Below are positions 1 to 64,000 of a DNA stretch of 64,000 nt, piece after piece (the first letter of the stretch is position 1; each line of letters begins with the position of its first letter). The position numbers and the translations under genes are program-made. The notes beneath the pieces were generated by a model that made no database searches, had not been told where the DNA came from, and saw only the letters and a program-made list of their open reading frames with translations. The DNA comes from Eledone cirrhosa (lineage: Eukaryota): NCBI GenBank assembly GCA_964016885.1, contig OZ024741.1, forward strand, positions 239,010,001-239,074,000. The letters are read 5' to 3'.

Positions 1-2818
1 ACCCCCTTAACTTATTGTAGCACCCATTACAAAGGAATCTATTCTATCAGAAGCCTGTCACAATCAATATTTGCCCTGTGAAACCCACAGCCCTTTTGTT
101 AATGGCTTACTAAAGTTTACTGTATATGGCATAACCATTACCACCTTCATTGTTTTTATGTCTAAACACATATGTTGGCATGGGTTGAAGAGGACCTCTG
201 GGGGGGGGGGGGGGCACTGTTTTATAACTAGATACCTTTCCTGTTGCCAAACCTAACTTGCCTTTTTTTCATTCTAATTTAAATAACTTACTTGTTTCAC
301 TAAGTTTTTGGAATTATTGTCTCTGGAGGACATTAAATAAATGTCACTGGTTGCTCAATTATTGTTTATACAAAGGCATACAGAAACAAGCAAGCATACA
401 CACATGCATGTACATGCACATAAACATGCATACACTACCTCACCATACATTCCACACATACATTACATCTCACCACTCATGCACAACACACACACCACAT
501 CAGAGCATGCACACAGACACACACACCACACACACACCACATCACAGCATGCACACACACACACTACATACACACATACCAACATACCACACCACATGTG
601 CAACACACACCACACATGCACCAAATTACACATACCATACCACATACAAACATTTACAATGGGCTTCTGCACATTTTCCATCTACCAATTTCATTGATAA
701 AGTATTAGTCAACCCAAGGCTATAGGTGAAAATACTTGCCTAATGTGCCACACAGTAGAATCAAATCTAAAATTAAATGGTGGCAAAGCAAACTTCTTAA
801 ACCCACATCATAGATAAATTGATAAATTGATGCCTTGATCATAAATATATATTTTAAAATATTAAGGAAATGCCAGAAAACAAATGAAAGATTACTGTAA
901 TAACATTCAATCACTATAAATAATAGTTGAGAAAATCAGGTAAAATACCCTTAAAGACTGAAAAACAGGGGGCAGAAGCACGTTGATGGAATTGAACCTG
1001 TACCTTTTGAATATCACTCAGTGCTTCTGTCCACATTTTTCTGTCCCTAAGTTTATTTTACACAACCTTCCAAACTATTATTTATAGTGGTAGACTGTTA
1101 TTACAGTCCTTTTCTGTGTGGGACACCCACATTTTCAAATTTCTAATTCTCCCTCTGCTCTGTATAAATCACAATACAGGAAAGAGTTGTTGGTGGAATT
1201 GAAAGGAAGACCTTTAATATCTCACATAATGAAATGAAACAGAGAAGTTCAGATCTTGAGTCATGTTAGGAGCTCCACTTACACACACACACACATGCAT
1301 AGATGCTTGTATATACACACACACATGTGCATGCATACACACATGCACACACATACACATACACAAAAAAAAAATCTTTGTGATATTTTGTTAGGATAAA
1401 GAATTGAGAGATATTTGATCACAGAAGCAGTCTGTCAGCAGCTCTTCTCTCTGATTAATATGTATTACTATCTGTTTGCTGTCCACTGCACAGCACCATG
1501 TTAGAGAAATCATCACATATCCATTGAAGTTAACCATCTTTCTTCTATATCAATAACTTTCTATGATTTTTTGCATCAGTCTTCCTGCTCCATGGAATAT
1601 ACTTGTTTACCTGTCTTGCAAAGCTTATGTATGTGTAGAAATCAATAAGTTAGCTTTTCACTTGATAACACAAATGGGATTTTAGACAATGGATTCAACT
1701 CTTTGCATGCAGGATAGATTTATATTCATAATCCAGTGAACTTTTCTCCCACAGACTTAATTAAGTCGCATCACATGAAACTGGAAAACTTTCATAAGAT
1801 GGATACCAAAATCTTTGAAAAAAATTTAGCATGAATATAAAAAAAAATCTTGCCTGAAGGGATAAATGGTTATAGTGTGTTTTAAATTATTTAGCTTGAA
1901 AGACAAGTAAAAAATATATATATATAAAACTGTTTCTAAATAAAGTTAATGCTTCACCGACTAATTTATTTTTTCATAAAAATAATGTGAAAACCTAATA
2001 ACATCACCAATATTTGCAAATATCAAATTTAAAAACAGAAAATATATTTACAAGGTTTAGTTTATTGATTGTATATTGCATGGTGATTCAGTGTTTCTCT
2101 CTCCCTAGTGGTTGCTTGTTGTTGTTTAGCTTCAGGTCAGCCTTCACTTACCAGACCTAGGGTTAAATGCATTCCAGTCATGACTTACCATCCTGCATTT
2201 TTGTCAGGATTAGTGTATCTTGGACAACATATCTAATGTGTTCTCTCTTTTCTTTTCTTTTTTTAGATTGAAGAGTGTCATTTGATGGCAATTTGGCTGC
2301 TATTTCTTGCAAGTTGAATGATCATATAAAGATTCCCTTGTTTATCGTTTATGGGGTGTCAGTGTAGAAGAGGACTATAAAACAACCCGTTTCTCTGAGT
2401 AATCTTCCTATTAACAATTTGACAAGGAAATTAGTAATATAAGATGTATATTTATTATAAACAGCAATATATTCAGCATTTTGTCTTCTCTTGTCTTGTT
2501 TTACATCTAACTTTGTTATGATGGAGATAATTCTCCTTGCAGCTACAAATATTCTGTTGTCAATGAAAATATATTTTCCATAACAGCTAGAAGGCAACTT
2601 ATAAGACTTATCAAAATTAAGTTTTGTAAAAATAAAACAAAAAAATTGATTTTGAAAAATCAAAGAAGCGGATGAGAGTGGATACTGGTATGAAATGATA
2701 ATGGGCACCGCTGCCACCCACACACATACTTGTATGTGTGTATACATGTATATATATACACGTATGTATGTACGTATGTATGTATGTACACATGTATGTA
2801 CGTAAATATATATATAGA

Positions 2819-3149
2819 GAGGCACATGGCGTAGTGGTTAGAGCATTGGCCTTGCAATCGAAAGGTTGTGAGTTCAATCCTCAGACCGGGTGATGTGTTG
2901 TTTCCTTGAGCAAGACACTTTATTTCACATTGCTCCAGTTTACTCAGCTGTAGAAATGAGATGATAGGGACTGGGGTCCCTATCATTCCACTGCAAAGTG
3001 GTCGTGGAGGTGCCACGGCAAAAAAGCACCCAGCACTCACTGTAAATGAGGTTGGTGTTAGGAAGGGCATCCAGCTGTAGAAATCAAGCCAAAATCAGTT
3101 ACCGTCCCACCCTTGCAAGCAGGGTGAAAGCGGACGTAAAATGAAATGA

Positions 3150-3152
<3 letters not shown>
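2819..3152 (+). mobile_element. SINE family 1 (tRNA-like head, CCTTGAGCAAGACACTT core, RTE-type tail ending in ATG repeats)
   Basis: A box TGGCGTAGTGG and B box GAGTTCAATCC. Near-identical to four other copies in the window. Confidence 0.9.
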
Positions 3153-3212
<60 letters not shown>

Positions 3213-3220
3213 CACATATT

Positions 3221-4405
3221 GTCATTGTACAACTGATTAGGGATTGAAATAACCTAGATGAGATGCAGCTCAGATTTGTGTCTGGTAAAAGTAACACAGA
3301 TGCCTTCTTCCTTGTGAGGCAACTGCAGGAGAAATACCTAGTTAAAAGTAAACCCCGCTACTTAGCATTTGTTGACCTGGAGAAAGTTTTTGACAGGGTT
3401 CCCCATTCTGTAATCTGATCAACACGTAAGAAACTAGGTGCAGATGAGTGGCTCGTGAGGGCAGTACAAACCATGTACAGAAATGCAGTCAGCAAGGTTA
3501 AAATTAATGACTATAGTGAGGAGTTTAGTGTGAAAGCACTCTGTCCTTAGTCTTCTCCTGTTTATTATCATCCTCCAGGCTATAAGAGAAGAGTTTAAAA
3601 CAAGTTTCTCTTGAGAATTCCTGTATGCTAATGATCTAACTCCATACTTGAATCTATGGCAGAAATAGAGAAAACATTTATGACATGAAAGTATAATATG
3701 GAATCAAAAGGTCTTAAAGTCAACTTAGCAAAGACTAAAGTCCTAGTAAGTAAAAAGGAAAACAAAGCCTTGATCCCTTCATGGAAATGGCCCTGTTCTG
3801 TGTGTAAGAAGGGGGGGGGCTATCCTCTGTCTCAAATGCAAATTAAGGGCACACAAGAGATGTAGCAGGATCTCAGCAGGCTAGCAAAGAATGTAGGTTT
3901 TACATGTGGTCAATGTACAGTAGCAGAGCAAGCAACAAGCGCTTGCAGAAAACAAGCTCTAGCAAATTCTTAGAAGGGTTTGTAGAAACAGTAGGCAGCT
4001 TCTGTTACCTGGGTGACCAAATTAGCAGGGAAGGCAGGTGTTCTGAAAGTACAGTAGCCAGAGTGAGAACTGGATTGAGAAAGTTTGGGGAGCTACTGTT
4101 GCTGCTAGCTACAAAAGGTTTTCCCCTCAAAAGGAAGAGCAAATTGTATGATACATGTATATGAACAGCAATGCTGTATAGTAGTGAGATCTAGGCATTA
4201 TGTGCAGAAAATCTATAAAAATTGGAAAGAAATGAAGCTTGCAGGCTCCAATGGATGTGTGATAGTAATATACATGAACAGCAGAGTGTAAATGAACTGA
4301 GAGAGAAACTGAGCATAAGAGGGATCAGATGCAGTGTACAGGAAAGGAGATTACGGTGGTATGGACATGTGTTGCATATGAAGGATGACAACTGTGTAAA
4401 AAGAG
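3221..4405 (+). mobile_element. RTE-clade LINE fragment, decayed reverse transcriptase
   Basis: Translates to DEMQ.RFVSGK..TDAFFLVRQLQEKY...LAFVDLEK.FDRVP, then FCYLGD and RLRWYGHV, with stops and frameshifts. Confidence 0.9.
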
Positions 4406-6260
4406 GCAGGGTGCTTCAAGAATGTCGTCTGGCTGGCCAAGTCTGATGCTGAGAAAGAGGTGTTTGCTGATATCTCCCCTTCTGGTGATGGCATCTTCCG
4501 TCTTGCCAAACAAATGGATCGCTCTAACCAGGATGTTGTTGGCGAAAAGTGTGTTAAAAATGATGCTGGTGAGTTGTCTCTCAGTGATGAGGAAAAGATG
4601 AAGGCATGGATGGAGCATTATTCAAAGCCCTTAAATGTTGAGTTTGATTGGCCAAGGGACTCACTTCCTGAGGTGGCTCCAGTTGCTGGTCCCCCTCCCA
4701 GTGTGTCGCCTGAGTTGATGAGGCAGCTAGCAGAAACAGTCTTCAGTGAAGTACCATTCCTAAAGACTGGGAGGAGAGCTTCATCCTGAACCTTTACAAA
4801 GGCAAGGGGGAAGGCCCTCAAGCGTGGCAACTAGCATGGACTCAAGCTTACCAATCAAGTAATGAAGCTGCTCGAGCATGTGTTAGATTCCTATATTCGC
4901 AAGAGTGAACATCAATGAAATGCAATTTGGCTTTGTGCCTGGTAGAGGCACCTCACATGCCATTTTCATTGCCCACCAACTTCAAGGGAAGTACATTGCT
5001 GCCAAGAAACCTCTCTTCTTTGCATTTGTCGACCTTGAGAAAGCTTTCGACCATGTGCCAAGGAAAGTACTCTGGTGGGCAATGAGAAGTCTAGGCATGG
5101 AGGAGTAGGCTGTCTGTATCATCCAGGGCATGTACACAAACACCAGGAGTCATGTTTGTGTCAATGGACATTACAGCGAAGAGTTTGGTATGGGAGTTGG
5201 AGTCCATCAGGGCTCAGTACTCAGTCCACTCCTCTTCATCCTGGTGCTGGAGGTACTGTCATGGGAGTTCCACACTGGTGTCCCATGGTAGCTGCTGTAT
5301 GCTGACGATCTCATGGCCATTTCCAACTCTCTTGGGGTTGCATCTCCAAACTGCAATCATGGAAAACTGGCATGGAAAGAAAAGGTCTTTGTATCAATAT
5401 GAAGAAGACAAAGTTCCTGATCTCTGGTATTGGTCTTGGCCCCCTCAAAGATTCTGGTGAATTCTCCTGTGCTGTCTGTCACAGTGGTGTGAGCACAAAC
5501 TCTATCAAATACTCTCAATGCAAGCTATGGGTCCATAAGAGGTGCAATGGTATCACTGGGAAACTAGTTGCTGATCCAGAGTACATTTGTTGTAAGTGCC
5601 GAGGTGTTGCCCGCCCAGTGGATGGTCGATCTGATATGCATGTGGATATGGATGGCACATTACTTGGTATTGAAGGCACCTTCTGCTACCTGGGTGACAT
5701 GATCTGTGCTGGTGGAGGTTGTGAACATGCTGTTGCTTCTCGCATGCAAGGGGAAAATTTGGAAAGCTGTTGCCCATCCTCACTCAAGGTTCGTGGCAAA
5801 GTGTTTTCTGCTTGTGTTCGCTCCACCATGCTTTATGGCAGTGAGACATGGGCTCCGAATGCCTCAGATCTGCAACGGCTCAATGATCGTGCCATGATTA
5901 GGTGGAACTGTGGCGCCAAATTCAAAGATGAGACCCCTTCGACTGTGCTCCACCAGAAGCTGGGTGTGGTTGAGATCACTGCTGTCTCCATTGGTATGGA
6001 CATGTACAGCGAGCCACGACATGCATCAATTCCATCACTCACTTGGCAATCCCTGGCACTAGAGATCGTGGCAGACCAAGGAAGACGTGGTTGGCGTTCT
6101 TGAAGAGTGATTTGTATAAATGGAACTTCATCGATGTCGATACTATGGACAGAAATTCATGGAGAGCGGCTGTGAGACAATGCCTGATGTTGCCTACCTC
6201 AGTGTCCGGGACAACCACAGCACCCTAAAGACCAAAACTGGATATGGATGGATGGGTGGA
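4406..6260 (+). mobile_element. Second RTE-clade LINE, 5'-truncated and decayed, with PHD-like Zn finger and (TGGA)n tail
   Basis: Motifs INEMQFGFVPGRGT, FVDLEKAFD, CAVC..C..WVHKRC, FCYLGD, MLYGSETW and RGRPRKTW. Ends in ggatggatgg. Confidence 0.92.
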
Positions 6261-6963
6261 TTTATATATATATGTATGTATATATATATATATATATATA
6301 TTGAAAGATAGAGATAGTTCAGAGCACTACATATAGAATAGTTTGATTTCTAAAAATTACTTAAATAATGCTTTCTAACATTGATATAAAACCACACATG
6401 TATAGTAGAGGATTATGAGCTCCTTAGAGCTGGTACTTAGAAGAATTAAAAGAAAAGTCAGCCCTTGTGAGATATGAATTCAGAATATAGAGACAAAAAC
6501 TAAACACCACATTGAGCATTTAGTTCAGTGCTGTACAGCTTCCAACATCTACTGCCTTAGAATTTACTAAAATAGTAATAATTTCTAACAGAGGCATAAG
6601 GCCAGAAATTTTGGAGAGCGGTGTTAGTCAATCAAATCAACTCACTACATGACTTCTACTTTATTTTATCAACTACTGACGAGTAAAAGGTAAAGTTAAC
6701 CTTGGTGGGATTTGAGCTTTCAATGGAAAAAGCTGGGACAAATACCACAAGGTGTTGTATTTGAGGATTTAATGATTCTGCCAATCCACCATCAAAATAT
6801 TTCTAAACATACAAAACATTTATAATTGATGCTAACAGCAATGATCATAACTGAAGTAATGAGAGTTGTTGAAAGGTTACACCTTAAGTCTGAGACTAAA
6901 GATAAATTAGTTAATTAGGATTGAAGGGAAACTAGATAGAGATAATGTAATATTTCTAATTAC

Positions 6964-7114
6964 CTGACATTGCAGGTATTTCTTCATAAAGTCCATTATG
7001 CTGCTCATCCAAAGTAAGGCGACTGTCTCTCAGAGTTGACATTGTATCACTGAGATAGTTAGGAATCATAACAGGGTCATCACTAGATGTCACCACTATT
7101 GGCTGACTGTACTT
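6964..7114 (-). CDS. Isolated internal coding exon of an unidentified host gene (KYSQPIVVTSSDDPVMIPNYLSDTMSTLRDSRLTLDEQHNGLYEEIPAMS)
   Basis: On the minus strand: T-rich acceptor tttttttgtcaacag| and donor CAG|gtaatt around a 151-nt open, non-repetitive frame. Contains a YEEI tyrosine motif. Confidence 0.7.
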
Positions 7115-7172
7115 CTGTTGACAAAAAAATGCACAATTATCAAACACTATCAAGCAAGTTTGACTAGAATAT

Positions 7173-7404
7173 TTAACCCTTTTGATATCAACCCACATGA
7201 AACCACCCTTGATTCTATGATGCAAAACTGTTTGTTTTAAAAGTGTTTATATTTATCTAAAAATCTTCCATCATAATTTCATGTAAGAACCTTTGTTGAG
7301 TTATGTTCCAAATACTAGCTTGAGAATGATTATTGATTATTTTCAAAATTATTTGAATATCATAAGCAGAATGTTTCCATAGAAATATGGTAACAGATGA
7401 GTTA
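7173..7404. mobile_element. piggyBac-like MITE (TTAA-CCCTTT termini); related copies near 7508-7745, 35028-35767, 42625-42798 and 52411-52530
   Basis: Termini ttaacccttt...(aaag)ggttaa. Internal sequence is shared among the copies. Confidence 0.55.
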
Positions 7405-7879
7405 ACCATCGCTAATGAATATGAAGAATTAAATTCTACATGTTTTCCTTTGTTTGTTCTGTTCAGGAAAATATTGACATGAGAAGGTTGGGCATTTTAA
7501 TAAAGGTTTAACCTTGTGATATCAATCCATGCTCAAGATCACCTCTGATTTTGTTTGAAAGTGATTATGTTTAAATTAAACCTTTCAATCATGTAAGAAC
7601 CTTTTTTGTTAAGATATCTTCATAACATTGGTTTAATAATGAGCAAGTTATTATATTAAATTCTTCCAAATTCTTCATTATTTTCAAAATTAATTGAAAC
7701 ACATTGCTAGTGTATTTCATTTGAAATATGTTCAGGAATGGGTTAGCATAAAAAAAGTTGTCACCTTAGAGAATATGGTAACCTGCCAAAATGAAGAAGA
7801 AACATAATCTTTTAAAAACCAGATTAAATATTTCTAAAATGCCCTTAATGTCAATGTATCCCACAATGCCATACTCTGC

Positions 7880-9346
7880 TCCCACGCCTTCCTGGCCAGT
7901 GCTTGGCTGACCTCCAAGGACACTGCATGCATTCTCAGCTCCCCCATTTTCACGAAAGTTATAAGAGAATGCCTGGAGACCAAGCTTGCGGATTTGTCCC
8001 ACGCTCTTCCTCTTGAGGAACTGTTTCACCTTCCCCAAACTCACATTCACACTGCACAGTGCACCTTGCCACCCCCATGCAGATCTTCTTGTGGAATTTG
8101 ATGCCACCATTTGACACAATGTGGAACTCATCTGCAATGTCAGTTTCAACAGTGCAGGCTGGCAACAGGTGACACAGCAAGGTTCAGTGGCCTCGGCCTC
8201 TGATCAGCTTTGGACCTAGCTTTACCTGTCTATCTCTCCTCTATCTCCTCCTATTGCGATCTCATCAGCGAGGTTCTCAGCCAAATGGCTGAACCTGACC
8301 TGGCCTCTAAGATGGAACAGGCTTTGGTCTACTGGATGGGTGAAGCCTCTCTATCCCCCAGTATATCACGGTCCAATGTAACTGGGACGACATCAATTGC
8401 AGTTCCTCTGTCAGGCGGTCGAGTCTGGCTTGGACCAACACCGCCTTGCCTGCCTCCACTTCACTTCTCAGCCAAGCAGTGGCGTGTGGCTCAATTCAAT
8501 GCTCCCCTCATCAACCAGTGCCCTTCTTGATGATGAGTGCACTTGCCTTCGCGTGTGTGAGCCACATAAATGCCACTGTGGAGCAGTAATTGACAAGTTC
8601 AGCCTGCACCCACTGTCTTGCCGCCAGAGCATAGGCCAGTTCCCCTGACGCGCCACTCTCAATGACATATTGAAAAGAAACCTGAACGCAGCTGGCTTTC
8701 TATCTCAACTGGAGCTACCAGGCCTAGACCGTGGAGATGGCAAGCACCCAATGGAATCACCCTCATCCCATTCGAAGGAAGTAGATCCCTCATCTGGGAC
8801 TCCACCTGCTGCGGCACATTCTTCACCTCCAACTTGGTCACTCGGCCACAAACCCCAGCGCCACAGCCCACCTTGCAGAAGAACATAAAATAAACAAATA
8901 CCAGGGTTTTTCAGGCTGCTTCCTCTCTGCACCGGTCTCCATCGAGACCTCAGGCATACTTGGATCCCCGTACTGCCGAGCTCCTCTGCAAGATCAGAGC
9001 ATCGGTGGCCTGTCAGATGAGGGATCCCCACAAGGTTGGGTGGCTGTTTCAGCTGGTGTCAATGGCCATCGTCCAGGGGAATGCTTTAGTCATCTTGTCA
9101 GCAGGGCGCAGCACTTCACTCTCTTGCCCTAGGCCCAAAGCCTAATCACCCTCCCTCTTCACCCCTCCCCTCTCTTCGGCAACATGAGAGCTCTTGCCAT
9201 CCTCCCCTTCACGATCCTTTTTCTTCTTTCTTTCTCTCCTTCTTTTTTTTCTTTTTTTTCTATATTTCCCTATTCTTTCTTTCCTTTCCCTTCTTTTTTA
9301 TTATTTCTATATTGAAAATAAACATGTTTTAAACTAAAAAAAAAAA
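7880..9346 (+). mobile_element. CRE-clade non-LTR retrotransposon 3' portion with restriction-like endonuclease, decayed
   Basis: Motifs ALFLLRNCF.FPKL, CCHC knuckle (CHCGAVIDKFSLHPLSC), RH, DGKHP(D)G..LIWD.T, PVSIET.G and SMAIVQGNA. AATAAA followed by an A-run at about 9338-9346. Confidence 0.85.
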
Positions 9347-9389
9347 GTTTCTTTCAGGTAATTAACAAACTCATCATAGAAAATTACCC

Positions 9390-9574
9390 TGGATTGGCAG
9401 TATCGGTAGAGGGTTGGACGCCATGCTTTCCAGCATAGTTATGTTTCTTTACGGTCTGAGTTCAAATCCTGTCGAGGTTAACTTTGCCTTTCATCCTTAT
9501 GGGGTCGACAAAATAAAGTACCAGTAATGCACTGAGGTAATTGCTGGCCTTGTGCCAATAGTAGAAACAATTAT
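9390..9574 (+). mobile_element. SINE family 2 (GCCTTTCATCCTTACGGGGTCGATAAAATAAAGTACCAG central domain)
   Basis: B box GAGTTCAAATCC. Many close copies occur in the window. Confidence 0.85.
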
Positions 9575-11734
9575 TTTCTGCCTCTATAGACATCAACTTT
9601 GCCTTTAATATCTCGTCAATAAAATATATACCAGTGGTATACTGCAGATCAATTCAATCGACTCTCTTGGTAATATGTGAAGTTGTTACTGTAACAAAGT
9701 TCTATATTGGACCATGACAGTAGATACATATTTTAAAATGTTGAGAGGTCTTCACTTCTCAAAGGAGATTAGTAGTCAGATTTCAATTCCACTATTTCTA
9801 TCTGTTATTTTTTTTTTTTTTTTTTTGGTGGGGTGGAGTCTTCCACTGTTTAGTCAAAGAAGGAATGTCAGCACCTATGATTCTTCTCAGAACCTTTAAG
9901 ATTGATGAGATGAAGGGAGGCAGTTATCCTCATACTGAAGACTTCAACGAGATGCTCAAAACAAAGTGGGCTCATCTTAACACACCCAAAAACCAAGGGG
10001 TGATGATAAATCTGACAGTGAATTAATTTTACCACCCAAGTTTGATGGTCTTCTCGGTGTTACAATAGAAATATCATTAACTTCCTTCACAGTTCCTGAA
10101 TTTCTCAGTTCTATGACCAAGTTCCAATGCTTTTCAATTATATTCTTTTGCTGTCACATTGAATTTACTAGCAAATAGTAGAGCAACATTTATGGTTATT
10201 TGCTGTCTTTATTACAATTGTCATATATGGTCTCTGGACCATTATTATATGATCAGTTTATACATAAAAACTATAAGATCTTACTATAAACCTGATGGGA
10301 AGATCCAGAGAAATTTCTGCTTGATGATAGTATCATGTTTCAATACTTTTAAACACAAATTTCTTGTTTTTTATTTATTTATTTATTTTTGTATCATCTT
10401 GTTATATTTGCACTTCAAACCATTGACAATTTCATCTACTTTGATTCACATTCAAAGCATAACTTGATGGTTTCTTTTATTGCTTAAAACAATTTGTTCT
10501 CATTGCTTACTCTTATACAGCCATAACATTTTTGTTTTCCTCTTTAATATTTTATCTTTTAGCCGAGTTCACTATGTCTGCTGGTTATTTGACAATTTAC
10601 CCTTCCAGACTCCTTTCTCCTTTTTTATATCCTCTCACTTGATATGCCACTCTAGATTCGGATGAAGCTTCTCTAAAGTTCGTATTTTAATGACTGTGAA
10701 AGCTGTCACTTGAGTATGTGTTTATAAATATTTAGTGTTGTTAAAGAGGGTCAAAATCCATATCTTCTGGTTAATTTTTTATCTCCTCTCAATAGAATTT
10801 TCTTAAATATTTAAGTGCTTTCTAGCAAAACTTATAAGTTTGAGTGAGAATGGTAACAATAAATTGAGCCCCTAGTTTACATACTGGTTGATTTAGAGAA
10901 ATGGTCATCAGCTGGAAAGGAGAACAAGTTAGGTTTTAGGATGTTCTGATGGTTTGAAAGTGGCTACACCTTTTGATTTTGGAATTCATTAATTTTTAGA
11001 AAATGTAGGAACCCCAAATGCAGAAAGGACTATAATAACAGTTGATCACTATAAATGATAACCTAGAAAATAAGCTATTATCTATTGCAATCAACTGTTA
11101 TTACTTTCCTGAATTTGGGATTCCATCATTTTTTTAAAAGAATTCCATATTACCCAGCACTTCAACAGTTTATACAGAATGTCAATACTTTATATATTTA
11201 ATATTGTATATATTCCAGTTTTCAGAATAGGTATTTCATATTCATTCATGTTAGAAAAGTTGACTAAAAGTTGACTAAAGGCACTCAGATATAAAACTCT
11301 GCCTTAAAAAGTCTTATCCAGCTGGGAAAATTTGATATAAATGTGATGAGGATGATGATGATAGCAACTTCATTCATTTTTTTTTAATGTAATGTCTTTT
11401 TCTTCTAATGTTGTGCTCTTCTAGACAATCATTTACATCATCATTATCAATTTTATTCTTCCCTTTTATCCTTAAGTTTGATTCTCTATACCTAATGGTG
11501 GGAGTTTTAAATTTACTTCAATATAATAGTAATTAGTTCTTTAAGGTTTATTGCTCGATAAGGCAAAAATGTCCTCAGCCTGTCTCCATGTGGATAGGAT
11601 GAAGTTAATTCAAATAAATAACTCAATCTATTTTTAGGTTTGTATGTAAATTATTTCTACCCCCAGGTTTTAATATATATTCTTCTACTTGAATTATTTT
11701 GGATAAGTTTTATTTTCTCTCCATTTAAGTAAAG

Positions 11735-13525
11735 CTGAGTAAATAGTGAACAACACTACCACTTATACTGTGGTTAACACTGGTTAGTAAACAGTAAACA
11801 ACACTACCACTTATAGTGTGGTTAACACTGGTTAGTAAACAGTAAACAACACTACCACTTATAGTGTGGTTAACACTGGTTAGTAAACAGTAAACAACAC
11901 TACCACTTATAGTGTGGTTAACACTGGTTAGTAAACAGTAAACAACACTACCATTTATAGTGTGGTTAACAACAATGGTTAGTAAACAGTAAACACTAAC
12001 TACCACTTATAGTGTGGTTAACAACAATGGTTAGTAAACACTAATAAACAACACTACCACTTATAGTGTGGTTAACAACAATGGTTAGTAAACAGTAAAC
12101 AACACTACCACTTATAGTGTGGTTAACAACAATGGTTAGTAAACAGTAAACAACACTACCACTTATAGTGTGGTTAACAACAATGGTTAGTAAACAGTAA
12201 ACAACACTACCACTTATACTGTGGTTAACAACAATGGTTAGTAAACAGTAAACAACACTACCACTTATACTGTGGTTAACAACAATGGTTAGTAAACAGT
12301 AAACAACACTACCACTTATAGTGTGGTTAACAACAATGGTTAGTAAACAATGAACAACACTACTACTTATACTGTGGTTAACAATGGTTAGTAAACAGTA
12401 AACAACACTACCACTTATACTGTGGTTAACAATGGTTAGTGAACAATGAACAACACTACCACTTATACTGTGGTTAACAATGGTTAGTGAACAATGAACA
12501 ACACTACCACTTATACTGTGGTTAACAATGGTTAGTGAACAATGAACAACACTACCACTTATACTGTGGTTAACAATGGTTAGTGAACAATGAACAACAC
12601 TACCACTTATACTGTGGTTAACAATGGTTAGTGAACAATGAACAACACTACCACTTATACTGTGGTTAACAATGGTTAGTAAACAATGAACAACACTACC
12701 ACTTATACTGTGGTTAACAATGGTTAGTGAACAATGAACAACACTACCACTTATACTGTGGTTAACAATGGTTCGTGAACAATGAACAACACTACCACTT
12801 ATACTGTGGTTAACAATGGTTAGTGAACAATGAACAACACTACCACTTATACTGTGGTTAACAATGGTTAGTGAACAATGAACAACACTACCACTTATAC
12901 TGTGGTTAACAATGGTTAGTGAACAATGAACAACACTACCACTTATACTGTGGTTAGCAATGGTTAGTGAACAATGAACAACACTACCACTTATACTGTG
13001 GTTAGCAATGGTTAGTGAACAATGAACAACACTACCACTTATACTGTGGTTAACAATGGTTAGTGAACAATGAACAACACTACCACTTATACTGTGGTTA
13101 ACAATGGTTAGTGAACAATGAACAACACTACCACTTATACTGTGGTTAACAATGGTTAGTGAACAATGAACAACACTACCACTTATACTGTGGTTAACAA
13201 TGGTTAGTGAACAATGAACAACACTACCACTTATACTGTGGTTAACAATGGTTAGTGAACAATGAACAACACTACCACTTATACTGTGGTTAACAACAAT
13301 GGTTAGTGAACAATGAACAACACTACCACTTATACTGTGGTTAACAATGGTTAGTAAACAGTGAACAACACTACCACTTATACTGTGGTTAACAACAATG
13401 GTTAGTGAACAATGAACAACACTACCACTTATACTGTGGTTAACAATGGTTAGTAAACAGTGAACAACACTACCACTTATACTGTGGTTAACAATGGTTA
13501 GTGAACAATGAACAACACTACCACA
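11735..13525. repeat. 48/51-bp minisatellite, roughly 36 copies
   Basis: Unit ttagtgaacaatgaacaacactaccacttatactgtggttaac(aac)aatgg in direct tandem with no spacers. Confidence 0.97.
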
Positions 13526-13600
13526 ACAATTTCAGTGAATAGTGAACAACACTGACAGAAAATAAAATAAATTTGAAAAAGAAATGTTTTCACACACAAG

Positions 13601-13665
<65 letters not shown>

Positions 13666-14523
13666 ATGCACGTGGGCATTGAACCTCTGTTAGTTTCAAC
13701 AAGTGTTCTAATTGTTTAATCAATGGAATTAGCTGCTTTGAAATTAGCAGACAAGTGCCTCAGCATTCCATATACACATGTACATTTAACTTAGTTCTCA
13801 GGGAGATTCAGTATGATACAATGTGTAGAAAGACTGGCCCTTTGAATTACATGAATAACTATTTTTGCCATTTGAATTAACTGGGGCAACATGAAATAAG
13901 CTGTCTTGCTTAAGAACACTAGGAATCAAACTCATGGCCTTATGATTGTGAGCTGAATACACTAACCATTAAGCCACCTGCTTTCACTTACATACAAACA
14001 ACAATCACACACACATAGTAATCACATTCACACCCACACACACAGCAATAAACACACGCACAAACATACATGCCTTCACGTTAAATAGCTAACAAAAATA
14101 AGTAGCAAAGATTCTATTTATCCTTTTTTATACATGTTTACCTATATTAGTTTGAATTAGACGTGAAACCAATATCCAATGTTTTACCATTTGATGTCTT
14201 CTCTAAAATTATCCATTCTATTATGAAGTCAGATGAATACTCTCAAGTTAAATATATTGAGACTACTAAAGTATGACTGTTTTTTTTTAATACAACACAA
14301 TATCTGCTGGCATATTTGTGTCCACGAACCATTAACCATTTATGCACACCCAGACACATCAAGTACATTATGTTCAAATGATATATATATATATCTATAT
14401 ATATACATATTTTTAAATATATATACATGCACACACACACACATACATATATATATATAGCAGGGAAAAGCGGACATAAAATGATGATGATGTATGTATA
14501 TATACATATATATATATATACAT

Positions 14524-14587
<64 letters not shown>

Positions 14588-15935
14588 GTATATACATATA
14601 TATATATACATGTACATATATCTTTTCCTTAGGCTATTATTGGAATCCTACAAGGAAGAATTTCTAGAGCTGTTACTGCACAATGTTGAATATTCTGCCA
14701 CTAATATACCAATTCCCAATCAGACATATTATTGCCTTTCTAAATGGCTTTTTTAGAAAAAAATATTTAGCTTTACTCATTTCACCATGTCAGTCATATT
14801 TTAGCAGTCTATATATAACTTTATTGGTGGCAAATTGACTGAGTCATTAAAATGTCAGAATGCTTTGCAGTATTCATTCTAGATTTCTATGCTCCAAGTT
14901 CAAATCCCATCAAGGTTCAGATCTGGAGAAAGGATGGGTTCTGCCTGGTTTAAAATACCCAAGGCATATTGTATGTTATGACAGTGCTCCTACAATTTTA
15001 TCAGGAATTACAGGTCCTTACAATATTCCAAGTATATTAATTCAGTATGATCAAATGGTTAAGAAGTTTGTTTCACTATAATGAGTTTCTGCATTAGGTT
15101 CCATTGAGTGACTTCTCAGGCAAATGTCATTTACCATAATCCCTAGTCAAACCAAACCTTGTCACTGAAATTGTGTAGATGGAAATTATTTGGAAGCTTA
15201 CCAAATTCATGGATCAGTTATGTCACACACTACGATGGTGAATCTCCCATGAGAATTACGTTAAAGATACACGTGACTGTGGAATACTCGATTAATTAAT
15301 TGAATGTGTAGGCCATTCTGCAGACTGAACACTTTTCACTGAAATCAATAGAAAACCACTTTTTTTTATAAATCTCTAAATATCCCTATAACAATGATCT
15401 TCGTTACAAACATTTAACGATCAACATTCACATAGATTATACTCCAATAATAACTTGTTCAATTATCACTTTCTACTATTAGTGCTTATTTTTTGGCTTT
15501 TCTTTATAATTTCTTTTTTAAACTTAAAACTTTTATTCTATCCAATAAAGAAACATTACTATATTCTAAAGTAAAATTGATTGTAATCTAAAATATTATA
15601 TTTTCCAAAGAATATTTTGATGCATTATAGCTTCTAAACTTATATATAAATATTTTTTTAAATATATTAATAAATTTGGGCATTTCAGGTTTTAAAAAAT
15701 CCATTTTAGTACATTTTAGTATTAATGATGGCTAAAATGTGATTATTTCATCGCCTTTACCGTTTGTTGCAATAAGACATTTTGTTGTTTATAGATTAAA
15801 CAAATTGCTTTCTTGTTTTGTTTGTTTTTAATGTGTTTAGTCTAGAGGTTATATTAGCATATTCTTTTATATTAATTTCATTTTTTCTAAGGATTTCAAA
15901 GAAATCTACTTCATATTTTATTCTTATATCTACTG

Positions 15936-15976
<41 letters not shown>

Positions 15977-16482
15977 CATTAGTATTATTGCTGCTGTTGT
16001 TGTTGTTGTTGGTGTTGCTTTTGTTGTTGTTGTTACTTACGCTTGGATATGTATGTCTCTATGTATTAATGTATATCTATGTATCTATGTATGTATGGTT
16101 GTATATTGGTATGTGTGTCAGTCTGTATGTATTTATGTATTTGTTGGTGTGTTTATAACCATAGAAAGACATTAAACAAAACAAAACAAAACAAATAAAA
16201 TTCCACTATTTTCACTGAAAGCTGTAAATTTATTAAGTAGAAACAATTGTATCAATAGCAGGCAATGTAATATAAGTGGTATTGAAACATTAAGTTTAGT
16301 CTTGAATTAAAGAAATGTTTGTCTATCTTCTACTTGTCAATAGTTTCAATTATGTTACCAGACACATTTTATTGCTACCTTTATTTCACTTTGAGATTGG
16401 TAATGTTAGCAAGTTTAAAGAATTATTTCAAGCAATTTGTTTCCAATTAATTTCTGTTTGGTTTGGTTTTAATATATATATA

Positions 16483-16521
<39 letters not shown>

Positions 16522-18232
16522 ATAATAATAAATGCGAAATTTATACAATTCATTTAAATGCAAAGCATCAGATGTCAAACATTCTGTTGATAATGTGAAC
16601 TTGCTTGTAGCAAATTTAGGAGATGAGGTGTCACCTTGATTAACAAGGTTATAGTGGAGAATATAAGCTGTTGATAACAACTACTAGACAGAAGTTCCAC
16701 TATATCCCTGTTACAAAAATGATTATCTCTGGACAGTAGTATATATACTATGGCATAATGAATGTGCTGCTACACTGAAAGATGTTGAAATAATGTGATT
16801 GGGAAAATATTAGACAATTCCTATTACAGTACATCATGTAACAATGAAGTTTATCAGTGATATTTTATATTAGTTTTCCCCTCACTCAATCAGATGATTT
16901 TGTTTGATTTACACACCCCACCCAAACCCTGGTCTGCCCTGTCCACAATCAATTCTGCCACTTCAATTTCTCTTGGCTTAAATTACATACTACTTTTACA
17001 TCTTCCTACATGTTGCTTGATATTATCAACACATTTAACTTGTTCAATTATTTCACATTTTCTCTTTCACTTTTATTTCTCTGTCTGTCTTTCTCTTGGA
17101 GAACATTTCTCACTGTTAGTTCTCAACCTTCAACAAACATATTATATTATCACTGGGGAAAAATCATAAACGTTGCACACCCACAGGCATAAGCATATCT
17201 GGATGAATAATGAATTTACTTTGCAACCATTTCATTCCAGGTTTAGTTCCACTGCACACCATCTTAGGCAAGTTTCTTCTACTCATGGCTGACCAATGTC
17301 TTGTGAGTGAAATTTGATAGATGAAAAATGTGCAGAAACTTTGTGTGTGCATACATACACTTTTAATAACAGACAGATCATGAGGGTTCACATAATCTAA
17401 GTGTAGTATTTCTATTTCTTGATTTAATCTGCAACATGGACTACTTATTGTAAAATTAACATCCATGTCTTCCTTTACACAGAACATTGAATATAGAAAG
17501 ATAAAAATATCCATAAAATTCACATTAGTAGATGGTCTTTGTTATTAAGGTGGCCTAGTTTATACTGGAGGGAGTTATTGTAATGGTATAATAAGAAGAG
17601 ATGGAAATATTTAAAGAACTATTACTTCTATCGCTAACAAAGAGTTTCTCTCTATCTGAATATCTCTACCTCTCTCTCTATCTCTCTCTCTCTATTTCTC
17701 CCCACTCTCTTTCTCTGTATTTAGTGAAAACTGTAAGAGGTATGTGTCTGAAGTGTAAAGTTTCATAGTTAGTGCTGCAACATGACCACTGTATGTGGAA
17801 CTTACGTAAATCCTAGGGACAAATGACTATATTCCATTATATGTTGCAGCACCAATTTATATATGAAATGTTGGCTGTGAGGGATTGAGAAAGCATATTA
17901 AAATGATTGGTCAATATATGAAATAGAATTGATTGACTGCACTGGCTTAGACACATCATGTGAATAAATAACTGATTCATGCTCAATGAAAGAATGACAA
18001 CGATGATGAGATAAGATCTCAAGATACTGGGCTTCACAGGGGAGATAGCACAGAAGAGTGATAATATGCTATACTGTGGACCACTCCAATTCCTTCCTAT
18101 ATAGAAAATGATGCTAAAATGATGATGGTAATGCTATGGAAGATGGTGATGATTGTGATATATTTGAGAAAATATGGTGTGTTTGTGTGCGAATATATAT
18201 ATAAGTATAGCTATATATATATATATATAATT

Positions 18233-19750
18233 TCGAAAGCACCCGCCTACCGAAACACAGCTTTATCTAGATTTTGCAAATTGTGTGTTGAGGAAATTTT
18301 CTTCATACTTAAATGTAAGAACTCTATTAATGTACGGACGAATTTATTTAGTTCTTGTAGACATCGCCTAAATTCAACGTTTAGAACTATATATAAATTA
18401 TAATTACACTTATAATATTTCCACTCTGTTTTAATATATTGTTATCTCTAAATCATATCTATAATATTTGATATAATTTCACTTCTTAAAGTTTCTTAAA
18501 ATATATACATATATGATCCTAATTTTTAAATTTTAATTTTTAATTTTAATTTTAATATTAATATATTTTTTAATTCTTTATTTTTATTTTTTATTTCTTA
18601 AAATTTTTCATATATTTAAAAATTACTTATTTTTTTTAAATTACTTATTTTTTTAAAAATTACTTATCTCTTATAAATTATTTTTTTTTTTAATTTTTCC
18701 AGAATTTTTAATATTTTTTAATAAAATTTTTTAATATCTTTTATTAGATTTATAACCACTAACTAATTCAGGCTAAATATATCTTTCAACATTTATATCT
18801 TTAACATTTATACTTATTTTGACAAAATAGTCTCATACTAACGAATAAATAAACAAAACTGGAGTTTTTTCCGTATCTTCCCATTTTAAAATATATAAAT
18901 ATAAATATTCTTATTAACTCAGTTAACTTAATTTAATTTAACTTAATATTTACTTAAATTAAATATAAACCAATATCCCTCATAACTCATTAAAACAATT
19001 ATCTATAACACGATATACCCATTTATCCATTTATTTATCTATTTATTTATTGATTTATTTTCTATTTATTTTTTCTATTTATTTTCTATTTATTTTTCTA
19101 TTTATTTTTCTATCTATTTTTCTATCTATTTATTTTTCTATCTATTTTTCTATTTTTCTATTTTTCTATCTATTTTACTATCTACTTATAACAGTAAATA
19201 TTATATTAGAAAAGAATTTTAACAACTAATTAATCGTAAATACACGTACCATTAGTAGATATATACTTAAAATATATTCCCCTAAATTGACGTTACATGA
19301 GTTCTATTCATCCTCTTGTTAATTTCTTCTCTCTATCTCTCTCGTAATTTTTTTATTTTTTCTCTCTCTCTTTTTTCTCTCTTTCTCCAGTGTCATTTAA
19401 ATAAACGGTTGTTTTTCAATTATTTACATATTCATTTGCATATTCACACATAAGTTTGAATAATCCCTAATATATTTCCACTATCCAGTGAATTTCCAAC
19501 CGATAAGGTATGATTTTCATGGGTATGTCTCTATTTATAAAACAAACTTTGTATTTTATCTAATGAAAACGTACCAATGTTGTCTTGGTTGCCCTTGAAA
19601 TATATATAATAAAATAAATATGGTTTTATAAATATAGTTTCCATTTATTTAATATCATTGAATATTTACTCCAGTAAACTGTTGAGTGCTCTAAATCAGT
19701 TATAAACATTTATGTTTGTCGGACTTCCAACAAATTAAATACAACTTCTA

Positions 19751-19753
<3 letters not shown>
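18233..19753 (+). mobile_element. Penelope-like element 3' end (GIY-YIG C-terminus, AT-rich UTR, HHR) flanked by (TA)n
   Basis: KAPAY...FCKLCVEEIFFILKCKNSINVRTNLFSSCRH fits the PLE CxxC..E...I....N.R......CRH terminus. Confidence 0.8.
19552..19616 (+). ncRNA. Decayed type-I hammerhead ribozyme
   Basis: TATTTTAT-CTAATGA(mutated core)-stem II-GAAA-TATATATA-ATAAAATA, with an 8-bp stem I. Confidence 0.7.
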
Positions 19754-19823
<70 letters not shown>

Positions 19824-20090
19824 TAAGTAATATTAAATATTACCCAGTTACAAGTATGAATATAGCTTGATGTAAAATAACAAGTATAATATAGAGCCGA
19901 AATACAATGTAAATAATAATCAACGAGTGTTTCATTTTTCAAACATTTAATAACTAACGATCATTTCATCTGATTCCTGCCATGTGCTAGGATGAAATGA
20001 TCGTTAGTTATTAAATGTTTGATAAATTAAACAACTCTTTCATTACCATTTACATTGAGTGTATATATATATACACATATATCATCATCA

Positions 20091-20400
20091 TCATCATCAT
20101 CATCGTTTAACGTCCATGTTCCACGCTTGCATGGGTTTGGACGGGAGTTTTCCCACTGTAGGCAAGAGTGGTTGTCTTGCTCGCTTAGGACTGTCTGGCG
20201 GGTTTTCTACAGCTGGATGCCCTTCCTAACACCAACCACATTTACAGTGTGGACTGGGAGGTTTTTACCGTGTTGCCTACACGGCCACATTACAGCGTGG
20301 ACTGTGTGGTTTTTTTTGTCGTGACACCTACACGATCTCATTTGTTTCGGCCTGGATGTTGTGGCACCAACATAACTTTACATTGAAAGGGGCAGTGTGG
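20091..20400 (-). mobile_element. SINE related to family 1, 3' part
   Basis: (CAT)n tail followed by ttctacagctggatgcccttcctaacaccaacc. Confidence 0.7.
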
Positions 20401-20519
20401 ATGTATATATGATTATTAGCAACAGTAATGCAATGGAGTTGATTTAATTGACTTTCCCCTCTCCTTCAAATTGCTGGCCTCGTGCCTAAAGTAGAAACAA
20501 TTATTATTATTTTTTATTA

Positions 20520-21345
20520 AAACCAGTACTAAAATAAAGGTAAAACAGGAACATGTGTTTAACTACCTGGACCAACTTTTCAACATGTTCTGGGGAAAAG
20601 ATTCGGAAGTAATTTATATAAAGGAGGAGTATAGGAAAGTGACCAAAAGGGGGATAATGTATAGGGATGGAAGAAAAATATAGAAAGTAATTTTTTTTAA
20701 ATCCAACTTAGTGGAGAAAACCCTTCCAGTTAGAAAGGTCCTGAAAGCTAAGGAATAAATAAATTACAGAGTTAAATGCTATGTAGGTTAAAACAATAAA
20801 TTACGCAGGTGGGAAAGAAGTGGTGGTAAGAAGTGGTAAGAAACTTTTAATTTCTTACACTCTAAGGGGCCAGGTCATGAATCCTGAGCACCCTTCTGCT
20901 GACATTTAGCCATTCGGATATCGGAAACTTGCTGAGTATTGAAACCATATGGAGATTTTGTTGACAGGATCTAGCTGGAACTCCTCTCTGTTGCCTCTGC
21001 TTTCAAACTTATATTCATAGGGCTAAAGTTAAGGTATAGAAGAATACCTTTTTAAAGTTAGTTGCTTTGGAGGCCAGTTCTTTAAAAGGTATTTCATGGT
21101 GTGTGTGGACAGCAAGACAAGAAATCTAGGTGGGTGTTTAAAGATATATTGTTGGTGTAAATATTATTAAGTATCCACCACCTCTCACCATTGCATAATC
21201 TGCAAACTTTGATCCCATTTATATATGGTCGAGATTGTTCAAGTGTCTTCTATTTAACAGTTTCTGTTCATGTCCTTGAGTTGTCAGATTTTGTTCACCA
21301 AATTAGTGATATTACTTTTATTTGGGTATCTGAAAGTCATTTCAT
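20520..21345 (-). mobile_element. Penelope-like element 3' segment (GIY-YIG C-terminus plus UTR)
   Basis: Minus-strand translation MTFRYPNK...RPYINGIKVCRLCNGERWWIL...LNTHLDFLSCCPH. The left boundary is approximate. Confidence 0.75.
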
Positions 21346-21652
21346 AATTTAGGAAACAGTTTTTAAAATGACTCTCCGGCATGTTTACATATGTCCAGTA
21401 AGGCACTTAAAATTTGATATTCCTATGTCAGAAACATGAAACGACGCCTTTGAAATAAACACCAGAGCCCCCAAACATATGGCTGTTCAAGTAGAAATCC
21501 AGAGTTATTTCCACTAAATCAACATTGCAACACCCCAGTGATAATATATGAAGCTGAAGTCTCTTCATTGAATCAACATAATCGAAATGAGACCTGGGCA
21601 TATGCAGCCATGTTGGAGAGTTATTTTAAAAAATCATTTCCTAAATCATGAA
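21346..21652 (+). mobile_element. Inverted upstream segment of the same Penelope-like element (linker plus GIY-YIG N-terminus)
   Basis: Translates to LKI*YSYVRNMK, GCSSRNPELFPLNQHCNTPVIIYEAEV and YAAMLESYFKK. These resemble PLE YSCMPNM, CNCR...CPL...C....IY.A.V and YIG.TE..FK. Confidence 0.75.
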
Positions 21653-21725
21653 CTAGGGTTCCCTGTCTTTTTGTGGGCTAACTATGTTCTCAGGCACCAA
21701 ACTGAGTATTTCCATGGCCCCACTC

Positions 21726-21756
<31 letters not shown>

Positions 21757-23446
21757 TATATATATATACATCCATACATACATTTGAACACAAATAAAAC
21801 TCTCTATCAATTACTAGATCCTATCTTATTAATTTGAACATGTCTACCTCTCACCTGCGACTTAACATCTCATAATATCGAATTAAAAAAGAAAATTCTT
21901 CCCTGCTGTTTCTTTTGACGTTTTCATATATTATTTAACTGTTGGCAACTTGACACCTAACTAACCTTGTTGCATATATTTATTTTTATGTGTGTTTTCA
22001 TTGATGTATATATAAATGCTTGCCTGTATTTGTATGCGTGTGTATGAGTACATGGCAATCATGCTCTCCCATGCAGTCATTTTCGCAGTCATTTTTTGTT
22101 TTTGTTATCTTACATATAAAGTAATTAATTAGTTAGAGACACCATCTGCATTAAAAACAATTGTTAAGTTTGTGTTAATATAATTAATATAGTGAATATC
22201 AGAAACTTATTTTGAATTACTTATGCAGTGAAAAACTGATAATATTATCTCAAAATATTAATACTATTTTAATTATTTCAGTAAATTTGAAAGATTATTA
22301 AGGACATATTTCAGTCTTATTAGACCTCCTCAGAGAACCATTGATTTCCCTATACTTGTGGTTGTAGGAATTAGAGAAAGTAATTAACCTCAGTGCTTTT
22401 TATATTTGAAGAATATGTATAGTTTCTTTGTTTTCTTAACAAATATTCAAGAAATTTGCTAGAACCATTATACCCAAAGTAACATTGGAAAATATATTTA
22501 AAACAGTGTTCATTAAACTATTCAACCGAATACTTGTGTAACTAGTTTTTACTGTCATAGTCAGGGGGAGATAGGCACTGCTCATGATTCCTTTAAGGGT
22601 CTCTGAGGCTGATGGGAGAGAAAGAAAAAGGTATTCTGAAGCACTGGGTGTTTTAGCTTCGAGCTCAGAGAGACATAACAAATACCACAATTAATTCATA
22701 CTATGCTTTGTGACTCTGCCTTCTACTGTGATAGGTTGACAAATATTTCAAATTAAAACTATGACAATATTCATCATTATCGTCATTTTTACATCCAGTT
22801 TTCCATGCTGGTATGGGTTAGATGAGATGTTTTGAGGCAAAATAATGTAGACAGTTGCCTTTCTGGGCACAAACCCTCACTTATGTTTTTGTATCTTTTT
22901 AAAAGTAATTTATGGGTTTTCATGCATGTAACCAGTGAGCTGTGCAACTTCTGTTTGTGTGAGATATAAACAAACTTCACTGCCCATGATCTCAAAACTC
23001 AAGCAGTGAGACAAAGACAAACACATGCACATCCATTATGACAAGCTTTGTACAATTTCCCATCTACTAATCTCACTCATGAGGCATTAGTCAACCCAAG
23101 GCATTAGTAGAAGAGATTTTGTCCAATGCACACATACAAATACACTTGTGTGTATGTGTTTATATATATATATAATAAAGTTATATCTGTATATATACAG
23201 AGTGAGTAACTAGGACTGTACCAATGTGAACAATATCCATCAACCAATTTTACTTACAAGGCAAATGTCAGCCTAAGGCTGCAGTAGAAAACAATTGCCC
23301 AAGGCATCACACAGTGGGATAGAAACCAAAAGCATGTGGCGGCAAAGCAAATTTCGTAACAAAACCACCATTACAGCCATGCTTGCACCTATATTATTAA
23401 ATATTTGTCTTCTCTATCAAAATAATATTAACTGTATATTACACAT

Positions 23447-23560
23447 GAGTTCGAATCCTGCCGAGGTTAACTTTGCCTTTCATCCTTACGGGGTCGATAA
23501 AATAAAGTACCAGTAATGTACTGGGTAATTGCTGGCCTTGTGCCTAAAATAGAAACAATT
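23447..23560 (+). mobile_element. 5'-truncated SINE family 2 with ~21-bp target-site duplication
   Basis: ttaactgtatattacacatga is present on both sides. Confidence 0.85.
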
Positions 23561-25244
23561 AACTGTATATTACACATGATTTTACCTGTGTTGTATAAAA
23601 TATTGTGTCTCTCATCATGCATGTTGTGAATGTTATATTACTCAACCAATGTTCTTAACATAGTAATCATCACCTTAACCAAATCAGTTTTATTGACTAT
23701 TAATATTTATTGATTGATTCAGTGACATTAGTGATTGTAAATTTATAAGACTAAGAACCCATAGATTATTGATTCAAAATTGTAACTAAGTAACATGTAC
23801 CTCACAGAAAATGATAGTTAAAGAAACAATATAAGAGTAATTCCAGATTAGGATGAGACTTGATCTCTTAATCCCTAACTTTGCTGCTGATGATGAAATA
23901 TCCAAGTTCAAAGAAAACCATCATAGAAGTTTGTCTTATGTGAAGAAAAAGATTAAAATGAAAGTAGGATGTAAGTTTTTATGAATGATTGAATTATAGA
24001 TTGTCCTTAAATTTGAGTTTACCAGTTCCAGCTAACCTTTGAAGTGATTTGGAAACAAGCCATATCAAATATAATTGACAAAGAAGCAATATTTTGAAAA
24101 GGATGTAAGACTTACTCGAAAACTGCAGAATTTCTTTGACTTTTAGATAGTTAATGAAAATGCAATTTGCAGAATTTACAAAGTTTTTAGACAGACAACA
24201 AAAACGCAATTTGTTGAAAGAAACATGGAGTGATGTAGGGAGTCATCCTCGTCATTATCATCACCACTGATTAAGTTATGTTTCTCATTCTTGCATGGGT
24301 TAGACAGACTGCCACATTTTAAAGTCAGACTGGTCACGTTACCACATCTGGCTCATATGCTCCATTTTTTGGCTTGGTTTTCTATGGCTAGATGTTCTTC
24401 CTAATGTCAAACACATGACAGCATGTCCTGGCACCAGTAGTACCAACTTACATGGTTGACTAGGTGCTTGCTGTCATGGCACCAGTGTGAACACCTTGCA
24501 GGATCGACTGGGTGCTTTTCTTGTGGAACCAGCACTACCAACTTACAAATGTGAAATATGGGCTTACTTCCTTTTGTTGTCACACCAGTATGACCACTTT
24601 ACATGGTTTACTGGATGCTTTTTGTCATGGCACCAGAACAATCCTCTTACAGGGTGGACAGGGTGCTTTTTCTGTTGCACTAGCAAAATACCCAGTCCAT
24701 TTTTACAGAGTGGAATGGGTATTTTATCATGTTATCAATTGTACCTCATTACAACATTTGAATGTTCACTGTGTCTTTGGTCCAACAGAGGAAACAATGA
24801 CAAAAATAAGATGAGAGGCCAAGCATCAGGCTACATATTGCTTGGGGTTTCATCCTTCTGTGGCAAAGCAAGCTACATGACATGGGGTGGTTTGAAGACA
24901 ATGAGTGGTGCTTGGAAGTATCTTGTGGAATGTGCCTGGCTTTCCATGTACACATGGTTTGGACAGAACAGGTGCACTAGGGATGCAGCAGGGAGAGGGG
25001 GTGGGGTATTCACATAAATGTTGCAGAACTAAAAATTAGAGGTCTCCGTCTTCTTCATTGATGAACCATGGTGTATAAAAACATGCGTTCATATCTGCTG
25101 GCATGACTGTGTTTAAGGAGTTGGCTTCAGCTTCAATCACACTGTGCAGAAGTACCTTGCATATATGCGTGTGTCTATGTATATATATATATATGATATA
25201 TATATATATATATGATATATATATATGATATATATATATGACAT

Positions 25245-25594
25245 GGAGGCACATGGCTTAGTGGTTAGAGCATTGGCCCTGCAATCGAAAGGTTGTGAGT
25301 TCAATTCTCAGATCGGGTGATGTGTTGTTTCCTTGAGCAAGACACTTTATTTCACATTGCTCCAGTTTACTCAGCTGTAGAAATGAGATGATAGGGACTG
25401 GGGTCCCTATCATTTCACTGCAAAGTGAACGTGTAGGCGCCACGGAAATAAAGCACCCAGCACTCACTGTAAATGAGGTTGGTGTTAGGAAAGGCATCCA
25501 GCTGTAGCAATCAAGCCAGAATCAGTTCCCGTCCCACCCTTGCAATGAGGGAAAAGCGGACGTAAAAATGATGATGATGATGATGATGATGATG
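25245..25594 (+). mobile_element. SINE family 1
   Basis: Full-length copy between TA-rich tracts. Confidence 0.9.
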
Positions 25595-25667
25595 TATATA
25601 TATATGATATATATATAATGACTGAATTTTAACCATCTACTTAGTCAGGGTATGTCATGCATCATCT

Positions 25668-25734
25668 TATTTTATCTGATGAGGACGTACTGTTAAAGAT
25701 AGCTCAGTACCTCTGAAATATGTATAATAAAATA
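25668..25734 (+). ncRNA. Type-I hammerhead ribozyme, intact core
   Basis: TATTTTAT-CTGATGA-GGACGTACTG/CAGTACCTCT-GAAA-TATGTATA-ATAAAATA. Lies in a ~165-bp insert between TA tracts. Confidence 0.85.
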
Positions 25735-25796
25735 TACTTGATCACACGAATGTCTATTTTTATTAATATTTTGAATTAATATATATATATATATAT

Positions 25797-25830
<34 letters not shown>

Positions 25831-25938
25831 AAATATATACATATATATATGATATATATATACATATATATATATGATATATATATATATATATATACAT
25901 ATATATATGATATATATATATATATATACATATATATA

Positions 25939-25990
<52 letters not shown>

Positions 25991-26259
25991 ATAAATGTAT
26001 ATATGTATACACATACACACATATATATATATGATATATATATGTGTGTGTATACATGTATATATGTATATGTATACACATATATATATATATGTATATA
26101 TGTTTGTATATATAATTGGAACTATAAAGGGAGAATGTGGGATAAATAGCACTGACACAACTAATCTATAATTTCAGCCCCAAACAATAATATCTTCCAC
26201 CCCCGTCATTACTAAAGATACATCATCAATCAAAATATCTGGTTGCTAACAAAATATAT

Positions 26260-26415
26260 CGAAACGAAAGGTCTGAAAGTTTTAATCTAGACTGGCATCA
26301 ATAGAAAACTACCTTTATTTAGACATCAATATCCCAGCTTGAGCAGATAAGAAATACATCACCTTCCCACATAGAAAATCCACTAACAAGTACAATTGCA
26401 TCTATGTCAATAACA
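26260..26415 (+). mobile_element. Possible Penelope-like RT thumb remnant
   Basis: KGLKVLI*T..., YLDINI and RKSTN...IYVN resemble PLE GLKITIE..FLD...RKP...YI..N, but are frameshifted. Confidence 0.4.
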
Positions 26416-27439
26416 AATGCTTTATCTCGTAAAAACTATGAATGCTGGTTCTGCTACTGATGATGATATTGATGATGATAACAATTTTCAAACAATTCTC
26501 GTTAATATTATCAAACATAAATGTTCAGCATAAAAGTACGAAAAAATATTTCACACTATTGATATTGATATTCATACAGGCAATGCAGTGAAATATTTCA
26601 CCAAATACAGCTGCACCACATACATTTGTAGATACATGCATACATACACACACTTCTAATGTAAAGGGTAGTTGGAAGAAGGTGAGGGTGGTAGAGTAGA
26701 AAAGTATTCTATTGTTCCTACTAAAAAGTAAATGTAGCCAAAGCATAGAAAGATTGCATAAAATGTTCACTGAGATGTAACAATAGAGAAGATAAACATA
26801 AGTTGATGTTGCATTAAAACAAAAGCAACCACCACCTCCACAACAACAACAACCACAATAACAAGCACAACAGCAAAAAGAAAAACAGCCACATTGGTAG
26901 TATAACCCAACAACAATAAGAAGATCTACAGCTACTATATCAGATGTAAAAAGGCAACAACAACAACACCGGTAACAAAATTCATCAATAGTAGCACAAT
27001 AACAATATCAGATATGTTGATGTGTTGAAAGAACAGTCTAAATAACTGAAATCCATAGATTCTCACCAATAACAGAACTTCTCTGCAATATTTTCTATTT
27101 CTCTAATCCAACTATGACAATATTTCCAGTGCAAAGTGTTAGCAATTTAAAGAATGGCTTCAAACCTTCTTCTGGACTTGATAAATAATGGTGTAAATGG
27201 CCAGATCATTGTGGATAGCTGCTCAATCCATCTATGTTACTATCCATAACACCCAGAAAGTATGAGATTTGTCACCTGGCATATCGATGTTTATTGATCC
27301 TTAACTTGATGAAAGATTTATCTGTTTTCATTCCCCTACATTCTTCCACCTCTTCGCAAGATTATCCTGACAACTTGTCTTAAAGGATCATAAATACCTT
27401 ATGTAGACATAAGCTGATATTTTTATTGTACTGTGTGTG

Positions 27440-27472
<33 letters not shown>

Positions 27473-27828
27473 CTGCATGTGTGTGTGTGTGTGCATGTGT
27501 GAGTGTATTATTTGTGTGTTGGGTGCATATGCATCATATGTATGTGAATATATGTGCAGGGTGTATGTGTGTGCATGAGGGGTGCCTGTTGTGTGTATAT
27601 GTGCCATGTATGTACTGTGTGTGCCATATATGTATGTGCGTGTGTGTGTGTAGATGCATTTAAGAGTGTGTGTATGTGTGTATGAAACCACATACTCTCC
27701 TTCTTCAACTACTATACATATTTGCTGGTCCACTCCCCACCATGTGACAAGTACATTCAAACTGGGGGAAACTCAGAAAACTGGATCTAACCTTTTATAT
27801 GACTGGATAAAGGTTGATATAAGATTAG

Positions 27829-30800
27829 ATGTATGTATTATTTATGTATGTATTATTTATGTATGTGCTATACATGTATGTGTTATATATGTGTGTGTTA
27901 TATATGTATGTGCTATATATGTATGTGCTATATATGTATGTGCTATACATGTATGTGCTATATATGTATGTGCTATATATGTATGTGTTATATATGTATG
28001 TGCTATACATGTCTGTGTTATATATGTATGTGTTATATATGTATGTGCTATACATGTATGTGCTATATATGTATGTGCTATATATGTATGTGCTATACAT
28101 GTATGTGCTATACATGTATGTGTTATATATGTATGTGTTATATATGTATGTGCTATATATGTATGTGCTATACATGTCTGTGTTATATATGTATGTGTTA
28201 TATATGTATGTGTTATATATGTATGTGCTATATATGTATGTGCTATACATGTATGTGTTATATATGTATGTGTTATATATGTATGTGTTATATATGTATG
28301 TGCTATATATGTATGTGCTATACATGTCTGTGTTATATATGTATGTGTTATATATGTATGTGCTATATATGTATGTGCTATATATGTATGTGCTATATAT
28401 GTATGTGCTATACATGTATGTGCTATACATGTATGTGTTATATATGTATGTGTTATATATGTATGTGCTATATATGTATGTGCTATACATGTATGTGTTA
28501 TATATGTATGTGTTATATATGTATGTGTTATATATGTATGTGCTATATATGTATGTGCGATACATGTATGTGCTATACATGTATGTGTTATATATGTATG
28601 TGCTATATATGTATGTGTTATATATGTATGTGCTATATATGTATGTGCTATATATGTATGTGCTATACATGTATGTGCTATATATGTATGTGCTATATAT
28701 GTGTGTGTTATATATGTATGTGCTATATATGTATGTGCTATACATCTATGTGTTATATATGTATGTGCTATATATGTGTGTGCTATATATGTATGTGTTA
28801 TATATGTATGTGCTATATATGTATGTGCTATACATCTATGTGTTATATATGTATGTGCTATATATGTGTGTGCTATATATGTATGTGTTATATATGTATG
28901 TGCTATATATGTATGTGCTATATATGTATGTGCTATACATGTATGTGTTATATATGTATGTGCTATACATGTATGTGCTATACATGTATGTGTTATATAT
29001 GTATGTGCTATACATGTATGTGTTATATATGTATGTGCTATATATGTATGTGCTATACATGTATGTGCTATATATGTATGTGCTATATATGTTTGGGTTA
29101 TATATGTATGTGTTATATATGTATGTGCTATACATGTATGTGCTATATATGTATGTGTTATATATGTATGTGCTATATATGTATGTGCTATACATGTATG
29201 TGCTATATATGTATGTGCTATATATGTATGTGCTATACATGTATGTGTTATATATGTATGTGCTACACATGTATGTGTTATATATGTATGTGCTATATAT
29301 GTATGTGCTATACATGTATGTGCTATATATGTATGTGCTATATATGTATGTGTTATATATGTATGTGCTATACATGTATGTGCTATACATGTATGTGTTA
29401 TATATGTATGTGCTACACATGTCTGTGTTATATATGTATGTGTTATATATGTATGTGCTATACATGTATGTGCTATATATGTATGTGCTATATATGTATG
29501 TGCTATACATGTATGTGCTATACATGTATGTGTTATATATGTATGTGTTATATATGTATGTGCTATATATGTATGTGCTATACATGTATGTGTTATATAT
29601 GTATGTGTTATATATGTATGTGTTATATATGTATGTGCTATATATGTATGTGCTATATATGTATGTGTTATATATGTATGTGCTATATATGTATGTGTTA
29701 TACATGTATGTGCTATACATGTATGTGTTATATATGTATGTGCTATATATGTATGTGCTATACATGTATGTGCTATATATGTATGTGCTATATATATGTT
29801 TGGGTTATATATGTATGTGTTATATATGTATGTTTTATATATGTATGTGTTATATATGTATGTGTTATATATGTATGTGCTATATATGTATGTGCTATAT
29901 ATGTATGTGTTATATATGTATGTGCTATATATGTATGTGCTATACATGTATGTGTTATATATGTATGTGCTATATATGTATGTGCTATACATGTATGTAT
30001 TATTTATGTATGTGCTATACATGTATGTGTTATATATGTATGTGCTATACATGTATGTGTTATACATGTATGTGCTATATATGTATGTGTTATATATGTA
30101 TGTGCTATATATGTATGTGCTATATATGTATGTGTTATATATGTATGTGCTATATATGTATGTGCTATATATGTATGTGTTATATATGTATGTGCTATAT
30201 ATGTATGTGTTATATATGTATGTGCTATACATGTATGTGTTATATATGTATGTGTTATATATGTATCTGCTATACGTGTATGTATTATTTATGTATGTGC
30301 TATATATGTATGTTATATATGTATGTGCTATATATGTATGTGCTATACATGTATGTATTATTTATGTATGTGCTATATATGTATGTGCTATATATGTATG
30401 TGCTATACATGTATGTGCTATATATGTATGTGTTATATATGTATGTGCTATATATGTATGTGCTATATATGTATGTGTTATATATGTATGTGCTATATAT
30501 GTATGTGCTATATATGTATGTGTTATATATGTATGTGCTATATATGTATGTGCTATATATGTATGTGCTATACATCTATGTGTTATATATGTATGTGCTA
30601 TATATGTGTGTGTTATATATGTATGTGCTATATATGTATGTGCTATATATGTATGTGCTATACATGTATGTGTTATATATGTATGTGCTATATATGTATG
30701 TGCTATACATGTATGTATTATTTATGTATGTGCTATACATGTATGTGTTATATATGTATGTGCTATATATGTATGTGTTATATATGTATGTGCTATATAT

Positions 30801-32375
30801 GTATGTGCTATACATGTATGTGTTTTATATGTATGTGTTATATATGTATGTGTTATATATGTATGTGCTATATATGTATGTGTTATATATGTATGTGCTA
30901 TACATGTATGTGTTATATATGTATGTGTTATATATGTATGTGTTATATATGTATGTGTTATATATGTATGTGCTATATATGTATGTGCTATACATGTATG
31001 TGTTATATATGTATGTGTTATATATGTATGTGTTATATATGTATGTGCTATATATGTATGTGTTATATATGTATGTGTTATATATGTATGTGCTATATAT
31101 GTATGTGTTATATATGTATGTGCTATACATGTATGTGTTATATATGTATGTGTTATATATGTATGTGTTATATATGTATGTGTTATATATGTATGTGCTA
31201 TACATGTATGTGTTATATATGTATGTGTTATATATGTATGTGTTATATATGTATGTGTTATATATGTATGTGTTATATATGTATGTGTTATATATGTATG
31301 TGCTATATATGTATGTGCTATATATGTATGTGCTATATATGTATGTGTTATATATGTATGTGCTATATATGTATGTACTATATATGTATGTGCTATACAT
31401 GTATGTGTTTTATATGTATGTGTTATATATGTATGTGTTATATATGTATGTGTTATATATGTATGTGTTATATATGTATGTGTTATATATGTATGTGTTA
31501 TATATGTATGTGTTATATATGTATGTGCTATATATGTATGTGCTATACATGTATGTGCTATATATGTATGTGTTATATATGTATGTGTTATATATGTATG
31601 TGTTATATATGTATGTATTATTTATGTATGTGCTATACATGTATGTGTTATATATGTGTGTTCTATATATGTATGTGTTATATAAGTATGTGTTATATAT
31701 GTATGTGCTATACATGTATGTGTTATATATGTATGTGCTATATATGTATGTGTTATATATGTATGTGCTATATATGTATGTGTTATATATGTATGTGTTA
31801 TATATGTATGTGCTATATATGTGTGTGTTATATATGTATGTGCTATATATGTATGTGCTATACATGTATGTGTTATATATGTATGTGCTATACATGTATG
31901 TGCTATATATGTATGTGCTATATATGTATGTGCTATACATGTATGTGTTATATATGTATGTGCTATATATGTATGTGTTATATATGTATGTGTTATATAT
32001 GTATGTGTTATATATGTATGTACTATATATGTATGTGCTATATATGTATGTGCTATATATGTATGTGTTATATATGTATGTGCTATATATGTATGTGCTA
32101 TATATGTATGTGTTATATATGTACGTGCTATATATGTATGTGCTATATATGTATGTGTTATATATGTATGTGCTATATATGTATGTGCTATATATGTATG
32201 TGCTATATATGTATGTGTTATATATGTATGTGCTATATATGTATGTGCTATATATGTATGTGTTATATATGTATGTACTATATATGTATGTGCTGTATAT
32301 GTATGTGCTATATATGTATGTGCTATATATGTATGTGTTATATATGTATGTGTTATATATGTATGTGCTATATGT
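27829..32375. repeat. 15-bp satellite TAYATGTATGTGYTA, about 300 copies, decaying to TG-rich repeats until ~32830
   Basis: The period-15 tandem is directly visible. It explains the 1300-1650 aa pseudo-ORFs. Confidence 0.98.
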
Positions 32376-33603
32376 GTGTGTGTGCTATATGTGTGTGTGC
32401 TATATTTGTGTGTGCGTGTGCGTATGCATTGTGTATGCATGTACACTGTGTACACATGACGTATGTGTGTGTGCTGTGTGTGTGTATGTGTGCTAAGTCT
32501 CTGTTGTGTATGTGCTGTGTGTGTATGCGTTGTGTATGTGCTGTGTGTGTATGTGTTGTGTATGTGCTGTGTGTGTATGTGTTGTGTATGTGCTCTGTGT
32601 CTGTGTTGTGTATGTGTTGTGTGTGTGTTGTGTATGTGCTGTGTGTGTATGTGTTGTGTATGTGCTGTGTGTGTGTGTTGTGTATGTGTTGTGTGAGTAT
32701 GCGTTGTGTATGTGCTGTGTGTGTATGTGTTGTGTATGTGCTGTGTGTGTTGTGTATGTGTTGTGTATGTGCTGTGTGTGTGTGTTGTGTATGTGTTGTG
32801 TGAGTATGTGTTGTGTATGTGCTGTGTGTGCATGCATCTGTGTTGTATGTGCCATACGTGTGCAAATGACACATACATATAATCTTATATCAACCTTTAT
32901 TCAGTGCTAAGACTTATACGAGGTCAGATCTGTATGCATGTGTGTATGTGTGTGTGTGTGTGTGTGCGCCTGTGTGGGGGGGGGGGGGCATGTGTGTATG
33001 TGATGAGTATGTATCCAGGAAAGAAAGAGATAAACGAACTCTTTTCTTGATCTTAACTTATATCATGATTTACAATATAATTCCTATTACTTTTACAAAA
33101 GAAGTATGGACACAATAATAATAATTAAGTTGCTGAAGCATAAATTGATGATGATAATGATGATGATGGTGATCGTGATGATGATGATGATGATGATGAT
33201 TCATTGGGAGAAAGCTACATATTTTGGTGAAGGATATAACTGATTATATCAACTACAATACTTGACTGCTGCTTATTGTTTAAAATACTGGAAGTTTAAA
33301 AGGTTAAGTTAACCCTGCAGGATTTGAACTCAGAATGTGAAGAGATAGGAATAAATATCACAAGACCTTTTATCCAATGCTCTAACGATTCTGCCATTCA
33401 AGCACCTTAATGAAGTTTATATCTTTATTTGCTACCAGGGCAACAAAGATGCAACATTATAAAGTAATAGAAAACAAGAAATGTGTGCCTATGTGTGTGG
33501 CTGTGTGTGTGGCTGCGTGTGTATGTTGTTATACTTTGGATGGGTCATGCTGCCAATAAAAACACATGTACCTATGAGTTTCACTTCAGTTTTATTATTA
33601 GTC

Positions 33604-33981
33604 AGGGCGGTGGATTGGCAAAATCAATAGAGCATCAGACAACATGCTTAGTGGCATAGAGTTACAGCTCTTTACGTTCTGAATTCAAATCCCACCAAGG
33701 TTAGCTTTGCCTTTCATCCTTATGGGGTTGATAATAAAATGTACCAGTAATGCACTGGGGTCGATTTAACTGACTTTTCCTTTCCCCCAAAATTGCTGGC
33801 CTTGTGTTTAAAGCAGGCAGTATCGGTAGAGGGTCGGACGCCATGCTTTGCAGCACAGTTACGTCCCTTTATGGACTGAGTTCAAATCTTGCCGAGGTTA
33901 ACTTTGGGGTCGATAAAATAAAGTACCAGTAATACACTGGGATAATTGCTGGCCTTGTGCCAAAAAGTAGAAACAATTATT
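33604..33981 (+). mobile_element. Two adjacent SINE family 2 copies (one older, one younger)
   Basis: Two B boxes and two ATTGCTGGCCTTGTG tails. Confidence 0.8.
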
Positions 33982-36779
33982 AGTTAGGTAGGTAATCCTG
34001 TCATTGGTTGGTTTAGTAATCAACAATTTTCAAAGCTCTTTCATCACACATTTTGTGATCTTCTCACAGACTATTTTGGCTCTTTGTGTCTCCTTTCATT
34101 TTAAATGTTGTTCTACTTATTCCATTTTAAATCAAAACAAAAAAGAGACACAGAGGGTCAAAATAGAAGGTCACAGAATGTGTGAGGAAAGAGCCTTAAA
34201 TAAACATCCAGTTACTAAACTAACTAAGGAATGGGTTAGTTACCTGAGAAATAGTAAAATGGAAGTGAAACTCTACTGGTGTATATGCTTTTATTGACAG
34301 CATAACAATAATGCTTTCAATACAGTCTCACAATAATTGCAAAATAAATACAAAGGGTTGAGAGGACCCTTTAGTTGTGTCAAGGACATGGCAACCTGCC
34401 TAGTGCTAGTGATCTACACAATAAAAGCACCCAGTACACACTGTGGTTGGTGTTAGGAAAGGCATTCAGCCATAGAACACTTGCCAAACAAGGGATTGGG
34501 AAGACCCTTCAGCTTTTGTCAAAAGGCATGACTTCTCCTACTTCGATAGAACATATGACCATATGTAAGCAAGATGCCAATACCTCAGCCTGTCTGGAAG
34601 TCAGTAACCCTATTTCAATACTGACTTGGTCTATGTAGACCCATCCAACCTTTGCTAGCAGAGAAAGTGGAACTTAAACAGTGATGATGATGATGGTATA
34701 TTATCACTGTTTAACATCTATTTTCCATGCTTCCATACACACATCTTTAGTCAGTGAATAATAATAAATTTATTAATGCTAAAAGGGGAAAGCCACTAAG
34801 GAAAGCTTGGGGTACTCTTGAAATTTCAGTCCTCCACAGACATCTTTCTGACAAACTTCTAGGCCAAATAAGATCGAACCCATTTATCAATAGCAAAACT
34901 ATCCCCATTCAGTTACCCCAGTCACACTTCATGAATTTTACTTGAGGGCAAGACAAATCTCTCAATCATATCTTCTACTCCAAGAAGATACAAGACAAAA
35001 GAGATGGGATGAGGGTTGGATTAACCATTAACCCTTTTAGTGCCAACCCACCTGAAACTGCCCTTGGTTTTATAATACAAAACTACTTGTTTTAAAGTGT
35101 TCATATTTAAATTAAAGCTTTCCACCGTAATCTTATGTATGTACCTGTAGTGATGCTACTTGCCTTTGGCGTATTTATAAGCTATTTGTGTGTGATTTGG
35201 CTAAGTCAGGCCAATCGTAAGCCATGCATGAATATATATTCCAACATCTGCCCAAACAAAGATTTTCCCATTTCTTTTGTATATACTCTCTCTTGCTGCT
35301 TTAATCGTGGAAAAGTAAACACCATTTGTCTTTTGCCGTTCAACCACTAGCCAATATGTAACGACAACAACATAACTATGGCCTGGCCAGCACCTCGGCC
35401 AGTCGACCATACCTTCTTAACTTTTAATTTGTTTGTTACTAATTGTTTGACATGTCAGCCCAACTTAATTCAACTCTGTAATTTAGTTGTAAATAAAAAC
35501 ATGTAAAAATGTTATCAAAGACTTTACGACTATATCAACAAACATTCACTTTCTGCTAATATTTACTGTTACAATAACATTTTGCTGCTACACAAAACTA
35601 CATTTTCTGGCTAGTAAAACAATACCTCTAACTGCTGTAAACTTTTTATTGTGTTCCAAACACCTATTTAATAACAAGAAATTCCTCCTAATTCTGAATT
35701 ATTTGCAAAATAAACTGGAGCACTTGGGTTATGAATTTCATTAGAAATATGGAAACAAAAGGGTTAAGGAAAATAAATACATGTTTAGGGGATTAAGAGA
35801 AGACGGGCACTATTTTATTCAAATTAATTGCATTTGCCAATAAAAAAATCTTTTACAGACTTTATATATGGGGAGTACCTTAATCTTTTAAGTGGTTAGA
35901 ATCTCAGGACTTAACCCAGCACTGGGTGAGAGTTTTAAATAAATGTCTCATGCTAAAAAGTTAAAGTCTGTCTTAAACCTAAAGGTTTCATGGTTTCATG
36001 TAGCATTAATTGACTAAACAGTACAAGACAAAATGCCAGTCCATTACATGGTTAACCACACCTTTTATTTTTTCAGCTGAGTGAACTAGAACACAGTGAA
36101 ATGAAATGCCTTGCTCAAGGGCACAATACGTCACCAAGTGTGACGATTGAACTCATGAGCTTTCGATGACTTAAACACAAAAGGAATGACTAAATTGGGG
36201 GGGAGGGTGATATCATCACTAATTGTATTTACCTCAATATGTAACTGGTTGTTATTGATTCTAATTAAGGCAGTGGATTGTCTGAATCATTAGAACACCA
36301 AGGAAATATTGTAAAGTATTTGTTTCAGCTCTTTACATTCCAAGTTCAAATTCTGCCAGTCAACTTTGCTTTTCATTCTTCTTGGGTTGATATAATCAAC
36401 ACTCTCCGCCCCCAAATTGAAACCCTTATCAATCCTAATGTATTATTATTTATTCATATTAATCTCACCAAAGAAGACACTACACAGTTGTTTGCCTTGA
36501 TAGGAACAATAACCAAATTCCATCAAATAACACCCTGCCACTTAAAAAAAGAAGGAACACAATAGATATGTATGCAGTTAGGTATACAAAAAAGATAGGA
36601 TCATCACAGTTGGAATGTCTTTGAGTTGGAATGTCAGTTTGAGCAGGGTTCACGTTGAGGCTAAAAAAAAAATAGTTTGTTCTTATTGGTCCCACTGAAG
36701 TCTTTAGTTGGATTTGAATTCAGAATAAGGAAATACAAAATTAGATAACAAAACAAGATCTAATCTATTCATTATTTAT

Positions 36780-37312
36780 GATGTCCATCCTCTGGATCTG
36801 ACTATCAGCTGACTCCAGTGTGAAGATAACCTCACTATGTTCTTTTAACCAGGAAGGGCAGACAGTTTTCCTGTCTGGTAGCTATGAGGGAAAAGGTTGT
36901 GAGGTGGATGAGACTAAAAGCACTCACAATGGCTTTTTCTAGTTCCACTTGGAAAAGAAGGTGATGGTGGAGAGGAAAGTGCTACCTGCTTCTCCAGTAT
37001 ATTTTTTAAAAGGTTGGTGAATGTAGCAACAGTGGCCTGAGTAAATGGACTTCCTCTAAGCATGCACCTCTAAGATGGAGCAACAAAAGAGAGGGGGCAC
37101 TTCTCTAGGTACTCTTAGCAATTGAAGAGATCTTGACCAGTAGGGTTTCTAGGTTACCCCAGGATGGTACTCCTTCCTATTCTGTTGTTATTAACTTGTT
37201 ACTTTGTGACCTGTTTTTCCTGTTTACTTAATTTATGTAAGTCCCTACTTTCACTGTCTATTTGTATTGTCCTTAATGTTTCAGTCCTAATGGTCAATAA
37301 AGACATTATTAT
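36780..37312 (+). mobile_element. Probable decayed LINE 3' end (L1/Tx1-like)
   Basis: Degenerate frame FHLEKKVMVERKVL...VNVA, then a T-rich UTR, AATAAA and an (ATT)n tail. Confidence 0.35.
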
Positions 37313-37793
37313 TACGTCCATCTCCACTAATGATACTACTAATAATAATGGTTTCTAAGTTAGGCAAAAGCCCAGCAATTTGGGAAAAGAGGAAATTTAA
37401 TTATATTGACCTCATGTTTTTCACTGGTGCTTTATTTTATTGACCCCAAAAAGAATGAAAAACAAAGTTGATCTTGATAGGATTTGAACTTAGAATATAA
37501 AAAGCTAGCACAAATACTGCACTTTAATAATTCAGTCAATCCGCTGCCCTATAATAATGATGATGATAAGGATCACGATGATGGTGATGATGATTATAAC
37601 CATGTTGAAACAAACGGCTCTGTTTTGATTTAAAGAGCATGTGGTTTGTCATCTGGATTAATTAGATTTTGTGTCCAGCATAGGAAAAAAGGAAACATAT
37701 TGCTTCTCATTTAATATTTTCTGATAGCCTTTCTATATTATAAAATGTTCCTGGGATATTGACTTCTCCAGCCCTATAATACTGCTATAGTTA

Positions 37794-37842
<49 letters not shown>

Positions 37843-38743
37843 TAGCGAGTGATTTAAGATTTTTTCAATATATTTCTTCCATGTTTATGTCTCAAAACTG
37901 CAAGATATCATCAACAGCAGTGAAATGTGATCAAGGTGGGATGCTTTATGTTTTTGACAGCTTAATATCATAAACGCCCCACCGCCACCCCTCACATGCC
38001 CAGCCCTCATGTGGAGGTGGAGGGAGGCTCACCCCCTCCCCCTTCCAACTCTACCTGACATATGTCTCATGAGCAGCAAAACAACCAGATATATTGATTT
38101 CCCTGGATGGACAATTTATTATTTATTACTATATTTATTGTTGTTATTGTTGTTGCTGTTGTTATTGTGGCCTTATTTTGTTTTGTTTTTGTTATTTAAT
38201 TATTTTCCTTGTATGAATAGATTTTTTTGTGGAGGGGTTGTTTTGATTTGATATTGTCTATTTGTTTATAGTAATGGAGATGGCTCTGATGCCTGTTGGC
38301 TGCCATGTCTTTATTATGACCATATCTCTCATTTCCCAGACTTCATATCCCCCACCCCTCTCTCCCCTTTCCTCCCAGCTGCTATCAACTTATTACTAGA
38401 TATATTTTTTTTTGGAACATTTATTCCTAATTGATTACTACTTACACACACTGAACATCTTATTGTAAAGGTTTAATGATACTTGAACCTGCATAAAATA
38501 TAACACACAAACACATTGACATACATACATACATATACATACACACTCACACATGTATATATGCATACATACATGTACATTTTATACAATTCTTGCTAGC
38601 AGGAAAAACGGAGGATGATGATAATAAATAAATATATTTATATCATCACCAATAGCATCATCATCATTGTTTAACATCCGTTTTCCCTGCTAGCAAGGGT
38701 TGGACTCGTCCATAGCAGGGAAAACAGACATTAAATGATGATG

Positions 38744-38798
<55 letters not shown>

Positions 38799-39611
38799 TA
38801 AAGTTAGTCCTTCATCAGTGATCTTCCAACCATCATTGGTATTTCATCGCTTTAAAGACCATATACCTCCGGTTGGTGCGAGCAACGGCTAAAAAAATTC
38901 GTTGGGATACGTAAATAAAGGGGACACGAGTGTAAACAAACAAAGATAGTGAAGCAATGAAAAGTGAGGAAGAAGGAGACAAGTCCCAAGTTTCTATGAA
39001 TATAAATTCGGTGAAATCGTGAACGAGAGAGAATAAAGACCATCAAACCTGGTTGGAATGTGAGCAAGGAAGGAATTCCGTACAGGTCTAACGGGAGGAA
39101 GAAGGGATCTAGTCTGTGAATTCGGTGAACGTAAGTTCTGTGAAATCGTAGACGAGAGAGAGAAAAAAGCGACCTGCCAGACCAAGGGTGCGAAAGAAAA
39201 GAATTACGCACAGGTCAAACGGGAAGAAGGAGGAGGAGGAGAGGTAGTAACAGAGAATGAGTGAGTGAAGGGTGAGAAAGAGGCTAACAGAGAGAGTGAC
39301 TGCTAGAGAGGGTAAAGATACAGAGAAAGAGGAAGCAGTAAGAACGAAATAGACGGGTCACAGCGAGGAAAAAAATATGTGTAAATATGAGAATATATAT
39401 ATACACACATATATATATATATGTGTGTGTATAAGACCACATTTAAGCATTATAGAGGTGTATATAAAAACATATATAAACGTATATGGTATGTTTACAT
39501 ACAATAAACATGGGTTGACAAAGAAAAATATTTTATTGTAATAGAACAAAATGAAACAAAATGAAATAAATTGTATTTTTTTCTATTTTACTCTGTGAAT
39601 ATATCACAGAG

Positions 39612-39696
39612 ATGCCAGTATGTTTTGAGAATGTCTGACAGTGCTGTTTCAAGATTTAGGCTTTCATCAGTGACACTCAATAAGACATACTGGCAT
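39612..39696 (-). ncRNA. Type-I hammerhead ribozyme with long stem I
   Basis: Minus strand reads ATGCCAGTATGT..TTGAG.TGTCA-CTGATGA-AAG/CTT-GAAA-CAGCACTG-TC-AGACA..CTCAA.ACATACTGGCAT. Confidence 0.85.
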
Positions 39697-39938
39697 GAAA
39701 TAGCCAGAAATATATATATATATAACAAAATATCATAGTATATATGATATCATATGTACCACCTCTTCTACGGCTTCGATATAAATACCCCCTCCGCCTC
39801 CGTGGTATTTTTTTCGGGGTTATAAGAGGCTTAGCTCTGTTTCTTGACCGTTGTATCACGTGACTATCTCCCCCTCCGCCTTTTAGGATTCTTTCTCACA
39901 TCATATAGACGCGTTCTTGAAGCTAGTAAAACGAGGTA

Positions 39939-40028
39939 TCCTGTTGATAAGTCGGCAGACTTCGCAAAAGCTCTATATCTTTATGATGTATTGTTTTTGT
40001 TTATGCCACGAAACTACGTAGTTGAGGA
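39939..40028 (+). ncRNA. Decayed hammerhead with long stem II
   Basis: TCCTG-TTGATAA-GTCGGC...GCCAC-GAAA-CTACGTAG-TT-GAGGA. Stem III is palindromic. Confidence 0.55.
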
Positions 40029-40263
40029 ATCTAGAAGCAGTTTAGGTATGATACATTTTATTACTAATTATATCTAAATGTTTCTTCTCTCTTCATAATG
40101 TACTTTTAGCTCTGATACTGGTTCAGTCTAATCCAACCGGATTGGTCTGTCCCAGTTATTCATAGAGCAACATCGGTTAAGGTTGGCACCATTAACTCAA
40201 GGATGGATGTGGATATATTCATGTATATGTGTGTGTCCGCATGTATCTGTGTGTTTCTAAATG

Positions 40264-40300
<37 letters not shown>

Positions 40301-40301
40301 A

Positions 40302-40855
40302 CATCATCATCACCATTTTATGTCTGCTTTTCCATGCTTGCATTGATTTTCCAGGTCTTTTCCTGCACATCCTTATATATATATATGAGTCTCAGAGATT
40401 TGAAGTCATCTCGCACCATTTCTGCCCAGGTCTTTCTCTGTCTACCTCTACTGTGGCTTCCTTCCACTCACGTTTCCTGACACTTCTTCACCCAATGATC
40501 ATCCTCCATGTGCATCACATGTCAACACAGATGCAGTCTTCTCTCCTTGGATTCCTCTTAAATCCAACTTCTCCATCAGTTCATCCAAGCTCTGCCTTTC
40601 TCCTGCATTCACATTGCACAGCCAACAAATTGGCTGCTTCATTTCTCTCCAATCTATGCATGTCTTCTGCAGCCACTGCTCATGTTTCACAGCCATGTAG
40701 CATCGCACTTTGCACACAGGCATCATATAGTTGTCCTTTTGTACATAGGAAGAAACCTTTTGTGGTCAACAGTGGGTGCAGCACTCTGAACTTTTTCCAT
40801 CCTATCCTTAATTTAGCTATTATATTATCAGACCACTTTTCCTCTGCTGCTAATT
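40302..40855 (-). mobile_element. RTE LINE 3' fragment with the same tail as SINE family 1
   Basis: Minus-strand translation RIGWKKFR..LTTKGF..LYDACVQSAMLHGCET. Tail tgcaagcatggaaaagcagacataaaatggtgatgatg. Confidence 0.8.
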
Positions 40856-41346
40856 AAAGCAGTTCTGGGCTGACATTACAAAGGGTATTTAGTCATAGTA
40901 TACTGGCTGAAAAATTCTCATCCACCCTATGCCAGTATGGAAAAGCGGATGTAAAAATGATGATGATATTGATGATGATTTTGATGAATCTCTCTAACCT
41001 TCATCTTTAACACAAGCTAAACCTCAGCCTTGATCAACACATCGATAAAACATTGTTAACCTCAAAACCATAAAACATTACTAAAATATAAAGCCGCTGA
41101 GTTTATTGATAAACCATATAAGAAACTTTGTTTCAACTCCCAACTTCCAACCAACCCCTAAAATATCATTCTTTATTCCCCGATTATATTTCAAAGATGT
41201 AAAACACATATTTTATGATATTGAGAATTTAAAAGCAAAGTTATTAACTTAAATGTAAAGTTACTAACTTATTGGCAGGGGTCATCATATTTAAAGTTCA
41301 TAGCAGAAAAAGTATTGATTTTCTTCTATTTATTTATTTATGTATT

Positions 41347-41378
<32 letters not shown>

Positions 41379-41385
41379 CACACAT

Positions 41386-41437
<52 letters not shown>

Positions 41438-41679
41438 TTATACACACATGCACACATATAAAACTAGAGCTGCTTATCAGAGATTTGAACCTATTTTCTT
41501 TAATATTGGAAACCAATAATTGAAGTGTAGTCTACAATCTCGAGTTATCAGTGAACATTTTAACCTACTTTACAACACTCATTCAAAGTGTTCCATACTT
41601 TATGGACATTAACATACAGTAAACAACTGAACAATTGATTGACTAATGAAGTCTTATTGAAGAGTTAATTCTATATTTG

Positions 41680-42110
41680 GTCACCACCATCACTACTATC
41701 ATCCCTATCCCTAGTGCCATCAACACTATCACCACTTCTTCTATAACCACCTCCTCTATAACCACCTCCTCTATAACCACGACCACTAGCTTTACCAACA
41801 TTAACACTACTCCTATAACCACCACCACCACCAACCCTATCAAGAACACCACTGATGTCATCATGACCACCACCACTAGTAGTACCAACACTATCATCAC
41901 TGCCTCTATAACTACCAGCCCCACCACTTTCACCATTACCTCTATAACCCCCACCACTATAACTAACAACATCCCTACAACCACTAATATCCCTGCCAGT
42001 ACCAACAACCCTACTACCACAACACCAAACATCAGCCATACCGTTCACACAACTACCAGAATCATCTAAAGCCAACAACAACCATGATCATAACTACCAC
42101 TATTATAATA
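41680..42110. repeat. Degenerate (ACC/ACT)n low-complexity tract
   Basis: Trinucleotide periodicity that yields Thr-, Val- and Gly-rich pseudo-ORFs. Confidence 0.85.
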
Positions 42111-42869
42111 AGCTTGCCATTGATTCAACTGAAGTTATAGCCATTATCATTACCATCTCCAATATCAATATCACCAAATATATCTTCCTTCATCTTCAAC
42201 CTCACCCTCACCTCCATGAGAATCTTCAACATTATCCCATCTGCTATCCCGTCACTGTCATCATGATCAACATCATTTTGAAGTCAGCTTTTCCATCTTG
42301 TATAGAAACCTTGTATAATGTTATTAGTTGTAAATTCCTGCTTCTCTCCCACCTATACACAAGACAAAGGTATGTGAATAAGAACTAGTGTTTTAATCAT
42401 GATATCAAGGGGGCCTTTACATGGTCACTCGATTTGCTTGAAATCGTAGTCAAATCTCCTTCAAATGCCATCTGATGTTCCTTCAGTGTTCTATTTTCTA
42501 TCTGATCTTGTTCTCAAATGTTATCCCTTTGACTGAGTGAAAATTATTGGTACTCTTCACCTTCACATTCATTTGGTCACTGATTTGGTTGTTTAGTGAT
42601 TGGTTATTTTCAACTCTGCAGAAACTAAGCTTCTTTTGATACCAACCTACATGAAGCCACACCTGTTCTATGATAGAAAATTACATTAACTAAGGTTACA
42701 AATAATGTAAAAGTTAGTTATTTTATTAAATTGCTCAAAGGTTTTGATTACTTTCAAGATAACTGAAATGCATTGGAAATATGGTAACAAAAAGGTTAAA
42801 GCTAGAACTTTGGGGATGCTTTCATTTCTATGTCCAATACTGTTTTTCCAGAGTCTTCCTGTCTTCATC

Positions 42870-43160
42870 TTTTAAGTTCATCTTTTTCAAAAGATCTTAC
42901 TTGTAATGGTTATATCTATTGTTAAACCAGCTTTTATGGTGGTTAGTGCTCTATATCAAACTCATCACTATCTTTCTTCCAACTGCTTTCTACATCTTTA
43001 TAAGTTACTTATTCACTCTTGTATGGAATACTGTCATCACATCTGTGTTGATGCATTTACTAGTGTTCCTTATCTCCTTGATCAAATTCAAAAATGAGTT
43101 TTTAATATCGCTGGTCCTCTTTTTGGCAGCTAAACTTCAACCACTCTCTTATAGCAGGAA
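42870..43160 (+). mobile_element. CR1/L2-type LINE RT C-terminal remnant
   Basis: Translates to LHLYKLLIHSCMEYCHHIC...LLDQIQK. Confidence 0.7.
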
Positions 43161-43415
43161 CATATTTGAGGGTCAAAAATCAATTAAAGATATTCACCAC
43201 TTTTTCAATTTATAGGGAAATACATAAATTTGGCATGTTTACATGCCTATATACTCAATGTGTATGTTTATATAGACATTTATGCAGTCTCAGTTACTTC
43301 TGTACTATATATGTACAGATGTAAATTTATTGCATACTTTGGCTTCTTAGTGTACAATTATGGCAGCTTTTCTCTATAAAAGCAAATAAAATAAAAATTG
43401 TTTGTAAACTTATTG

Positions 43416-43460
<45 letters not shown>

Positions 43461-43463
<3 letters not shown>

Positions 43464-44229
43464 TTAAGGATACTATTTATGGTTATGTATACAGTAAAAC
43501 CTTTTATAGTTATATATATTTTAAACCCTAAACAGTGAAAGACAGTAATTTATTACTACCTTATTACCAGTAAGATAAATAGCTCAATGTAATAACATCA
43601 GTTGTTCTACAGAGCAGTTATATAGAAATTACATGAATCAAAGTTCTGTTCAAATCATTTATTCGCTTGCAATTGTTTCTTCCAAACCGAGGTTTGGAGT
43701 CTTCGGAGCAATTTTTCAATGATTGTTTACATACTTGACCTCCTTTTCAACACAAGAGACATACAGAAACATATGTATATATTGATGCACAGTGGGTTGA
43801 CATCCATTAAAATATTTAAGCATGGCAGTTTACATTTAAAGCTTAAAGTCATATTAAAAGAAAATTACAACAAAATTAAAGTTATAATACAACATTGGCA
43901 GTCTATGAAGGTGATGCAGGAGGATAGTTAGAAGCAGTTAGTTACACATGGGGCATTCACGTGTGTCCTATTTATATAAGAATATAGTGCGGTAAGGTGT
44001 TATATGGAATATAAGCACTTTAAGCGGGCAATCAAGAGTATTATGGGGGTTGTATAGTATTTTATATGTATGATATAGAAGCTTGTGTGCAGAGAAATAC
44101 TTAAAATATTAAGAATGAGAAGCAAAACAGTGTTATGGTTTTTCGTATACACCACCATTTTCACAATCCAGGAAACGTAATATATAGATTATATGTCCTT
44201 CACATAATCTACGATGATTCAATAATTTC

Positions 44230-44230
<1 letters not shown>
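43461..44230 (-). mobile_element. Penelope-like 3' fragment between (TA)n tracts with decayed HHR at 43663-43711
   Basis: Minus strand reads TTGCT-CCGAAGA-CTCCAAAC/GTTTGGAA-GAAA-CAATTG-CA-AGCGA then ATAAA. Weak endonuclease-end-like peptide RRLCEGHII...DCENG. Confidence 0.6.
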
Positions 44231-44261
<31 letters not shown>

Positions 44262-44830
44262 TATACATATATATATATATAGGCAACTCAGGGAACTGGG
44301 ATAACTCCGATATAAAACCTGTGACTCAATAGTTACCAATGAAGTTGATGTTTTCTTCTTTTCGAGTTATAGCTACTGTCGCTCAGAGAGTGGGATTGGT
44401 TCAGTGCACAGTCTTTCCTCACTTTAAAAAAATATTCATGCACAGGCATTGCACGATAGAATTAATTAATAATTATTAATAAAGGTATATCGTGCAATGG
44501 TCATACTCGATAACGAGGGGGGCAGCCATCATGTGTATATATATATATGTATGTGTATATGTATATATATATGTATATATATATATGTATATATATATAT
44601 ATGTATGTGTATACATATGTATATATATATATATGTATATATATATACATATGTATATATATATATACATACATATGTATAGATATATATATGTATATAT
44701 ATATATATGTATATAAATGTATGTATATATATATGAATATAAATGTATGTATATATATATATATGTATATATATATGTATATATATATGTATGTATATAT
44801 ATATATATTTATATATATGTATATATATTA

Positions 44831-44891
<61 letters not shown>

Positions 44892-45158
44892 GTATATATA
44901 TATGTATATATATATGTATATATATATATATATATGTATGTATATATATGTATATATATATGTATATATATATATGTATATATATATGTATATATATATG
45001 TATATATATGTATATATATGTATATATATGTATATATATATGTATATATATATATGTATATATATGTATATATATGTATATATATATGTATATATATGTA
45101 TATATATATGTGTATATATATATATATGTATATATATATATGTATATATATATATATG

Positions 45159-45239
<81 letters not shown>

Positions 45240-45253
45240 GTATATATATACAC

Positions 45254-45287
<34 letters not shown>

Positions 45288-45346
45288 GCATATATATATA
45301 TATATATATACACATATATATATATACATATATATATACATATATA

Positions 45347-45673
45347 TCATCATTTCCTTTTACGTCTGCTTTTCCCTGCTTGGAAGGGTGGGACGGGAAC
45401 TGATTCTGGCTTGATTTCTACAGCTGGATGCCCTTCCTAACACCAACCTCATTTACAGTGAGTGCTGGGTGGTTTTTTTCCATGGCACCTCCACGACCAC
45501 TTTGCAGTGGAATGATATGGACCCCAGTCCTATCATCTCATTTCTACAGCTGAGTAAACTGGAGCAATGTGAAATAAAGTGTCTTGCTCAAGGAAACAAC
45601 ACATCACCCGGTCTGAGAATTGAACTCACAACCTTGCAAGGCCAATGCTCTAACCACTAAGCCATGTGCCTCC
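45347..45673 (-). mobile_element. SINE family 1
   Basis: Reverse-complement copy with (TA)n on both sides. Confidence 0.9.
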
Positions 45674-45759
<86 letters not shown>

Positions 45760-45797
45760 TGTATGTATATATATATATATGTATATATATATGTATG

Positions 45798-45848
<51 letters not shown>

Positions 45849-45868
45849 ATATATACATATATATATAC

Positions 45869-45924
<56 letters not shown>

Positions 45925-46010
45925 GTGTATATATATATGTGTGTATATATATATGTATATATATATATATATGTATATATATATACATATATATGTATAT
46001 ATATATATAT

Positions 46011-46836
46011 ATGGAAAAAATGAAATTTCATTTCTCATTCTTAGTACAGCTGATACTTAAATATAAGTATGTATACGTACATATATGTATACAGACGTAC
46101 AGTAGTATGTATATACATACATACATGCACACATATATATATGTATGTATGGGTTTACCGAACATTTATTATAATGCTCGGTTTGTTTGTAAACAAACAG
46201 CCCGAATTATTAGCCTTACAGTATTCGGCAACCATTTTTGCCCTTTTCTTCAACACTGACAAAGGAATGATGTACTAGTTTCAAGCTTATTAGCTATCAT
46301 CTGCATCGTATACCTTCATGCTAGATGATTGAACTTCTGAAAGTATATACTTTAAGTAACAGCCGTACTAAGACTGAGAAATTAAATTTTGTTTCATTTT
46401 CTCCATTTAGCGTTTTCGGTGCGCCCGGTCGACTAACTCACTCGATATGCAAATTAGGCTGCTCAGCCGTTAATATGCATAAGGAAAGTATATACTTTCA
46501 GACGTTCAATCATCTGGCAGGAAAGTATACGATGCTGACGATAACTAAAAAGCTTGAAACTAGTACATCATTCCTTTGTCAGTGTTGAACAAAAGGGCAA
46601 CGATGGTTGCTGAACACTGTACGGCTTAATTTGGGCTGTTTGTTTACAAACAAACCGAGCATTATATTAAATGTTCGATAAACCCATACGTACATATATA
46701 TATGTGTGCATGTATGTATATATATATATACATACTACTGTACGTCTGTATACATATATGTATGTACGTATACATACTTATATTTAAGTAACAGCGGTAC
46801 TAAGAGTGAGAAATAAAATTTTGTTTCATTTTTCCA

Positions 46837-46837
<1 letters not shown>
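46011..46837. mobile_element. Palindromic non-coding HHR element (two ~345-bp inverted arms)
   Basis: Arms 46011-46353 and 46485-46837 are reverse complements of each other. Confidence 0.85.
46531..46569 (+). ncRNA. Type-I hammerhead; mirrored decayed copy at 46269-46307 on the minus strand
   Basis: GATG-CTGACGA-TAACT/AGCTT-GAAA-CTAG-TA-CATC. Stem I extends through CTGGCAG/TTGTCAG and GTTCAA/TTGAAC. Confidence 0.8.
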
Positions 46838-46883
<46 letters not shown>

Positions 46884-47314
46884 ATATATATATACATATA
46901 TATGTATGTATATACATATATAGATATATGTATGTATGCATATACATATATGTATATATATGTATGTATGTATGTATATACATATATGTATATATATATA
47001 TGTATGTATATACATATATATATGTATGTATGTATATACATATATATATATGTATGTATATACATATATGTATATATATATATGTATGTATATACATATG
47101 TGTATATATATATGTGTATGTCTATATATATGTATGTATATATATATGTATGTATATGTATATATATATGTATGTATATATATATGTATGTATTTATATA
47201 TATATGTATATATATATGTATGTATATATATACATATATATATTTGTATATATATGTATGTATATATATATGTATGTATATATATATGTGTATGTATATA
47301 TATATATATTTATG

Positions 47315-47345
<31 letters not shown>

Positions 47346-47350
47346 GTATG

Positions 47351-47383
<33 letters not shown>

Positions 47384-47485
47384 GTATGTATATATATATG
47401 TATATATATATATATGTATGTATGTATATATATATACATACACATATATATATATACATACATACATATATATATTCATACATAC

Positions 47486-47516
<31 letters not shown>

Positions 47517-48281
47517 CATACATATACATATATATATACATATACATACATATATATATATATACATACATATATATATACATACATATATATATGTATG
47601 TATATATAAATACATACATATATATACATGCATACAAGACTAACAAGCATATATTAGTTTCACATGATTTTTAAACTTTATATACTCATTTTCTTCACTA
47701 TTTGTTTTTTTGAACATATATTACATCTAAAACTGTAACATCCTAAATCATGCGAAATTTGACAGTTTTAACATAATCAAGCAAATCTTAAAAGAATAAT
47801 TTAAAACATGGTTGAGAATCACGGAATATTGCAGGACTGTACACTCTTGGGAAATTATGTTTTCACAGCTAACAGCCATTAAACTGAAAATCTGCCTAAA
47901 TTAACAAGACACATATGTTAAATTATAGCTACTGGGGAATTGTTACAGTTTGTAGTAAGGATAATTTTTTCTTGATGCACTGGATATTGTTCACATTATA
48001 ATTTCAAATATCATTTTATAGCTAGTATTATAATTACAAATTATGATATTCTTTCCATAAAAGAGCATTATTATACTGCTAACATTTTTTATTTCATAAC
48101 ATTTATTCCAGTAGTGGGAGAAGATACTGTTAGTGTGGATATAGATGTATCATTCAATGCTGTTAATCTATCTATTGGAAAATCCCGTTTCACTCTAAAC
48201 ATTCCATGTATTCAATTTTGGCAGTTAGGAAGAAACATCAAATAACTTTTACTAATTTCTAGTTTATCTAAACATTATTTC

Positions 48282-48462
48282 TGGCAGTATCGGTAGAGGG
48301 TCGGACGCGATGCTTTGACGTATAGAGTTACGTCCCTTGCCATTCTGAGTTCAAATCTCGCCGAGGTTAACTTTGCCTTTCATCCTTATGGGGTCGATAA
48401 AATAAAGTACCAGTAATGCACTGAGTAATTGCTGGCCTTGTGCCAAAAGTAGAAACAATTAT
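48282..48462 (+). mobile_element. SINE family 2
   Basis: Close match to the other copies. Confidence 0.88.
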
Positions 48463-49152
48463 TTATGAATGAACAGCATTTGTCCTATAATATTGTCAGA
48501 CGATGTAAAAACAGGCAGCTTGGGTGTAAAGCATACCCTTCTTTTGTTATGACCCTTAATACACATTTAAACATTTATCCTATATTTTCTGAATATTTCT
48601 ATACTCAAACATGAGATGATTATTTAGCTCTATTCTTTTTTATATCATATTTAACAGCACAGTTAAGATGTTTCCATACATCATTTTCTAACAATCTTCT
48701 TCCTATTGTACTCAAAAGATTAATAGGAATTATCTTCCTTCCTAAAATTTACTACCATATGCAGTCATATAGATGGCAAATTGGCTCACTGTGTTCTCTG
48801 ATTTCAAATCCCATAAAGGTCAACTTTTCATCCTTTTGAGGTCGATAAAAAAAGTGCCAGTCCACTAGAGGAGTCAAATATTTCTTTATATCTTTTTTTC
48901 ACTTCTCTATCATTCTCTGGAAGAAATCGTTTGTGTTCAAACATGGAGAGGAGATGGGCACCGTCAGGTTTAAAGGGTCCATACATACATACATACAAAA
49001 ATACATACATACACTTACTCGCTCATATAGCAGTTATGTTTATATTTACATTTCAGGTTTTGACTTTTACATAAGTCACATTTTGCTTTCCATAAATATT
49101 CTTTGAGACTTTGCTTGTCGCTATGCTTAAATCAACAATAAAAAAATTTTAA

Positions 49153-49334
49153 ATAATTGTTTCTACTTTTGGCACAAGGCCAGCAATTATCCCAGTGCAT
49201 TACTGGTACTTTATTTTATCGACCCTGTAAGGATGAAAGGCAAAGTTAACCTCGGCGGGATTTGAACTCAGATCATAAAGGGCCGTAACTCTATGCTGCA
49301 AAGCATGACGTCCGACCTTCTACCGATACTGCCA
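49153..49334 (-). mobile_element. SINE family 2
   Basis: Reverse-complement copy. Confidence 0.88.
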
Positions 49335-49416
49335 TTTAAATAATGAAATAATCCCAATCAGTGTTGATACAGTCTAGCAATCTCCTAGAACAATAGATAC
49401 TGTACCAATGTGTTCC

Positions 49417-49723
49417 TATCATCTCTGCATAGAACAAACACACTAGGCAGTGCTTTTCTATTGCCAATGTGTGTTTGTGTGTTACCATGTACACTAAATG
49501 CAGTAGTTTAGTACTCACTGTGAATTTTAAGCCAGAATGAGGTTCAGTAGATAATAAAAATATTTTTGAAAATAAATAATACTGCAACTTATCTACAAGT
49601 ATAAAAGGTATATACAGATAATCTCTCTCTCTCTGTATATATATATGTGTGTGTGTGTGTGTGTATAGATATATATAATAAAACTGCAACTTATCTACAA
49701 GTATAAAAGGTACATACAGATAG

Positions 49724-49754
<31 letters not shown>

Positions 49755-49762
49755 ATATATAT

Positions 49763-49822
<60 letters not shown>

Positions 49823-50052
49823 ATATATATATACAGAGAGAGAGAGACTATCTGTATGTACCTTTTATACTTGTAGATAAGTTGCAGTTTTATTTATTTT
49901 CAAAAATATTTTTATTATCTACTGAACCTCATTCTGGCTTAAAATTTACAGTGAGTACTAAACTACTGCATTTAGTGTACATGGTAACACACAAACACAC
50001 ATTGGCAATAGAAAAGCACTGCCTAGTGTGTTTGTTCTATGCAGAGATGATA
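49417..50052. repeat. Near-perfect inverted duplication (~230-bp arms) centred on (TA)n
   Basis: The same peptide appears in the ORF track on both strands (49336-49770 minus, 49813-50085 plus). Confidence 0.95.
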
Positions 50053-50174
50053 TATATATATGATTCCAGTTCCTCAGTGAAATAACAACCCAACCAGGAA
50101 CTGGGCATATCAGAGTATTGACAAAATTATACACTTCAACAACATATGTACTTGTCTATACCACACTAATTCAA

Positions 50175-50229
50175 ACTGCCTGAAGAGGTCACAGCCAAAG
50201 ATGGCTGTCACTGAAATATATATAGCAGT
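50175..50229 (+). ncRNA. Type-I hammerhead, intact core, within insert 50063-50418
   Basis: ACTGC-CTGAAGA-GGTCACAGCC/GGCTGTCACT-GAAA-TATATATA-GCAGT-AATAAA. Confidence 0.88.
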
Positions 50230-50423
50230 AATAAACGAAGCTAAATTTTAAACATTTGACTTTTTATTTAACTTTATTTTACATTACTCCGGAGTAACCA
50301 AACCAACCTGCGCACTTCGTTGAGTGCTCCAGCCTGCATACTGAGGTGTTGGTATACAATCAACATATACTCAAAATCTTGGTCTTCCTCTTCTAGTGTG
50401 TCCATGTAGGGGCTCTCAATATA

Positions 50424-50510
<87 letters not shown>

Positions 50511-50620
50511 CGTTTCTGAATTTGTTTACCAAGATTCTTTATCTGAAATCGTGTGTTGAAACCAATATTGTTATACAACATGACCCTCCCAAAGTATAGC
50601 AATATATATATATATGTATA

Positions 50621-50664
<44 letters not shown>

Positions 50665-50668
<4 letters not shown>

Positions 50669-51625
50669 ATAAGGAGTATTTAACAATGCCAGGACCGGTT
50701 GTATCTCAGCGTACTCAATAGATAATGTAGGATACATTCCCAGAGTATACACAGTTATTCACTTCAATATAACACACGTAAAAGGGTGCCTATAGTAGTT
50801 CCCGGACTCGAGTTTCGGCCACACTTAATGCAGCAGTAGGGTGCACTGCACCCTCTGTCTGCATATATTATGCAACAATGCATAATCGGCGCATGTGGCT
50901 TCATCAGCGGGTGTCACCTAATCAAGAACCAAGCGATCGACAGAATTCAACTCCAGTCCTTGCCGGCTATGACTGTTTGTGACGGCCGACACAGTAAAGT
51001 GATTAGCAACTGGAATCTGATACAATTCCATCCCCCGATCAGCCACTTATTTACAAATTTACGTAGGGGCAGGAGATTAGAAAACAAATATTTCCGCTCC
51101 CGTCTAAAGCTCTCAGCCAACGTGTCTCAAACACAAATTAATAAGATAGTGAAAAGTTGGTTATTAGAAAAAGCTGTCCCACATCGTTGTATAATAGAAT
51201 GGTAGCATTTGGCTCTAGTCTTCAAGTTCCATGGCTAGAGGATAGCGATAGTAACAGTGGTAGTGCCTAAAACCTTTATCCAGACATTAAATGCCAGCAT
51301 CTATTATAGAGTAGCGTGCTGGTTAGCGACAGCCACGTGTGTAAACCAGTCTATTTCACAACTCAAACGATTCAATAAGTGAGTGAGAGAGAAAATTAAT
51401 AGCAGGAATTAGAGCACATATCAAAACAAAACACAATAAAAGAAGTGAAAGATTGTTTAACTTACTCTCATTAGTCTGCTTGTTGGGAGATAATAATAAT
51501 AAGGAGTTGATGGACCCAGCATATTTATCAATGCCAGGACCGGTTGTATCTCAGCGTACTCAATAGGTAATGTAGAATACATTCCCAGAGCATACACATA
51601 GTTATTTGCTTCAATACAACACACA
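50665..51625 (-). mobile_element. Non-coding retrozyme-like or mini-Penelope element with ~115-bp terminal direct repeats
   Basis: Repeats at about 50665-50777 and 51496-51625 (aatgccaggaccggttgtatctcagcgtactcaatag...). TA-rich flanks. Confidence 0.75.
50801..50911 (-). ncRNA. Type-I hammerhead with branched stem II
   Basis: Minus strand reads CCCG-CTGATGA-AGCCACA...TGTGGCC-GAAA-CTCGAG-TC-CGGG. Confidence 0.9.
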
Positions 51626-51959
51626 TATATATGATGCTGAAATGGCTGCATATATAAGCAATGGTATAAAAGAAAGGAGTTGCACCAGACTTTGTTGATA
51701 CAGTCTCAAACACTCATCCCAACAATTGCAACCAATTTTACTGTAATTATTTTCAAACATGTAATTACAAACTAGAGTGGTCGTGAGAACCTCAACAATA
51801 TATCATCACATTCGATGATATTGGGAAATAATTAGCGGGTGTTTACTTTTTAAAAATTGTTTAAAGTCCTTTACCACATCAAACTGCATTAGCAAGACAT
51901 TCATGAATAGTACAAAATTGCACTATGACTGTATTACATTAAAAATTGATATATTTACT

Positions 51960-52014
51960 TTAGTGCATCTTTAGTGCATCTTTAGTGCATCTTTAGTGCA
52001 TCTTTAGTGCATCT
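51960..52014. repeat. 11-bp tandem repeat (tttagtgcatc) x5
   Basis: Directly visible. Confidence 0.95.
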
Positions 52015-52181
52015 TTTCACAATCTGTTCATCAGCAAAGATACTATAAATATTTGAATTAACAAATTTATTTTTAGATATTTCTATGAAATCATTACAAA
52101 ATGTTATGAGTTAAGTCATAATGAAGACCCATAAAACTAGTTAAGAAGCTTCTTGTAAGTTTACTTCATTATTGATTGTTT

Positions 52182-52374
52182 AGGGCGGTGGATTGGCAGT
52201 ATCGGTAGAGGGTAGGATGTCAGGCTTTGACGCATATAGTTACGGCCCTTTCCATTCTGAGTTCAAATCCCGCCGAGGTCAACTTTGCCTTTCATCCTTA
52301 CGGGGTCGATAAAATAAAGTACCAGTAATGTACTGGATAATTGCCGGCCTTGTGCCAAAAGTAGAAACAATTAT
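52182..52374 (+). mobile_element. Full-length SINE family 2 with TSD attattgattgttta
   Basis: A 15-bp direct repeat flanks the element. Confidence 0.9.
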
Positions 52375-55300
52375 TGATTGTTTACAAAACTCTCCCCAGC
52401 TATCATTCTATTAACCCTTTCTTTACCATATGTCTAATGAAGGATACTGTCTATGATTTTTAAATAATTAAGAATTTGAAGGCATTTATTAAAATAACTA
52501 ACTTTCTCATTATTAAGCTAGTGTTTGGAACATAACTTAGAAGAATTTAGTGGATGGAAATGTATTGGGAGAGACAGTTTTCAAGTTAATGAATTCAGTA
52601 GAACTTTATTGAAAGCAAGCAACTGCCAGAGGCAACACAATTTAGCTATTTGTCTTACTGATGACATAAAGGTAAAATCTACATTCAAATATGGAAACTT
52701 GGCATTTTATTTTTCACAAATATTATTGTCTTGCTCCTGAATAGGATACTAGTCATAAATGTGTTTTCCTCAAAACTACACTAACAGGATTTGAATTCCA
52801 GTCATTAACTATCAAACCTCTATGTTTAACATCCAGTCAACATCACAGGAAAACAAGTAAATGGATAGGGTATTTGACTCACAATAAGGTCATGAGTTTG
52901 ATTCATGGTAACGTGTTGTCTCTTTGAGCAAAATAATTTATTTCATGTTGCTCCAGTCCACTCAGCTGGGGAAAATGAGTTGTATCTGTAATTCAAGTGG
53001 CCAACCTTGCCATTCACTCATGCTGAATCTCCTTGAGAACTACACTAAGAGGATACATGTCTGTGGAATGCTCAACTGCTTCTTGCACATTAATTTCACA
53101 AGCAGACTGTTCCTTTGTTGGAATAACTGGAACACTCATCGTAACCAATGGAGGTTTAACACACACCACCACTAAAAATGTTTGAATAAATTCAACCTAA
53201 GCAGGACTTGAACCACAGAATCATAACTTTGGAACTTGTAATGTCTGAAGCAACTCAACAAACCACCAATGGGTTGTATTACATTGTCATTGTTATTGTT
53301 GTTTAGTATCAGGAGTATGTTCAACTGTATTATCTAAGGTGGCCTTTTCATATTTAAAAATGTATGGTAGACTCACTCACTGGTGCAACACACTGTATCT
53401 TTGTATGGTTCTGTAGTGACCTACATTCTGAGGGCTCTTGAATACATAGCGATTGGCTGAACTGAGCCAAACAATGCACGCAGAATATATTCAAGAGCCC
53501 TCAGAATGTAGGATTGTAGTGACCTAGAGTTCTATCTTGTTGTATAGTACGAATTACTATAGATGATTGCCTGCAAGGTAGTAGTGCTGGTTCTATGACA
53601 AAAAGTACCCAGTCCACCCTGTAAGATGGTAGTGCTGGTACCATGAAAAAGTCTCCCAGTACATGCTGTGAAGCAGGTAACATTAGGAAGTACAACCAGC
53701 AGTAGGAAACCAAGCCGACATCAGTATGCATGAGTCAGACATGGTTACCTGACCTGTCTGGCCTTATAATGTAACAGCCCATCTAACCCATGCAAGCAGG
53801 GAAAATAAACATTAAATGGTGATGATGATGATTGTGTGGTGTCATTGTGTGGTGTTGTGCAGTGCTGTTGTATGGTGTCACTATGTAGTTAATGTATAGT
53901 ATTGTAGTGTGGTGTCATTGAGGGTTGTTGTGTTGTGTCACTATATAATGTTGCTGCATGATATCAGTGTGTGGTTCTACTTCATTATATCACTGTGGTG
54001 TATGTGTGTATGGGTGATGCTACTATATATGACACTAGAGCTTAGTGATGTCAAAGCACATAATTGTCTTTGATCAACATAGTTGAAAGAAAATTTATAT
54101 AATTGGGAAATTTATATTAAAACAAAAATTAGTTAGTTGTAAAAATAATTGCTCCAATTCATTCCATTCAACCATGGAAAAGCTAATTGTTAACTGTGTG
54201 CGCGCAGACACACACACACACACACACACACATACACACATAGATTAGGTATATAATTATAAAGTTTGATATATTTTTTCACCACCCCCTTTCAAAAGAT
54301 CTTGCAGCTAAAGCTTCTGGAATATGTGACAGTTTTTGCTGCATGTAGAATGTGTTTAAAAGAAGAAAAATGCCATCTGATGCTATCTGGCAGTAAAATA
54401 TTTATCTTCTCCAAAATACGGTATTTTTATAAATATTTTTATTTAGGTTAGCATTGGCTTCTATTCAGTTTTGGTTAATTGCTCTTGAACTAAATCTTCT
54501 GCCATAATAATTGATAAAAGCCAATGGAATTCTGCACAATATTCACTGCATGATCGATAACAAGGAAAAGACATTTTTTTTCCATATCTGTTATGGTTGA
54601 CCAAATTCCTTGGAGTTTGAGATGCATGTCAGATATCAGAAGTGTCACAATCAAGGAAGATGGATAAAAATGACTGGAGCGTAAACATGTCATTTGGGTC
54701 AGCAGGCAATGCAAAGCCAACCACAATGTAGGGAAGATGTGATTGGATGTCACACTTTTATCCCATTTCCACCCCAATCTATCTACAGTTATGGCAACCA
54801 CTATATCATGATGTAGTGCAGCTAATGAAACGTACACAACATTATAGCTATATTCATTCATTTTTGCAAACTTCCAAGAAATGCATAACATAGATAAGCA
54901 GCATACATATATCTTACGTATTTTTACAAATGGTTGCCTTTTTATATATATATATATATATATATCTTCTTTCTTTTCTCTTAGCTGCATTTTTATTCAG
55001 CAAAGATCTGTAGAGATTAGGGGAGTAAAAATGACTACCATTTGGCCATTACTAATGTATTTTGAGCAACCCCAACCACTACCACCACCATCATACCCAC
55101 TATAGCTTCCATCACTACCACCAATGCCATTTCAGTGTGTAGATACATTAAGGTTTATAAGAAAATAATGATACATGATGAAATAGTAGAGATAGGAGAC
55201 CAGCTAGAATATTATTCCATGTTTTATACTATGTCAGGTTCAAAAAGAAATGATATGGAAACACATTATGTAAATCATATTTTGTTTTTCCCCTCACAGC

Positions 55301-55526
55301 CATTGATCTAATATATAGATGAATTATATATATACATATATATGGGTGTGTATATATATATGTAAGTGTGTGAATATAAGTATACATACATATATATATA
55401 TTTATTTATATATATATACACACACACATATATATGTATGTGTATATGTATATATATATATACACATGTATATATATATACACACACACTTATATATATA
55501 CACACACTTATGTATATATGTATGTG

Positions 55527-55571
<45 letters not shown>

Positions 55572-55628
55572 GTATACATATACATATATATATATACACA
55601 CACGTATGTATATATGTATGTGTATATG

Positions 55629-55659
<31 letters not shown>

Positions 55660-55700
55660 GCGTGTAAGTATATGTAAGCATACATATATATATGTATATA

Positions 55701-56036
55701 TCATCATCATCATCATTTTACGTCCGCTTTTCCCTGCTTGCAAGGGTGGGACGGGAACTGATTTTGGCTTGATTTCTACAGCTGGATGCCCTTCCTAACA
55801 CCAACCTCATTTACAGTGAGTGCTAGGTGCTTTTTTCTGTGGCGCCTCCACGACCAGTTCACAGTGGAATGATATGTACCCCAGTCCTATCATCTCATTT
55901 CTACAGCTGAGTAAACTGGAGCAATGTGAAATAAAGTGTCTTGCTCAAGAAAACAACACATCACCCGGTCTGAGAATTGAACTCACAACCTTTCGATTGC
56001 AAGGCCAATGCTCTAATCACTAAGCCATGTGCCTCC
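55701..56036 (-). mobile_element. SINE family 1
   Basis: Reverse-complement copy in a TA tract. Confidence 0.9.
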
Positions 56037-56150
56037 ATAATATATTCATATATATATATATATATGTAATATATGTGGAAATACACATATATATATATAT
56101 ATATATACATACATATATATAATACATATATATATATATCTATTATATAT

Positions 56151-56506
56151 GAAGGCGCATGGCTTAGTGGTTAGAGCATTGGCCTTGCAATCGAAAGGTT
56201 GTTTCCTTGAGCAAGACACTTTATTTCACATTGCTCCAGTTTACTCAGCTGTAGAAATGAGATGATAGGACTGGGGTCCCTATCATTCCACTGCAAAGTG
56301 GTCGTGGAGGCGCCACAGAAAAAAGTACCCAGCACTCACTGTAAATGAGGTTGGTGTTAGGAAGGGCATCCAGCTGTAGAAATCAAGCCAGTTCCCGTAT
56401 GAGCAAGGCATGGTCAGTCGACCGGACACTGCCCACAACAGGAAAACGCATTTAACCCATGCTAGCGTGGAAGAACGGAGTGAAAACAGTGATGATGATG
56501 ATGATG
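56151..56506 (+). mobile_element. SINE family 1 variant (B box deleted, longer tail)
   Basis: gaaaggttgtttccttgagc junction lacks the gagttcaa...cggg segment. Confidence 0.85.
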
Positions 56507-56614
56507 TAATACATATGTGTTAGGTAATTCCGAAGGAAAAGCAAGGGAAAAAAGAGTGCTCTATGTATAGAACAGAGCTATTTAATTAGAAATTGAACAA
56601 CACAAAAATAACTA

Positions 56615-56682
56615 CTCCATTACCAAAAGTTTCTAGATCACAGATGATAATAATATACGTCTGGATCGGTCATCAGACAGAG
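56615..56682 (-). ncRNA. Partly decayed type-I hammerhead
   Basis: Minus strand reads CTCTGT-CTGATGA-CCGATCCAGACG/CATCTGTGATCTA-GAAA-CTTTTGG-TA-ATGGAG. Confidence 0.65.
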
Positions 56683-56820
56683 ATGTTTAATCTTTTATCT
56701 ATTGAATGCTTCTAATCTGTTATAAACTAAATTTGTTGAATAATCAACAAATTAAATAACTCATTGCTTATATACATATATATATATATAATATATGTAT
56801 ATTATATGTATAAATATATA

Positions 56821-56934
56821 GAGTTCAAATCCTGCCGAGGTTTACTTCGCCTTTCTTCCTTATGGCGTGGATAAAATAAAGTACCAATAATGCACTGGGC
56901 AATTGCTGGCCTTGTGCCTAAGGTAGAAACAATT
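56821..56934 (+). mobile_element. 5'-truncated SINE family 2 with TSD attatatgtataaatatata
   Basis: Direct repeat on both sides. Confidence 0.8.
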
Positions 56935-56993
56935 ATATGTATAAATATATATATATATATATAAAAAATTAGAATTGGTGCTCTGAAATAGCG

Positions 56994-57520
56994 ATATATA
57001 TATGAATGTATATATAGTGTATTTTGCAATACACTGTATGCTTAATTAAAAGCATTTTGAAGACCTTACGCTATTGTTTTAGAGTAGTGACAGTCTCACT
57101 TACTTAAAATTTTCAGCAAACAGGGGAGATAAAGCTGACAGAGCTCTGTTTCTTACTTTTTGGTACTTATCAAAGCTAAGTACTCCACCTGTTTGCTGAA
57201 AATCATGAATGTTTGATTCTTATAGAATTCTAGTAATAATCAGGTGGCAACTACTCTGTATAATCAGTTCCTGGTTATTACTAGAATTCCATAAGAATCA
57301 AACATTCATGATTTTCAGCAAACAGGTGGAGTACTTAGCTTTGATAAGTACCAAAAAGTACGAAACAGAGCTCTGTCAACTTTATCTCCCCTGTTTGCTA
57401 AAAATTTAAAGTAAGTGAGACTGTCACTACTCTAAAACAATAGCGTAAGGTCTTCGAAATGCTTTTAATTAAGCATACAATGTATTGCAAAATACACTAT
57501 ATATACATTCATATATATAT
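56994..57520. mobile_element. Palindromic HHR element (~250-bp arms, 25-nt loop) with a decayed HHR in each arm (57133-57177 minus, 57337-57381 plus)
   Basis: AGCT-TTGATAA-GTAC/GTAC-GAAA-CAGAGCTCTG-TC. Stem I is extended by AGCAAACAGG/CCTGTTTGCT. Confidence 0.85.
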
Positions 57521-57631
57521 ATTATAAGGGCGGCCGACCGAGGTAGAAGTTGCTAAATGTTCGGTCGCCCTCATGTCTCTGATTTTCAGCCCCATGGATC
57601 TTGTCTATTATATTCCTTTGTTATATTTCGA

Positions 57632-57689
57632 ATACCTGATGATGTCACCGGATTCATACTGAACCCGGTCATTGAAATGATCATAGTAT
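57632..57689 (+). ncRNA. Type-I hammerhead within insert 57526-57880
   Basis: ATAC-CTGATGA-TGTCACCGGATTCA/TGAACCCGGTCATT-GAAA-TGATCATA-GTAT-AATAAA. Confidence 0.82.
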
Positions 57690-57924
57690 AATAAACCTTT
57701 TAAGGAATTACACCAGTCCAGCCTCCTGTTATTTTATAATAATTAACTCCGTACTCGCACCACCAACTACACAAACGAAGATGGGTGAGTTGCATTACAT
57801 TGAGTGCTTTTCATAATATTACATCGAGGTTGACCATTCGGAATGACCAGTTCTATCCAGTGGTGAACCAACAAACCTAAATATATATATATATATACTA
57901 CAGTCAGTAGGCATCTCTAACAAA

Positions 57925-58113
57925 ACAATTGTTTCTACTTTTGGCACAAGGCCAGCAAATTACCCAATGTATTACTGGTACTTTATTTTATCGACCCCGT
58001 AAGGATGAAAGGCAAAGTTAACCCCGGCGGGATTTGAACTCATAATGGCAAGGGCCGTAACTCTATGCGTCAAAGCATGGCGTCCGACCCTCTACCGATA
58101 CTGCCAATCCACC
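57925..58113 (-). mobile_element. SINE family 2
   Basis: Reverse-complement full copy. Confidence 0.88.
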
Positions 58114-58444
58114 ACGATATTGGAAATAGTGGAAATAATGCTTTGTGGCATTTGTCCCAACTCTCTGTGCTCTGAGTTCAAATCCTGCCACAGAATTCCA
58201 CAGTATTGGTAATCATATGATGTGAAACTACTCTGCTCATGGATAACATACACACCTCTTGTGTCTAACATTGTCACCAAGTTGGGCTACCTGTTTCCAA
58301 CAGCTCTGTGTCTTGAAGCCTGCGAATTAAACTGCTTTGTTTTTGTCCTTTATCAGTTGACATGTCATGTCATCATTACTGTCGTTATCATTTATTTTCT
58401 GAGGGCAGTGGATTGGTACAATTGCTAGAACATCAAACAAAGAA

Positions 58445-58790
58445 CAGTTGTCTTCCCTGGTATTCATTGGGGTTACGTTCCTAGAGCACCCATGAAGAGT
58501 GAAAAACTGCGAATATTGGACATGGGCCATAAAAATGCCTATAAATGTCAAAATATAACATAAAATATAGACCGGCAAATATGGTATATTGTTATTAATA
58601 ATTTAGAGCTAAAAGCATGAAAAAATATATATTGCCACAAAAAAACCATTAAAAAGTTGTGAAAGATATTTACAATTCTGCAAATATGCAGTATTTTCCA
58701 TAAACAATTATTAATTTGGTTCTAAGGAAAATTCCACAAATCACTAGGACTGCGAATGCTGGGATCGTGAATACCGAGAGTTCACAGTAC
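58445..58790. mobile_element. pogo/Tigger-like MITE nested in an old SINE family 2 copy
   Basis: Imperfect TIRs cagttg..ctggtattca / tgaataccgag..cagta. The SINE head (from 58402) resumes after 58790. Confidence 0.55.
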
Positions 58791-59924
58791 TTTATGGTAT
58801 TTCTTCTAGTTCTTTATGTTCTACATTCAAATCCCTCTGAGGTCAACATTTCCATTCATCCTTCTGGAGTCAATAAAATATATTAGCAGTAAAATACTAA
58901 GGGTTGATATAATCAACTTTTATCCCTCCCTAAAACTGTTGACTTTGTGCTAATGTTAATTACTATTACTAATTCCTTTCTGAGGTTGCTGGATTGACAG
59001 CATTGTTATGGCATCAAAGAAAGTGTTCGGTGATATTTCCTCTGATTCTTTATGTTCTGTGTTCAAATACTGCCACCTTTTCATCTCATCCTTCCAAGGT
59101 TGATAAAGTAAAGTACTGGGGGTCGATATAATCGACTTTCTCTCTCCTCCAAAATTGCTGGCCTTGTGCCTATATTAATAACAGTTATAATTTCCTTTCT
59201 GACATGAATTCGAGAGGCTGCAAATTATGCAGTTCATCATCTTAACATCTATTTTTCAAAAGTTAACTCAACTGGAGTTAGAATTTGAACATCATAAATA
59301 ACATCCTAACAAGCTTGACTGAGATGACTGCAAATCAACTCCCTCCAGGCCTCCAGACTATGTAAAATGCTGCTTCGTTTGTCAGTTGTAATTAACAGCT
59401 ATCCTCCCTACAGCGTGCACTAATACCATGGCCGTGGCTACTTCTTCTATAATGTATGACTTTGAAATATTGTTGACAACCAGAGATCAATGCTGGAGTG
59501 ACAGGCATAGGCTTAGATACATGGGTCAATTCCTCTGTATAAGAGATAGCCAGATGGCATTAGGAGTGGGAATTTTCTAATTCAGCCCCACCAGCAGTAG
59601 CTACTACCCAAACCCTAATGTAATGTGTACAGGAAATAAATCACCTGCTCCCATTAATTTTTAGAAAGCATTTCTCTTTTAATCACTTTGGAATGAAAAT
59701 TTTCTCATTGATTAGCCTTCTTTTTGTGGGTTTATTTTTAATAATTATATTTTTATATTTTTCTTATGCTAAAATATTGAGGGAATTTACTTCATAAAAA
59801 CCCAATTTTATAATAAAAAAAAAAAAAAGTGACAATAGTTCCAATAATTATAACAACAACAATGTAAAAAATTTTACTGTTATTGTTGTTATTATTATTA
59901 TCATCATCATCATAATTTATTATT

Positions 59925-59978
<54 letters not shown>

Positions 59979-60483
59979 GGTGGTGGTGGTGGTGGTGGTA
60001 GTAGTGGTAATGGTGGTGGTCGTGGTGGTAACATTATCTATAGTAATAATAATGACAATGCACTATGATATAACAATAACAACAGCAATATAAAGTATAT
60101 CACAGCATCTTCAACTTAATTTGCACAAATGAAGAATTGTAACTAATATTCAAACACATACACACATGCACACGTTTTTGTATTCACATACACACATTTA
60201 AACACACACATACATAGCCATACATTCACATACATATACATACATTAAAATACACACATACATGCCTGGATATTCAAATAACTATGCATACAATTAAGCA
60301 TATATGTACACACATATATATTCACATACATATACATACATTTAAACACTTACACACACCTATATATCCATATATATATACATTTAAACACACACATACA
60401 CACCTATATATATATTTAATCACATACACACACCATTTATATTAGAATACATAAAACATTTAAATACACACACCCTTTTATAT

Positions 60484-60520
<37 letters not shown>

Positions 60521-60881
60521 AACACACACATAGACACCTACATTTTTGTACACACATTCAAACACATACACCACTCTATATACATATACATCCATATTCA
60601 TATGCTCACACGCAGCTGTTTGTCATTAATTACTCAGAAATAAAAGAGATAGAACATCATGGTAAATTGATGATGAAAAATGTTTAATTTAATTTATACA
60701 TTGTTCTAAGCTAATTTATCCTTTATCTTCAAGAGATGAATATTGGAAGGGGGATGTTGGGGGGAGAAAATAGGGCGAATTTTGTCAAAATAAAATTTTA
60801 AATTACAAATTATACATTTCATCATCATTTCACTGAGAAAAATGTGTTAGTATATGTGTATATGTGTTGTAGGGTGTTGTA

Positions 60882-60912
<31 letters not shown>

Positions 60913-62329
60913 GTGTTATGTGAGTGTATGCGTGTTGTGGTGGGTTATGTGAAGGTGTGTGTATGTATGAGTGTAAGTGTGGTGCGGTGTGGTGAGTTAT
61001 GTGAGAGTGTGTGTATGTGTGTGTAATTATACAGACAAAAGAAAAGCATCAGATGATAGGATTGTCAAATTTCTTAACAATTATGAAACCTTCCCTTCAT
61101 CAGAAGTTTGGTGTTGAAGATATTAGCCATGAATATTGAAAGAAAAGTATTATACTCACTATATGTGTGAATCATTAGAACATAATTGGGGAAAACTGGT
61201 AAGTTACTGAAATATTTTAGAAAAGCCAGTGAAAGTACAGAAACCTTTACTTTCCTGACCTCTACAATTTGCAGAAATTCAAAAAAAATATCAATTGTCA
61301 TTTTCTCTCTCCTTGATTTATGTTTGCTGTCTTTTCTGTCTACTGTCTCAGTAACCCCTTGCATTTTAGTAGCTTTCTTGCCTTGCTAGGAGTGAACAAA
61401 AATAAATAAATAAATAAAAATAAGAAAAGAGGGCTGGATATTAGAAGATGTATTTTCAGGAACTTGTAAGTGGTTGTGTAGGTGTCAAGACAAAAAGCGC
61501 CACCCCACACTGTTAAGTGGTCATGTAGGTGTCATGACAAAAAGCACCCAGTCCACACTGTAAAGTGGTCATGTAGGTGTCACAACAAAAAGCACTGTAT
61601 ATGTGGTTGGCTTTTGGAAGGGCATCCAGCCATAGAAGCCAAACCAGAAACAATTTTGTATGAGCAAGACACGGTCACCTGACCCGACTTGCCTCAATCA
61701 GGACAACCTGTTTAACCCATACTTGCATGGAAAATTGATATTAAATGATGATGATGAACCTACTTTAAAAAATATATCTTTAAAATTAAATCAAGTATTG
61801 AATGTTCAGGTAAAAAACAAAGTTTTTTGTTAAATTAATTTTCTTTTAGCTATATTAATATATTTTCCCAAATAAAAATTAACAATGGTTGTATGGAGAA
61901 GAAATTTACTTCACAGGTTCGATTCCACAGCTTAACACCTTGGGCATGTATCTTCTACAATAGCCTTGAGCTAACCAATGTCTTGTAGACTTGGCAAATG
62001 GAAACTGAAAAAACTCACCATATGTATGTTCTTCTGGTTTTATAATTTCACAAATGTTTGCCAATAGAGAGAGAGTCGGTTTCTAACATAGATACAAGAC
62101 TCTCCCATTGGAATTTACACGACATCAACTAGTTAAGTATGTATGCATGTCTGCATGCATACATGTGTGTGCGGGTATGGATGTTATTGTATGTGTGGAT
62201 GTAGATGTTTTGTGTTTTATGTGTGCATATGTTTTTTGTATCTGTACAAGTGTATGTGCAGTTATTAGATGCAGAATTTTTGGAATGTTTTACACATTTT
62301 TACTGTTCCACTAATGGATTGTACTTGTA

Positions 62330-63440
62330 ATTTCTTAACTAGTCATGTTCTTTCTGTTTCTGTGAAGCCCAGCTTCTCAAGATTTGTACTGCAGCAATTA
62401 CTAACATATCCCAGTCCCCCAATAATCTGAAGGTATCTGGCAACATATCCACTACTGTGCGTGCCTTCTTTTCCCTAACCCATATTATTATATCTAGTCT
62501 GTTATGTCTGCATTTTATTGGGGTTTTTACTGGAACATTCCACCAGTACTCTTTCATATTATGTATATGTATGTCTTCCACATTGCTGTAGCATTTAATG
62601 TGTTTACTGTCGGGGCTATCTTTTCTACAGATTGTATTGTACAGTGTTTTAGCCACTTCATCATACCCCATAGGTAGATAGCACCATGATGACGTCTTTG
62701 GACAGCTACTTATGACATGGGTGACATCTTCGAGGTTAATTCGGCAGAGTCAGCTCTTGTTTTCACATCTAGGTGTTTTGCCTGCATCCCTATCTCTTTT
62801 GTGAATCAGGTATTTTGTGTTGATTTCCTGTTCTTGGATTGCAAAAACATATCCTTCAAAGTGGGAGCCAATATAGCAGTTGTTGGTCCAAGATAGACTA
62901 CTTTGTTTATCTATATTACTTTCACTCTGGAGCTTCCTGGCAAAATATTCATGTATGATTTTTTGCTGATTAGCATGCAGTTTTTCATCCATGGATTCAT
63001 TGCACTACTGTTGGGCAATTTCTCTGGGTATGAGTTTTTGATTATCTTTCAAGGAGTTTCTTCCCAACTCTCATGATCTTCTCTGTATCATGCAGATAGA
63101 CCTGCTCGATAGATGGGCTCCTACACTTTGAGGTTCGTAAATGTTGTCGGTGGGATATGATACGACACTCAAATGCTGTCTGGACTGATGTTTCGCCTCT
63201 ATTATATTTCAAGTAGAGGCAGTCTATGTCATTGTTGATGTGGAAGTTTCCGCTGTTGTTTAGAACTTTTCAAGTTTTGACATCAATTGCTCGGATTTCG
63301 TCTATTGTCCAATCGAGTATTCTAAACGTTGGTGTTAGGACAGGCACAGCAAACACATTGTGAGCCACTGTTTTATTGTACGCAGAGAGTTCCAATGACC
63401 ATATTTTTCTTAATCGGGTGTAATATTCCCTGGTTATGCA
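62330..63440 (-). mobile_element. R4/Dong-clade non-LTR retrotransposon fragment (RLE type)
   Basis: Motifs RLRKIWSLELSAYNK...FAVPVL, FAIQEQEINTK, LC....EDVTHVISSCP and HNRLDIIIW. Confidence 0.85.
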
Positions 63441-63569
63441 TTGTATGCATGTATGTATGCACGTTTCTCTTTTTCTTGATTTCATGTTTCTTTTCACAGG
63501 CCATCTGCTCAGTGTCATTGCTATAAAGAAAAAAACATTGTGCAATCCTACTATGCACAGCAATTCATC

Positions 63570-64000
63570 CTTTTAATTTTAAGAATTAATTAAAGATTTG
63601 TATAGTTACAGATATTGTGACCGAGTGTAGCTTATGAATTAAAACTCTGTTCTTTCTTCAAGAATCCATATTCAGTCATTCTTTGGATAGGCCTGTTTGT
63701 ATATACCCTATAGCTTCAATAATAATAGGATTGAAACTGAATGTGTGTTCTGGGTACAAGATTTGCAAACTTGATATCCCCCTCTTTTATTTTATTTTTA
63801 CTACATGTCAAGTGAACAGTTGGCACCCACAACAGAACATGATGTTATTTTGTGGTCTTGAATAGCAGTATCAGTCTGGTTGCATTTTAATTTTAGGTTC
63901 CACTAATATTTCTTTGTCTAATATTCCTTTGTCTCATCAATATTTCAGTCTCAATATATTCATTACTATTTGTTCTTACTTTCATCTTCTTCGGTTGTAT
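63570..64000 (-). mobile_element. Second R4/Dong-like RLE C-terminal remnant
   Basis: Minus-strand translation LQILYPEHTFSFNPIIIEAIGY...LIHKLHSVTI.VTIQIF. Confidence 0.6.

Follow-up and report, generated by a model that had tools for sequence, protein, structure and literature searches.

A non-coding, hammerhead-bearing repeat family of Eledone cirrhosa with a retrozyme-like unit and the insertion marks of Penelope-like elements

Introduction

How did an insertion that encodes no protein, carries a hammerhead ribozyme motif and has its own tail on either side come to be copied into the genome of Eledone cirrhosa? The locus lies in a 64,000-nt window—the whole stretch of DNA analysed here (assembly GCA_964016885.1, contig OZ024741.1, positions 239,010,001 to 239,074,000 of the forward strand)—and bears on two questions that are open more widely: the origin of copies exceeding one unit in Penelope-like elements (PLEs), and whether retrozyme circles are true transposition intermediates. 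Here, we establish the anatomy of the insertion, its repeat family, fixed end and target, its lack of coding capacity and the selection on its fold. We conclude that the unit is likely a protein-free, 846-nt retroposon of the metazoan retrozyme type, with predicted hammerhead cleavage, a likely circular RNA and a Penelope-like reverse transcriptase (RT)/GIY-YIG enzyme that likely acts in trans to insert copies into (TA)n. The genomic record of the family points to a unit-length intermediate; reverse transcription has one defined starting point, and the RNA is under selection for how its full length folds. This makes the unit a convenient substrate for in vitro work using PLE enzymes encoded by the same genome.

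Results

Anatomy of the insertion and its surroundings

The whole insertion (50666..51624, minus strand) comprises 1.15 units of an 846-nt non-coding repeat, as delimited by its sequence and by alignment to the family majority, from which it departs by ~6% substitutions (60 mismatches in 966 columns). Read along the minus strand, an upstream partial unit made of tail alone (51624-51496) is followed by a 584-nt non-coding body with predicted long hairpins (50912..51495), a type I hammerhead motif with a 4-bp stem I (50801..50911; recognised from sequence and a pattern match, and below the Rfam cut-off) and a 3' tail (50666..50800) that runs up to the family's fixed 3' end—the same order that the initial annotation had given, with ~590 bp devoid of a recognisable ORF between the first tail and the ribozyme. 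This downstream tail has lost 15 nt shortly before its end; in intact copies, the fixed 3' end lies 157 nt after the predicted cut site. A (TA)n target tract, found by a tandem-repeat scan (50602..50668, no strand assigned), follows the tail on the minus strand. Self-comparison gave a repeat spacing of 845 nt, and the identical 845-nt joint was also found in other contigs (from one sample, apparently genomic). The upstream tail copy begins 27 nt past the cut site, as a count confirmed; judging by the sequence, the copy was simply truncated on its 5' side where a short AT run occurs, and the data lend no support to a meaning of the offset itself. The window copy holds one hammerhead only; it is a dead end.

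The surroundings are themselves rich in repeats. A second, unrelated type I hammerhead-like motif (50176-50228, plus strand; core CUGAAGA, 10-bp stem II, an AT palindrome in stem III, fold z -2.9) sits inside a repeat also present at locus L203 and adjoins an inverted duplication at ~51.7-52.3 kb or 49.3-50.1 kb (a self-match of approximate position). A SINE-like repeat of ~180 nt occurs at 48282-48466 and 52194-52378, and also at L048, L063, L065, L070, L071, L085, L143 and L344. It has independently inserted at the internal TTA junction of the 846-nt unit in at least six copies, with others directly after the 3' end, which suggests a TTA target preference. Further away, the window contains a 48-nt tandem array (11747-13524; 36 copies, 96% matches) and a 15-nt tandem array (27829-32415; 306 copies).

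A dispersed family with one fixed end

A DNA search of the 3.0-Gb genome returned 3,743 first-look candidates, the best 40 of which were scored. An exact 20-mer at the ribozyme has 243 genome occurrences (control, 0) and an exact 13-mer at the 3' end at least 936 (control, 5), and the family is present at about a thousand or more TA-repeat sites. The majority unit built from 44 full copies is 846 nt long with a GC content of 42%. We mapped 90 loci from the first 100 listed matches of the ribozyme 20-mer, the remaining 10 being loci that had entered the set through other searches; in these motif-sampled loci, insertions have a median length of 447 nt, 13 of the 90 exceed one unit and the longest measures 1,281 nt. 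Across the mapped family, copies are dispersed and span 0.2-1.5 units. Monomers running from hammerhead to hammerhead are present among the sampled loci, and none of these loci holds two or more full units (best 40 candidates scored per search, including a search with a 1.45-unit query), the longest reaching ~1.5-1.6 units.

The initial annotation had expected permuted copies with varying end points. Inspection of the genome copies gave a different picture: the 3' end is constant and the 5' end alone varies, by random truncation, with 242 of 316 unique segments stopping at unit 843-846 (internal junction segments included). Of 92 sampled matches, 75 have TA at their 3' end; on the 5' side, 114 of 141 flanks contain TA no more than 25 nt away. 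Inverted arms occur at eight loci and terminate at scattered sites; a second fixed end, such as the 30-40 nt tail that arises when RT can start at two neighbouring sites, was not seen in these copies, whose 3' ends lie at unit 846 and 843 only. Copies were also encountered repeatedly in TA tracts that end other repeat families (flanks of L062/L167, L074/L155/L164, L141/L285, L143/L289, L073/L271 and L260/L267), indicating that such tracts act as nested insertion hot spots.

An older subfamily differs at 135 of 737 positions, has an identical layout and carries a GUA triplet. The tree of copies is ladder-like with a median end branch of 0.044 (~4%), and the family therefore looks old. Two hammerheads were found at 10 sampled loci, 2 of which pass a loose intact-core test in both motifs, and on such sequence grounds the family may be inactive.

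A type I hammerhead motif with a branched stem II

All elements of a type I hammerhead core (C3-A9, G12-A14, A15.1-U16.1 and H17) and three helices are present in the window sequence, on the minus strand throughout. The core CUGAUGA (C3-A9) lies at 50901..50907, GAAA at 50813..50816 and GUC at 50805..50807; stem I joins 50911-50908 with 50804-50801 in 4 bp, and cleavage is predicted after GUC, between 50805 and 50804. Stem II takes up 84 nt (50817..50900) and begins with a mismatch next to the core, where A50900 is apposed to C50817, continues as a 7-bp base helix (50899-50893 with 50824-50818) and then opens into a three-way junction with two branch hairpins: hairpin A (50867..50886; 8 bp, 97.8% of cells paired in 88 copies) and hairpin B (50828..50864; 16 bp with bulges, 94.3% of cells paired in 88 copies). 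The multi-way junction with both branches and the A-C opposition in place of a first G-C pair had already been noted in the initial annotation, and both are borne out by the sequence. The core pattern matches once in the window against 0.01 matches expected, and the motif region folds with a z of -3.4 (0 of 200 shuffles equally stable); on these two grounds the motif exceeds chance. The Rfam model Hammerhead_1 gave a sub-threshold match (18.7 bits against a cut-off of 34; E 0.21), and a scan of the window at the gathering score found nothing.

Stem III is minimal (2 bp) and belongs to an 8-nt palindrome (50806..50813) with a self-duplex energy of -10.7 kcal/mol, which is predicted to pair with that of a second hammerhead in a dimer form. 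Folding also predicts a decoy hairpin (50783..50804) that would compete with stem I, retained in the old subfamily with another loop and weakened in the window copy; predicted decoy partners exist for both stem I strands, and the minimum-energy structure is more stable than the active fold by 3.6-8.1 kcal/mol.

The core sites show no subfamily-level change except at H17, where C becomes U or A; one lineage carries GUU at the cut (21 of 173 copies). The G10.1-C11.1 pair is absent, with A standing opposite C in 146 and opposite A in 14 of the same 173 copies, and the G-C pair that follows this first stem II position is lost in one lineage. An alternative reading of the stem II base, an extra A followed by G-C, was considered and is contradicted by the variants with A at 11.1. 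Given the distribution of C and A at this site, a mismatch adjoining the core is a better reading than an unpaired base. Covariation in the stem II branches, which the initial annotation had put forward for testing, did not materialise in 88 copies: hairpin A showed no covariation above shuffles, hairpin B had zero two-sided changes, and the inherited changes in stem II kept pairing in 4 of 6 cases against 4.2 expected, that is, with no excess. Support for the branches consequently comes from their folding energy and from the conservation of their sequence. The base helix holds a single series at 50896/50821, from A-U through G-U to G-C (26 copies with G-C). The junction strand is complementary to a GGCG that lies upstream of stem I and could form a pseudoknot with it; one of the pairs is broken in 40 copies, and no change compensates for this.

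Selection on the fold of the whole unit

Folded as a circle, the unit RNA yields a z of -5.4 (40 shuffles), and the ribozyme strand folds better than its complement (-266.8 kcal/mol sense vs -213.3 antisense). The decayed window copy by itself gave z -2.2 for the sense and -3.1 for the antisense strand; the fold signal thus belongs to the family. Of 70 inherited changes that fall on paired sites, 51 leave the pair intact, against 34.1 expected with type matching (p<1e-5), an effect not seen in the antisense fold used as a control (22 of 63 kept vs 19.0 expected), and rare post-insertion changes keep pairing at 149 of 834. Within the body (unit 1-575), inherited changes kept 40 of 57 pairs (25.2 expected). 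Transversion sites avoid stems (15 of 46), and two-sided changes were found at unit pairs 225/276, 508/526, 190/299 and 249/257, and at 598/673 in the stem II base helix. Between the old and young subfamilies, 34 of 61 changed pairs are kept and 27 broken, with slid controls at 27-44%. These pair-keeping counts are somewhat biased by the fold having been predicted from the majority sequence. At the level of the family, the whole unit is under selection for its predicted fold.

Changes private to single copies are balanced between the strands (A>G 2.67 vs T>C 2.64 per kb). Among inherited changes family-wide (unit 1-846), A>G exceed T>C by 40 to 20, which could reflect either A-to-I editing of the RNA or the acceptance of G-U pairs in stems; editing marks recurring inside a single insertion were not seen.

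Coding capacity and the enzyme partner

The longest stop-to-stop frame in the 846-nt unit has 95 codons, and an RT plus GIY-YIG ORF is absent from it. Profile and translated searches of 80 PLE or hammerhead loci gave no credible match of the unit to PLE frames. Moreover, no coding PLE sharing sequence with the unit was found in a search that covered 80 loci, core plus palindrome patterns and three head-to-head PLE neighbours. Coding PLEs with RT and GIY-YIG are abundant in the genome, among them Neptune-type ORFs with a CX2-5CxxC linker (clade names follow motifs in Craig et al. 2021). Intact Neptune-type ORFs are found at L121, L122 and L123, where long open PLE frames of 938, 844 and 1,096 aa contain RT and GIY-YIG as well as a linker resembling a Zn finger. 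From the insertion marks, as they are described in Craig et al. 2021 and Frangieh et al. 2024, we infer that the unit is mobilised by a PLE. At locus L421 (G000:C2:230194500-230201300), a 1.01-unit copy lies head to head, with no TA, with a 5'-truncated, inverted and decayed Neptune-type ORF—a single case of possible co-insertion.

The copies might instead stem from a rare PLE that does code for protein, as its pseudo-LTR ends after 5' truncation. Their layout does fit PLE ends generally, and pieces of PLE ORF occur in 5 of 141 distinct flanks (6 records, 5 loci), but all of these protein matches are on the opposite strand or 544 nt away. In addition, none of the 141 distinct flanks, taken from 150 loci, has a same-strand PLE ORF running into the unit, and all 30 loci found via the body start continue upstream into the tail again or into TA, as do both loci of an 18%-diverged subfamily when followed past that point. 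The unit is therefore not a coding 3' UTR, the outcome that the initial annotation had named as fatal to its own reading. We consider the pseudo-LTR explanation largely refuted already and its truth very improbable.

Circle, linear precursor or template jumping

Returning to a mobile non-coding unit, the likely reading, the question becomes which RNA served as template. In the sequence of events that we consider likely, transcription would start from a locus that exceeds 1.3 units and contains two hammerheads (10 such loci were sampled); the two hammerheads would pair through the palindromic stem III and cut, as is known from PLE hammerheads; the monomer would fold into a strongly paired RNA, in agreement with the selection on its pairs, and would then be ligated. 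An enzyme, presumably of the PLE type, would nick (TA)n and begin cDNA at the fixed internal site 157 nt past the cut, in keeping with the observed end and target. The cDNA would halt randomly, mostly inside one round and at times after up to 1.5 rounds, and join through short AT matches, a pattern visible in the copies. All copies longer than 157 nt cross the predicted cut site, and no indels occur there in 97 hammerhead copies. No RT stop or pile-up marks the site (0 of ~22 listed junctions exactly there), copies of 157 nt are not in excess, and those junctions that do lie close to the cut gather 7-9 nt downstream of it, at a TATA match, resembling the AT hot spot at unit 626. This leaves three candidates for the template: circular RNA, a precursor that stayed uncut, or a monomer across whose ends the RT jumped precisely.

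The comparison of repeat halves within insertions speaks to this choice. Where an insertion contains redundant halves (32 cases), 151 non-majority bases are common to both, against 44.5 expected from random copies, and calls at diagnostic sites are concordant in 398 of 474 cases against 286 expected (32 insertions, several subfamilies). Shared subfamily alleles on a ladder-like tree are what passage through a unit-length RNA predicts, and on sequence grounds they would not be expected from separate inheritance of two repeats. Only one fully private change is shared between halves. Together with the kept pairs, the allele sharing favours a structured unit-length, probably circular, RNA as template. 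Against the circle, subfamilies active at different times would likewise give concordant repeats under template jumping.

It seems unlikely that the template was an uncut linear transcript of a 1.3-1.6-unit master locus with an internal promoter, its hammerhead rarely active or serving as a protein-binding fold, with the unit remaining a PLE passenger all the same. Such a transcript would account for the lack of copies beyond ~1.6 units among the sampled loci, for the rise in stop rate past 1.2 units and for the weak predicted active fold, and it has a precedent in Frangieh et al. 2024 (PMC11167929), where uncut RNA was the main template of a PLE in vitro. Its two repeats would nonetheless drift separately, contrary to the alleles found in both halves on a ladder-like tree, and the 5' ends of long copies are scattered over unit 346 to 777 with no wall. 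Still less probable, in our estimate, is a cut linear monomer whose 5' end the RT leaves by a jump, resuming at the 3' end either of that monomer or of a second one. Jumping would explain unit-length inheritance with no need for ligation, 4 of 30 junction-spanning loci have 5' ends near the cut (unit 686-697), and insertion L072 is discordant at four diagnostic sites; the indel-free cut site in 97 copies, the missing excess of 157-nt copies and the displacement of near-cut junctions to a TATA match of the same kind as at unit 626 argue against it. The stop rate increases past the second hammerhead (mean run 91 vs 362 nt, where sampling is biased), a rise that either a linear precursor of finite length or strand displacement on a circle would explain. 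Further points against the preferred, ligated-circle model are the weak active fold, the loss of G10.1-C11.1, the GUU lineage, the lack of a coding PLE sharing sequence, the absence of two full units from the sampled loci, the uncut template of Frangieh et al. 2024 and the small share of two-hammerhead loci with intact cores. From the initial reading as cDNA of a circular or tandem ~840-nt RNA mobilised by a Penelope RT, non-coding retroposition beyond one unit and PLE-type insertion marks thus stand, with circularity as the probable part.

Long-stem-II hammerheads elsewhere in the genome

A pattern for other long-stem-II motifs gave 4,134 matches in the genome, compared with 15 in the control. 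Thirty retrieved motifs represent several unrelated families with stem II of 81-95 nt and A-A, U-U or G-U beside the core. One such family (L210, with L326 and L327) has a 95-nt stem II with a three-way junction, a z of -5.2 and inverted arms. Two others, L324 and L336, sit 3' of same-strand coding frames: the L336 hammerhead lies downstream of an RT and GIY-YIG frame, and the L324 frame carries RWK, DKT and CxCX5C motifs, as given for the Hydra clade, with no Pfam match. The long stem II and the non-G-C first pair are accordingly not unique to this unit but shared with coding PLEs of the same genome. L324 (G000:C1:10281900-10288900), L322 and L323 are copies of a coding PLE that is very abundant; its unit measures 3,564 nt, its hammerhead has a stem II of 91 nt, inverted arms facing outwards are frequent, and its RT escapes Pfam.

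We tentatively raise a broader proposal, to which we give somewhat less credence than to its negation: that the PLEs and passengers of Eledone cirrhosa may share an undescribed hammerhead class (extended or branched stem II of 80-115 nt, no G10.1-C11.1, missed by Rfam; 4,134 matches in at least seven families, with Hydra-type and other coding PLEs) and, jointly with this, that its 846-nt member may have long evolved as a viroid-like RNA circle with the whole fold selected and decoy hairpins switching the ribozyme off after ligation. A literature search found no account of long or branched stem II in PLE hammerheads, and supplementary tables may contain such motifs. Long-stem-II hammerheads that fall below Rfam thresholds also imply that animal ribozyme counts may be too low.

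Discussion

We infer that the unit works like a metazoan non-LTR retrozyme as regards cleavage, ligation, a circular template and a PLE enzyme. Retrozymes as PLE passengers are a class already published. Non-LTR retrozymes are described with units of 51-972 bp and a link to PLE pseudo-LTRs (Li, Clavereau and Pollet 2026, bioRxiv 10.64898/2026.07.22.740005), and neither the length nor the PLE link is therefore new: the unit, which the initial annotation had thought unusually long, falls inside this range, though it exceeds the 170-400 nt typical of metazoan retrozymes (Cervera and de la Peña 2020, PMC7229834). With the elements of these two papers it shares a non-coding unit, one type I hammerhead, a GC content below 45%, a strongly self-paired predicted circle and autonomous PLEs alongside. 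It differs from them in its dispersed insertions of 0.2-1.5 units—theirs being defined by tandem arrays—as well as in its 84-nt branched stem II, in having no sequence tie to a named PLE pseudo-LTR (80 loci) and in being known here from genome sequence alone.

The insertions resemble those of EN+ PLEs of the Neptune and Hydra clades (Craig et al. 2021, PMC8557442; Frangieh et al. 2024, PMC11167929) in forming partial tandems whose internal 3' end is fixed, in being truncated on the 5' side and targeted to (TA)n, and in having inverted arms and a hammerhead near the 3' end. In contrast to those elements, the unit has no ORF and its inverted arms lack the second fixed start site with its 30-40 nt tail. 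As for the ribozyme, the minimal and variant type I hammerheads of PLEs (Cervera and de la Peña 2014, PMC4209133) likewise have a short stem I, a palindromic minimal stem III and predicted dimer action, together with a base left unpaired where the 5' strand of stem II begins; their stem II has 6-8 bp, unlike the long, three-way-junction stem II found here, and the G10.1-C11.1 pair, highly conserved in that description and preceded by the unpaired base, is here replaced by A opposite C or A. Finally, the non-autonomous elements of the Chlamys clade, e.g., MRC1 (Craig et al. 2021, PMC8557442), are non-coding PLE passengers that form pseudo-LTRs, as the present family may be; according to that description, they differ in generally sharing 3' sequence with an autonomous family, and Chlamys elements mostly lack canonical hammerheads.
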